A DNA stretch of 63,968 nt, filler included, from Rhabdomonas costata (Eukaryota): NCBI GenBank assembly GCA_019059605.1. It is 29 parts of 29 records of this genome, joined end to end, with 100 filler letters (N's around TTAATTAATTAA, not from the genome) between each part and the next. Parts side by side here need not be neighbours in the genome. Positions count along the whole stretch, not along the records: positions 4,441 to 6,560 come from JAHMHO010005486.1; 28 more parts are not named here. One strand, 5' to 3'. A model generated the notes under the pieces. The model saw only the letters and a list, made by a program, of their open reading frames with translations. It made no database searches and was not told the origin of the DNA. Within the stretch, counting starts at the first letter, position 1. Every line of letters starts with the position of its first letter. A program made the position numbers and the translations under genes. Below, in pieces: positions 1 to 63,968 of the stretch.

Positions 1-2025
1 TTTTGTGGGTTCCACGACTTCTGTGAATGTTGGACGTTCAGAACGAGAGGCATGCGGCTTCGATTATCCTTCCTTTCCTAGTGCAAATTTTTCCTCGTTC
101 CAAACGTTAAGAGTAAATGAGTGTATCACTGCAGTGTGTTCCCGCCAAAGACACCCCCTTGGTCCGAGCGGCGCAGCCCCCTAACCTAACGCTGCCCCAC
201 ACGTACGCCAATCCAATCCGAGGAACAGTCCGCGTACGCCAGCATGGTCGACCATTGCAATCCCCCCCCCCTCAATTGCAATGCTCATGCAAATAAATCT
301 CATCTGATCTGTGTTCGAGTCCGAACTCATCTACAATAAGCTCTTGAAAATCGCATCATGAATTTTTGGTCCCATTTTCGTTGGCCTCACTCAACCCATC
401 ACCGTAATCGCAGGAATAAGGAATGTAACACACAGCCTCAAGCACATAAATCCCAAACCCAGAGTACAATGTTCTTGTGAGAGATTGGGGGTGGGGGGCG
501 CACCCTTCCTCGCTCTGTTGTGGGTGAGGGTCAGAAAAGACAGGAGGCTACAATTAGTCCGATCAAACAAACGGTGCAAGGTCCATTAAACCAACGGCGA
601 CTGTCCAGCAAATCTCTCTCTCGAAGGCAAAGGCTCAGGGATTTTCACACCACCGTGCACGGGCATGTATGCGGAGCAAGGGTCAAAACAAACACGCAGA
701 GCAAAAAAGATGCATGGAACCGCCACCCGGTTTTCCAATTATAAAACAAATTGACACGGGACGATTCACGTGACCCACCAACACTCGTGTGCATCTAAGT
801 CCATTCCCAGCAAGCAGTCAACAATAAGTGCTTAACAGAAATAGGCCGCTCAGGCAACAGCAAACGTCCAAAATCCATTGCTCACTGAGGTGACTTATTT
901 TTCACGCGTTTCCCAAAGAGCGAGAAAACCCCTTCTCCTCTGCCTAAATCCGCGCATCACCAATCCATCCCCCATTTTTCTACCTCTGGCTTTTTATTCC
1001 GTGCGTTTCTCTCTCATTTGCCGAGGCTCTGTGGTCTCCGTCCGTCCTTTCCGCCCGCAACGTCTATTTTGTTCTTATTATTGCTGTGAGAAAATAAAGA
1101 CTATAGTGCGCGCCGCACGAGTTTTCAGCGCCTCGTGTGCGATTCCTCGCCCCAAGTCCCTGATATACCCTCTGCTCAACCATTCCTCTTTTATCGCTAC
1201 CTTCGTGTCTCTTTTACGCCCACTGTGGTGATGCAGTGCGGTGACACCACCCAATTGTGTTTCATTGAACATCAATTTACCACCCTCTACATGGCTCCGA
1301 CAAACCGCGACATGAAACCACTATACTCCAATGCCCATCTGCCAATTCTGCAGAAACGCCTCAACCACCTCATCACCCTCTGTTCGCGCCACCTCAGCGG
1401 CCTTTCCAACGCATCCTTGCCCACATGGAAGAAGGAACGGCTTATGAAACCAAGATACACTCCTTTCTCAGCCGCCAAGCACAACTGAGGTGGGCAACTT
1501 GGGGAGGAGAAGCGTTCCATAAAATGAAAAGCCGTGAAAGGTCGGGGCGCTCGAAGCGTGATTAGATTCCTTCAAATTAATGGTCTCCGCAGTTAAAATC
1601 GTGGAAACGCTGGCAGAAGACGTGCACGTTTTTTTCAACTCTTAGACCACGAAACTCGATGGCGAAATGGAATGAGTGGATTCCAGTGGATTATAAAAAT
1701 CAAAACTCGGAGTCTCGATCCAGAGCTACCCAATGCGAATACAAAAAAGTTGAAGTTCTTCTCCGAAAGTTAAAGTTAAAGCTCATTGACAATGTCGCCC
1801 CAAGCGTAGCAAAAGGCTTTCCCCCTTTCCTTTCCAGGGTCCGCTATCCCACGCCAAAAGTCTGGAAGGAATCCAAAAGACACTGGCACTGCGCAGGCAA
1901 GCAGCAGCGACAGCACGAACTTAAGACCCGCACACCCACCGGTGAGACCATAACATTCGGGAGGGAAAAGGGCAGACACCTTGGTCTTGTGGATGAACCT
2001 CAAATAGTGGACTAACATAAGGGTA

Positions 2026-2084
2026 CTATCTATCCCCTCCGCCGTGGCGTTGACGACGTAGCGCTCAAAGACCTGCGCCGCCTT
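2026..2084 (-). CDS. Possible short internal exon of an unknown protein (KAAQVFERYVVNATAEG...)
   Basis: Follows a GGGGGTATGCAG acceptor-like site and has GC3-rich codons. The donor is not located and no family is recognised. Confidence 0.3.
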
Positions 2085-2120
2085 CTGCATACCCCCCAGA
2101 AAGACACCACAGCGTTTTCT

Positions 2121-2220
2121 NNNNNNNNNNNNNNNNNNNNNNNNNNNNNNNNNNNNNNNNNNNNTTAATTAATTAANNNNNNNNNNNNNNNNNNNNNNNN
2201 NNNNNNNNNNNNNNNNNNNN
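2121..2220. other. Artificial contig linker, first of 28
   Basis: 44 N + TTAATTAATTAA (stops in all six frames) + 44 N. The other linkers start at 4341, 6561, 8780, 10999, 13220, 15427, 17647, 19864, 22104, 24323, 26541, 28759, 30973, 33191, 35405, 37623, 39840, 42057, 44274, 46491, 48708, 50925, 53141, 55362, 57577, 59794 and 62011. Confidence 0.99.
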
Positions 2221-2232
2221 GTTGGGGTGTAC

Positions 2233-4180
2233 CAGGAAGTCGGGCTGCGTCACCGGAAGCCTCCGATACTTCAGGCTCTGTCTCGGTCTGCTGGAACAAA
2301 GAAACAACACAGACTCAAGATGGCTCGGCTTTTCACTCACCTTCTAGCACAGAGGGGGAGGTGAAGGCATAATTCTGAGACTACCGCACTAAATGTACCA
2401 TAAAATGCAAAAAAAAAAAAAAAACAGAAGAAGAAGAAGTAGAAGTAGAAAAGAAAACCTGTGAACCTGTGGAAGGACCTGGAAGAACCCATACGTTCTC
2501 CTGATGTACCTTGTTTATTCTCTCTTAATGTCCTCTCCTGGTGGATCTGTGCTCGCGTTGTTTGGGAGAATTGTGGGTAAAGTGAACCTCTCTTTTTCGG
2601 GGAGGGGGTACCAGCCGAGATGCAGAAAAATATTTGGGCTCATGAACGTGATGAGGAGAGTTGGGGAAGAGGGTTGCGCATAAATCACCATCACGCTATA
2701 TCTTTCTCTTTTTTTCTGTACTTCACCACCGCCCTGCCTGTTTGTTCGCTATTGCATTCACTGAACTGTGGTTATGCATGCCGTGCAAAAAAAAAATCCC
2801 TCTAAATGTCGCTAAATCACGGCAGAACACGGCAGATAACGAAAATCACCCAAGTCCGTTGTTTGTGTCCTTTAAAAATGCATTGCGAAAACTTTGAGAT
2901 TGAGTTGCACCACTTCTTTCTTGTGCACAGCGCAACTTGTTGAAAACTTGCTGCCAGAAGGCAGCTGGTTCCGGATGGAACAAGATAGAATTTTGGTCGA
3001 ATGCGATATGGATCTAGGCGGACCCAGATGAAAACTTTTGCTGGTGTCCAAAACATCTTGAGTCGTATGGACACACCCCAGGCGCCTCAGAGGACGACTT
3101 TTCGTCAATGTTCTTGTACTCCATGTTCTTAAGGTGCATTTCCACTCCATAGCCCACAACAGTAACGCCAGCTTTGCCATCTCCACTGTCTTCCTGGTCA
3201 TCCTCCTGGCTTGGACGATGGTGCCGCAGAACGTACCTCACACCAGGCTGCGTGAACAATATGACACGTGATAAACTGCAGCTGGTCGAAGCGCAAAGAA
3301 GGTGGTGGACATGCACACCTTTTCGAAGAGGTGCGTATGAAGGGCAAGGAACGCTGGGGTACCCAATTCGCAGTACAATACAACCGTCCTCAAGCACTCT
3401 CCTGCAAAAAAGGCAAACGATTGATGATCCTAGTGCTCTTCTCACAAAAAACCACTTGAAAATGCACGGAGAGAACAAGGAGTATTTGTAAGCTAAGGTT
3501 GTCCTCTGCCCCAGACAAAGGGTATGACGAACACTGGCTGTCTGTCACTCCCTTGTCGAGATGGTGAAATAGTGTCGAAACACCGATAAAATTAAACCTG
3601 GAGATAAATGAACGTGGTCCAGTTCGAACAACTCGATCCCAAGTCCTTCTGCGCCACTGGCAGCTTGGGAACACTCAGTGGAGGTCAGATGGCCTTCCAG
3701 TTCACTCAGGGAGAGAAAGGCGTTTGAAGCGCCTTCGACCACAGCGTAGCAGGCACTGAAGGGACAAAAGCATGCGAAGCCTCAACAGTTCAGTCCTTTT
3801 CAGTGAGAAATGAAAGGAGACGAGGAGGAAAACAACCTGCGAATTATGGACGGTTGCTGAGAGGCGTAACGTCGCGTAAACTGATGATGCAACCCAACCT
3901 TCGGGCTGTAGTACCGAATACCCAATGCATACTTCAAAGAACTGAGGCTGTGCGGTGAAAGAACCTGGGAAAGCAAGAAACAGTGCAGGTTCAGGTTGCC
4001 TTCAGAAAAAAATATGAAAAGTGCAGGAAAATTCAAAATCTCCACCTTTTCGCTGAAAGCCATGATGTGACGATACATGGCCAGAGGCGAACCCCACGGG
4101 ACATCAGATCTTAGATCGGTGTGTCCCTCGTTCAGAGATCGGGTGACGTTGTCCACAAAGACCCAAAACAGCGAACTTTC
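2233..4180 (-). CDS. UGGT: UDP-glucose:glycoprotein glucosyltransferase, N-terminal thioredoxin-like region (partial, 6 exons)
   Basis: Phase-consistent GT-AG exons 4180-4046, 3964-3837, 3755-3598, 3401-3319, 3247-3077 and (tentative) 2290-2233. The spliced product has LFWVFVD, LKYALGIRYYSPKV, LFELDHVH, VVLYCELGTPAFLALH and YVLRH...GYGVEMHLKNMEYKNIDE, matching the UGGT signature GYGVELAIKSTEYKAKDD. Confidence 0.92.
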
Positions 4181-4440
4181 CTATAATAACACCATCAGAA
4201 GTGATCAGATTTTCAACAGGGTTGCACCAACATCAAATTCAACGTGAGGGTGCTCAAATGCAAAATCAATTCAAAGCTTAATTCAACCTGATCAGTCAGA
4301 CAATCGAAAATGAGAAAAGAAAGAAAAATGCAAACCCAACNNNNNNNNNNNNNNNNNNNNNNNNNNNNNNNNNNNNNNNNNNNNTTAATTAATTAANNNN
4401 NNNNNNNNNNNNNNNNNNNNNNNNNNNNNNNNNNNNNNNN

Positions 4441-5070
4441 TGTTGGGGAGCATCCGTGGACTGGTGCTGGTGATGTTCCTTGTGGTGGGTGTTGCGTTGG
4501 GGTTGGGTGTGGAGGGTGTTGCGTTGGACGGTGGTGTTGCTTTGGCTCATGGTATTCCTTCTGTGTCACGTTGGGGCTGTTGGTGTTGGTGTCGTTGGCT
4601 TGCTGTCTCTGTCTCTGTCTCTGGGTCACGGTTTGGGTTCTGGTTGCGTAGGGTGGAGGGTGTGGGTCGTTGGAGGAGGAGGTGTGGTGGCTGTGCTTGG
4701 AGGGTGTTCGTGCTTTCGTGTCTCTTGCTTCTGTGGAGGGTTCTAGTGCTGGGTCTGTGTCAGGTGTTGCTTCTGCTTCCGTCTCTTCCGTCTCGTTCTG
4801 CTTCTGTCTCAGGTTCTGCTTCTGGGTTCGTGTCTCTGTCTCAGGGTTCTGCTTCTGTGGGTCATGCTGTCTGTGCTGGAGGAGGGTCTGTGAGGGAGAG
4901 TGTCTGTGCTCGTGGTGTGTTTGGTGCTTGTGCTGTTGTTGGAGAGGGTTCTGTGTGTGGTTCTCTGGAGGGTTCTGTGGAGGGTTCTGTGGAGGGTTCT
5001 ATGTCTCAGGTTTCAGTGTCTCTGCCTTCGCTTTCTGTCTCTGTCTCTGCCTCTGGTGTCCGTTCTTCGG
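4441..5070 (+). repeat. A-depleted, G/T-skewed low-complexity tract with short tandem duplications
   Basis: No AA dinucleotide seen in 630 nt. (GGAGGGTTCTGT)x3 lies at about 4967-5000 and (GTCTCT)n runs recur. Confidence 0.85.
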
Positions 5071-6206
5071 AAGTCCTTCGGGATCTCCAATCTGGAGTTG
5101 GTCCAATGCTCACGGCCAAGGCTTCAACGCTACCGTGATTGCCAGGGGGCAAGGCACCTGTGGTATCATCAACACTCGCAGCTTCCGTGCTCAACAACTT
5201 ATCGACGATCGTTCCCAGTGTCCTGAGTAGTATTCCTCCCGAAGTTCAACGCCTGGGCTGACATCGTTTCACTGACCGAGTCAACGCGAACCACGTGAGG
5301 ATACAGGTATCACGGTGAGGCTATGCAACGTCGCGCGTAGCGCGTCAACCCCTGTTGTTCCTGCGCTAGTAGTGGCTGGAGGTGAGCTAGGACTGACACC
5401 CTGACCCTGCGTTGGGTACGTCAACTTAGCCTCCAGTGATGGACATGAACCCTCACCTTATGCGTGTAGTAGTGCTGGGTAGGTTACCCAAGGTCGACCT
5501 GTGTATGGCCAGCGAAACCATGCATAGGGGACAATAAACCCACTCCACCCACACGAGGGAAGTGATTGAGGTGAGGGGCCACCCAATGCCTTCACTCAAC
5601 CCACCGTACCCGAGTCACGCACTCCATGGCAGTGGTTGAGGTGACATGGTGACCGGTTATGGCGCTATGCACAAGGGAGTACCGTAGAGTAGCAATACCC
5701 TACGCGTTACAACCTCAGCATAACGTCTACGCTCAAGCCTTGTCACCCGAACCCTGTTGTGGATGTTGCCCACCCGTATGGTGATGGTGGTACGGTATGC
5801 CTAGCAGCAGTGACGCTATGCCATACCCTCCATCGTAGCCAGCACCAACGCATGACAGAGGGGATGTAGGAGATTGAGGGGGAGTGACACCGATTCCTAA
5901 GGGTAACGCCAAGGGTAAAGAGACGCATTCCACCACCACCGCTCCATCACCCAGGGAGAAGAGAGGAAGGGATGGCTGGTAGAGGCTGATGGCTAAGGCT
6001 GAAGCACAAGCAGATGCTGCGGTAGATGCCACTCCAACCATGCTAACCCTCTGCACCCGTTCTGAGGGGCTACGAATGCAAGGAAGATGCAGAAGTGGCG
6101 TGAGGGAGGGAGGGAGGGAGGAACGTAACCATCGTAGGGTGGTGAAGTGACGACCTACAGGAAGCAAAGGGTATCACCGATGAGGATACAAATATGATTC
6201 ATGATG

Positions 6207-6319
6207 GTTCGCTCCCCGACTAACGTCGGTACGCTCACTGGGTCGTCGTCACTCACTTCGTTCGTTCCTCCTCCTAGATGTGGTGGTTCAGTCGCTCCAC
6301 CGCATGACGGTTACGCTCC
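6207..6319 (-). other. Cluster of three strand-specific hairpins with tandem sheared G.A pairs (double-hairpin-like ssDNA structure)
   Basis: Minus strand: 6319-6291 G-GA-GC-GTA-ACCG-tcatg-CGGT-GGA-GC-GA-C; 6274-6242 G-GA-G-GA-G-GA-AC-GA-AC-[GAA]-GT-GA-GT-GA-C-GA-C-GA-C; 6238-6207 GT-GA-GC-GTA-CCGAC-[GTTA]-GTCGG-GGA-GC-GA-AC. Confidence 0.8.
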
Positions 6320-6891
6320 CTAATACGTTCCCTAAAATAATCATTGATCTGATCAGTGATATGTTACAGCCGAAAATAATCAGTCGTTTGTTTGCCAGCT
6401 CTAATGACGGGTAAGTCCTCACTTCAGGACACATATCCACCCAGATTCTTTCGGTAGCATTTGCCATTGGCTGCTGAGCTCAATCAAGGCTTGCAGATAA
6501 CCGCATACAGACCCTCCCCACCCCCACCCCACAGCCCACCGCAACCTTCGGCACCCGGCGNNNNNNNNNNNNNNNNNNNNNNNNNNNNNNNNNNNNNNNN
6601 NNNNTTAATTAATTAANNNNNNNNNNNNNNNNNNNNNNNNNNNNNNNNNNNNNNNNNNNNGTTGGTTGGTGGTACGCGTCACTGACCCTTTATTCCGTAA
6701 AATCAGTGAGAAAAGTAATTTGTGCAAGTATGAAATAGTTTTCGAAATCACAAACAGAGAAGAAATTATGCAAAAATGCCCGAGATAAGTGAATTAACCG
6801 AACGATGCTGGTTGTCTTTTTCGCGGGGATGGTGTCAACAGCGTCGTTTCTACCTTTGACTATTGGGAGGGTCGCACCCCCGCCGGCGAAG

Positions 6892-7343
6892 ATGCGCTTT
6901 GCTGTGCTGACGCTAGCTGTGGGCAAGCCCGTGATCGGCCCCCAAATGCGCCCCGCCGTGGACAGCCGGAGGTGCTACTGCGAGCTCCATGGCTACGACT
7001 TCATTCTGGACCAGGTCCTCCACCAAAGGGGGCACTAGATGCCCTGAAAAAATTTTCTCCAAAGAGCTGGGCGACGTCTCACCTAATTTGCTGCCGTTTA
7101 TACCTGGTAGCAATATCATTGAAATGGATGGAGGCTGAACGTCATTTGAATTTCGAAACTTCCATCACTCGTCTGGAATTCCTGGCAATGGCACCATCGC
7201 TCAGTTTGCTACGGCAGGGGTGGCAGCGGAGGTGGGGGTCGGTGCAGAGGCCAGCGCGGCACACCCGAACGGTGCACTGGACACGCATTCCTGCTCTTCG
7301 GGAGCTGGTCCTGCGGTCTCGCGATCGCTACGACTGGCTCTTG
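6892..7343 (+). CDS. GT34 (GMA12/MNN10-like) glycosyltransferase, N-terminal part, truncated
   Basis: Exons 6892-7014 (MRFAVLTLAVG...SRRCYCELHGYDFILDQ) and 7248-~7343 (RTVHWTRIPALRELV...RYDWLL). This matches the GT34 pattern YCxxHGYDF...WxKI...YDW, but breaks off just before the expected DxD motif. Confidence 0.75.
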
Positions 7344-8779
7344 GGGGAGTAGCCAAACGAGCACCCAATACTACTGCCTCCACAGGTCGGGTTGGCTGCA
7401 GGCAGAGACACCAAGTATCGCAGCAATGCTGATAACCGAGCGAAAAATTCAGACAGAGCAGGGAGAGAGAGAGTAGGGTGCCAGAAAAAGAGCGCTTGGT
7501 GAACGAAACCTGGAAAAAGCAAGCAGGAAAGGAACGCAGTGGAAAACCCCTGAACTACCCACGCAAAAGACGAGACACCAATACAGCATTCGTTCTGGGT
7601 GCAGGCGAACAGGGCGCAGGGTGAGGCAGAGTCCTTTGCGGTGTAGCCCGAAGGGCAAGTGTAATGGGCACCTCCACAAGTCTGGTTGCCTGACCGGCGC
7701 GCGCAATAGAACATATGGCATATGGAGAAAAAACTTGAAAAAATGTCTCTTTAAACAAAGAGTCAACATCCTCGAACGTCACAGAACCCATCACCACAAA
7801 GCATCGGAAAGCAACTCGGTAGGAAAGGAAGAAAAGGCACCAGAGCTGAAGGCCTGCGCAACGGCGGCCATCCAGGGCTCGCGGGAACCAACCGGAGCAC
7901 TGGGCAGATAGCCCTGAGTTCCAAAAGAAAAAAAAACAAGAGCCCACCGCAACACAAAGCAGTGCTATTGGAAAATCAGAACCGCATACCTGAGTTAACT
8001 CCCACACAATTACACCCCCATAGCCGTGGGACTTCGCAAAGTCCCCCTTCGCCTGGATTGCCGCCGCATCGTCGAAGGAGAGGTACTTGCAGCCCATGCT
8101 GTTGGCCGCGGGTAGGCTCCAGTACGCACACTGCGCCGCAGCGTCCCAGTGACGATATTGTGGCTGACTCTCATAGGTCTGAGCCAGAGCAACGTAATCG
8201 AAATACTGAATGGAACCGCTGATCCTATCAGTCACCTGATTGGGCGCAGTGATTCCACCTGAGTAAGAAGAAACAAAAGTCGCGAGAAAAAAAGAAAACG
8301 AAACACAGCAAGCCGAGATCTTTCCTTTGACAGTGGGACTCCCGAAACGGTGCGTGGTCGGTCCTTTCACTCTTGGGCAAAACATAACAAAAAGAGGAGG
8401 TGCACAGATTCTGAATGCGCGCGATAACCTGTGTAGCAAATGCCGAAGAACCCAATCCCAAGCCCCAGCTTAGCCGCGGGCACCCCAAGCTGAACGTATT
8501 TGGAAAGAGTGTCGTCAATCGCCGCGGGTGTGGCTGCCTTGTACCCCGAAAGTGGAGACGAGTGCCAGCTCAGCCAGCCTGACCCCCACATCGGTACGCC
8601 ATAGCTCATGATATTGATCTGGTCCACTACTTGAGAGAGCGGGGCAAGAAAGGCCGGGGCCGCAGTGTAGGGCCAGTACATGCCATACGCCACGGTAATT
8701 AGAAAATTGCTGCCTCCCGAGGCACGAAGAAGCTGAGCCAGCAGCACCAGCTTGTTTCCATCAAAGGAGTCTTCCCAAA
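7328..8779 (-). CDS. GH18 chitinase (C-terminal two-thirds of the barrel) plus Cys-rich repeats, partial
   Basis: Exons 8779-8429, 8258-7990, 7913-7841, 7689-7579 and 7395-7328. The contig edge starts at WED (end of the DxDxE motif), followed by VDQINIMSY, GVPAAKLGLGIGFFG, YLSFDDAAAIQAKGDFAKSHGYGGVIVWELTQGYLP, then TCGGAHYTCPSGY...CC and a truncated second repeat. Confidence 0.9.
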
Positions 8780-8879
8780 NNNNNNNNNNNNNNNNNNNNN
8801 NNNNNNNNNNNNNNNNNNNNNNNTTAATTAATTAANNNNNNNNNNNNNNNNNNNNNNNNNNNNNNNNNNNNNNNNNNNN

Positions 8880-9554
8880 CACCACCGCAGTGCCGTTCAA
8901 AAACGTCTTCCCAGACTCCACCCCGTTCACGTTCCAGGTCGACCACCCCGCCTTTTCCGTGGCGAAGGCCCAGGAGGTGGTACCCTCCAAGAAGAGCGTG
9001 ACCGTGAACGTCAGCTTCCGGCCCCTGGACGACGTCTTCCCGGTGCGCGGGAAACTCGTGATCGGCTGCAGCAGCAGCGCCACAGATCCAGACCGCAAGG
9101 CATGCCCTTCCACCTCTTGTCCCTCGGGGCCCCTTTCCTTCAGAGTTCTACTTTTGGCTGAGGTCGAGTTGCTTCATTGAATATGTTTCTGGGTTGAGGA
9201 TTTTTTTTCTGGAGAAAAGCGAGGAAAGGCTGGAGTCAACACTGCAAAATGAAGGGGATGGTAAGAGGATTCGCTTCAGAAAGCCACCTTCACTCCAGTC
9301 TGTCACCATAAGGTCCAAGGCCCTGGCAGGTGGCCTCTCCTCTGGCTCAGTTGTGTTGCGTTGTTTTTCTTCGTGAGGTTGTTGATATGGTATGGAATGG
9401 ATCTGGCAACATGGTAACAAATGATCCAGAGGTTGGTGCGCGCGTTCCGTTGTGTCTGCCATGGTCTCTCGCGCGTCAGGTGGAATGGGTGTATTACCTG
9501 AGAGGAGTGAAGGCCGAGGGTAAGGACGAGAAAGGCAAGCGGGACAAGAACTAG
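8880..9554 (+). CDS. HYDIN: Hydin (axonemal central-pair protein), C-terminus
   Basis: Exon 8880-9099 (VPFKNVF...FTFQVDHPAFSV...KKSVTVNVSF...GKLVIGC) joins exon 9480-9554 (VEWVYYLRGV...stop). This matches the Hydin C-terminal PFKNVF...VDNPAF...WVYYLKG. The intron is GC-AG. Confidence 0.88.
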
Positions 9555-11099
9555 TACCCTGATGTCCGCCGCGCTTCGCCTTTTCCTTTGCCTTTCGTGC
9601 CTGTCAGCCGTGCTGATTGCGGCGGTGTGTGTGTCCGATAGAATGGTCCAGGTTGCTTCGGACTGCTGTGTGGATGTGTATATAACGTCTGTGTCTCGCT
9701 CTGTTCCAGTGTGTTTCAGTACTGGTTTGGCTCAGATTGGGCATTCCTTCATTTTTTAGCATGTGCGCACGATCTCCTATGCAGCGACGATACCTCCCAG
9801 GACAAGTACACGCGCAGGACAATCCCCAGCTCCTCACTGAAATACATAAAAACTTCCCATGAAAACGTGAATAAGAAGTTGGTACTGCGAATTAATTGGA
9901 ATGGTGCATTCCCTGAGAGGGCACGCACTGCTTTTCTATTGATCTCCTTGATGAGTCCGAGATAACGGTTAATTCAGGTTTGGGTAAGAAGGCACCTGTA
10001 GTGGAGGGTATTATGCTCTCAGAAATGTTGGTAAAACTTGTAAATACCGTCCCTCAGAGTGGAAGGTAAGGGGTTGTGCTAGCGATGCCAACTGGGAGGC
10101 TTTGTCGTTTTTGGCTCCCTCTTCTGCTCCCAACGGAGTGTGCCTGCTTTGGTTTCTCATCCCCCCCTGGACAGTTCTCTTCGTTCGTTGCGCATTGCAT
10201 GTTTTGTGTTCCCCCCTGCAGCATACCTGCCGCCGCATGCTGTCCGTCTACACTCTGCTTGGGTGCTCGTGCCTGTTTCGCTTTACTGCACATTTATTGG
10301 GAAACAAACCAGAGAGGTCAGGCCTGTCTTTGCGATCCTAGTCAGATGGTAGCTAAGCGGGGCCAAGGCTGTGCCTTTCACTGCCTTTCACCTTTCAGGG
10401 CTTTTGGCACTTCGTAGCCTCCTGCATTTCTGGTTTAGTGGTTTTAATTGAGAGCGAGAGACGTAGCTGGAAAGGTGGCATCAGGTTTGATTTAGGACTC
10501 AAGATCTTTTTAATTCGGTTCCATGGGTCCCAGCCTGTGCTCTGTGTTATATGCGATGGGTGTCGAACTCTTAAGCGGGAACCTCACCTTCATTTGTTGT
10601 CAGCGCTTGAGCCTACGCCACTCACATTACAAGCAGTTTCCTCCAATATTCGTACATGTGTCCGGGCCAAACTCGGAGTTGGGTCCGTTTCCTGGGTTCA
10701 TCATTTCGGTGGGATTGGTGGTCTATGCGCTTCTCGCGCGCAATTCAAAATGTACTTCTTTTTCTCGTTCGCAGCCACGGGCTTTATGAGTGTATTTTAG
10801 GGGAGGGCTAGAGAGAGAGAGACAGAACGGCCCAGGGCCATTCGCAAGGGATGGAGCCCTGGGGGTCTCCGCGGGTTCCTTCAGGGCCCACCAGCCTACC
10901 GCACACCCCTCCCTCGGGTCCCGGCACCCCCACTCCTGCCCAGACTCCCATGGCAGAATCCGACCCCATCCATCGGGGAGGGGTGGCCACCCAAAAAANN
11001 NNNNNNNNNNNNNNNNNNNNNNNNNNNNNNNNNNNNNNNNNNTTAATTAATTAANNNNNNNNNNNNNNNNNNNNNNNNNNNNNNNNNNNNNNNNNNNNG

Positions 11100-12365
11100 G
11101 TTGTGGGGGAGGGCAGGGAAACGCGGTCCACCAAAGACGGGTAATAACGGTAGAGGTTTCTCGGAAGTGGTAGAAGGTGGTGGGCTGACGGAGGGACGTG
11201 TGGGACCCGGGTCGGGTGAAAGGGTCAGCGATGTTTTCTTCAGAAGGAACCAGGGCCATTTGGAGCTGGAAGTGGGAGTCGAGACACATACGTGCAATGC
11301 GGCGGAAGATGCGCAGGCGGGCGGGTGGGTGAGCACTGCTACGGCCATTCACCATCGTAAATTAAGCAGATGAATTATCCGTGATGATGCAGGCGTGGGG
11401 TGGTTATCCGTGATGCAGTTTGCGTGTGTACATGAGTATAAGAGCATGGAAGACGGAGTAAAGTTTGGCGGATTGGAGAGAACGCACCCACGGGGGAGTT
11501 GAAATAATTGAAACGAGCTGCTCTGGACGAACTACTGCAGCAGTGAACCCGAATGTTGAGGTGGGGGCAGCATCAACAAACAATAGAGACATGCAAAGAG
11601 GTGGCGGCAAGGGACGCGGTTGCCAACCACCGGTAGAAAGAAGAATGACAAGAGCCAGAGAGGTCCAGAGGTTGCGAGGCAAGAGCTGAAAATTCGCGTG
11701 AGTTGACAAAAATGAGTACGCGCGGGTCACCAAGTGTGCCGTGGGAAGACCAGGGCACGCAAGCCACTGGAGGGATCCGAGAAGCCGTTGAAAAGTACGA
11801 AATGAGTATTTACACCAACGGAGACACCAAAAATGAAACATACAGTGCCCGGTGCGTCGGGGATCGTTGAGCAGTGTGCCTTCAGCGGCAGAAAGCAGTT
11901 ACCAAGCCAACGGGAGGGAATGAGCACAGATTTTGGACTTATGAGGAAGCCTTGAACTGAGAGAAGGTGAACCAGGTATTCAACGCCAAACACGAAAAAA
12001 TGAGGGTCTTCAGAGGCGAGAAGTATGTCATCCATGAATTGCCAGCAAAGTCCAGGAAACAGGGAATGAAGAGGACCAATGATGCGATGGATGGTGAGTT
12101 GGGCAAGGAGAGGATTCCAGCGCCAGCCGAAAGGGAGACGACGGGAACCATAAACGGGGTCGTCTGGACCTGATCCGAGATGAAAGAATCCCTTTACTGT
12201 GGGTGGTAAAGACAGGTACCAAAAGTAGTTCAGTAAATCAACTTTTACAAACCAACCAAAAACTTCGCCGATGCAGCAGGGATGCAAACGAAGGAAGGGG
12301 AAAGGAAGGTGGCCGGGGGAAATAAGTGTTGTGTGCGCGCATGTCGGAAATCAGGCAAGCTTTTG
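11100..12365 (-). mobile_element. Frameshifted RT-RNase H of a DIRS-order (tyrosine-recombinase; VIPER/TATE/Ngaro-like) retrotransposon
   Basis: Motifs occur in order across frames: KACLISDMRAHN...PSFPLPS, VKVDLLNYFW, RRLPFGWRWNPLLAQ, FMDDILL, GFLISPKS...WLG, FQRLLGSLQW, then RNase H LFVDAA...LQSAKLYSV and VPSEENIADPFTR. Confidence 0.85.
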
Positions 12366-12419
12366 AATGTCGCAAAACAAGGTGTGTATCCTGCATATAG
12401 GAGGATACTCATATATCCT

Positions 12420-13219
12420 CAAGGCCTCAACACACTCACACCATCAGACCCTACGACTCAGCTTGGCATTGCGAATCCCACACCCACCCTTCGACCTGAC
12501 ACAGAAACACGAAACGCACCAACCCTCCAACCATCGACACGTGAAACCATGACACCTAGCCCCTCGAACCCACGAACACAGAATGCCGATACCCTACGCA
12601 CCACAGACCCTGACACCCTGACGCCGTGAAACCATGAGACCGTGAGACCTTGACACCGTGACACCATGAGACCTTGAGACGGAGACTGAGACGAAGCATG
12701 AGAGCATGGTTGTTGAGAGCATGGTTGTTGTGAGCATGGTTGGGGTGAGCATGGTAGAAGTGAGCATGGTTGAGACGGACGTACAGCAACAGCACCAACA
12801 GCACAAGCCCTGACAACGGAATCGCGAACACCAACACCCACTGACCCTGACCCTGAAATCCTGACACCCACAGACCCCAGAATACCAACATCACCAACAT
12901 CATGACATCTACCGTAGGATTAGCGCTAGGAACCAGCATCAGGACATCTTGCGTAGGAATCAGCGTAGGAATAGCGTAAGTTACTGACATCAGGGTAAGC
13001 GTAAGGGTGGTGGTGGGATTCTGCGTAGGGAGTGGTGTGGAGGGAATGCATCGGCCTGTTGCTCCCCTTCGCTCTGACACCCCTTCACTCTGACTCAGCT
13101 TGGCATCAGAGGCATTAACAACAGAGGTACGCATCAAGGCATCAACAACAGCAGGCATCCTCACATCCGTAGCATCAACCCTCACACTCCACTTCACTTC
13201 AACCCTCCGATCCATGACA
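12420..13219 (-). repeat. Skewed low-complexity tract resembling 4441-6190, including a 15-nt tandem repeat
   Basis: About 5 copies of GWGAGCATGGTNNNN at 12700-12774, plus many short duplications (GAGAC, CCCTGA, CGTAGGAAT). The minus strand shares words with 4441-5070 (TGCGTAGGGT, TTGGAGGGT, TTTCGTGT, TCTGTGTCAGGT). Confidence 0.75.
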
Positions 13220-13319
13220 NNNNNNNNNNNNNNNNNNNNNNNNNNNNNNNNNNNNNNNNNNNNTTAATTAATTAANNNNNNNNNNNNNNNNNNNNNNNNN
13301 NNNNNNNNNNNNNNNNNNN

Positions 13320-13763
13320 TTGTGGTGGTCAGCTTCCGCGCGGCCGCTGACCTGCTTCTCGCAGGTTTCTTTCCTTTTTGGTCCGCCCTTAAAACAATGC
13401 TGTTCCAATCGATCCGCGAGTTCACAAAACCGTTAACACCGTTAAAGTTGTGTGGGCGGTTAAGCGGTTAAGCGGTTAACGTTTAACACCTCCGTTCCCA
13501 TCCAAAAAAATACAGTTGTGGGGTTGTTTGGTGGTGGGGGTTTTTCAACAGGGGGTGCAACCTCGGTCGTGTCTCTGTCGGCCACAGTGGGTGGCGGAGG
13601 GAGTGGCTCGGCCGCGGCGATTGCAGAGGGTTCTCTCGGGGTGACGGGAAAAGCGCAGGCGCAGCGGGCGCCCAGCACGGCCTCTGTGAAGACCCCTGTG
13701 AAGAGTGCCCCGAAGAAGAAGACAAAGGCCGAGGAGGAGAAGGAGAGGGAGGAGCGAGAGAAG
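13320..13763 (+). CDS. Unknown protein, two internal exons (Gly/Ser-rich, then basic/acidic)
   Basis: Exons 13320-13364 and 13552-13763 are joined by a phase-1 GT-AG intron. Product: ...SFRAAADLLLAG...KSAPKKKTKAEEEKEREEREK. Confidence 0.55.
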
Positions 13764-16354
13764 GTTTCTGCGCACAACCGCCAACGCCACCACCCAGCTT
13801 TCTCCCTTCTTCCTAAAGGAGGAAAGGAAAGCAGGAACAACGCTCACCATAGCTGAGTGGTATAGTACATCGTAAGGGCACTGGGGTTCTGTATCGGTTC
13901 TTCCTTTCCCTTGCCAAGGTTTGCGTTGTGCTGTGTCGTGTGTTGGCGGAGCCGTTGCCTGGGGTGGAGGCTGCAGTGGAGTTGTTGTATGCATCGGGCT
14001 GAGCACTTTAGTTTTGCAGTTCAATCGTATCGCATGCTGAACCACAAAAAGAAAAGTTCTCAGCGAAACGACAAACCGTGCACTACCTTAATGCTTCGCG
14101 TTTTTCTTCTCGTTGCAAATTTTTCCCTGCACCAGTTCCATCCAACCCTGAATTTTCATTTCTAAGCGGACTTTGTGACCTATCAGCGGTCCAATGTCAC
14201 GATCTCGGGTGTTTTCACCTGCACTTTCTTGTCCCGAGGCTTCCTTTTTGTCCGTTTTGTTTGTATGAATCCTGAGTATTCACGCTTGCTTCGTTCTTTT
14301 CGTTCTCACTCTCTCTTCTTCTGTCCTTGATGTCCTCTGTCTGGGCGATGGACAGCCCAAAGAACTCACTTTCCTGCCCCCCCCCCCTCTTGCTCTTGTC
14401 ATCCAGGTTTTTATGGGTACGTATTCTTTTGGCTTTTGTTGTGTTTCCTCCCAGGAAGATGTTCATTCCGCTCTACGTCTCTCTTCACAGGTCGCATTGG
14501 TCATGTTGCTAGGTCTTTGGCCCAGCTTGAGGATGCCAGTGCACCCTCTTTTGATTGTCGTAGTGGTTGTCCCTGGCTGCCTAAAGACAGCCTCGCCCAT
14601 GTCTTTTCCAGTTTTTCTCTTTCTTTGCCTGTCCTTTCGATCGGAAAGCAATGTGTTTCCGGAATTGGACATGGGTTTTACTCTGATGGGTCCTGGAGGC
14701 TCTTGCCTTAGGTTTTTCCACGTTCTCGCCATGTATGGGGAGTGCTCACTTTCACTCTCTCTGAACAGCGCCTGACGACGCATCCCTGCTCCGCTTTCGA
14801 AATATCGGGTCCTTACAACCCCCCCCCACCTACCCGTGTGACCCCTTCCACTTTTCGCCATGTGGCAAGCCGTGGCTCAGCCCCCCGGGGTTCTCCTACT
14901 GTGACTTTTTGAGTGCCAGTTCCATTCTGTTGGAGCCCTCCCACGGGAAACTGGCGAAGTGCGTTAGCCCAGATCTTCCCTTTCCTTCCTAGCGCGTTTG
15001 AAGGTGTGACGCTGTGCTTTCTGAATATGGGCCGTTGAGGAGTATGTACCGATGTATCCTGCCAGGTCTGTACCATATCGTACTGCTACTTGCTCTTGGC
15101 TTCACTGGCTGCTGGAATTATATCCACCTCAGCTGAGGATTCTTCTCCACATCCAATTCTTTTTTTACACGCAATAATTCGCAGAGAAGCACCCCCCCCC
15201 CCCTCCACCAAGGGATGGCCAACTTCTTGCAGTGGTAAAAAATTGGCTACCCCTGAACATCTGTCACGGGTTGGCGGTACGCCGTAATCCCATCGAAGGA
15301 CACACGAAATACGAGGTGACAAACTTTTTTCGAATTCTTCTCACACTGCACCACGCACCCTCACAAACCCCCCCCAAAAACCGAAACTTACCTCTGACTC
15401 ACAGCAAATACAGCCACCCCAAAAACNNNNNNNNNNNNNNNNNNNNNNNNNNNNNNNNNNNNNNNNNNNNTTAATTAATTAANNNNNNNNNNNNNNNNNN
15501 NNNNNNNNNNNNNNNNNNNNNNNNNNCTGTACATAAGCGCAGCGCTCACCCTTTTCTGGCAGTACCCAGACCTGCAGGGGAATTCGCTTCACTTCATTGC
15601 CGAGGTGATGGAGATTGAGTTTGCTGGGCTTCGAGCGTTTTGGTAAGAACAGGTTTTGTCGATACTATGTGCAGCTACAAATGGCCCTGCGGGGTACATT
15701 CTCAGCCGGTCAGGATCCGACGGAGGGAGGCCCGTTTTGATCGTTTTGAATTTTTCGATTGAGCAGGCCATCGATCCTGGCCTCATCAGCAGGATGCTTC
15801 TTTTGTTCCATCTGCCGACGGATACCCCGATTGAAGAAAGGCCGCTAAAGCCATTGAAAAGGGCGTGCAGACTGCGTGAGGGAGACCCCGCTTCATAATC
15901 GAAATCACAAATCAAAGAAAGTCAAAGTGACGAAAAGTTTTTGGAAAGGTGAGACAAAGTGAAAAAGGAATGAGGAAGAGTGACCTCACATGACCGCGCC
16001 ATTATTCAGAAAATGACTTTGTGGAATGAGGGATGCGTGATCGAAATTACGAATTTTGAATTGTTGGAATGGGGATTTTTTTTTTGCAGAAAGTGATGTA
16101 ATTAAATAAAGAAACAAAATAGAAATGAATTTACAAAAGAAAACGAAAATTAAAGACAGACAGTGACAAAAACATTTTGGATGCATTATGGCGGTTGGGG
16201 AGTTACGTCCGGTCAAAGTCTCCCGTGTCAAAAAAGAGAAGCCGCGAGCGACAATAAGAAGGGAGTGAAGAAAAAAGGCCTACGACCAAGACAAGGAGAG
16301 ACACCGACGGCGACTACTACAACCCAGCGAGCTTCGGCTACCCCAACGCCAGCG

Positions 16355-17295
16355 ATGAGCCTGACCCCCGTGACCCCCATCACCACGCTGAGGGATGCGA
16401 TCATGGACCCGGACAACCTTCTGCGCTACTTCATGCGCTTCGTCCCGGAGGGGATCCTCTCGGACCTGAACAAGGAGTTCCTTGAGGCCGCGTGGGAGCG
16501 CAACCGGCCGGCCACCTGCGGAACCTGAAGGAAGCGAATAACTGGCCGGTCTTCATGACGTTCAAGAGAGAGGGGCGGCAGTACATCTACCACTACCGGT
16601 TTGGATGTTTGGGTGTTTTCCTTTTTTCCGGCTGCCTCTTGTCCTTCCTTTTCCGATGTCCTTGTTCTTTCAAATTCGGGGAGCGCTCTCCCCGCCCGCT
16701 GCTCACCGCCCACCGGTGGGTGGTGTACGGCGGCCTCCCCTGCGGGTCCTCCCCCGCGGCATTCGACCTCCGCCTCCAACACGCCCAGCGCCTCGCCTAC
16801 AACGCCCTCGCCGACCAGGAGAGGCTGAGGAGACGGGCCGCGCAGGCAGTGCTGAAGACGACGAGGGGGCTGACGACCGAATACCTGGATGACTCGCAAG
16901 ACCCAGAGGACGCTGACGGCTAAAGAGCTGGACCTGGAAAGTTTGGAGGAGGAGCCGAGCCCCTGAGGGGTGAACAGCTGGACCTGGGAAGTTCGGAAGG
17001 GGGCGGAGCAAAGGCAAATGTAACCAAAACTCTTTTTTCACGTACATTGTACTCAAAGCATGTTTCTGATGATTATCTTTTCTTGCTTATCTTTTCATGC
17101 CGCCGAGTGCTTCTGCTTTTCCCGCCGACCTCCTGGACAGCTGTGGTTTGGTGCCATGCCTTGTGCTGCTGTTATTCCCGGGCGGGGTGTGGATGGAAAG
17201 GCGCTTCTCCTTCTTAGCCTTTTTCAGGTGGCAACGGCGACGAGCAGGACGAGAACAAGAACGAGGAGAAAACCCCGAAAGGGGAGAACCCAATG
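16355..17295 (+). pseudogene. Unknown GC3-rich gene with a frameshift and atypical splice sites
   Basis: ATG at 16355 (MSLTPVTPITTLRDAIMDPDNLLRYF...) and a frame change near 16505-16512 into HLRNLKEANNWPVF. A pyrimidine-rich 117-nt insert (16599-16715) has GT...CG ends. A probable GC donor at 16919 leads to the acidic exon 17228-17295. Confidence 0.55.
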
Positions 17296-18237
17296 GTGTT
17301 TTTCAACACCACTATTCTATGGCAAAATCCGAAAATCCATCCCATCTTTCTTGCGGCCTAGTTTTCTGAAACTTGAATTTCCCATTGTAAAAAAAGTTCG
17401 GTCAAAACCATAACTGCGCATTCCCGCAATCCCAACCCATGGCTACTTCGAATTTTTCTCTCATCATCCCTTCGACGCCAAAGCGTCGCCAATGCGTCAG
17501 CGCGCGTCCTTTTAAACAAACTGCGTAGGATGTGCAATGCGGATGTCGACAAACCTTCTTTATTTTTCTTTTACTTTTTCAAACAAACATGTTATGCCCG
17601 AGGAGTAGATCAGGAATCAAACGTGACGGCGAAGCTCCGCCACAAANNNNNNNNNNNNNNNNNNNNNNNNNNNNNNNNNNNNNNNNNNNNTTAATTAATT
17701 AANNNNNNNNNNNNNNNNNNNNNNNNNNNNNNNNNNNNNNNNNNNNGGATGAGCTGCAGTCACCCTCCCCTCCCACTCACCCAATTTTTTCCCGGTCAAT
17801 ACATGTTCATCCTGTGTTTGTGGAATAGCTAAGGAGTGGGTAGGGTCTCCCGATCAGGTGCGCCATATGTTTTTGTTTTTCTCGTTTTTACGCGCGTGAA
17901 TTGTAAATTGGTTTGGGTATGGACCACCCCTCCGCTTACCACTCAGTCCCCTTCCCTGTTAGTCTCCCCAGAGCTTGCACCTTCTTTGATGCTGCCATTA
18001 TACCCAAGGCATTTCCCTTTTAGTGCCCACCCTCCTCCGTGATTTATGTTAAGTTCTCCCTCTCTCCTCCTTGGGCCTCGTAGCTCCCAGCTCAACCTTA
18101 CCTCCTCTTAATTCTCTCATCCCTTTGTCTTTTTCATTTTTTCTGATTGATTTGGTTACTGACCACCTGCGGCTGCCCTTTTCCTTTCCTCTTCCTCCAT
18201 TTACATCTCTTCCATTTTCTGGGGATATGTGCCGCAG

Positions 18238-19399
18238 GCCCAGGGCCACAACGCAGAGAAGACAGCGCTGCAGGCTGAGGTGCAACGGCTACGAGCCGCC
18301 CTGGCGCAGGCGCAGCAGGGCTCCGACGAGACCCGCAAGGCTTGCGACGAGCAGGCACATGCCCACTGCACCTCCGTTTTACTGGGAATGTCCCGGGATA
18401 CAAATTTTTAGCTGCAGAATTGCAGAATTACAAGCGGAGAAACCGTAGTTTGGAGTTTGGCGTGGCACTTAGAAGGAGCTCGTAACATTTGTTCCAGTTC
18501 CAGCAATAGATTCAGCCGTAATATTTGCGATCCTTCGTTTTGATGCACCGAGACAATCATTGGGGGTGCCGGGTAGATGGATCACGGGTAACGGGTCGGC
18601 GGGGGGGGCCTACAAGCCCGAGCTTGCTGGAATTCACCACCCGCCTCCTCCGCGGGTGAATTGCCAATTTGCTGGGCGCGGGACGGACGGCGCACTCTGA
18701 CACTTCGATTTTCTCCTTTTTGGCACAGGTTCAGATGTTGCAGTATCAACTGATGGAGTTCCAGCAACGCGAGAATCACTCCCAAGAGCTGGAGGCCCGT
18801 CTCGCAGAATCCCAAGTGCTGCTCTAGTTTATCTTCTCTCCCACTCCCCATCTTTTTATTTCCCTCCTGTATGCAAGTGATACGAAAGTAGGGGGAATGG
18901 CGGAAAGGAAACTTTACCTCGTTTTTTGTTCTGGCTTTAATGCCGTTGTGGAGGTTGCTTCGAAAAGGCAAACAACCACACTCGTATCTCCTTGCTAATT
19001 TGCTAATGCATTTGGTCTTATCCAGATGGTAGCTATCGTCCACACGCAATTGGGCATTGCACATTGGACTCACCATCAGGTGTTGTTGTTGTGACATCTG
19101 AACTCTGGTCTGAACGCTTTATTGCGTTATGGCTTTATGGAATGGAGGCCACAAAAAATTAATGATGTGTCGTCCTTTTCTTTGTAGGCTTTGTATGCTG
19201 CCCGTATTACTTGCATCCCTGTGGAAACGCAAGAGCACTTTCTTGGGATATTCAGTGGCTCTGCGGGGGAGGGGTGGGGCAGGCTGCGGTGGTGCGGCTG
19301 ACGGCGCAGCTCAGAGAGGAGGGCTCCCGCACTCAAGCCGAGCTGACAGGCCTGAGCCAAACCGCGGAAAAGCTGCGGAAGCAGCTCAGCCTCGCCGAG
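18238..19399 (+). CDS. Coiled-coil protein, three internal exons
   Basis: Phase-0 exons 18238-18354, 18729-18815 and 19283-19399 give heptad-like A/E/Q/L-rich sequence (ALQAEVQRLRAALAQ...ELEARLAESQ...AEKLRKQLSLAE). Confidence 0.7.
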
Positions 19400-21569
19400 G
19401 TGATGCACCTTACATACGCATACGCACGCGTGCGCGACCTGCTGTCCGAAACGAAAAAAGCCACAGCACCTTGTTGCGAAGAATCAAATCAAAACCCCAC
19501 CTTGGTTATGGTGCGCGGAATCCCCAGAATGGCAGATGGTGGGCAACACTCCTGAAATGGGTGACGGATTAAATGGTGAAAAGGGCGAGCGTCTCTTCCA
19601 GATGTCCGATGTAGATTTTTTTCACTTCGAGGTTTTAGTTCAGTTATCTCTCCTCTTGAGCACATGCAAATTCACATGAGTTCACATACATTTTTCTACA
19701 TTTGTTTTGGATGAGGAAAAGCTGCTATATAAACCGTCGATTTATATTGACGCTGACAGTGTATGCATCCTCACCCTACTACGGTACCATTCACTACTCG
19801 AGTTTTGAAGCGGCGGAACTTTTTTTACGCCCAACAAAACGGACTCGCGAGGGGTTCAGAGGTNNNNNNNNNNNNNNNNNNNNNNNNNNNNNNNNNNNNN
19901 NNNNNNNTTAATTAATTAANNNNNNNNNNNNNNNNNNNNNNNNNNNNNNNNNNNNNNNNNNNNGTGTTGGGTGTGGTTGGGTGGGGGGGTGTGCGACCCC
20001 AGCGGAGTTGTCCGAAGATCAGAAGAGAAGTACACTGTGGTTTGGTTATCCTCCGCGGCCAAGTTTGGGAGGGCGGTGCCGGAAGGAACGAGTGGTGGGC
20101 TACTTTGGAGTGGGGATGTCGAAGTGGAGGTGGTACCAGGGGTTGAAGACGCTGTAAAAGAAATGCACGGGGAGGAAGAGCTCCTTCGGAGAGCGTGGGT
20201 CTCTTGGACCGTGTGACGAGAGCGTGGTCAGCAGAGGCATCATGCCTCAACTGTACTTTTCTTTCCCTTCCTCGCTGTCTATCGGCACTTAAGTCCTGGC
20301 CTGATGATGATTGGGTGTGAGCAAAAAGTTCGGGCTTGGGCTCACCAGAGTTTCGGTTAACCGGTGCGATTGGATCAAAATGGCAAATGAGAAGATTGCC
20401 CAGGTGGAGGTGGTAGATGGTCTTCAAAACTTAAGCTACCGAGAGTGTGGGCAGCACAGCGGCTGGAGCCTGGATTTCATCCGGCCCTTGCTTCCCCAAA
20501 AAATAAAACAGTAAAGTTATGGCCCTTTGATTGATGTGATTGGCATAATCACTGTGTGCCTTTTTTTTTCAGCTCTAACCTTCTCATTTCACTACAGCAC
20601 TCTATGCTAGTTTCCCTCTAGTTTCCCGCTCGACGTGCTCTTCGCTGTGTGTGTTGTGTAACGCGATCTTTGGTTCGTCACATATCTGAGTGTGGTGTGA
20701 GCGTGTGGAGAGAGCTCTGCCATGGGCTCGATCTCCTGGGAGGAGTGGAGGACGTTGCTCCTCGAGTGCTACAGCGAGGGCTTCGTGTTCAAGGGGGGAA
20801 GCGCGGAGGAGACCTACCTGCGTTCGTGCTCCAAGCTGAGGTGAATTTTTTTTGGAATATCTGTTTCTTTTTTTTTTGGAAAGGGAAGTGAAAGATGAAT
20901 GGGCATACAAATGAAAATGTCCCTTACAACCGCGTAGCCTGGAGGCTTGTACGGTGGACCCTTTAGCACTGTAGGGTGCCGTTGGGTGCATGCTCTACCT
21001 ACTACGGGCCATTCATTTTAGCCCAGGACAGCTCAGCTGCCTCCCAACCTCGACGTCTTCCAAAGGAGAAAGGCAAGCAAACTGAATTAAGATGGAGCAC
21101 GTTGCATCCCAGAAGTAAGTTGGAATACAGTGCGTACCGAACACCGGAATTCACCGAACACCGGAATTTTCAGCCGCTGGCTTTTCTGGTGTGGGATATG
21201 TTTGCTTCACCTACCGTTTTCGGATCTCCCTACTCCTTCACTTGCCATACCTCTCCCGATGTGAATGGTTCTTGCCGTTTTATCAAGGCCCCTTTTACTT
21301 CCTGGAACCCACACCTCCCTTGATGTATTTGTGCTGCATTGTGCCGGGCGCTAGACACCCTTGAAAACTTTGGTGATTTTTTGTAGTTTACTGATAAATT
21401 GTGATGCAGTCAAATTCTGAGCGTACTCTGTCATCTTTTTTACTATTGATTGAGATTACCCAAACATCTCGATTTGGTGCGGTTGCGGTTGCCTTACGTT
21501 CCAGGAATTACTGGAATTTGTGTCGCTGTGTGGGTTGCTGTTAGTCTTCTGCCAAACCCGTGGGTGCAG

Positions 21570-22045
21570 ACCTTGCTGTCCACGGTAAAGGACTATGAGA
21601 AGCTTCGGACCCTTGACTTCTCGGGGACGTACATGGGATGCCAGGGGGTGGTGGTTCTGTTCCCTGTGCTGCAACTTGCCTCTGGTACGGCATTGTGCAT
21701 ATGAGATTCATAAGATCTTGTGATCAACTCCCAGCCTCTCCTCCTTCTCAACGGGAGAGGTTTTGAAGAAAGGCTCGCAAGCTCGAGGGCCCAAATGACC
21801 TTGTAGGTTCCGTCAGGATGCGGAGGAAGGGCGGGATGTGGGAAGGAGCATTGCGATGCTGCAGACCTGAATTTATGTCGATGCCCCCAGGTGTTGATGG
21901 CGCAAACAGTGGGTGGATTTTCTGCTGTTGCGTCAGCACTGATTTTGTTTATTGTGTGTGGATGTGCGCTTGCTTTGTACAGAGCTGGAGGTGCTTGATC
22001 TAAGTGCACAGGGCATGGACGACCAGGTGGGAGCAGCCCTGATAC

Positions 22046-22046
<1 letters not shown>
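21570..22046 (+). CDS. Leucine-rich repeat protein (RI-like LRR), partial
   Basis: Exons 21570-21684 and 21983-22046 give LRTLDFSGTYMGCQGVVVLFPVLQLASELEVLDLSAQGMDDQVGAALI. Further upstream exons between about 20000 and 21200 are likely but unresolved. Confidence 0.75.

Positions 22047-22078
<32 letters not shown>
22047..22078. repeat. (GT)n microsatellite
   Basis: About 16 GT units starting at the splice donor. Similar tracts lie at about 24593-24612, 54360-54381 and 55331-55350. Confidence 0.95.
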
Positions 22079-22079
<1 letters not shown>

Positions 22080-24774
22080 AGATGCCGTGGAAACCAACCA
22101 ACCNNNNNNNNNNNNNNNNNNNNNNNNNNNNNNNNNNNNNNNNNNNNTTAATTAATTAANNNNNNNNNNNNNNNNNNNNNNNNNNNNNNNNNNNNNNNNN
22201 NNNGGGGTGGGTGGAAAAGTCTAATCTTTCAAATAAGCAAGGGAGAGAATGACGAGAGAAGGGAGAGAATGACAATACGTTAGCTATGGAAAACGAAACA
22301 CGAAATTGATGATATCGCAGCTCTGCTTATATAATACTAAGAAAGCCGCACATGTGCAATGGAGAAATGTGGAAGTATCTGGAGCCATATCAAGTAGCAT
22401 GATAGAACTAAATGGCCAAAAAGTCCACGGAAGAAATACGATGAGGCTACGTGATGCACCCTCACGTTCCGTATACGAAGCCATAAACGTGCAATCAGGA
22501 TACAATATAACATTGAAACGTGCTTTCATGACAATAACAACCATTCAGTGTCACACCAGAAAATGCCAATGTAAGGAATAACTGTACAAAGATGTTACTA
22601 ATGCAGTGCTTCAGTCCCAAGAGACCACCGCGCGCAAAGTACAGCATTCACAAGGGATGAAACAGAACAAAACACCCAGCAAGCGCAAACATGACTTTAA
22701 ACCATGAAAATTTCCGCTGTATAACTAGATTGGATGGTGTGTCCGAGACCAATTTGAACATGAACTAAAACAAATGCACCTCCGACAGAAATGCCATAAC
22801 ATAAAGAAGGTAAAAAGCTAGTGAGGCAACACCGATGTACCGGAGGAGTGCAGATACCGCGTGCTTTCCGTTCACCCAACCCAACCAAAAGAAAAGCTCG
22901 AAGTGGCGTTCCAACTGGAAAACGACCCCAGCCACCCAAGGAAGGAGTGTGTAGGCGCAGAGACCTAAGCCGCAATGGAGCAATGCAGATGGCCGCCGGA
23001 AGAGAGCAGCTGCGCGACAATGGCCCGGGACACGTGGGGCAGAATGGAGGTTACCAGATGTGAAACGTTCGGCGGCGAGGCGTTTTCGGTTCCCAAGGCA
23101 TTGCTCGCTCCAACGGCACCTCTTGCGAGCACCCATGGCCAACAGCGCTAGCTTCCGTCAGTCCTCAGTTGTTACTAATAACCAGGCAACCAGTCCACCA
23201 GGCAACAGCCAGCGCGCAATGCGCCCAACACACATAGACAAGACACACGCGCTTAGTGGCAATAATTTATCATTGTGGACAATGACAATGTTAAATGAAA
23301 TGATATAGAGCTGGAAGAAATGCAAATGGAGATTTATTTATGTAACAATCAAGTAACTGATTCTTGTTTCATCTTGGTGTTAATCTTAAAATGGTGTGAT
23401 CGGTGACTTCCACGCATGGAGTAGCTTTTTTTGAGATTAATGCGTGATCTGAAATACACAAAACCGCTCAAAAACTCTGGGCATTTCCAAACATGGGCGC
23501 ACAAGCGCGCACAATATTCACTAATACAACAGCTTTGACACAACGGACATGGAAGTTATTACAAAGTCAAGCTCGTATTGACGACTCATACTAAAAAATA
23601 CCCAGAGTTTCACATTGGCCGCAGTAATTGGACATGTGATGGTCCGTGACGCAAAACATAGACGGCGCCATATTGAGCCTGTGTGCCCTACCAATGAAAA
23701 GCTTGGATAATACGGCAGCATGATCTGCTTGTGTAAGCAAATTAACTGGGCAAATAGACCGATGAAGAAATCTTACGAGACTACCTGGGGCACCGTTTCA
23801 TATACAAAGTCATTAACGTGCAACACCGCTTCTAAACAGCGGCTATACTGGATGCATGTACGATAGCATCACTATGGTGTTACCATACCAATGCCATAGC
23901 AAAAATTAAATTTTCACAGAGTTGCAGTGTGTCATGACATACACACTCGCTGCCGGAGGGCGGCGTCCCTGATGCTCCCCGTCGCCGCGGCGCATGTTCC
24001 TGGTACCGGTTTGCATCCACCGCCCAGGGGCCCCGCCCGCCATGAGCGCACCAGCGCCGCCATTCCCATCCCTGCGGACGCCCTGTCCAACCCCAGGTTC
24101 CCGCGCCAGCCTTCGTGACCAGACCGACCACCAGCCAACATAAGGACACACCCGTGCACCCACACCCACACCGGAACAGACACGAAGCTGACGAGGCGAC
24201 CGCCCCGCAGCTTTGCACGCCGAAATGGAGACACGCAGCACCACACACCCGCCACCACCACACAACACGCATTCACCCTTCCACCCTGCATGCCGGAAGA
24301 ATTTTCCGTCACAAACCCCCCCNNNNNNNNNNNNNNNNNNNNNNNNNNNNNNNNNNNNNNNNNNNNTTAATTAATTAANNNNNNNNNNNNNNNNNNNNNN
24401 NNNNNNNNNNNNNNNNNNNNNNTGTTGTTGTTGCAAGGCGCCCGGGTGCCAAAGCTGACATATTAATTTCAAAAAAGTCCTTCCAAATTGAAAACATAAA
24501 TAGCCCCCCACACACGGGATGTTGTTGCGACTGGGTTCGATAAGAGGCAGCTGGTTGTGGTGTTTGGTTTGGAAACAAATCGCGAAAAGACGGTGTGTGT
24601 GTGTGTGTGTGTGTTGGGGGCGTTCCGAGTAAGCCCATCGCAACATTGCAACACCAAAAACCACTGCACACTGGCTTCCCACCCACCCATTATGCGCAGG
24701 GCTGGGCTGGGTCCGCCATTCTCGGAGTTCGGAGTAATCATGCCATCATTTTTCATACTGCTTTTGCCCCAAAC

Positions 24775-25750
24775 CTGAGGCGTTGGCCTCGGGAAACCCA
24801 GGGTCATCAAGCCACAGCCGGCCCTGGATGGCCGACACGTTGAGCACCACTTGGGTGGCGATGCGCACCAGGCGTGCCGCGGAGAGCTTGCGGGGCGCTA
24901 CCAAAAAACACAAAGCAAGGCAGAAGGAATCCCCACCACCCTCAAATCCCATTGCTGAAAAAATGAACTCCTGTGCACAGACAGGTGACCAATGGGTCCG
25001 GGTGGGGGGGATCAGTTCCACAGTTGCGTTTTGAGTGCGCAGGGATCACAACCGAAAACCAAATTACTGTGCACACGTGCTACCTTTCCCGAATTACCTC
25101 ACACCCCAGCCCCACTACTGTCGCATCTGCTGATGCCTTCCCTTGGAACGGGCTCCTCACCAACTGCCTCCTCAGGATACACAACTGGCCCGGCGGATTC
25201 TCAGATTTCCTGGGCAGCGAGTTTGGAGATTAATTCGTAATGCCCCCCTCAACTTTCGCGACGGTTTCCACCTCACCGGCGGAGGGCCACTGGCTGCGGA
25301 GTAGGGTGGTTGCTCTGAACCCATCTTCGGCATCTAATCTCAGGGCGGAGGGCGGAGTCTCCGTGCAAGCATTCTTTTTCTCTTTACGAAGTGTCCTCAG
25401 ACAAAACTGTATATTCGGCTCAGCACCCACCCACCCCTTCCCGAAAGTCACCACCTGAACAACACCAACCTCCTCCTTTACGCCATGCAATTGACAATAG
25501 GCTTCGTTTCCTCTGCAGCGCCTGCAATTGATTGAAGAAATTGGGCCGCACACCTCCGGGGCCACAGAGCAGGTGCTCATCTTCAGGGGGCAAGGCCATG
25601 GCCAGCTCCGGGGTGTGGCACAGCCCACACCGCAGGAAGGCGTGGTCCAGGCAGCGCCCCGGCCACACAGAGTCCTCACAGCCGAGATGTTCCAGGGTCG
25701 CCCCGTGGGAGGGTCGAAGCATGTGATAGCATCGTCGCACAGAGCCCTCG
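24775..25750 (-). CDS. Unknown protein, three internal exons
   Basis: GT-AG exons 25750-25554, 25333-25277 and 24897-24775 join in consistent phase with no stops (...GRCLDHAFLRCGLC...DGFRATTLLRSQWP...ARLVRIATQVVLNV...LWLDDPGFP). Confidence 0.55.
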
Positions 25751-27245
25751 CTGGCCCAAAACAAAGGGATGAGCCAAACGAAGACAAGCAAACACTTCAT
25801 TCCGAGTGAGGATATCGAGAGGCAAGGCACAGAAGCCTGACGAAGCCCGAGAGGGGTGGTAGCAGCTCAATAAGCAAAAACCGCAGCAAACAGATAAAAT
25901 TATTGCATTTCACTCAGTGGCACAACCAATGCCCAGTGATATTCGTTATGCAGGCATCTTCTGGTCCCTGGATTACGCAGTCAGGTGTTCTTTCAGTATT
26001 TGGGAAGCCCCCAGGAATGCTCCAGACATGCCAGAGCATCAGAGTATGCACGAACTTGAGCGGAGCAACGGAGCCCAAGCAAATGACTCTTAAAACGGGT
26101 AAGCGCCGACTCAACAGCAAGCTTTGCCACAAAATCTTAGCTCGTCAACCTCAGATAGGTAAGTTCATAACTCACTGCGCAAAGCCGATTCGCAAACGGG
26201 GCCGTCTAAAGAATTTAGAAGGCTTTCAAGATTCCAGGGAGAGGGAGGAGAGCTTTTGCTACACAGCTGCCTCTTTGTTGGGTCCTTGCCGGACACATCC
26301 TACACACCTTAACACCAGCCACAGCACCAGTTGTTCCACCTTTAATCCTATGTGTGGGCATGTGCTTGTCCCTGCCTTTCCCTGTCCTAGTGCCCCGAGC
26401 CAAGCCAACGTCTCATGCCCTAAGCAAACCACAAGACCAATAAGTTGCAGCACCGCAAATCATTAGCAAGAAACCAATCGCTTTCATTAATATTTTCATT
26501 CCGCCACGGCACACCCAATGAACTGAAGAGCTCACACACANNNNNNNNNNNNNNNNNNNNNNNNNNNNNNNNNNNNNNNNNNNNTTAATTAATTAANNNN
26601 NNNNNNNNNNNNNNNNNNNNNNNNNNNNNNNNNNNNNNNNGTGGGGTGTGGAGAAATGAGACGCGTGCGTTGGTCGAATTGCTCGCTGCCTTGCTGTGTG
26701 TTGGAGGCTGCTCCATTGGTGCTCGGGTCTCTGAGGCTTTTTGGTGTGACTCTCTGTGCGTGCGGTTAGCGCATGGGGGCGGGGCTAATGCGCTAACTAC
26801 TTCCCCATCGAATAATCCCTTGTCTTCTCAACGGATCAGGTTCACATGTGCCCCACGTGTAACGCAAACCTTTGTTTATAGCCATCGGGTGCTCCTGAGT
26901 TGTCACGGGGTATCGCCTCATGAGTGAGCGTAAGTGAGTGTGTTGTATATGGGAAGCTGCGTACGTGTTTGAAGGGGGGAAACCACACAGGGCGTTTGAA
27001 GGCCAAGCAAAGCGTGCGATGGTCTGCAGCTCCCTATTCTACGTGTAAACTGGAGCTGTGCGGAGCTGCTGGGACATGCGAAGCTCACCTTTCACACCCT
27101 TTATTGGAAAACTGGCTGCAGGAAGCGGCGGGCGGTGTGCTGTACTTGCACCCGAATTGCTGACACAACAACCCCCGCGTGTCACTGAAGAGCTCGAAAG
27201 GAACAGAAAGGAAAAGTAGAAAACAAGGCGGGGGGGGGGTCGGAC

Positions 27246-28391
27246 CGACGCTCATCACCGCAGTGACCACACTGGACTGCCCCGAGCTGAGCCGCACACT
27301 GACCAGCTGTGGAGCAGCGCCCACCGTGTAGAAAGAAAGTCTTCCGAGGATCCCCACACACAAAAAAAGCAGTCACCTTTGGAACGAACACAGGATATTA
27401 TGGTGTTCGTTCCAAAGGTGACTGCTTTTTTGTTTTTTTGGAAACATGGCAATAACTTTCGGGGATACTGCACGTACCCTGCACATCTGTCCACTGTGGC
27501 CACACCTCAGACGAATTAAATTGTTGATAATTTATTAAGCATTGCAGGTAATAAAAGTACGTTACACCGTAATCTCAGAACCACAGAATTCTTGTTTTTT
27601 CTACACGTTTATGCTCCCCAAGCAGAAAAACTTACCCATGTGAGTAACAAACGCGCATGCGTGATGTGGCAGCATTCCCGCTGGGTGCAAAAATCGAAAT
27701 ATTTCTCGCGCATGCGGCGCGAAGCAACACAAAACAAGACCTTTCCTTGATGTGGGTGCGAGCCAAGATGGCAGAGGGAGTCGCGGACCACAAAAACATG
27801 CTGCTAAAGACGATGATCATTATATAGGTTCTGACGACTCCAAGTTGAAGTACTTCACATACGTTCCTCCGAGTTTCGTGGTGTAACTATTGTTATTAAT
27901 TAATTACAACTACTCCCTAACTGTTTGCCGCACTTTGGTGCTCTGTGCCGAAGCCCCCAAATGTTCATTTCTGGAACGCGGTTGCGCCTCCCCTACAATA
28001 ACACTGTCAAATTCAAATGGCAAATTCCAGAATGGGGCAATTCCAAAAATCCTCAAAACACGAAAACGTTTAGCAATGTCAAACGTAAACCAGTGCTATA
28101 CTTTAATGCACCCCCCCCCCCCCCAAGTACAATTGCTGAGATGCTGAAGACAACCAGAGGGGGTGCACGACTGCGCCCCCGCACGAACCAAGAACGAGGA
28201 CAGCCCTGTGGTGACCGCATTGGTCGCGGTAGTGCCCAGGAAATATGCGGCCATGAGGTACACCCCAGGCCGTCCGGGCTGCCTCCACAGCAGCGCGAAC
28301 CCAGAAGCAATGTCCTGAAAGAACCCCAGCATAGACACGCGGCTGGCCTGAGACGGCCGTCCCCCTGAGGGAGCGTCTCCGGGTTCAAGAC
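27246..28391 (-). CDS. Major facilitator superfamily-like transporter, partial
   Basis: Exons 28391-28189 and 27306-27246 give a cytosolic loop, then DIASGFALLWRQ...VYLMAAYFLGTTATNAVTTGLSSFLLVSVRLSSGQSSVVTAVMSV, which resembles MFS TM7-TM8. Confidence 0.55.
27363..27431. repeat. Perfect 29-bp inverted repeat with an 11-nt loop, intronic
   Basis: AAAAAAGCAGTCACCTTTGGAACGAACAC (27363-27391) is the exact reverse complement of 27403-27431. Confidence 0.95.
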
Positions 28392-28877
28392 CTGTGACAC
28401 GGAAAAGGAGGAGAGTTCACCACTGCGTGTGGGCCTCGGGTGTGGAAAGAGATGCCTTCGTAGAAGGGGAGGAAAAACAAGCCTCTGAATTCATTTCGTT
28501 TCCAGGTGCGATTTCGGGTGCCAAATGAGCCGAGCGTTTCCAAAGCTACCAGGAAGAACCAAGGGAGCCCAACTTTACAGCGTACTTCCACAGTCTTTGC
28601 CGTAGAGACCGTGTCTGCTTTTGGGGCTATCGCTTGTCATTTGGCGGGTACTACTTAGCGTCAAAATTTTCCACCAACCACGATGAAACGAAACCATGAC
28701 CGCATGACGCGCTGAAAACTATTCCTCAGTGCCATATAACCAACATTTCCACACCCCCNNNNNNNNNNNNNNNNNNNNNNNNNNNNNNNNNNNNNNNNNN
28801 NNTTAATTAATTAANNNNNNNNNNNNNNNNNNNNNNNNNNNNNNNNNNNNNNNNNNNNGTGGTTGTGGGGTTCTCCA

Positions 28878-28981
28878 CAGGACAGGTTCTTTTAGAAGCA
28901 GGGGGTTAGGTATACTTTGCCAGGTTCCCCAGGACAGGTTCTATTAGAAGCAGGGGGTTTGGCTAACTTTGCCAGGTTCCC
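28878..28981. repeat. 52-bp tandem duplication, 2 copies
   Basis: CAGGACAGGTTCTWTTAGAAGCAGGGGGTT...ACTTTGCCAGGTTCCC starts at 28878 and again at 28930. Confidence 0.9.
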
Positions 28982-29086
28982 CCACTAACGGACTGTTTTT
29001 TTATCTTGGGCAGCAGAGCGCAGCGAAGCGAAGCTGTGCTCCGCGTTCCTGGGTGTGGGGTTAGGAAGCGATGCACTCCCATCTAC

Positions 29087-29902
29087 CTTTCCCGAGTCTT
29101 CGGCGTTGTACGGTGCTGAGCGGACAAATGAGACGGTCGCCGCGCGCTTTGTCTCTCGGTTACCCATCACAAGGCAGGCCTCTCCTGAAAAACAAACAAA
29201 CAGAATTGCACAGCTGAGAGTCATTCAAATGAGCAAGACACACTCATTGACAGCAACCCTCAATGGAAAGCCCATCCTTCATCTGTTGTTCAATCTCGAA
29301 TCATCACTCATTATTTCTTTTAATTATCTTGGAACGAAGGTCCCATTACAGAAAAAATGAGAAGAGAAAACCAACCACCTCGCTCTCCCTCACACAAGAC
29401 GCGCCTCGACTTCCAGGTATCTCCAGCTTCTCGAGAGGTACTAAATAAATCTCCTTCTCGTCACCCTTTGCATACCCCCCACCCATAAACCAGTCAACGT
29501 CTGCACGAATGTGGATGGAAAGTCACCGCTAAAGGGAAGTTTAAATCCGTTCGTCAGTCCCAACCGAACCAGCCCGAAACTTCCTTTTCAACAATTGCCA
29601 CAACACAGGTATTGCGGGAGTGAGTGGACCCCAAAACTGAAAAAAGCCGCCCACCTCGTGACTGATTGTGAAGTACCACCGAGTATTCTCTGCAAGCCGA
29701 AGCTCGGTGACATTCTCCAGATCAGCCTTGAGCAATACGTCAAGCTTCACCTGATTTCGCATCCACCCACACCCCACCGCGCAGCAATGGTGAAACTGGA
29801 AACTAAAAAACTAGGCACAAGGAAGGGTTCGCCACCGCTCAAGAAAATCAAGCAGGCAAAAAAAAATAACGCAAGACGCTTACAGTGGCAACGACCTACC
29901 AT
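29087..29902 (-). CDS. CZIB: CZIB / UPF0587 / DUF866 family protein, N-terminal half
   Basis: Exons 29902-29900 (ATG), 29750-29655, 29465-29405 and 29184-29087 give MVKLDVLLKADLENVTELRLAENTRWYFTISHEGDEKEIYLVPLEKLEIPGSRGEACLVMGNRETKRAATVSFVRSAPYNAEDSGK. This matches the family motifs LKAxLENVT, RWY, GSRGxA and PYNAED. Confidence 0.85.
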
Positions 29903-32900
29903 TTGCGGTGGCCCAACAGACGCAGGCCACGCTCTCCACCACCAACCACAAGACACAGAAGTGCAGCCGCACTGAGAGCTCACCCCTCACAAGCCAAGAT
30001 GCGAAAAAATTCAATCCTGTAAAGGCGAAACAACAAATGCGAAACTGTGCAGGACTTGCACTATATCGGGAAGTATGAAGAACGCGCAAATATTGCTCGC
30101 AAATCCATATTCATTCAAGGTTTCCTGGAGCTGCATGGGGCCCTTCTACCACACCTGAGCAACACTGCACTCCAAAATAGGATACCACTGGGCAGCCTGT
30201 AGCCACCAACTCCAAGTATGTAATGGCAGCATTCATGGACACCGAATACACATGAGGCAATCGCAACAGTTCCAAACGAAACATTGCACGGGTTCTCTTT
30301 GGCGAAGATTCTCAAAGGAGCCGTCCCTGCGTTGCCACCGCACTGAGAACGAAGGTGTGAGCACGCAGCTTGCGACCCTTCGCGCTCATTACACGCTCTC
30401 AGACCAATTTGACCATGCAAACCAACGCTGCCTATATGCCATTTCAAGAACCAATTTGTCCATACCGAAGCTCTCGGCAAACCCAAACATGTGGTCCACG
30501 TCGCGTCAAAAGGGTACTAAATCACCCATCGGAATTGGAAAATAATGCAGCAAAAAATGTAAAACACAGAGATGTTTCTGCCCCTGATAATTTACCTCTT
30601 TGGGTGACACGAGCCATAAAGAGAGTCACAGCTAGGCTTGCATGGAGCAGATCACATTTCAACAGCACAGCCCTCATCAAGTGCCATTTTGGAGAGATTT
30701 TTTTTTTGAAAAATTCGGCAAGAGCATGCCCCCTTTGAGTTAATCTTCTGGTCACACCAGAAATCAGCCAGCATCCAATCACGTCCGTCACGCGCGCATC
30801 CACTGCAACACATTTTTCAGTCACGAACAAACAGGCAACACGGGGAAAATGTCAGCACCAAGAAAGGGTTCACACCTCTCTGGAGGGGATGACGAAGCGG
30901 TCACCACTGTACACAGCACCGCCTGCCAGTTTCATGCGTCGGACTTGTTGTACGGAGGTTTTAACCACACAANNNNNNNNNNNNNNNNNNNNNNNNNNNN
31001 NNNNNNNNNNNNNNNNTTAATTAATTAANNNNNNNNNNNNNNNNNNNNNNNNNNNNNNNNNNNNNNNNNNNNGTGGGTTGGTACTCGCGCTTTTCATTCT
31101 ATACGGAACATTTCTACTGACTGTTTTCCGTCCTAGCGCCGTGGGCGCGATTGTTTGCCAAATTGGTTTCCGATGCCCTCAAAAGACCTTGCCACATCCT
31201 CTGGGTGCGGGATTCAAATATGCTGCCTCGTCCGTTTCCAGCACATGTGACACCGTCGGCCAGTCGGATGTGTAATGCATTCTACAGGTCGAAGTGGATG
31301 CGTTTAACTACGTAAGTGGAGACCTGCGACTTTCGCCACAACAGCAAATCTTTTTTCGCTGAGATTGGTATGGGAATTTAGGACCTAAGAGGATGATTTG
31401 GGGAGTGGTGACCCGAAAAAAGAGTAACAATCAAAATATAATTTGGTTTCAGGACAAATCAACCCAAACACATATTTATAACTCACAAGAAATATAAAAG
31501 AAAACCCAATTTTCTTGTGGTTTTGCCTCGTGATTCTCCTTTTCTCTAGATCATTAGTGCACGGAATGGCCTTGGAAAAGACGAGGTCGAAGGCAACAAA
31601 CGGGTGACAATCACAAGAGTGCTGAGCGTACCACAGAGCGCGAAGGCAAGCAACATCAGAGCCAAAGATTAAAATGGAACCACTTTGACATTGAAATTCC
31701 CGCGCCGGTACCACCACAACCCAGTGGACCTGAATCCTTTGCCCAAAGTGGCTTAGCATTCCATACCTAAAACACCTTGCGCCTAACTAGCTTGTTGCGG
31801 CCATTTTTTCCATGCTTGCATTTTGCTCACTAATGCTCGCCAGGAATGAAGAGCGTGCTTTATACCGATCATTTGTTGAGGATTGGACCGAGCAGCGGTC
31901 CACATACCTCAATATTAGTTTCCGGGTTTCCGGGCGGAGCAGCCATTCCGGTAGCCAGTTACCGTGCCGTTTCGTTACAGGAGATTGGTGTGGGGAATGA
32001 ACAAATACCTACGGTCATACTAACCCAGAACGTTGGGTGGACGACGTACACGGCCTTCAGATTCCTCTTGTACCTGCAGGCGCGTATGCAAGGCTTCCAG
32101 ACACCACCCCCGTTTTCTTGTTCTCCACCTCACAGTTCTGTGACTGTAAGTGCGCAACTGCATGACACGATCGCAATCAAGATGTGGACAAAAAGATGTG
32201 AGCACATGAATATGTCGTGAATGTCATGACAAAGGGAACCCCGAGGATATTAGAAAAGTGATGGTAACGTGCCTCGAGCAACTTCCGGAATAAAAAGGAG
32301 ACGCTCAGGATGGTTTTTACTGAACTGGTTGCTTCCACTTCTCGAGAAAGCACTGTCAAGGTGGGTCTCGAGATGAACATGAAGAAGACTCCTGTGGATT
32401 AGTCGCGCACAGTGCGCGGATTGAGCGCTGTAGAGACCGTAAAGGTCGCTCAGACGCAGAAACCCAGTGCTGGATTCAAAGTGATTGTCGTGCAAGTTGG
32501 ATCTATCTGAGCAGGATGCAAACTCGCGCCACCAGTTATTGAGACGTGCGTTGAGCCTCGAACACAATCAAGCTGCACTCCTCCTTATTCGGATGTGACG
32601 CTTGGCTTGCCGTGATGTTCACCTGATCCGGTCCATCCAGTGGATGAAATTGTCAAGCTGTTCCAACAGATAGACCACGAAACCACGGCAATGTGCGAAA
32701 TGTTTTACGTTCACATATGCCACTAAGATGCAGGTCACGCTCCAACTCAAGCATCGAGTACTGGCCATCCAAATAGCTGTGGCTGTGCAAACGGTATGAC
32801 TCCGATTTCACTCCTTCCGTATTCTCCTCCTGTGGTGAAAACGAAGTGGTGTCGTCCACCACTTGAAGATTCTAACACGTAATCTTCCAATTGGCGGCAT

Positions 32901-33290
32901 ACAGGTTTCGTGAACACTTTGTATGATGGTAAAAGGTGGGCTTCCACGCAGGCACAATTTTGTTGTGTGGAAACTCGCACGCTTCTGCAAGTTGAACGTA
33001 CTCATCTCAGTCACCGACCTCGCCATTGCGTGGTTCTAGTCTAACTACAGCGCTGAAACTACAGCCTTCGATGTCTCCATAATGCACCCGTTGGCTCCGA
33101 GTATCTGGCTGGAAGCCAAAGCCGCTAAGTTCGCGTTGCGCAGCAAGGCCCGTGCCTGTAGCTGAGTGCAAGTAGAACCTCACCCAAACCNNNNNNNNNN
33201 NNNNNNNNNNNNNNNNNNNNNNNNNNNNNNNNNNTTAATTAATTAANNNNNNNNNNNNNNNNNNNNNNNNNNNNNNNNNNNNNNNNNNNN

Positions 33291-35350
33291 GTTTTGTGGT
33301 CACTGCCTGTACTGGGGTGCTACGGTGGTTCGAAAGCCAGGTCTGCGTGGAAGACGACTCCTCCACGTTGCGACGTCAGAAGCTCACCATGGGCATCGTC
33401 CTGTGCTCCCTGTTCGCGTGCCCCATCTTTGTTGGAGTTCTAGGATGGTGGCAGGGGTTCACCCTTACCTCAGCCTCGGTGGCCTCGATCGGGTACTTTC
33501 TGGGAGGGCTGCCCGTGGCTGGGGCCCTGCTCGCCGTTCTGGTCCGCACCAAATCGCTGAGAGGGATCCGGGCGGTGTTTCTGGGGGGCCAGCTTGCGGG
33601 AGTGCCGGTGTTCCTGGCCTTGAACGGGGGATTTGAGTACGGCTCCTTGGTGGGTATCCAAGTGGTCTTAAACGTTGTGATGGCGTTTTTGCTGTACGAG
33701 AACTTCGTCGTGCCCATCGTGTGCTTCTCTGTGTCGTCAGTCACGATGGCTGGGTGGGCCGTGTACGAGGCCACCATGGGCCTTCCCATTCCCTACGTGT
33801 ACGACCGGCCGGCTCTTGTCCTTGAGCACGCCGCGGTGTGCGAGGTCGTCGTTTTTTTTGTGCTGGTGGCTCTGTGGTACATGCGGTACGCCCTGCGGCA
33901 AGAGATCCTGGAGCACATCGCCGAGAAAGCCCGAGCGGTGGCTCTGGCGGAGGCCCGAGCCGAGTTTGTGGCTCGGATGTCCCACGAGATCCGCTCTCCG
34001 GTGAGCTAGATTTGTCTTTCGTGTCGCTCTGTTTCACGTTTTACGACTGAGGATGCGGGTTTGACCAGAAAAGTGCTCCCTTGTGTGTTCGTTTGATTTT
34101 CTAATGCCGCGCCTCTTATTTTGTGCTATTTCCCCGCGAAACCCCCACACTCCCCTTAACCACAACAACTTTTTCTCCCACGACGGCATGCTTGCGTAGT
34201 TGATGACGGTCTGCACTTGAGCAAAGGAAAGATTTCTTTCTTTCAGCTCACGGGGATCATTGGGCTGACGGAGCTGCTGGCGCTGACCCCGCAGAACGGC
34301 ACGCAGCGGCAGTACACTGGCTCGATAGGGCTGTGCGGGCGCGCCCTGCTGAGCGTGGTCAACGACGTCCTGACCTTCGCGAAGCTGGAGGCCAGCAAGG
34401 TCAGCCTGGAGAGTCACTGGTTTGACCTGCGGCAGTGCGTGGAGGGCGCTGTGGCGGTACTGCGGAGCGGGCTGTGTTCCAGCGCGGTGGAAGTGGTGGT
34501 CGAGCTGCCGCGGGCCATTCCACACACCGTGATGGGGGACGAGACGCGGGTCACCCAAGTGCTAATCAAGTGTGCTGTGCGTTTCGGACTAGTTCCCGTG
34601 CAGGTGCCTTGCAGTGTGTTTTCGTCGCTGTTTTTTTGTTTTATCGTTTAGGTTTTTGCGATACTAGCGGATCATCTGGGGAGGACAGAAGACATTCTCA
34701 TCAGTAGTTTTGTCCACGCACCATTGGTTTTCTTTGGCCTTAATCCTCTCACGCTGGCCAATGACCAAGCTGATGCGTCACCCTCATTGGTTGTTCCATG
34801 CATTTCTTTTGCCTTCCAAACAGCCTGCTCAACAACGCCAAGAAGTTACCCGAGAGGGGCTGATTACCCTTGAGGTGGAGTACGTGTGTCGCTCGACGAG
34901 GTCCCCCGCAGGCACGGCCATCTTCCCTCACGCCCACGCCGAGGGTCCGGAGGCGGACACGGAGCTGGGCGTCGTCCCTTCCACCTCCGCCACCACTCAG
35001 CTGGTCTCCTCCGAGTCTGTGAGCGTGGGCATGGATCAGAGCCTGGTGTTCCACGTTCGGGACACTGGGATAGGTCTCACTACGTCGCAGAAGAGGAAGC
35101 TCTTCCAGCCCTTCACCCAGGCCGACGTCTCGACGACGCGGAAGTTCGGGGGCACGGGGCTGGGTTTGTGCATCTGCAAGCAGCTTTCAGAGCTGTGGCA
35201 AGGGGAGGTCCATGTGGAGAGTGAGGGCTTGGGCCGGGGCAGCCACTTCTGGTACACCCTTCCCCTGCGCCCCCCGCCGCCGGCCTCTTCGCGGCAGGCC
35301 GTTGTCTTGCCCAAATTGGTGGCGGTTGTGGATGGGCTGCAGGCCCGGGC
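33291..35350 (+). CDS. Multi-pass membrane sensor histidine kinase (probably hybrid type) with one frameshift
   Basis: Exons 33291-34000, 34247-34569 and 34824-~35350. About 5-6 hydrophobic helices precede the H-box FVARMSHEIRSP|LTGIIG, N-box GDETRVTQVLIN|LLNNAKK(F)T, G1 VRDTGIG, F-box LFQPFTQAD and G2 FGGTGLGL. One base is missing at 34847/34848. Confidence 0.92.
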
Positions 35351-35583
35351 GAGGGCAATGAGGGAGCTGTTTTCGCAAAAGCCTAAACGATAAAACAAAA
35401 ACCCNNNNNNNNNNNNNNNNNNNNNNNNNNNNNNNNNNNNNNNNNNNNTTAATTAATTAANNNNNNNNNNNNNNNNNNNNNNNNNNNNNNNNNNNNNNNN
35501 NNNNGTGTGGAGAAATAGTGTCGGATTCCCTTCCAGATGGGCTGTTAAAGATCGGCTTTCGTTGTGTGTTGTGTTGGGTTCAG

Positions 35584-36890
35584 CGAGGGTTCACTGCGGA
35601 GGAGCTGAAGAAGTACAACGGGGAGCAGGACCCTGATCTTCCAATCTACCTTTCTCTCAAAAACATCGTGTACGAGGTGAACCCAAAGTTCTATGGGCCT
35701 CAGGCGCCCTACCACGTCTTCGCTGGGGTGGATTGCAAATTATAGGCCCACTCCCCTGACCCCTTGGACTGCGGCGTGCATTGGAGCAGACGGATTCCGC
35801 TCCGGAAAATTTTCTGCTCATAGCCTTGTCCTGAGTTATAACCTACTACGTCTCTTTTTTTTTGGACAGTGGAGAAGCTATCCTTCGTTAAGGATTATTT
35901 TTGGTTTGTCGGGAATTGTGACCGTCGGAAGTGGTAACTTTGTTATTGCAGCTGCTGCCAGCAACCCGAATCGTAAATATACTTTGAACAAAAGATCAGA
36001 TGTGCTGTGGCATCGTTCCATTAACGCGCTCCATTTATTTCAAAGGTCTGGTCAAAACTAGCAGTGACAGTAGAAGTGACAGTAGAAGGTCAGCACTCAG
36101 CTTGAAAACCAAACACAGCCGTTTTTATGCCACATGTTTTAGCTTCAAATTTGATAAACGCCTGACTTAGTAGTTTTTAGTAGCTTTTTAGTAGTGTAGT
36201 AGTTTTGACTTTTTGATGTGATCTGGACTATTGTAACCTTTCCGAAGTGCTGATCTTTAACGATCCCCCCCCGCAAAAAAAAACCCTCTACAAATAACGC
36301 CCTGGTTCCTCCGTTCATCATCTCAACGGAGAGGTGCCCCGATTATTGGCCATACGGTTGGCTCCCTTGGGCGTGTTTCGCTGTCCCATTTATTGGTTTC
36401 TCTGATGTCTACCAGTGTACTTGGGTCGACATTTTGTGTAGTGTGTAGTGTGTAGTAGTGCGGCCGACCTTGGGACACAAATCCTTTTTTATACAATTGT
36501 GACAAATATATGGCGTCATAAAAACTCCTTTGACCGTTGGGGCACAGGGAAATTTGTGAATTAAAAGCTTGCATAAAAGTTCAATTTTTTTTTGGCAGAT
36601 ATTTGGTTTAAAATTTGGTTGCGTAGTCGTCACCGCCTACCCCGCGACGGGGGCTGGGGGGAGTGGGCTTTTTCTCTCACCGCACCATCCCCTTGGGACG
36701 ATCGGACATCAGCACCCGGGGCGGCAATGAGGACTGGTCCGTGTTGAACGCCGAGGAGATGGCCGCGGCGGACAGCTGGGCTGGGTCGTTCGGGAAGAAG
36801 TACCCCGTGGTGGGGTGGTTTATTCCCCCGTACAGCGACGCCGCTGCAGCGCAAGCCGCGGCTGCGGAGCCTGCACCGAAGACGGCGTAG
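35584..36890 (+). CDS. Cytochrome b5-like heme/steroid-binding protein (MAPR/PGRMC family), C-terminal part
   Basis: Exon 35584-35736 (FTAEELKKYNG...PIYLSLKNIVYEV...FYGPQAPYHVFAGVDC) and exon 36684-36890 (TIPLGRSDIS...DWSVLNAEEMAAADSWAGSFGKKYPVVG...stop). Confidence 0.9.
35737..36683 (+). other. Non-conventional (non-GT-AG) intron with base-paired ends, 947 nt
   Basis: The junction is fixed by homology (FAGVDC|TIPLGRS aligns with FAGRDASRALAK). A GCA direct repeat sits at both borders. GCCCACTCCCC (35746-35756) is perfectly complementary to GGGGAGTGGGC (36658-36668). Confidence 0.75.
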
Positions 36891-37722
36891 TTTCACACTT
36901 CACACAAAACTTCTCTCTTTCTAACCCACACATACATGCTAAGACACAAACTCCACACCCGCCTGGTCTTCAGCTACATGATCATCATGGGGCTGTGTAT
37001 GGCAAACTGCATCTGATTCCCTCATTGCTGTGAGATGTCTCTGCATCGTTGGCAGGCAGACCACGGGTCCGTCAACACCAGCAACCTTGTGAACAATCGT
37101 TGGTTCGTGCCTATTTTCCATGCCATCCCGTTCCCTCTCTTTTTCGAATCTCTTAACTTTCCAGCACTGGTCTCCAAAGTGTGCACGGGCACACCCATAC
37201 ATAGGAGCACAGTGACTGTCTTGTTGCGGCAGTTCCTGGTTTTGTCAGGTCAGTGTCGTTTTATCTTGCGGCGGGCAACGGGAAAGGTGTGCGTGCTAAA
37301 TGCTACTACCTAGCTGATGGCTTCCTCCTTCTATATTGCGTAGATCTACGATTAGGTCTCTTCTGTCCACCAATTTTGTCCCGATGGTTTTCGGTTCCGG
37401 TCTCTTTTTGCTGCTGGTGCTAACCCAGGGCATACCAGTGACGAAGCAATGTTGTTCGGGGTTGCTTGGGAATTGGAGCATGCCTCGTATCTTCTTGGAC
37501 AGGGTGCGTGCCCTCGCTGGGTGTCAGGGTGCGTTGGATGTGCCTCGAAAAGGGTCAGTCCGAAGGTTTCGCAACGTTGCCATTGTTATCGCGGGTTACG
37601 TTTTCACCACAACACCTTACGGNNNNNNNNNNNNNNNNNNNNNNNNNNNNNNNNNNNNNNNNNNNNTTAATTAATTAANNNNNNNNNNNNNNNNNNNNNN
37701 NNNNNNNNNNNNNNNNNNNNNN

Positions 37723-39839
37723 AAGGGGCCTTGGCCCCTGCCGCGGGGTCCCCGCCAAGTGACGTGCCAAGAGAGGCCTCCACTACTGTTGGAGAGTCGG
37801 AAAGGGGATCCGCTCCGTCTACCGCTGACCTTCCAGCGATTCCTGGTATGATTGTTTTTTTGATGGCACCCCGCACCTGCATGTTCTTCATTTCGTTTTT
37901 TCCTTTGAGGTGAGATGATGGATATGGGAGGGGGCGCAGGGATAGAGTCTGTGCGGTGGACGTTTCGCAATACAGCAGAACATTCAAGTACTTGTATTTT
38001 GTCTCTCACTGTCCAGGCGTGTATGAACATTGCAGCGAGTGGAGCCGAATAAGGGGATTATAAACCCGATGAAAACTCGATGGGCAAATGGTGCCTCACA
38101 CAAGCAATGCTTTGCTTTTTGACTGATAAACTCTGGTTTGCCGCAATTCATACAGATAATTTAGTGTCATATTTTTCGAGCGCTCATGGCGTTGTTTGCG
38201 GTGTCTCAGAGGGAGCACGCGTACTGAAAGAATGGGCCATGAGCAAGCTTCGTGTACCTGTGGGTCTGACCGACTTCGTCCACGGCCTGAATCAGGCGCT
38301 GCAGGCAACCCCAGCGGAGCTGCTGCTTGGGTGCGGTGTATCCACCGACTCTATTGTGAAGAAACCGCTCCTATGCACCGATTTGCAATGGCTCTCTGAA
38401 AGGCCATCGAATGATAGCAATAACAAAATGCTTTCCCACCATTCAAGCTTTTTTATGGCTCATATTTGCGCACTGTACCTTTCATATCCGTTACCACTTC
38501 TGGCACGTTACGCCTCACTTTTTCTCTGGTCGGATGGCTCCAGAGGCCCGACCCTTTCTCTTGATCGCGTTGCGTTTCACCGTCGTTTTACTTCCCCCTC
38601 AGTTTTTCTGGAGAGCCGCCCCGCACGTCTCAGCTATTCTTTTCGATTCCCTCCACTTTGCACAGGAGCCTGCAAGACTTGCTGTGGCGCAGCTACCGCT
38701 ATCCTGGTTTCAGCGCTTGTGGGGCGCCCCCAAAACAGGGGCTTCCCTCGCCAGTGGCTTCCCAGCTGGCACAGGTGTGGCAATACTTCTTCGCCTCTGG
38801 CGGCGGCGACGGCTCGGGTGGACCTCCTGCCCCAGCTTCTGGTCTTGTTGCGCGAGCGGGGCCGCAGGGCGACCCCAGTGGTGCGCTAGGCGCTGTCCGG
38901 GGCCGCTTCGCGGAGGACTTTTGCGTATGTTCGCTTCGCCTCCCCCACCCCCAGTCTGATCAGGATCTACGTCGGTACCATCAGATAAATGTCTATCGGG
39001 GAAACTCCACGTCACCTCTTCCTCTGCATTTGGTCTGCTGGATCCTATACGCTGGAATAATATGATCATGTCTGTGTTTTCTGGCTCCACAAAGCGTTTC
39101 GGAAGCGCGAATGCCGTCTGTGGTTGTGTTGGTGACCCGCGAAATATTTTTCAACATCATTCACAACCTGAGCACTATTGGCCTTCTGAAAGGAGCAGCC
39201 ACCGTCAGTGTCTCCTTTGGTCTCCTTCTCCACTGTCGCTCTTCTGCATCCTGCGCTTCAACACGCCCACTGATCCTCAGATTAACTCCGAGAAGGGGAG
39301 GTCGAGGCCTTCGTTGACCCTTCCGCTCCTGCGTGTTGCTGCCAAGCGATGGGTTCGAACTCTATCAGAACACTTGGAAGCCACCCTTTCTCCTGAGGTG
39401 GCGCTCGAGCGGCTCTCCCCAGCCCTGGCCGAGGCCCTGCTACAGGTCTCTTTTGGCGGGTGGTTCAGCTGCTTCATTCTCAATTTGTCGCGGGGACGTT
39501 TGGGATTTTTTCGAGGGGCATTCGGGATTTGGGTTCTGATGGGTTTGTGTGCGAGGCGCTTAGGTTGCGAAACGGCACAGAGGGCGTTTTTGGTGGCCTC
39601 GGGTTTTGTTTCGTCGTTTTCATATGTGTGTTGGGTCCATAAATGCATATGAGGCTTCCTATCCCATTTTGTGGTCCCTAAAATAAAGGGTGCGGAGCTG
39701 GAGCTTCCCGGGCAGTACGCTCCGGCCTTCCACAACGGCGAGTGGCTGCGGAGAGAGCCTTTGACAGAATACCACGAACGGGTGCTCTATGTACGCCCCG
39801 AGGTGGCCGTACTGCGCCCGCCGCTGTGCGGGCTGGGCG
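37723..39839 (+). CDS. TRRAP: TRRAP/Tra1-like PIKK-family protein, region just before the kinase-like domain
   Basis: Phase-consistent exons 37723-37845, 38210-38330, 38666-38924, 39281-39445 and 39689-39839. The motifs RFAEDF, KRWVRTLSEHLE...VALERLSPALAE and LELPGQY...EP...YHERVLYVRPEVAVL resemble Tra1 FxxDF, WxxxLE...LExxSxxL and EIPGQY...HxxI. Confidence 0.6.
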
Positions 39840-39939
39840 NNNNNNNNNNNNNNNNNNNNNNNNNNNNNNNNNNNNNNNNNNNNTTAATTAATTAANNNNN
39901 NNNNNNNNNNNNNNNNNNNNNNNNNNNNNNNNNNNNNNN

Positions 39940-41400
39940 TGTGTGTGGGCCATTTCCCTGCGCTGTGTGCGGAAAGTTTGCCGTGAGGCTCCAGGGCAAC
40001 ACAAATGAGTGGAAGGACAAAAATTTGGTTCTTGTGGTTCCCTTCCACCCGCTGTGTCGTTCTTGTGGGGCTGCGGTGACGGAAATTGTGCTGACCATCG
40101 AAGCCCGACTGAATGAGGGGGTTTGAGAAGCCCAGCCAGGATTTCGTGAAGCCTGTGTTCGCGCGGAATGCAACTGGTGCTGGGTGGAACACACGGTGCA
40201 ATACGCTTCTCCGAGAGAGCAAGATCGAGACTACACTGTGGCTGTGGTGTTACACTTGGTGGAAAGCGTTGCAGCTCTGTGCAACCGCAACCGTGCTGCC
40301 TGCTTTCGTGCCTTGACGAGGCTGGGAGGGCTTATTACGAGGCACTGACCGCCTGTCAAATCGACCCGCAGAGCGTCAAGGCCGCGTCTCGCGCGGCAAA
40401 AGCTCTGCTGCTGCTAGGCTCTCCCGAACAAGGATTCTTTTTCTTGCGGAAAGGCGCTCCAACTCTCCCCGAATGATGGCTCGCTTCACGAGCTGCTGCA
40501 AAAGCTGCAAGCGATGCCAGTGGTCGAAGACGCACCAGACCTCACGAAGGCTCCACCTCCGGCCTTACCTGAACCAGTCGATTTCGAGAATGACACTGGC
40601 TTCCGCGCTATCGATGGGTCCTCCTTGAAGGTTCCGCTGGGCTTAGGCGCTCAAGGAGTTGGGCCCGCATCCCGAAGCGTATATATGGGGGCTAGTTATC
40701 GCCCCCTGCTTTAGCCGCTGCTTAACCTCTTCAGCGAATTGCCTGAGGACCCCACAGAACTGTATGTGACTATACCCCACACCCGTTGTGCCAACTGCTT
40801 CTCTGTTTACACTGAGAACTCTGGTCCCGGTGAAGATGCTTCAAAGGGGGTGCCCCGTGGACGAGGTGATCCAAGTGTGGTTCGGGGCTCCGATGCATGG
40901 AATCCCAAATGACACCCATCTGACCCTCCTCTAGACTATCCCCGAGAGCCGCGATTGATCAAGGAGATCCGCTCTGAGAACCACTAGGGGCACTCGCAGT
41001 TTCATGGCATGGCCCGGCGCTGGCACCACCCACTTTGGGTATTCCCTCCTCTGGGTCGCCGAGATCAAGGGCAGCTTTTCGTTCTACAACCTGGAGGTTC
41101 CCGTTCTCCAGTAACTCCTCCGCCAATACGATGAATACGTGAGGGACCAGCTGGTTCAGCACAATGCCAACCGTTGTGCTCCGCTCTTGGCGACTCACTT
41201 CCACGACGATTGGGTACCACACTTCTTTGAATGCTCTGGAGGTGGACCAGGGGACCAGGGGTTCTGGAGAAGGATGTCGAGATTTCGGATAATTTTACCA
41301 TAGTTCATTACAAAATCACTGCAGCAAGCACCCGCCTTGCAAACGGCCTATTGTTTCGTGCTTCTGAGCAGGATTTTGTGCCGGTTTCCTCTTTCTTCTC
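39940..41400 (+). pseudogene. Decayed, apparently intronless TPR-containing gene with CxxC motifs
   Basis: NRAACFR.LDEAGRAYYEALTACQIDPQSVKAASRAAKALLLLG is TPR-like. CAVC and CRSC lie upstream and CANC downstream. Several stops and frameshifts interrupt it. Confidence 0.6.
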
Positions 41401-42658
41401 TCCTCTAACTCTCTAACTCTCTAACTGGTTTCTGGCAATAGTCTGTCGGAGCCGATGCAGCAACCCAGGGATGCTGCGGTCCAGCCCAGCCAGAAAGAGC
41501 TAAACAAGGACGCGGGCAGACCCTTGCTAGAGATGTTTCCACTAAAACCAGGGTCCAATTGGAGAGGGCGACCGGCATAACCAGACCCCTTCATATAGAT
41601 ATAGAATGATCGACAAGCATGCATAACATGCCTCCTCCCGCCCTCTCATCTTTTCAAAAACAAACCACGAGAAAAAAGGTCACGATATCCACGGCATATC
41701 CGCACAACGGGGGTACACAGCCACGAGAAAGCACACAGCGAGACTTGCCCCATGCCCCAGCACATGCCAAGGCAGATGTGTATACCCACCTGCACTCACC
41801 TACATCTCGTGGCAGAATGTAATCTTAGTTCTTCCAAGCTCCCGAGTGGATGAAGCCCAGGAGATAAAGCCAGGTGGATTCTCCCGGGGTCAAACCGAAT
41901 ACGTCAACAACCTGGCTGTAAACTTGTTGAAGCCTAAACGTGGAACAAACCGCAGCCATCTCTCCCGCCTCAAGTCTCAAGCACGCCAAAAAAATGGCAG
42001 CAACCTCTTCACTTTGCACCCGGGATCAATTTCACGAAGAGCTGTGAACCCCACAANNNNNNNNNNNNNNNNNNNNNNNNNNNNNNNNNNNNNNNNNNNN
42101 TTAATTAATTAANNNNNNNNNNNNNNNNNNNNNNNNNNNNNNNNNNNNNNNNNNNNGGGTGGGCTCCAATCGCCATCCCGGGGTAGTGCTTTTTTGCTTC
42201 GTTCGGGAAAAAGACAGCCGCCCTTGTTGGCGAAAAACACAGTTCCTCTCCTCTGAGCAAACAGTTCCAAAGAACTCCAGCTATGCAACTTGTGAGTTAA
42301 GGGGTTCAAGCTAGGCGCAAAGTTTCAAAAGGGGAGCTCCGTCCCGGACCAACACATTCGTGGCATCCCTGTCGAGCTGAATAAACTTGACTGTCTGAAA
42401 ACAGCAGCGGTGGCAACTTTTACTATTCTTTGGCAGAAAACGTGCACCGTTTATATCGTGCTTGGTGGTTCATCACCCCAGCAAACGGTGGCGTATAGAA
42501 AGGGCGTGTCCTCACAAGCGAGGGACGTCCGTCTGTGTTTCTGCTGCGTGTGTGTGTGCATGTGAGTGCATGCGTGTGTGCGGGTGCAACCGCAAAGAGA
42601 GAACTCTATCCGCCAAGTATGTTTGAAGAGGATGGGGAGAATGCCACAGTGGCCCAAC

Positions 42659-43300
42659 TCCGACGTACACGTAATTGGCCCAAGACCCCCCGCAGAGCTG
42701 AGTGGAGTCCGCGGTACACCGCTTGGTGCATTTCGACGCGGAGCACTTCCCGTACCTTCCATACCCATTGCCACAGAAGCACTGCGTGCCGTCCTGCACT
42801 CCCGCGTACAGGTAGCCCGCGGAGAAGCACAGGGTGGCGCACAGGCCCGGGGTCACCCCGGAGTTCGGACCGTAGTAGGGAAGGGCGCGGCACCCCACAG
42901 CTATCGCGCTGAGAAGAACAACGGCCTTTTCCTTTCCGCTTGCTACCAGAAAGAACACACTGCACAAGGGAAGAATGGGGTGTCGACCCCATGCAATGTG
43001 TGGCAGAAGTGAAGGCAAAAAATGTCAAGCGTATTTTCAACAAAGTCAAATAAAGTGAATAAATGAACCGCGTGCGTGCGCACCGATGCGGTGCAGCATT
43101 TTTCAGCAAATATGGAGCGAGCAAGAAAAGGTGCAGTTTTTCATTTTTGTGTGCCTTTGTGCGTAAAGGGGAGGCGACAGCATACAAGCGCAGCACTCGG
43201 TCAGATTGCAGGGCCGGGGCAGCGCAGTTCCCGGAAGCATTCCGGGGGACGTAACCGTTGGGGCATGTGAAATTACTGCTCCTGCATGTCGGTGCCGCCG
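42659..43300 (-). CDS. Extracellular protein with a Cys-rich module and a WSC carbohydrate-binding domain (partial, one frameshift)
   Basis: Exon 42900-~42659 (RALP...VTPGLCATLCFSAGYLYAGVQDGTQCFCGN...C.KRCTADSTQLCGGSWANYVY) is a WSC domain. Exon 43300-43186 gives TCRSSNFTCPNGY...C...CNLTECC with one extra base near 43215. Confidence 0.82.
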
Positions 43301-45808
43301 CTGTGAGTGGGCGAGCGAGCCAGCGAGCAAACGACGCCCCGCACGGTTTTCACATCCCATCAGTGAGACACAGTGGTATAACGGGGATTGTCCAATGATG
43401 TAGTTTCCGTCAACATACACCGCTTCCTCTTCTACCCAAGACGGTCTGAAGTTCGATCTCAAAAGTCTGCGGAAGGAACAGCGAAGCCAGCAGCCCGTGG
43501 CCGCCGTGGCCCGCAGCCATCGTGGGGCTCCAATTAGGAGCCAAGTGAAGGGCCTCTTGCGGCGCTAAAAGAGGAGGAGCATACCGAGGGGTCTCTCTGT
43601 GCGCAGCGGGGTGGGACCCGCGCCGTTACAGCGGAGCAGCAGTGCAAAAGCAGTGGCTAGGAAGATGTGCAGGGCAGGATGGGGTGCGGTATGCACCGAA
43701 CGAACCCGCATTTGTGTGGCGTGGGAGGGTGTTGTGCGAAGGCCACAGTCACCACCACAGTTACCGAAGTCCGGAAGAAGGAAAAACTCCCCCAAAAGGA
43801 GGGAATCGATGGGGGGGGGGTCGAACCGAGAAAACAGAACACAACTTTGCGGAATGGACAGAGAGTAAGACCGCACGCTTGTCACGTCTACATCTTAACA
43901 AGGGAGAGTGCTTTCGACACGCACATCATTTCGTCTAGAACCTTCTATCCGGTGTCGTTTCCACACGTTCGCTATGGACTCCTCTGAACACCCAACTGCA
44001 AATGCCAGTTAGCTACTGCAAAAACCAAGATTTTCTGGGTAGTATTTTCCCCACCTTTCGCATCTAAGCTCCTCTCCAGCAGAACAACGATCAACCCACG
44101 AGTAGCACGTACGGTTACAGCTACGAATCGTGCCTCACCTTGAAGAACGTTGCCGGTGTGAGAGGTTAGGATAGGGTAAGCACCCTCATCACCGCAGCAA
44201 ACACAAACAGCTCGAATGGAACAAGCACACACAAGACTTACCAACAAACAGCACAAAAAACAACAACAAACAANNNNNNNNNNNNNNNNNNNNNNNNNNN
44301 NNNNNNNNNNNNNNNNNTTAATTAATTAANNNNNNNNNNNNNNNNNNNNNNNNNNNNNNNNNNNNNNNNNNNNGGGGTGGTGGGGGTGTTCCTGTCGAGC
44401 CGTGGGCCGGTGCCTTTACTTGTGCTCCTTCCTCTCTCTCCTCCTTTCTCTGCTTTTCTCTCATTCTTCTCCGCTCCTCGCAGCGCGCACCTTTTTTCCG
44501 TGAGCTCGCTTAACAAGTCGCTTCCTGGCTCTTTCTTGCCCCTGTGGTGATTTTTCTCCTGGACTGGAGAATTGGACACTGAAGGCGCACTTTGTGGGGG
44601 AGGACGGGACGTCATATCGAAGCGGTGTAACTCCATTTGCGGAACCGAGCGTTCGCCCCACAGGTGTTCTTTTTCGGACTGGAATTCACTCCCCATTCTC
44701 GCCTACTCTCGCTGTTCAAACGCTCTACACCCGTGGAGTTTTTAGTCCCTCCCGTGATAACGTGGGAATTGGGTCTACCCAAAATCGAAGCGCAAAGCTG
44801 TGATCGGCTTTCCCAGCACCCGTTCGTGTATCTTTCAGTTGAGAGTCCTGCGATTGCTGGGTAGGGGAATCCGTATAAAGCATCGAACTAAGAGAGGCAC
44901 GTATCCTCACTGAACGGAAGAATTTTTGCCAAGCGCTTTTGTGCGGACTTGTGGGTCGAGATTTGACCGTGATACGTCGGCTTTTCTTCCTTGAAGGTCC
45001 TATTGAGGTCCGGGGAGGGGGGGTGACCATTACCACTGAAACGGTTTCCTGTGGCAACAAAAAACTGACATGAAACTTGGGCTACATTAACGTGAAATAT
45101 ATCAGCACCCTCGAAGTGAGTATAGTGTGAGGAAGTTAGGTTAACGTTGCCCGTGCTCCCCAGAGGATTGTGCGCGGCGCGGGCGGCTGGGGCGGTAACG
45201 TGAACTGGGTGGCTCTACGACTGTTCTAAATTACCCTAGTTACCAGCCGTTACCAACGTTACCACTTGAGCCCCATGGCTTTTGGTAAAGAAGATTGGTA
45301 GCTTTCTTTAATGGTCATTCTTTGCCGAAACCGCGCTTTACCTATATTCTTGGGGGGGGGGGGTGAGAGTAGATGCAAGGGAGAAGAATGCCACAAAGCT
45401 ACCAAAAAAAGGTGGTGAGGTGAGCGGCAATGAACCAAGGATCAGCGGTGCTCCATACACTGATGGGAACGGGTCAGGAAGAAAGGCAAAAGTTTCGGGG
45501 CATCAGGCAATTACGCTCCGCATTGCTTTTTTTATCCACACCTGTCAATCGAAGTTAATTGCGAAAAGGTCACAGAATTAACGATCTTAGATGTTTCGGG
45601 TTCGGCTCATCCAGGTCCCCCGACCCACCAAAAGCAAGTGCTTCACCACCATACCCTCGCCACAACAATATAAACAGTGGCAAGAAACAATTTGTACACA
45701 CATTCTTCGCAAAACATCGCTGGTAGGCACCATAAAGCTCAAGGCCACCACCACCACTCCAGCAGCAGCAGAATCAGCCATCAAATTGACTCAATAAGGA
45801 AATAGCCC

Positions 45809-46463
45809 TCACTTGCACGACGTTCCGGGGGGGCCCTGGCGGGCCGCCCCTTTAGGGGTGCTCGCCTGGGCCGGGGGTTCGGACAGATCCTCAGAGAGAA
45901 TATCAGGCCTCGGCAGCACTGGATCGGCGTCCAAGACAACTCCCTCCTAAAAGCAGCAGCAGACATTCCTCAACAACGCTGAAAACCACAACAATTGCAC
46001 TCCCGCCGCCCCAAAATGACCACCTAAGGCCTTGGGCAGTAGCATCGTTTCATTGGTTACAAGCGGGGGGGGGTAAGCTCCTCTCTTCAGCATCACAGCC
46101 GGAAAAGGCAGCAGGAGCATTGGAAGGAACAAAAAAACCGCGGCCCCAAGGCAATCAGAAGAAGGTACACCAGAAACAAACACGTCCACGTTTACAGTGA
46201 CGCAATTGCGTTAAGAAAAACAATCCATTCCCCACCGAAGGCTGCTGAGATCCTCCTGCACTTACCTCTTTGAGCTTCGCCGTGCAGGCCTCGCAGTGGA
46301 ACTTTGCCGCAGGTTCGTCGGGAAGGACCTCTAGGACCCTCGCAAAGGCGTGCACGGCGGGCCCTAGCTGCCCGCTCTGCATCAGCCGCACCCCATTGTT
46401 GTACTCGTCCAGCATGCCCAGCTTAGCGGTGGCGCTGGCTTCCACAATCTCGTAGATGTCCAC
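45809..46463 (-). CDS. C-terminus of a probable class III adenylate/guanylate cyclase (TPR-like tail)
   Basis: Exon 46463-46266 (VDIYEIV...YNNGVRLMQSGQLGPAVHAFARVLEVLPDEPAAKFHCEAC) and exon 45946-45809 to TGA. The pattern matches the helical tail that follows the KGK...IYE motif in bacterial-type cyclases. The catalytic core is not in this contig. Confidence 0.55.
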
Positions 46464-47052
46464 CTGAGACGGAGCAGATACCAAAAACAANNNNNNNNNN
46501 NNNNNNNNNNNNNNNNNNNNNNNNNNNNNNNNNNTTAATTAATTAANNNNNNNNNNNNNNNNNNNNNNNNNNNNNNNNNNNNNNNNNNNNTGTTGGTGTG
46601 GTGCCATAGAGGGGGTTCAGGCGGCAGAGCAGCATCGCCTTGGTGATGTTTCCGCCCAGCACCTGTGGGTTCATGTGCAGCAGACATCGCAGCCAGCGGC
46701 AAGGATGGGCAGCATATGCGCGGCTGAAACGCAGGATGCCCTGCCAAGGTTTATGTCCGGCAGGGCGGGAATGCTTCTTCGAACAATATTAACCCATTTT
46801 TCTTCATTTGGCAATTTCATGGCGCAACATCTGGCAACCATCATTACACCACGAGCCTAGATTTCTGGCGTCACCCCACAACACTCCAAAATGGGGGCCA
46901 CAAGGCTGGAGCGAGGTTCTTCCGTGGACGAGGTGGTCCCGCAACCAACTGAGAGCTCTTGAAGCACAATCGTAAACCAGGTGTGTTCTAATGAGGGTGA
47001 GCACCTGGATTTGTAATTCAAACCCCCACCCCACCCCCGAGACCACGCATAC

Positions 47053-48123
47053 CGAGAAGCTGAGGTAGGTGTCACAGCCCACTGTGGTGCACCAAGCGTT
47101 CTCGTACACCACAGCAATACTAATGACAAAGGGGGTGTCCGCAGCAGCTGTGGCCATCTTGGCGGCAACCTCGCAGGCCTGATACCCCCCCCCCACGGCC
47201 ATCACTGCCCTGCAACCACTGCTCGCGTACATTGGAACAACGTTGCGCAAACCACATCTGGGTTCAATTCTCAAAATGGAAAGCCAAAATCTTCGTCAAA
47301 TCTCGCCTGTATATGACCACCACGCGTTTCCTATTTTAAGGGCAACCTTGGCCTGACTTTTTAGCACAGAGTGCATGGCAGCCTTATCGCTGATGTCCTT
47401 TCCCCTTCTGAATTCTCCAGCTTCGTACTGGAGCTACCACCCACTCACACGCTCACAACTTCCGCCCATGGATGACAAGTTTGGTGGCACGGGGTTACGT
47501 TTGCAAGCGTGCATCGTTCCGAAATAGAGGACAGAGGAGATGGTTTCCCAAGAAAGGTGGGATGGGCACACCTGGATCCGGGCCGTGCTACTGCGCCGCG
47601 CGGCATTCCAGGTGACGACCATGGTCTCTCCATCCAGGCTGACCACCGTGCCGCATTGCTCACAGATCTTGGGGTAGATCTGGGGTTTGAGGGGGGGCTT
47701 GATTTGGGAAGGAGCTCACTTTTTGGCCACCTCAGGGGAGAGCGATGCTTACCCCGACTGGTTCTAAAGAAGCCACCCCGCGGAAGCCAACGGCCATTGC
47801 TGGCGACAAAGTTAAGTCACGCTACTGTGGTGACGGGGTGGATGAAGGAATGACTGGAAAAAGAAATGGCCTGCATCTCCACATCCAGGAGCCTAAGAAC
47901 GTTAACCGAGTTAACCCCGGATGGAGTCAAACCAAAGCAGGATGTAGAGGTGCAGCCCAGATACTTTCAGGGCACCCGCTGCCGCCAAAAGGTGTGTACC
48001 CTGGATCTAGGCACTATGAGTGCGCACCTCTGCAATGAAGGCGTTAACAGCCGCGATGGTGTCCGAGGGTGACGCCTGGAGCAGCGGCACCAGGTTCCGG
48101 ATCTGAATCACCAGCATCGTGAC
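47053..48123 (-). CDS. Degenerate class III nucleotide cyclase domain, partial
   Basis: Phase-0 exons 48123-48028 (VTMLVIQIRNL...AVNAFIAE), 47679-47572 (...GTVVSLDGETMVVTWNAAR) and 47178-47053 (ACEVAAKM...ISIAVVYENAWCTTVG...FS) follow the cyclase-fold motif order. Confidence 0.7.
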
Positions 48124-49081
48124 CTGCAGAGAAACCAGCGACTTGTGTCGTGCTGTAGATCGTAGATGTGTACGGGGGAGCGGGCGGTTGTATCGGGCCG
48201 GGTTTGGGGTTAGGGTGGAAGCGCGTCGCAGGGTATTCTAGCGGGAGGGCCACCGTGGTGAAGTGGGAAGGCAATGGGACTCGGTTATTTGGAGCCAATT
48301 GGTCCCCACCCGCAACGGTACCAATGAGTTGACGTCCAGTCTTTGCAATTAAGATGTAAGATCCTGCCATGAATCCATCGCGGCGCTGGGGAAAGTAGCG
48401 GGACAAAATGTCGCAAGACACACAGGGGCGCGGATGCGAGGGTGAGGAGTATGGCCACGCAGCGTCTCGGGAGACCAACTGTTTATAAAAGGTAAAAGGA
48501 CCCTGGACCTGCGCTCGGCTTCGCCCTGTATTTTGATTACTTTGGTGTTGAAGGGCCCTTATTGGGCACATCCGCGCGGCACCCTCCTGTTTTGAATGGA
48601 TAGGAACCCTTTCGGGGTTGACGTTGGGGGGGGGGGCGGTAATTTTTTTTACCAGTGACAATGTTTTCAATTGCACATAATATTACAGAGGTAAAGGCCC
48701 CCAGGTCNNNNNNNNNNNNNNNNNNNNNNNNNNNNNNNNNNNNNNNNNNNNTTAATTAATTAANNNNNNNNNNNNNNNNNNNNNNNNNNNNNNNNNNNNN
48801 NNNNNNNCCTGTGTGAAGCCCATGCGGAGTGGGCAGCGTGCCGTGCGAAGCAGTACCATCGTATTCCACTGAGTATAGGGTCTGAAACATCTGGCAGCAG
48901 AATGGTTCGGGTCCTGTGCCCTGCGTCTCTATGTTGGTGTACGCGTGCGGAGCCCCCGTCCTAGAACGCAGCGTGGTGGTATGACAAACCCATCTCCATC
49001 GTGGCTGGGGTAGTCACCATTAAGGGGCATAAAAGTTGGTGATGGTGTCACGGAAACAGCGGGCAACCAGGAATAAGACAT

Positions 49082-49158
49082 GTCCGGTCTTATTTCTGAG
49101 TGGTATGGGGGACGGAATTGTGGCTGCAAGGTCGCGGGTTCAATTTCCAGACCCGGCA
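49082..49158 (+). pseudogene. tRNA-His(GUG)-like relic or head of a tRNA-derived SINE
   Basis: D-loop AGTGGT, anticodon loop TTGTGGC, T-arm GGGTTCAATTTCC and 3' GACCCGGCA partly pairing with 5' GTCCGGTC. The anticodon and acceptor stems are broken. Confidence 0.55.
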
Positions 49159-51024
49159 GGTGCGGACACGCCAATACGAGTAGCCCGTCTTGGCTCCTGG
49201 CTCCCGTCCGCCGCCTGTGTGAATCCTACCCGGAGTGACCCCTTGGATTCCACTGCGTAGCGTGGTCTGTAACTGCGATGAATGCTCAAGAAGTTCTTGA
49301 ATTTGTTTTGCATGACAACGCTAAAACAGGCTGCTGTCAAAAATTGGTGTGTTGAATTGTGACTATTCCTACCATTATTTTTATTTTTCAACCCATTTGG
49401 TATCAAAGCCTACGAACAAACATGGTTGAGACGATTGGGGTGACCAGAGCACAGCGTGATTTGGATCATGGCTGGTTGCTACAAGGTGCCAGTTGCGCAC
49501 GTTGACGTAGGTATGCTTCTTCTTAGACAGTTGGGACGCCAAATAGAATAGCGTGCAAAAGCTAAAGTGACAATGGCCTTTCCATTGGTCCCTGTCCGCC
49601 ACCTCGCTTACGACGACGGTCTCAGAAGAAAGAACCCAAAGACAAGCCCAATAATCCCGAATCCGAGAAACACCAGAAGCATCTCAGACATTACGGTCCA
49701 AAATGTTGAAATTTTGATGTTTCAGTTTCTGCTTGCGCTTGTCATTGGCTGAACATGATGCTGTGGACGTTGTGGTACAGAGTATTTTGTTGTTTTTTGT
49801 TGTTTTTATTTACGCATTTTTCCACTTCCAATGGAAAAAGGGATCACATGGTGATTTTATGTTTTGTGCTTCGGATTTCTGGTAAGGTGTAGTGTAGTGT
49901 TGAAATCTTCTTTGGCGCTATGAAATTATTTTGACACCCATATCAAGTGTACCATGAGTAGGTGAGTGGGTGCATTTTGATGATCCCTGCGATTACACAC
50001 GAAACAAAGCAAAGAAGCAACGACATCCCTCCACAGCAGTCTTTTAAAATGTCCCCAGAAGTCTTCGGGAATCACACAGAATATACAAGAAGATCAAGCA
50101 CCCTCAGGAAGAAATGACGAAATTGCAGATCCATACAACCTGATGATATTGCTTTCTTCCAGGTAAGACATAATCCACGATGATTCAGCTTGTTAGATGG
50201 CAATGCACGTGGACCATGGGACAAGTAAGAAGATTTTTGAGGGTGTTTGATGGCGATGCACGCGCTGGAGTGGTGTGTGTGGCGGTGCTGATTCACCAGC
50301 ACAGCATACTCTGTACCTCTTCACACACTCATAATATACATTCTTCTCTTTGTGGTGTCTAGTTTCAGCAGTTTTCTTGACGCACAGTTGCCGCAGCTGG
50401 TGCCAGTGGTGCACACAGGTGCCACAGGTGCCACAGGTGCAGCCGATCTGCTGTCACACATTGCCTCATCTAGTGGCGGCCATACGAAAAAATAAATAAG
50501 AAACAGACAAATAGTAAAATATAATGCAAAATTCTGCACAGTTCCATCTATCTAACCAACCAGACTTTATGATTTTTCTGAATAGCAATGGGCGCGGCGA
50601 CACAGTTTGTAATCAAAGACATTATGAAGCAAATGCTTTGGACAAATTTCTTATGCACACAACGGCTGGTGAAAATTATAAGAGAGGAACTTCCCTAAAA
50701 CTTCTAAGAGATGCGCGTGGGCAAACGAAGGAAACTTGATGCTTGATACTAAGTGTGGAAACAAATTGGGAGGCACAGTGTCCCAAGGAAGCTCCATAAG
50801 ACACAGAGAAGACTGTGGAAGCAACAGGTCACACGCCAAGGCTCGGGCAGCGAGAAATTATCACGCCAACACGCTGTAAAAACCCCACGGACATAAACAA
50901 GAAAGAAGGTGCACTTAAACACAANNNNNNNNNNNNNNNNNNNNNNNNNNNNNNNNNNNNNNNNNNNNTTAATTAATTAANNNNNNNNNNNNNNNNNNNN
51001 NNNNNNNNNNNNNNNNNNNNNNNN

Positions 51025-53083
51025 CTGTTTGTGTGAAGGAGCTGGTACGCCTCATGGGCGGCACGGTGGTTTCCATTCATTGCTCTGGCGATTTCACTGA
51101 GCACGAGTTCAAGGGGTGTTTTGTGCCAGTTGGAAACAGCTTCGACTGGCAGCCTTCCGTCCTGGTGGAGGCCTATGCCACCCATGCCAACGGGGCTGCG
51201 TCATTCACAACCGACACCCCGCCAGACCCCAAACCCAAGGCTGTGGTGCTCCTTGAGGATATCGACCAGGTTGAGGCGGCGGTGCAGCTCTTTTTATTGC
51301 CTTTCCTTGATCCCCGGAGGGAAGTTCTCTTTTTGGAGGGTCAGGCCTCTCCGGTGAACCCCAGGAGCATCACCCTGATCGCCACGTGCACCACCACGGA
51401 CCTCTCCTCTGCAGCAATGCAGACGGTGGAGGGCCACTTCATGGAATCCAGGATGGACATCCTCAGCACCTGGGAGCTGAGCGTCATCCTCAGCCATCTC
51501 CTTACCAGCATCTCAGACAACTTGGGCAAGCTCCTGCACAGCCTTCACCACGAGCTCTCGAAAAAGTTCGACCAGGGCCTCGCCACCTTCAACCTACGAG
51601 ACGCGATAAAGTTCTGTGACTTGCTCCGCAGCCTGGGTGTGCCTGGGCGATGCAGCTGCAGCCCCAACGTTCTGGTGGGCCTTTCCGCCCTGCTGGCCTA
51701 CGCGGAGGGTCACCCTCGACTTCAGGACCGCGAGACCGCCCGGAAGTTCATTCTGGACAAGCTGCGGGAGCTGGGGATTCTGGACGTGAAGAAGGAGCAG
51801 CTCTTTCTCGCGGAGGTTAGTAGGGGCAGCAAGATTTTCGGGCACCTTCAGCTCGTCGAGGGCGATTTAGGTGCAGAGCCTGAGGGCCTCGAAGACGGGG
51901 AGGGCCCCGACAGCTTCGTATACACGTGGTACTCCGCCCGGCTGCTGCAGATCATCGCCATGATGTCCACCAGCCGCCGGATGGTGGTCGTTGAGGGCCC
52001 CACATGCAGCGGGAAGACCGAGGTTTTGGGGGAGCTCGCCGTGCTGTTCCGGCAGAAGGTTTTGACGGTCTCCCTGCACTCCGAGACAGAGGTTTCGGAC
52101 CTGCGAGGGGGCTACGCCGCCCTTATCGTGGATAACACCGAACCCTGCTCCGAGGAGTTGAACGTTATCGTGGGGCAGCTTCTGAAGCGCATGACGCACA
52201 AGGATATTATGGACTTTTCCGCGGAGCTTATCAAGGCGGTGTGTGACCCCCAATGTGGTTCACGGCCTGCCACGTCCTTAAAGACCATGTGGTCGTTAAT
52301 AACATCACAGTTCGTCACTGTTTCTACTGTTATCATTTGTTAAAAAAAAAGTAGCACCTGTTGGTTGGGGGTTCAGCTTTTCAGTACCAAGGCCAGCATG
52401 ATAGGCTTTCTGTTTCATATTAGATGGGCAGGTTGAATTTCAAAGCCCGTCCCCCGTCCCGATCCCTTGCACTATGCACTCTCAGTCCATATCTCAGCTT
52501 CTGATCGCTCATGTTATGTTGTAGTGTTCCGTTCCTGTTCACCATGCATTGCAACGTAATTGGAAGGTTCTGTGACGTTGAGTCCCCGCTCCCTAAATTA
52601 AATGGTGGTGCCGTCGTTTCCGTCGTCCATATAATTTTGCTGAGATGACAGGTTGAATTAGGATGAAGCCAGAAAGGTTCCGGCTTGGTCTTTTGTGCTC
52701 AGGACGGATCTGCCGGGCTTCTCCAGAGGGCCTGCGACGGGCCCTCCGGTGAGCCGGGGCACCCCCCAACGGCACAGCAATCACTGCTCACCGCCCCAAC
52801 AGCCACCGACGACGACGACGAGGGGCAGCAGCTTGAGCTGCAGAGGACATCCTGGAGGGCCACGGTGGACGCCGTGAGAACCCGTGTCAAATGCCACGCG
52901 CCCGACTTGCTCGGACCGCTGGAGGACCTGATCCAGAGGCAGAACTTGGAACGGCACACCTTCTTTGCAGCTGACGGTGCGTGGCACCTCCCCCTTCCCA
53001 CAGACGACTGCGTTGTCCCTCAAGAAGCGAAAAATTTGCAGCTTTGGGCAGATTGCGCCGGGAAGTCGGTAGATTCAGGTGAG
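51025..53083 (+). CDS. Midasin-like tandem AAA+ ATPase, partial
   Basis: A long exon (51025-~52312) holds a first AAA module (SIHCSGDFTEHEFKGCF...FDWQPSVLVEA...VLLEDID...FNLRDAIKF) and a second with Walker A VVVEGPTCSGKT and SLHSETEVSDLRGGY. A probable further exon lies at 52703-~53083. Confidence 0.75.
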
Positions 53084-56000
53084 GTCGGGGTCTGATATGC
53101 ATCTTTCCTGATGTGGGCCGCTCATTCCCCTTTACCCAAANNNNNNNNNNNNNNNNNNNNNNNNNNNNNNNNNNNNNNNNNNNNTTAATTAATTAANNNN
53201 NNNNNNNNNNNNNNNNNNNNNNNNNNNNNNNNNNNNNNNNGGGGTTTTTTCCCCCAACAAGGGGGAGACCCACAAGGGGAAGAGGATGCAAAGATGCAAA
53301 ATTATTGGCCTTTTCAGGATCCTTTTTATTCTGAGTCTTGCCAGATACTTCTCGCCTTCAAGCCTTGCGAACGGCAGGATTCCACAGAGCATATCCTCCG
53401 AGAATGAGGTGGCAGTAGGCCACCTGGATATTCGGTGCTTCCGAAGGCGCGGTCTGCCCTTCAGCTCCACTTTTGACCGGGACCAAACTTCCGCCCAAAA
53501 AGGTTAACATAGCTCCAACATCCAGGAGGTGGGCCTTTCGGGGTTTGCTTGGCGATTGAACCAGAAGAAGAAGCTGAGAGTGGGATAAGGACGCTGGCGG
53601 AAGAACCAAAACAGGCGGTATGCTCAACTCGAAGGATGAAAGGAGAACTGAACTACCCATTCCCACAGTCCTGCCTTCCAAAACAGGGGTCTGTGACAGA
53701 GCGCAGGCTTTTTTCTGCCAATTCATCATATGACACGGAACCTGGTGGGTGGGTTGGGGATGTGCCTTTCGCAAAATAACATAAAACCGATTGGCGCCAT
53801 TGGGATTTGTTGGGGGGGAGAGAAGGAAGGGGAGGAGGAAAACAGCAGTGGGGACCAGCGGGTGACGGCGGCACGAAGTGGGCACTAACTGAGAATGCCC
53901 ACGCACACAAACGCACACAATCTCTCTCACACAGAAAGACCATTCCGGACAGAACAGAATGAAACAACACAAACAGTACAATGGAGTGGAAGTAGACTGG
54001 TGAGGAGGACAACGAGAGAACCGGGGGCTGGGGGCAGATGGCCACGAGAATGGTGTGGGCATGCATGAGCGTGCACGTGAGCCTGCACGTCAAATGGAGC
54101 ATATAGGCGACGTGCAATAGGGTGCACCGGGAGGGGGAGGGTGTCTGCAGGCTCAAGACCAGAACGGGCACCCGTCGCTCCGGAACCACGGAGTGACAGC
54201 TGCCCCCCTAGAGATCTCCCAGCCACAGTGAAAGCAAGGGAGTCTGCATAAGTCCATTTCCATCGTCATTCATCTTAGAATAAACCGATGTGTGTTCGCG
54301 TGTGTGGAAGGCAATGGGAGAGGAGGAGGTTGGGGTGGATGCCCCAGCTTGACACAAGAACACACACACACACACACACACGCACGCCCAAGTTTGGGGA
54401 GAAGGTAGTCTGAAAAAAAAAGAAGCAGTTGGGCTGCACTGAGCGTCACCGAGATGACGGTCGCGAGAAAATGCAAACAAAACAGAGGCCATGGTGAGAG
54501 GTGAGGCGCTTTGCTCTGGTTTTGCTCCAAAGCAAGCACACAAACACACACAAGCACACACGCGAGCAGCCACACAAGCCACAGCGTGCTTTGTGTGGTG
54601 ATGGGATGGTGGGCGTGCTGGTGGTTGTGGCGCAGTGCGGGATGGGTGGGTGGGTGAGGGTGACCGGAAGTGCGAAGGTCCCGTCCCCCTCTCCCCCCTC
54701 CCCTGGCGAGAGGAGGCACTGAGGTATCACACGAAAATATTCTCGCTGGAAAGGGCATGATGCAACAGGATAGGCAGGAGCTGGGCAACGGGCATGTGGA
54801 CGGGCTGGGCTTGTGCGCGCCTCCTTGGTGGGAATGGGAAATAGAGAGAAAGGTTGAGCACCATTTAGGGGGATGTTGTGGTGGATTCGGGGTGCTGCGC
54901 ACCGGGAACGCAGTGCCCTTACCCCATTTCACACCATCTAAATGGCACCAATCAGCTTCCTAAATGCCCTCCCTGCCCTGAACACCTTCCTTTCTCGCTT
55001 ATGGGCGCACGGTTCGCGGGTATCTATACGGTGGTCGGGGGACGAACACCCCCCCCCCACAGCACAAACACAAACCCAAACAGCAGAAAAACAAAAAAGC
55101 ACTTCCAATCACTCCACTCATGCACACAATGGCAACACGAACCCTCACCGGTCCCCACTGCTTCCCCCCTCCCCAAAAATCTCGGTCCAGATTTCACCAC
55201 AAACTAGAGAACGCCGACGGCATCCACAAAAAGACGTACAAACCCATTGATTCTCCTTCTGCTCCTCCTTCTCCTCCTTCTGGACGCTAAGTGTCTTCTT
55301 TGCCTTTGGATGCTTGAACGCATTTCTCTAACACACACACACACACACACCCCCCCAAACCNNNNNNNNNNNNNNNNNNNNNNNNNNNNNNNNNNNNNNN
55401 NNNNNTTAATTAATTAANNNNNNNNNNNNNNNNNNNNNNNNNNNNNNNNNNNNNNNNNNNNGTTTTTTGGTCCCGAAAGGAGCGTAGTGTGCGTGTTTAC
55501 TTGCTTGTGAAACACAAACTGTATGGTCAAATGCGCAAACGTTCAGTTCTTTGTACTTGGACAGTGTGTTGACGAGTCTGTTGCTGGTGCTTTTGTGCGT
55601 CATCTGGGATGGTGCATGGGATGGTGCATTTTCGATGTACTTTGTAAATTTGAAAGCCAAGCTGGGCGCACAGGATGCCCCGTTGCTGGAAGCAGCCAAC
55701 CCCGTGAGAAGAAAAATGTGTTTTGTTTCATCACTCACTTTTGCTTTTTCCTTTGAACCGTCCTTCAGCCCGCCTCTGTGCCTTTGAATTGCTTTGAGAT
55801 TCCTTTCCTTCCCTCCTTCTCCCACCTGCATGCTTGATGCAGAGTTTTTTTCACTGTGTGCAAGTTCCGTTGAGGTTCCATTCTGAGCTTTTTGAAAAGA
55901 CAGGGAGGGTCCCCTTCAGAAATGCCTACTAGTTTGCAGAATAACGGCTTTCTGCTGCTATTTTTGGGGAGTTCAGATTACCGCCTTTCTTCTGATCCTG

Positions 56001-56447
56001 ATGCCGTTCCAGGCCGTGTGTCATCCTACCAGTAACACAAATTCTGCGCACTCCAAGCGGCGCGGAGGGAAGAGGGGGGGGGGAGGGTGCTGCACTACCC
56101 TTCCCAACAAAAAGAAGTCCTGGTACTCCCGCGTATCCCTACGCAATACCGCCGTTGCTGCCCAACACGAGCCCTCTGGGGTTGCCGAATCTGTCTTAGC
56201 CATGTGCCTCACTCAAGCCTAGGGTTAACCGTTCTCAATACGCACGCAATTCTCCCCACTGGGACACTGTCCTGTCGACAAAGCGAGCTCGTCCCAATAC
56301 CTGAAAAGTGCTCCGGGCGAATACTTTGGCTTGCGTCTCGCTTCCGTTTTTGCACCTGCGAACTCTCAGTTTTGCCCGAGTGGAAATGTTGTTCTCTCCT
56401 CCCCCGTCTCCATGTATATCCTCTCTCCCCTCTTTGTGCTCTCCGAG

Positions 56448-57576
56448 CTCCCCTGCACACTGTTCCGGAGTCTCCCCGGCCTCGCCTGCATTCTCGCGCA
56501 AGCCTCGGCCCCCGATGCTGCCTGTGGGTAGCACTTCCGAGGCCACCGGGAGAGAACTGCAAACTTCCGAGAACATTAACATGCATCCGAGAACTGGTAT
56601 GTCTCCACTCTGAAGTTCAAAACAGACGAACGCCCGGGCGACTACCGCCCGTGCGACAGCAATGTGAAACTTTGTTTCATTTTTCCCCAATGGTTTTCTT
56701 TTGCCACACTTGCTAGGGGCGCCCAAGACGTCTGAGGAAGTGTCCACTCCGCAGCTCCAAGGTGACCAGATGCTCTGCGGTGTGAAGGGGGACCCTGTTC
56801 GAACTCCATCGACGGGCTCGCCCCCGAGGCGTCATCAGACCCGTCCGCAGCGGGAGAGTTTCCCCGTTGAGTCGGACGTTCCGGCACCTGTGGCTGAAGC
56901 TGTCGTGGTGGGCCCCTTCTTGCGCAGCCCTGTGCGCCCGCGCCTCGGCCTCCGAAGCAGCAGTGAGTCCCCCCGTGGACATGCCCGCAGTCCTGGAAAG
57001 GCCCCCACAGGGCGGCTGGCGCTGGTCTTCACAGATATCCAGGTACGAAGGCTGTGCACTTCTCCACCTTCCTTGCGGACCTGTGGGTTTAGTGCCTGAG
57101 GGAGGGAGGGAGGAGGGAGGGACCAACCTCCTCCAAGTTGCAAAATAGGTAAGCACAAAATGAGCAGCACAGTGTTGCCATCTGAGCCTCCTCTCTTCCA
57201 CTTGTCTGTTCGGTCGATCCCGTGTACTGCTTGCTGCCTTTCGCAGGGCTCCACTCGGCTCTGGGATATCCACCCCTTGCCCATGGCCTCCGCACTGGCG
57301 CTGCACAACAAGGCCCTGCGGCGGCTCATCGCCCGCCATGAGGGCTACGAGGTGAGTCTCCCGGTTCTCAGCATTCTCAGCGTATGGTTTGGTGTTTTTG
57401 GCGTTTGGATGTTTAGAGCCTGCTTTTTTCCTGTAAACAGGTGAAGAGCGCCGGAGATAGCTTCATGGTGGCCTTCCCGTCGGCGCGTGTGGCGGTGCAG
57501 TGGGCAGTGGCTGTGCAGCTGGAGCTGCTCTCGCTGGATTGGCCGGCGGAGCTGAGCCACTTGAGTGATGCGGCGC
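56448..57576 (+). CDS. Adenylate cyclase (euglenozoan/fungal-type class III catalytic domain), partial
   Basis: Exons 56448-56596, 56717-57042, 57247-57351 and 57441-57576 give KAPTGRLALVFTDIQ|GSTRLWD...MASALALHNKALRRLIARHEGYE|VKSAGDSFMVAF...VQLELLSLDWP. Both metal-binding Asp residues are present. Confidence 0.92.
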
Positions 57577-57689
57577 NNNNNNNNNNNNNNNNNNNNNNNN
57601 NNNNNNNNNNNNNNNNNNNNTTAATTAATTAANNNNNNNNNNNNNNNNNNNNNNNNNNNNNNNNNNNNNNNNNNNNTTTGTGGGGGCTT

Positions 57690-58375
57690 TGTGCAGTGAT
57701 GAGGGGAAATTGAGGGTGTTTTTAGAGAAGTATGGCATGCTTTGCTCTCCTCCTTCAATCTGTTCGACTTGTGGAGGCCCGGTGTCTGGTGTCTGATGTG
57801 CAGCAGTGGAGAGGCAAACCTCACGCAAGAGAAAGGGTTGTCGCATCTGGATTTCCTGTGCATCGAGCTCATTGCTGGAAGGATGCCACATCTCTTTCAA
57901 GCAGCTCCTCTACCTCTTCTACTTCTGGTCACATGATTGTGGCGGCTCTCGGGCTGTGGACATGCTCGGTCTTGGAAAACACTGTGTTGCTGATTGGAGC
58001 CAGCGACTCAGGGTTTGCGTGGCCAACGCAGAAGCGGCTGCGGAGCGTCCTCTCGGTGGAAGGGGTTATGAGCTCGAGTGCGATGAGTGTGAAGTTGGTC
58101 GTGCTCAAAAGGGCATGTATGGTCATAAAACTGTGGTCAAGGAGTCGTTTGGGGTGTTAGATGCAGATCTTCTGGGAAGGTCATCATAGAGCTTTTCGAC
58201 AAGTGGCAGAAGGGGGATGATATAGAGCGCCGGTTTGGCCCTCCCAGTGTGGATGATGTGGAAGCACTTTTCCTCTCAAAGATCAAAAAGGGACCATCCT
58301 GTTTACTGATGGTGCTCGTTGTTACAGTGTTGTGGCCAAAAAAGCTGGTTTTTTCCATGATTATGTGGATCATGG
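57690..58375 (+). mobile_element. Merlin-superfamily (IS1016/IS1595-related) DDE transposase, frameshifted relic
   Basis: N-terminal LEKYGML...CSTCG zinc finger, then LLYLFYFW, LGGRGYELECDECEVG (GGxGxxVExDE), IKKG.ILFTDGARCY and FFHDYVDH, spread across frames with stops. Confidence 0.82.
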
Positions 58376-59247
58376 GTACTTTCCGTTCTGGCTTCTCTTT
58401 CAAAGGTGGGTACAATAGCGCACTCTTGCCTGATATGCTTCCGATTCATTGTTAGATGCACGCCAAATGCTGCTAAATGGCTGCAGGAAGATTGTTGTCC
58501 ACTGTCGGCTCCGCAGGTCCCGCGTTGGGTGGACTTTGGCTTTCTCTTGAGTTTTCGACTGTTTTTCTTGCTTTCTTGGTTCCTTCTATTTGTTTCGATG
58601 GGTGAATCTGCGTGCAGGCTGAAGCGCTGGTACGATGCCAGGGATATGTCCCAGACTCGGTGGAGCGAGACACTACCCCAGTACACTGCAAGCTGCACGA
58701 GCTGATGCTCTCCCGCTGCCTCTCAAGCCGAGAGCCCGCCTCGTGACTAGTAGTGACTGACGCAGATCTCTGGTTCCTGAGAGATGGTTTTTAGGCTGTG
58801 TCTGGGGTCATGGCCTGGTGCCGATGCTGAGCTTCTGTCGCGCTTTCCGTCCAGCCGCCAGATTGTATTGTGACGCTACCATCCTCGGTGCTGCCGATGT
58901 CACCTCACATTGTCAACCACACTGCCTTTTCTTAACAATGTACAATCAGCCACGCTCTTGTTTGTGAGCACAGCATTGGAGGAAGAAAATGACTCATGAG
59001 CTTTGGCGGACTCGATGGAGATGTGAGCCCGTTCCCAAATTTTTGGAGGCATTTGTTAATGCTTTTTGTTTGTTGGAGCGAGGCTGCGGTGTGTTTCTTT
59101 TTGAGTTCTCAATCCCCAAATCCTCGAATCCTCGAATCCGCCAGCGCTTTGATGACAGTCGACCGAAAACCCTTGCAGGAGCTCGCGTCTGCGGCCCCAA
59201 AACGGGGGACAAGGCCTGCTTTATTAATTCCATGTTTGGTTGAACTC

Positions 59248-59300
59248 TAGGGATGCTCTGTCGCGGTTTTAATGGTAATAAGGGTAATAACGGTAATAAT
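59248..59300 (+). mobile_element. Possible hAT-type transposon or MITE terminus
   Basis: TAGGGATG (Ac-like TIR start) followed by three GGTAATAA subterminal repeats. The partner end is not seen. Confidence 0.35.
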
Positions 59301-60349
59301 CGCGTTCCGCGGGTCCCTATTCCAGTGGTGTCTGAGGCGAACAGGCTCACCTCCTCTTCATTGAAATCCATTGTCAATATGGTTTAGGAGATGGTAAAAT
59401 GTAGTGCCCAGACTTTGGGTGGTGGGCAATCTAAATTAGTGTACCGAAATTCCAGCGCGTCTTCCGGCTCGTTCCGCGCGATTCTAAAGAAAGCAATAAA
59501 GGCCGCTCCTTCGGGAAAAATCTTCGGGAAAAAACTGCAAACGCGGGGCCTCTGTGAGCTAAAGGTGGGCCTTGCCCGATAAGTTGTTTCGTGTTCCAAA
59601 TGCCTGTGGCCATTGCCCGCGCTCCACCTGACAGAAACGCTGTCCACCGTTTTCTCCGCAAATTTCTTGGCGGGAATCTTACCGCGCACCGCGGCCACAC
59701 GCAGTTCACACGAACGTTCCCCTTTCCCCCGCGGACAAAGCGCCCAAAAGCCTTCATGGAATGAAGTGCCAAGCTTTTTCCGGCCACAAAAACNNNNNNN
59801 NNNNNNNNNNNNNNNNNNNNNNNNNNNNNNNNNNNNNTTAATTAATTAANNNNNNNNNNNNNNNNNNNNNNNNNNNNNNNNNNNNNNNNNNNNGGTTGTG
59901 GGGTTGGGCAAAGGAAACCTTGCCCGAGCATGCGCCACACCCCCGCTTCGACAGTATGAGGCTGCAACGACTGCAATTGAGCCCCTTTTGGTTTTGTGGT
60001 CAGCTCAAATAACATTGCAGTGGTGTGATTGGATTACGGGCCCTCGCTGAATCCCGAACCGGAGCAGGGCAGCAGCTCTGGTACAGCAATAAACACCGGG
60101 CGGTGACCCCGCAGGCAGCAGCAGCAGCAGCAGTAGCGTCGGCGAATCCGGAACGGTTCCGGATTCACATGCGAATTTTCAGACTGGTTCCTCTTTCTCT
60201 TCGGTGGCTCGGCCCGTCTATTTCTGCCTCTTCCCTAACTGCGCCCAGGCGCGCGAACGTGGCAGCGGTTGGCAAACGCCGCGTGAGCTGTGTCTTCTTT
60301 TGAACAGCTTCCACCTGCCGTGCGGACAATTTCCCAGTGAAGCTTTCCT

Positions 60350-61620
60350 CAAACACTTCAGGAAGTCTGCTCTACGTGTTCCGTTCTAAAGCCGGCCGAC
60401 AAGCCTTGCACTTGGTGTTTGAGCTGGGAGCGGATGACCCTCCAACGTTGGCTCGGGGCTTCCCCGAACCCAGTCCGCCTTTGTCTTCCTCAGGGCCGGC
60501 TTTGAACTCTGTTGAATCGCTGGATTAAGGTATACCACGCGCGAACGTGGCAGCGGTTGGCAAACCTGGATGAGAGGACGTTCAGGCAGTTGGGGAAGCT
60601 TCACCCCGCTGGTCCCTGGCACAGCCTGGTGAATTTAAAAAACACATGTCCTTTTCTGTTCCGGTTGATGGTCCTTGTGCTCCTTCCTACACCATTCCAC
60701 CCGCTTTTGTGCGTAGGGCACTTTTGGGACTCGTCCCGCCGGGTCTCTTCAAGTTGATCCATTATTTGAGGATAAAAAAAGCAGTTGCTCAAACAACGCA
60801 AATTTCTGGAACGCCTGCGGCGGTTCCCTGATCCTCAAGTCGCCCGCACGATGCTCAGGGTTTGCCTTGGGTTCAAAAAAGTCACCCACCTGCTCCGTGT
60901 TCTGTGGGGTCCCCGGGCGCTGGATTTTCGCAGAAGACATCGAAGCCCTCGAGGAAATCATCGGCTGCGGGCTCGATGTTAACGCCTGGCTCCAAAGTGG
61001 CCTGCCGGTGAAACTCGGGGGCCTTGTTTTCTCGCACCCCACTTTGGTGCACATTGCGGCATTCCGCTCCTCCAGCCTCTTTGACTCCACGGGGTCCTTT
61101 TCTGAGGATGGAGAGGCCGCCTCACCAGACGACGCTCTCTGGGAGTACGCTTCCAGCACCACCTGGGGACATTTGGACCCAGTGGCTCCAAGACGGAGCG
61201 CTACCGCCCACGGCCACCCTGGAAAAGGAGGGATAGCTCCACCAAAAGTCCTGGACGAACAACTGTAGCCCAAGCCCAGGGGCTTCTGGATTGTGTGGGC
61301 CGTCGAGACTGTGTCCACCTCTTCCGCGCGCGCGCGCGAGAGAGAGAGAGAGCCACACGCAGGTGCATGGCTAACTTGCACCCTTCGCGCCTCACTGGTT
61401 TTTGGTGCTTCGACTGCACTGGGGACTTCCCCTGCTGGAGGAGAGTGCAGTGGGCAGTGCCTGCCGAGCATCCGGTGAAGCCCTTGATCTCTTTGGGGTT
61501 CATCTCGCGTCCTGTCGGCACTCCGGTGGTTGTGTGGTGCGGCATAACACCTTGCGGTCCGCAGTGGGTTGTTTCCTGGGGTGTGCCGGGTAAGGTTCGC
61601 GGTCGTAGCACTGGTTCGGG
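60350..61620 (+). mobile_element. Decayed CRE-clade non-LTR retrotransposon (post-RT region and CCHC knuckle)
   Basis: DPQVARTMLRVCLGFKKVTHLLR, AWLQSGLPVKLGGL...AAFRSS, AGAWL and LDLFGVHLASCRHSGGCVVRHNTLR occur in order across frameshifts. Confidence 0.8.
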
Positions 61621-62746
61621 TTAAACGCTGTGTCGGTCACCCTCTGCCTCTTTTACCCACACCCACTCACTTTCCTCAATTCACGCTGCGGTTGGTTAGC
61701 GAAGAAGGCCAGGTCCTTCGGGCCGCAGGCGCCGAAGGTGTCAATGCCCCTGTAACCCTCCTGTGGCGGAGGGACACAGCCCGCATGCGTATATCATTCC
61801 TACATACCTCCTTCTGTTGGTCGGTCTTCTGGCCCCTGCTTTGTAGAATTGTACATAGTGCCACTTTTGCCTGTTGCCTGTTTACTCTCCACAGCTATGG
61901 GCGATGGCCTGGAGGCAGTACAGCCCACTGCTGTGAACTGTCGGCACCCCGTTTGCGCGTGCCCTTTGTTTGTGAGATTCCAAAAAAAAAACACCAAACA
62001 CACCCACCACNNNNNNNNNNNNNNNNNNNNNNNNNNNNNNNNNNNNNNNNNNNNTTAATTAATTAANNNNNNNNNNNNNNNNNNNNNNNNNNNNNNNNNN
62101 NNNNNNNNNNCCATCCGCATCACCCGGGACTCATCTAGCCGTGTTGGGGCAAGCGGGCGGATGGGTGAGAGTGTGTTGCATTGGTCTGATTAAGCCCCCT
62201 TTATGCATGCATTTGCATCCGTTTTCTTTTTGCATGCTAGTGGTCGAGATAGCGTCTAGGCAGTTGTTGCCGACCCTGCCGCTAGTCCTATCTTCGCGTG
62301 CGTGCATTGAGATCCGAGGGCTCCCATCTATTTGTTTCCTTTTGGGATACTATAGTGTCAGTATCGGCGCATTGCATGCGCACCCATTGCTATTCTTCCC
62401 TCCCTGCCACTCTCTACCTGATAATATCCAACCACAACTTGCTGATTCGCTCTAGTCGTTTCTCTCACCATTTTCGTCAGTTAATGTTCTCTCTACGGAC
62501 GTCACCGCCACCGAGAAGAGAGAGGAGCTGCGCATCTTCAGAACAGACGGAAATGAAATCGTGGGTGTCAATGAGTATTGCGTGAGCGAGGCGATGAAAG
62601 GGTGAGATGAAAGGGTGGTGGTGGTGAAAGGGTGGGCAGGGTGGTAGTGATAGGAAACACGCCACGACCTGGGGAAGCAAATGGTGATGGTAGAAACTGA
62701 AGAGGCAGCGAAAGCACATCGATATGAGGTACACAATCCCAACACA

Positions 62747-63116
62747 TCGACTGGCTTCCCCAATGGCAAGGGCGGAAGGGGGCACACCCCCAGCACAAGC
62801 CGTGTCATCCAGCAGGTTGTGACTCCGGGCAATCCAATCCGTGGTGCTGCTGTAGGTGGCGGAAGCCTGCTGCTGCACCAGCCGTGCCTGCGAGCCCTGG
62901 GTGTGCTCCGCCAGCGTCTCCTTGAACGGGGACCGACCCAAAGAAGACCCCGTGATCATCGGAGCTGTAGAGGTCAGCCCGAGATCCATTTCTCTCAGCT
63001 CAACTGCCGGACAGAAAGAAGAAGCGTTATAATAACACAGACCCGGAGACTGCGGCCGGTCCACTTGGACCTGCTTTTCGGTAACTTCTTTGCTTTTTTC
63101 AGTCACAGTCTCACAC
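62747..63116 (-). CDS. Possible exons of an unknown low-complexity protein
   Basis: An open frame with a 39-nt GT-AG intron-like insert (63041-63003). No family is recognised. Confidence 0.3.
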
Positions 63117-63968
63117 TAAACAGAGAAAACGGAACCTGCCATCCAAGCAGAACGGCAAAAAGATGGAAGATTTTCAACACAAGCAACTACTGCGTCAATG
63201 GAGAAATATTGTCTGACGCCTGATATTATGATGGAATGCTAAGGGGCACTTCGGACACTTCAAGGTGCGTCTCAGAAGTGCGAGGAAGGAAGGCCTGGGC
63301 CGTATACTCTCCAATGCCGACTTTGGCTTGGGTGCATGAAATCCATGAACGATCTCCCATCGCGATGTGTTACGTGGATCAAGCATGACAGAGGTCACAT
63401 TCGGCAGCTGCCCCTCATTTGCTCGTGTAAGCAAGGTAGACCCGTTCGTTTCGCGATTTGCGTTAACATTTGCACACTACAATCATTCCAAACTGAATGC
63501 AACACTTTTAGGTGGTTCGATTATGAAATTCCAGTTTTGCAAAAGGAAAGCGCACAACGGAAATCAACAAGCAACAGGGGCACTCTACGCGAAACCTGAA
63601 AGGGTATGACAACAATATCGATATCTTCTGATTACAAGCACACAGCTCACAGGCACCCTTTCTCTCTGCCCGGGCCATATTTCACAGCAAGACTCAGTCC
63701 GAGACAACAGAGAAAGAACATCTAAACCTGTACACGGACCGAACGAACTTGGTAAAATGAAACCGGTACACTTCAGGCGAAGGCTACAGTCTTAATCGAA
63801 CAGTCGGACATCGGACAGCCAAAACGCTTACGTTCACCCCAAGCAATGCCCAGGGTCAGAAGCCAAGCACAGCGCACCCAGCGCCCACTCGGGGCCAGAG
63901 CAAGTTCCTCCTCCGTGGCATCGATGGGTTAAAACTCACCTTTTACAACCAAGAGGTGATGAAGACGA

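Follow-up and report, generated by a model that had tools for sequence, protein, structure and literature searches.

The window analysed here, 63,968 nucleotides of DNA from Rhabdomonas costata, is a stitched pseudo-molecule made of 29 unrelated contigs of 1,858–2,140 bases each, ordered by length and joined by linkers of the form N44-TTAATTAATTAA-N44. The feature that concerns us lies on the 2,120-nt contig at window positions 4441–6560; because the window is stitched, genes outside these limits are meaningless as neighbours of the locus. The locus itself spans about 250 bp (6069–6319) and consists of five hairpin modules in a mirror arrangement about a central palindrome: the two on its left (P1 and P2) use the plus strand, the three on its right (M1–M3) the minus strand (Table 1). 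The three minus-strand hairpins had been described in a first-pass annotation of the sequence; P1 and P2 had been overlooked. AT-rich tracts flank the modules.

Table 1. Modules and associated features of the hairpin locus, in window coordinates. Minus-strand modules are written 5' to 3' on the minus strand.
Feature	Positions	Strand	Sequence or description
P1	6069–6099	+	GCTAC-GAA-TGCA-AGGAAGA-TGCA-GAA-GTGGC
Purine tract (GGGA)4-GGA	6104–6122	+	Runs into P2; counterpart of the (GGA)3 tract before M2
P2	6115–6156	+	AGG-GA-G-GA-AC-GTA-[ACCATC GTAG GGTGGT]-GAA-GT-GA-C-GA-CCT
Watson–Crick palindrome GTATC-N9-GATAC	6171–6189		5 bp; midway between the plus- and minus-strand modules; appears in the minimum-free-energy (MFE) fold
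M3	6207–6238	-	GT-GA-GC-GTA-CCGAC-GTTA-GTCGG-GGA-GC-GA-AC
M2	6242–6274	-	G-GA-G-GA-G-GA-AC-GA-AC-GAA-GT-GA-GT-GA-C-GA-C-GA-C
M1	6291–6319	-	G-GA-GC-GTA-ACCG-TCATG-CGGT-GGA-GC-GA-C
Tandem 12-mer TTAGGGAACGTA / TTAGGGAGCGTA	6312–6335	-	Second copy is the 5' scaffold of M1

One plan is common to the five modules: closing Watson–Crick pairs, a tandem GA/GA step, two Watson–Crick pairs and a GNA cap. The two-pair step is either GC/GC or AC/GT, a double change that keeps the pairing, and the cap is either a GNA triloop or a Watson–Crick inner hairpin set between two GNA elements. M1 and M3 take the form GA-GC-GTA-[hairpin]-GGA-GC-GA, with one or two closing pairs each, and M2 the form GA-AC-GAA-GT-GA, lengthened by further G/C and AC/GT steps. 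P2 joins an M2-like G-A zipper scaffold to an inner hairpin resembling that of M1, giving GA-AC-GTA-[hairpin]-GAA-GT-GA with an M2-like extension; compared with M1, its inner stem is ACCA/TGGT instead of ACCG/CGGT and its 2-bp step AC/GT instead of GC/GC, both of them paired changes. P1 holds AC-GAA-[hairpin]-GAA-GT within a stem of five outer pairs (one of them G-T), with a GAA/GAA junction and an inner hairpin of 4 bp. In each arm the modules all occupy the purine-rich strand, the purine content of the plus strand being 72% over 6061–6165 and 36% over 6207–6319.

All that had been stated about the sequence of the three minus-strand hairpins was borne out by re-inspection. The scaffold GAGCGTA-N13/14-GGAGCGA occurs twice on the minus strand, at 6318–6292 and 6236–6209, and matched in none of 100 shuffles; the inner stems are, as claimed, ACCG/CGGT in M1 and CCGAC/GTCGG with a GTTA loop in M3. 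These stems do differ, which had been read as internal covariation, but they have CCG/CGG in common, so that the covariation is small: one copy has an extra outer A-T pair, the other AC/GT on the inside. The similarity between M1 and M3 reaches a blastn E value of 0.47 in a self-comparison of 660 nt. The middle hairpin, M2, contains 7 Watson–Crick pairs and 4 tandem GA/GA steps around AC-GAA-GT and is the best hairpin of its type in the window, its length of 15 being attained in none of 40 whole-window shuffles (maximum 13). A further mini-hairpin had been pointed out at 5332–5344 (CGCGC-GTA-GCGCG). It is present, but its GTA loop is on the plus strand, opposite to the three hairpins, and its occurrence is at chance level: the window holds 61 sites with a 5-bp stem and a 3-nt loop, 9 of them GNA-looped against about 7.6 expected.

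Short repeats are frequent in the locus. They comprise TTAGGGARCGTA (twice), (GGA)3, (ACGA)2, (GTGA)2, (CGA)3, (GGGA)4, GAGCG(T)A (four times) and TGATTATTTT(A/C)GG (twice). Since the 5' scaffold of M1 is the second copy of a tandem 12-mer (Table 1), local duplication had a part in building the locus. Over the whole window the motif GAGCG(T)A shows no enrichment, with 36 occurrences against an expectation of about 40; four same-strand copies nonetheless fall within 110 nt, at spacings of 21, 61 and 22 nt. Under the G-A rule this motif is 'complementary' to itself, and four direct copies therefore yield two 'scaffolds' without any selection. The left and right arms resemble one another only marginally (local score 34, equalled in 15 of 300 shuffles), for which reason a long inverted repeat was rejected as an explanation of the whole. 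An alignment of the four modules with an inner hairpin by MAFFT was not in register.

The plan was searched for throughout the 64-kb window with two metrics, both designed after the reported hairpins were known. The strict scan asked for at least two Watson–Crick pairs, GNA, a perfect hairpin of at least 4 bp, GNA and again at least two Watson–Crick pairs. It returned four matches, all at 6072–6316 and two per strand: M1 and M3 on the minus strand, and two at 6072–6096 and 6123–6148 on the plus strand. As the rule had been derived from M1 and M3, its detection of P1 and P2 amounts to an internal replication. Junctions of other types gave 0–2 matches each, apart from TNC, whose 4 matches are the mirror image of those of GNA. 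Local shuffles gave a single match in 15 of 3,000 cases and never more; when each arm was shuffled separately, keeping its own purine-rich dinucleotide content, 6 of 3,000 had one match and none had more. Shuffles of the whole window averaged about one match, and since 3 of 100 reached a total of at least 4, it is the clustering of the matches, not their count, that is unusual.

The broad metric, which required Watson–Crick pairs together with at least two GA/GA or GNA/GNA steps, likewise matched four times in the window and only in the locus (P2 on the plus strand; M1, M2 and M3 on the minus strand). One of 1,000 local shuffles had a match, and 25 window shuffles gave 0, 1 and 2 matches in 21, 3 and 1 cases, respectively; six other independent step types produced 0–2 scattered matches, none of which was in the locus. 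Neither scan found a module in the other 28 contigs (about 60 kb). Specificity was lost when the module scan was relaxed to admit G-T pairs and 3-bp stems, with 44 matches window-wide. We consider a chance origin of the cluster excluded. The hairpins are a real, strand-asymmetric, G-A-based signal, as had been proposed: the scans match this locus only, and neither the shuffles nor the step-type controls reproduce the cluster.

Equally good structures in shuffled sequence, which the first-pass annotation had taken to speak against its own reading, do arise for fold energy but not for architecture. The reported 141-nt stretch, which is the right arm, is equalled by 117 of 200 dinucleotide shuffles when folded as DNA (z 0.32) and by 102 of 200 when folded as RNA (z 0.03). 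With RNA parameters, however, the proposed fold is the MFE structure on the purine strand for 5 of 5 modules, and the complement is weaker in all five. Three modules beat their shuffles as RNA: P1 (-9.9 kcal/mol, z -4.32, 0/200 shuffles as good; complement -4.5), P2 (-16.3 kcal/mol, z -3.72, 0/200; complement -4.7) and M3 (-12.6 kcal/mol, z -2.88, 1/200; complement -8.9). M1 reaches -8.9 kcal/mol (z -1.41, 23/200 shuffles as good; complement -5.4), and the MFE fold of M2 is weak at -3.3 kcal/mol (z -1.19), with its complement unfolded at 0. The left arm as a whole has a z of -4.26 as RNA (0/200 shuffles as good), and 306 nt of the plus strand, whose fold uses arm-to-arm pairing, a z of -2.87 (0/100). 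With DNA parameters no module or arm beats its shuffles (z -1.23 for P1, -0.12 for P2 and -1.89 for M3), and for M2 and P2 the DNA MFE structure is not the proposed one, P2 being predicted to fold otherwise. The DNA parameters of ViennaRNA, which indicate no excess stability for the modules, are not known to take account of sheared G-A pairs or mini-hairpin bonuses.

The contig that carries the locus has a GC content of 0.55 and a CpG observed/expected ratio of 0.63, and the range of the other 28 contigs includes both values. About 660 nt of it, one third, is microsatellite-like DNA. In trinucleotide distance it is the most deviant of the 29 contigs (0.043 versus 0.015–0.035), probably owing to that microsatellite-like third, and we do not take the deviation as a sign of foreign origin. 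Elsewhere in the window there are eukaryotic gene fragments, for example an open reading frame (ORF) of the midasin/dynein-type AAA_5 family whose nearest Atlas clusters are eukaryotic, as well as a GH18 and a HATPase_c fragment. When the 10 ORFs of the contig were compared with Pfam, no family scored above its cut-off, and the sole match, NADH_B2 (E 0.017), was under its cut-off. A 146-aa ORF at 5736–6173 on the minus strand had no homologue among sequences of near length. A coding reading of the hairpin locus was rejected, given that its two scaffolds are in different frames and that the 10 ORFs have no credible Pfam match. Scans for tRNA and tmRNA returned nothing, no Rfam covariance model matched the window at its gathering score, and a lenient Rfam search of 5700–6560 gave chance-level matches only (E 2.6 or worse).

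Three of the hairpins had been taken to mean that the contig derives from an element with a single-stranded DNA stage, an organelle chromosome, a plasmid or a virus. This derivation is not borne out by a gene-less piece of 2.1 kb with the GC and CpG values of the other 28 contigs. A check of the flanks for HUH/Rep or polymerase genes, which had been recommended, found none among the 10 ORFs of the contig, nor any primase family (Pfam matches with E up to 1), an absence that is weak in a contig of merely 2.1 kb, and blastn of the contig against phages and plasmids gave no match. That the locus signals replication or mobilisation for an HUH/Rep element, single-stranded DNA virus, plasmid or organelle DNA, of which the contig would be a piece, we regard as very unlikely. 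Such a signal would agree with the AT-rich tracts that flank the modules, with the sheared G-A mini-hairpins recorded at phage complementary-strand origins, at RSF1010 ssiA and in N4 promoters in the accessible sections of PMC13037366, and with a look-alike phage hairpin (L249, below) that sits in an origin-like layout beside five direct repeats. Besides the lack of Rep, HUH or primase matches in the ORFs and of phage or plasmid matches to the contig, it is opposed by the GC content and CpG depletion that the contig has in common with the neighbouring nuclear contigs, by the microsatellite-like third, which is unlike compact single-stranded DNA replicons, and by the lack of viral matches to the exact M1-type hairpin. 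Two of the five modules are, moreover, on the opposite strand, a poor fit to a signal read on one packaged strand; origins of the CRESS, parvovirus or ssi type would have their hairpins confined to the one strand that exists as single-stranded DNA, whereas here two are on the plus and three on the minus strand.

Hairpins of the M2 kind occur in viral contigs. The 20-nt core of M2 is matched exactly (20/20) in 6 of them, each with a different outer Watson–Crick stem. When the inner step was left free (GAACGA-NN-GAA-NN-GAGTGAC), NN and NN were complementary in 12 of 15 viral matches, 6 with AC/GT and 6 with GC/GC; the chance expectation, estimated from the 3 non-complementary matches, is about 0.01 matches per single 20-mer. 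In the zipper hairpins L245–L252, from uncultivated phage contigs, Watson–Crick dinucleotides alternate with GA/GA steps around C-GAA-G, as in M2; they differ in lying between phage genes and in having long outer Watson–Crick stems (up to 13 bp, in L249). One of them, L251, is a zipper of 10 Watson–Crick pairs and 4 GA steps whose (GGGA)n/(GACC)n arms resemble those of M2 and P2. In the phage contig L252, two hairpins per arm form an inverted pair in an intergenic gap, the layout of the locus described here. L250 belongs to a T7-like phage with a single-subunit RNA polymerase and a T7-type terminase, and its hairpin is intergenic on the sense strand; that of L249, a phage contig with PhoH/PIN, lies in the gap between divergent genes and adjoins five direct repeats, a layout like that of an origin. 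Convergence between the phage hairpins and the protist locus is plausible because the design space is small. The exact M1-type pattern gave 0 matches in viral contigs. A loose single-scaffold scan of viral sequences found at least 118 loci, and inner stems of 0, 1, 2, 3, 4 and 5 bp occurred in 79, 30, 6, 2, 0 and 1 of the matches listed, a chance-like distribution; the sole 5-bp case among them (L099) is a phage intergenic hairpin adjoining a ribosome-binding site.

The two-scaffold pattern of M1 and M3 was found at 79 metagenomic loci, where the inner stem is flush and 3 bp or longer in 16 of 83 matches, the chance level being about 1.6%. The flush matches belong to several tandem-repeat families in which the GA step is closed by 4–5 outer Watson–Crick pairs. 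Reference genomes added a further 8 of 75, including a repeat family in an Anaeromyxobacter metagenome-assembled genome (MAG). The 14-base scaffold of M1 and M3 recurs identically in the repeats L123/L176, L125, L157, L166, L173, L192 and L212/L227 (Anaeromyxobacter MAG), which have flush inner stems that differ from family to family and outer Watson–Crick stems that close the GA step. Their period is 75–90 nt, compared with 82 nt here, scaffold and spacing agreeing by construction. They differ in their inner stems, which are GC-rich and G-first, and in outer stems of 4–5 bp against 1–2 bp here. No Rfam family covers these repeats, and a literature search by sequence string for the bacterial repeat returned primer coincidences only. 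All the outside loci were found by searching with the scaffold itself, and their agreement with it is partly by construction. Covarying variants, which the first-pass annotation had proposed to look for, thus exist elsewhere, in the complementary inner step of 12 of the 15 viral matches and in the differing flush inner stems of the metagenomic repeats. These sequences show the plan to be a genuine structure that recurs and covaries in phage and metagenomic DNA, which does not imply common descent with the locus at 6069–6319.

Mini-hairpins built on G-A mismatches are known chemistry. Their known biology is, to our knowledge, confined to satellite repeats and a handful of start sites in phages and plasmids. 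As set out in the accessible sections of PMC13037366, mini-hairpins sit at replication and transcription start regions; sheared G-A mini-hairpins are placed there at the complementary-strand origins of G4, St-1 and alpha3, at RSF1010 ssiA and in N4 promoters, and GTTA is an accepted loop, with GCGTTAGC at the St-1 and alpha3 origins. The GNA/GNNA loop closed by C-G, known from the mini-hairpin DNAs d(GCGAAGC) and d(GCGNNAGC) of Hirao and colleagues (same sections of PMC13037366), is found here in M2 (C-GAA-G) and M3 (C-GTTA-G). The tips of these two modules obey the loop rule, by which a sheared G-A pair is possible on a C-G pair; the loops of the other three modules differ. The model DNAs have two G-C closing pairs, whereas the AC...GT tips of M2 and M3 have one C-G and one A-T pair. 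The cap is here lengthened by alternating Watson–Crick and tandem GA steps, or the loop is replaced by a GNA-flanked inner hairpin, and the host is a eukaryote. One-strand folds with sheared G-A pairs in purine-rich eukaryotic repeats, as here, are also formed by the G-A hairpins of purine-rich satellites such as human satellite III (PMC11014236); these are long arrays of a single unit, unlike the one composite locus of five modules with Watson–Crick inner hairpins.

REP sequences have a conserved GTAG at the hairpin foot. This tag is missing from the present locus, the junctions of which are GTAA, GTAC and GAAT. The REP/REPIN system of bacteria, with its RAYT transposases, resembles the locus in layout: the passages of PMC3337134, PMC3116915 and PMC3479197 available to us describe small non-coding hairpin repeats with two inverted arms around a spacer, defined by their fold and thought to be active as folded single strands. 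REP/REPIN elements are bacterial, whereas the locus is eukaryotic, its arms are only marginally alike and it has no copy in the other 60 kb or so of the window. A MITE or foldback transposon would have terminal inverted repeats, a target-site duplication and multiple copies; here the arms are weakly alike, the locus has no clear ends from which a target duplication could be defined, and the window holds no other copies. Box C/D snoRNA, K-turn, sarcin–ricin loop and hammerhead, and equally a Helitron 3' end, the CRESS nonanucleotide and an excision footprint, were rejected by eye for want of fit to the consensus of each. The nonconventional introns of euglenids follow the code 5'-N3-CDG ... CH'G-N5-6, with a purine at the exon start and pairing just inside CAG/CTG (accessible text of PMC12501133). 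Measured against that code, the modules were rejected as such introns: they have CCG...CGG, with a disallowed middle C, and the only minus-strand CAG (6240–6238) and CTG (6160–6158) pair outward, not inward.

The locus has a defined, non-random and strand-asymmetric architecture, and its plan recurs elsewhere with covarying Watson–Crick parts. We tentatively favour, at less than even confidence, its being a REPIN-like hairpin element, defined by its fold, of the same kind as REP/REPIN elements or mini-hairpins, and lodged in ordinary non-coding nuclear DNA. Its hairpins would fold when the duplex opens, in replication, transcription or cruciform extrusion, and recognition or regeneration of the fold would account for the persistence of the element. 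A reading at the level of DNA is favoured by the C-G-closed GAA and GTTA loops, the mirrored placement of modules on both strands, the layout like that of a REPIN and the analogues in phages; the single locus in the window and the failure of every module to beat shuffles with DNA parameters speak against it.

An RNA model fits at least as well as far as folding is concerned, and tandem GA steps are stable in RNA too. The modules could fold in two convergent RNAs, or in one RNA with arm-to-arm pairing, as processing, stability or protein-binding hairpins of a UTR, an intron or a non-coding RNA. Such a role is in keeping with the RNA MFE structures of all five modules, with the margin by which P1, P2 and M3, the left arm and the 306-nt plus strand surpass their shuffles, and with the L250 hairpin, which stands on the sense strand between genes. 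We nevertheless think it rather unlikely. The right arm is no better than shuffled sequence, Rfam gave chance-level matches at best, and neither a coding gene nor a homologue was found on the contig (the ORF homologue search being confined to near lengths). The euglenid intron code as accessible in PMC12501133 is likewise not followed, and loops such as GAA and GTTA closed by C-G are of the DNA mini-hairpin types, not GNRA or UNCG, going by the available sections of PMC13037366. Rather doubtful, too, is an origin devoid of function, in which slippage and small direct or inverted duplications in purine-rich, cryptically simple DNA left a sequence that is quasi-palindromic under the G-A rule. 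The wealth of short repeats in the locus, the 660 nt of microsatellite-like DNA on the same contig and the ordinary fold energy of the reported 141 nt are what such an origin would leave, and the scaffolds that M1 has in common with M3, and M2 with P2, by descent make for fewer than five independent events. Yet shuffles that keep arm composition produced even one module in just 6 of 3,000 cases, and within this purine-rich DNA no comparable hairpins arise from AG/AG, AA/AA or GG/GG steps. Slippage leaves unexplained the complementary spacers in mirror order (G G G AC AC versus GT GT C C C), the flush, fully paired inner stems of four modules and the matching unit numbers in the two arms of M2 and of P2, and the same plan is found, with covariation, in unrelated viral genomes.

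The four same-strand copies of GAGCG(T)A within 110 nt might instead be protein-binding sites in duplex DNA, to which the hairpins would be incidental; in favour is their clustering in a window where the motif is no commoner than expected. This is most unlikely: direct repeats account neither for the flush inner hairpins, the closing pairs and M2 nor for two plus-strand modules with a different scaffold (AC...GT). A bolder proposal goes beyond the REPIN-like element favoured here and makes the locus the eukaryotic representative of a class of DNA hairpins that is defined by fold and spans the domains, with modules in common with phage intergenic hairpins and bacterial repeats. Under it, a 'sheared G-A hairpin code', read on transient single-stranded DNA, would mark DNA opening, priming or the copying of elements in viruses, bacteria and a protist nucleus, and the protist may have acquired the locus from a virus or bacterium. 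We hold this to be quite unlikely.

The structural insight of the first-pass annotation was right; the origin from a single-stranded DNA element that it drew from this is unsupported. What lies in this protist is a eukaryotic chromosomal case of G-A hairpins, the M2 core of which matches phage hairpins base for base over 20 nt. Together with the 14-base scaffold held in common with bacterial repeats, this identity suggests that the plan is a structural signal open to reuse, rather than a peculiarity of a single genome. Should the modules turn out to be neutral by-products or to signal in RNA, the finding would be a minor one; if the fold is confirmed in DNA, the locus would offer a compact, testable case of how hairpins with non-Watson–Crick pairs are maintained and recognised in a nucleus.

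The window is a pseudo-molecule in which 29 contigs of about 2.1 kb each stand in order of length, with 100-base linkers of the form N44-TTAATTAATTAA-N44 between them. Because these contigs are separate, genes that lie near a given feature but in another contig are unrelated to it. Contigs other than the one with the G-A mismatch hairpins hold the gene fragments listed in the table, of which the AAA_5/midasin-like one has its closest Atlas clusters among eukaryotes.

Immediately outside M1, one of the minus-strand G-A mismatch hairpins, a pair of CC(T/G)AAAATAATCA copies lies within an AT-rich stretch with TGATCA palindromes. Elsewhere, GAATCCGGAAC-G-GTTCCGGATTC is the longest Watson-Crick hairpin from the hairpin scan of the window; its 10-bp palindrome is perfect and its loop measures 3 nt. 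Microsatellite-like DNA is frequent throughout the window contigs.

Coordinates of features in the window and in metagenomic and phage contigs
Feature	Location	Strand	Details
CC(T/G)AAAATAATCA, two copies	window 6331-6343, 6370-6382	+	39 nt apart
GH18, C-terminal part	window 7555-8469	-	gene fragment
52-nt tandem repeat and several short-period arrays	window 28874-28982 and 12605-12978		52-nt repeat: 2.1 copies, 91% match
HATPase_c domain	window 34668-35393	+	gene fragment
AAA_5/midasin-like ORF	window 51027-52343	+	fragment
10-bp palindrome	window 60144-60166		
Tandem hairpin arrays	L166:6890-9291; also L123, L176, L125, L157, L192		
Fluoride riboswitch	L137:87-148		55.1 bits; metagenomic contig
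Imperfect inverted repeat	L252:5792-5916		phage intergenic gap
M2-type hairpin and neighbouring direct repeats	L249:9772-9816 and upstream	-	13-bp outer stem

In metagenomic contigs, hairpins of the ATCCC-GAGCG(T/C)A-hairpin-GGAGCGA-GGGAT type form tandem arrays with a period of about 80-90 nt. These arrays are covered by no Rfam family, and a literature search by sequence string returned no paper.

Among the uncultivated phage contigs with hairpins resembling M2, the middle hairpin, are L252 and L249. In L252, each arm of the inverted repeat carries two G-A zipper mini-hairpins on that arm's purine strand, with the caps GCGAAGC and AC-GAA-GT. The other contig, L249, is 58 kb long, and its genes include PhoH/PIN and a glycosyltransferase. 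Divergent genes flank a gap of 1.2 kb in which the hairpin adjoins direct repeats, five copies each about 11 nt long; this layout is origin-like.
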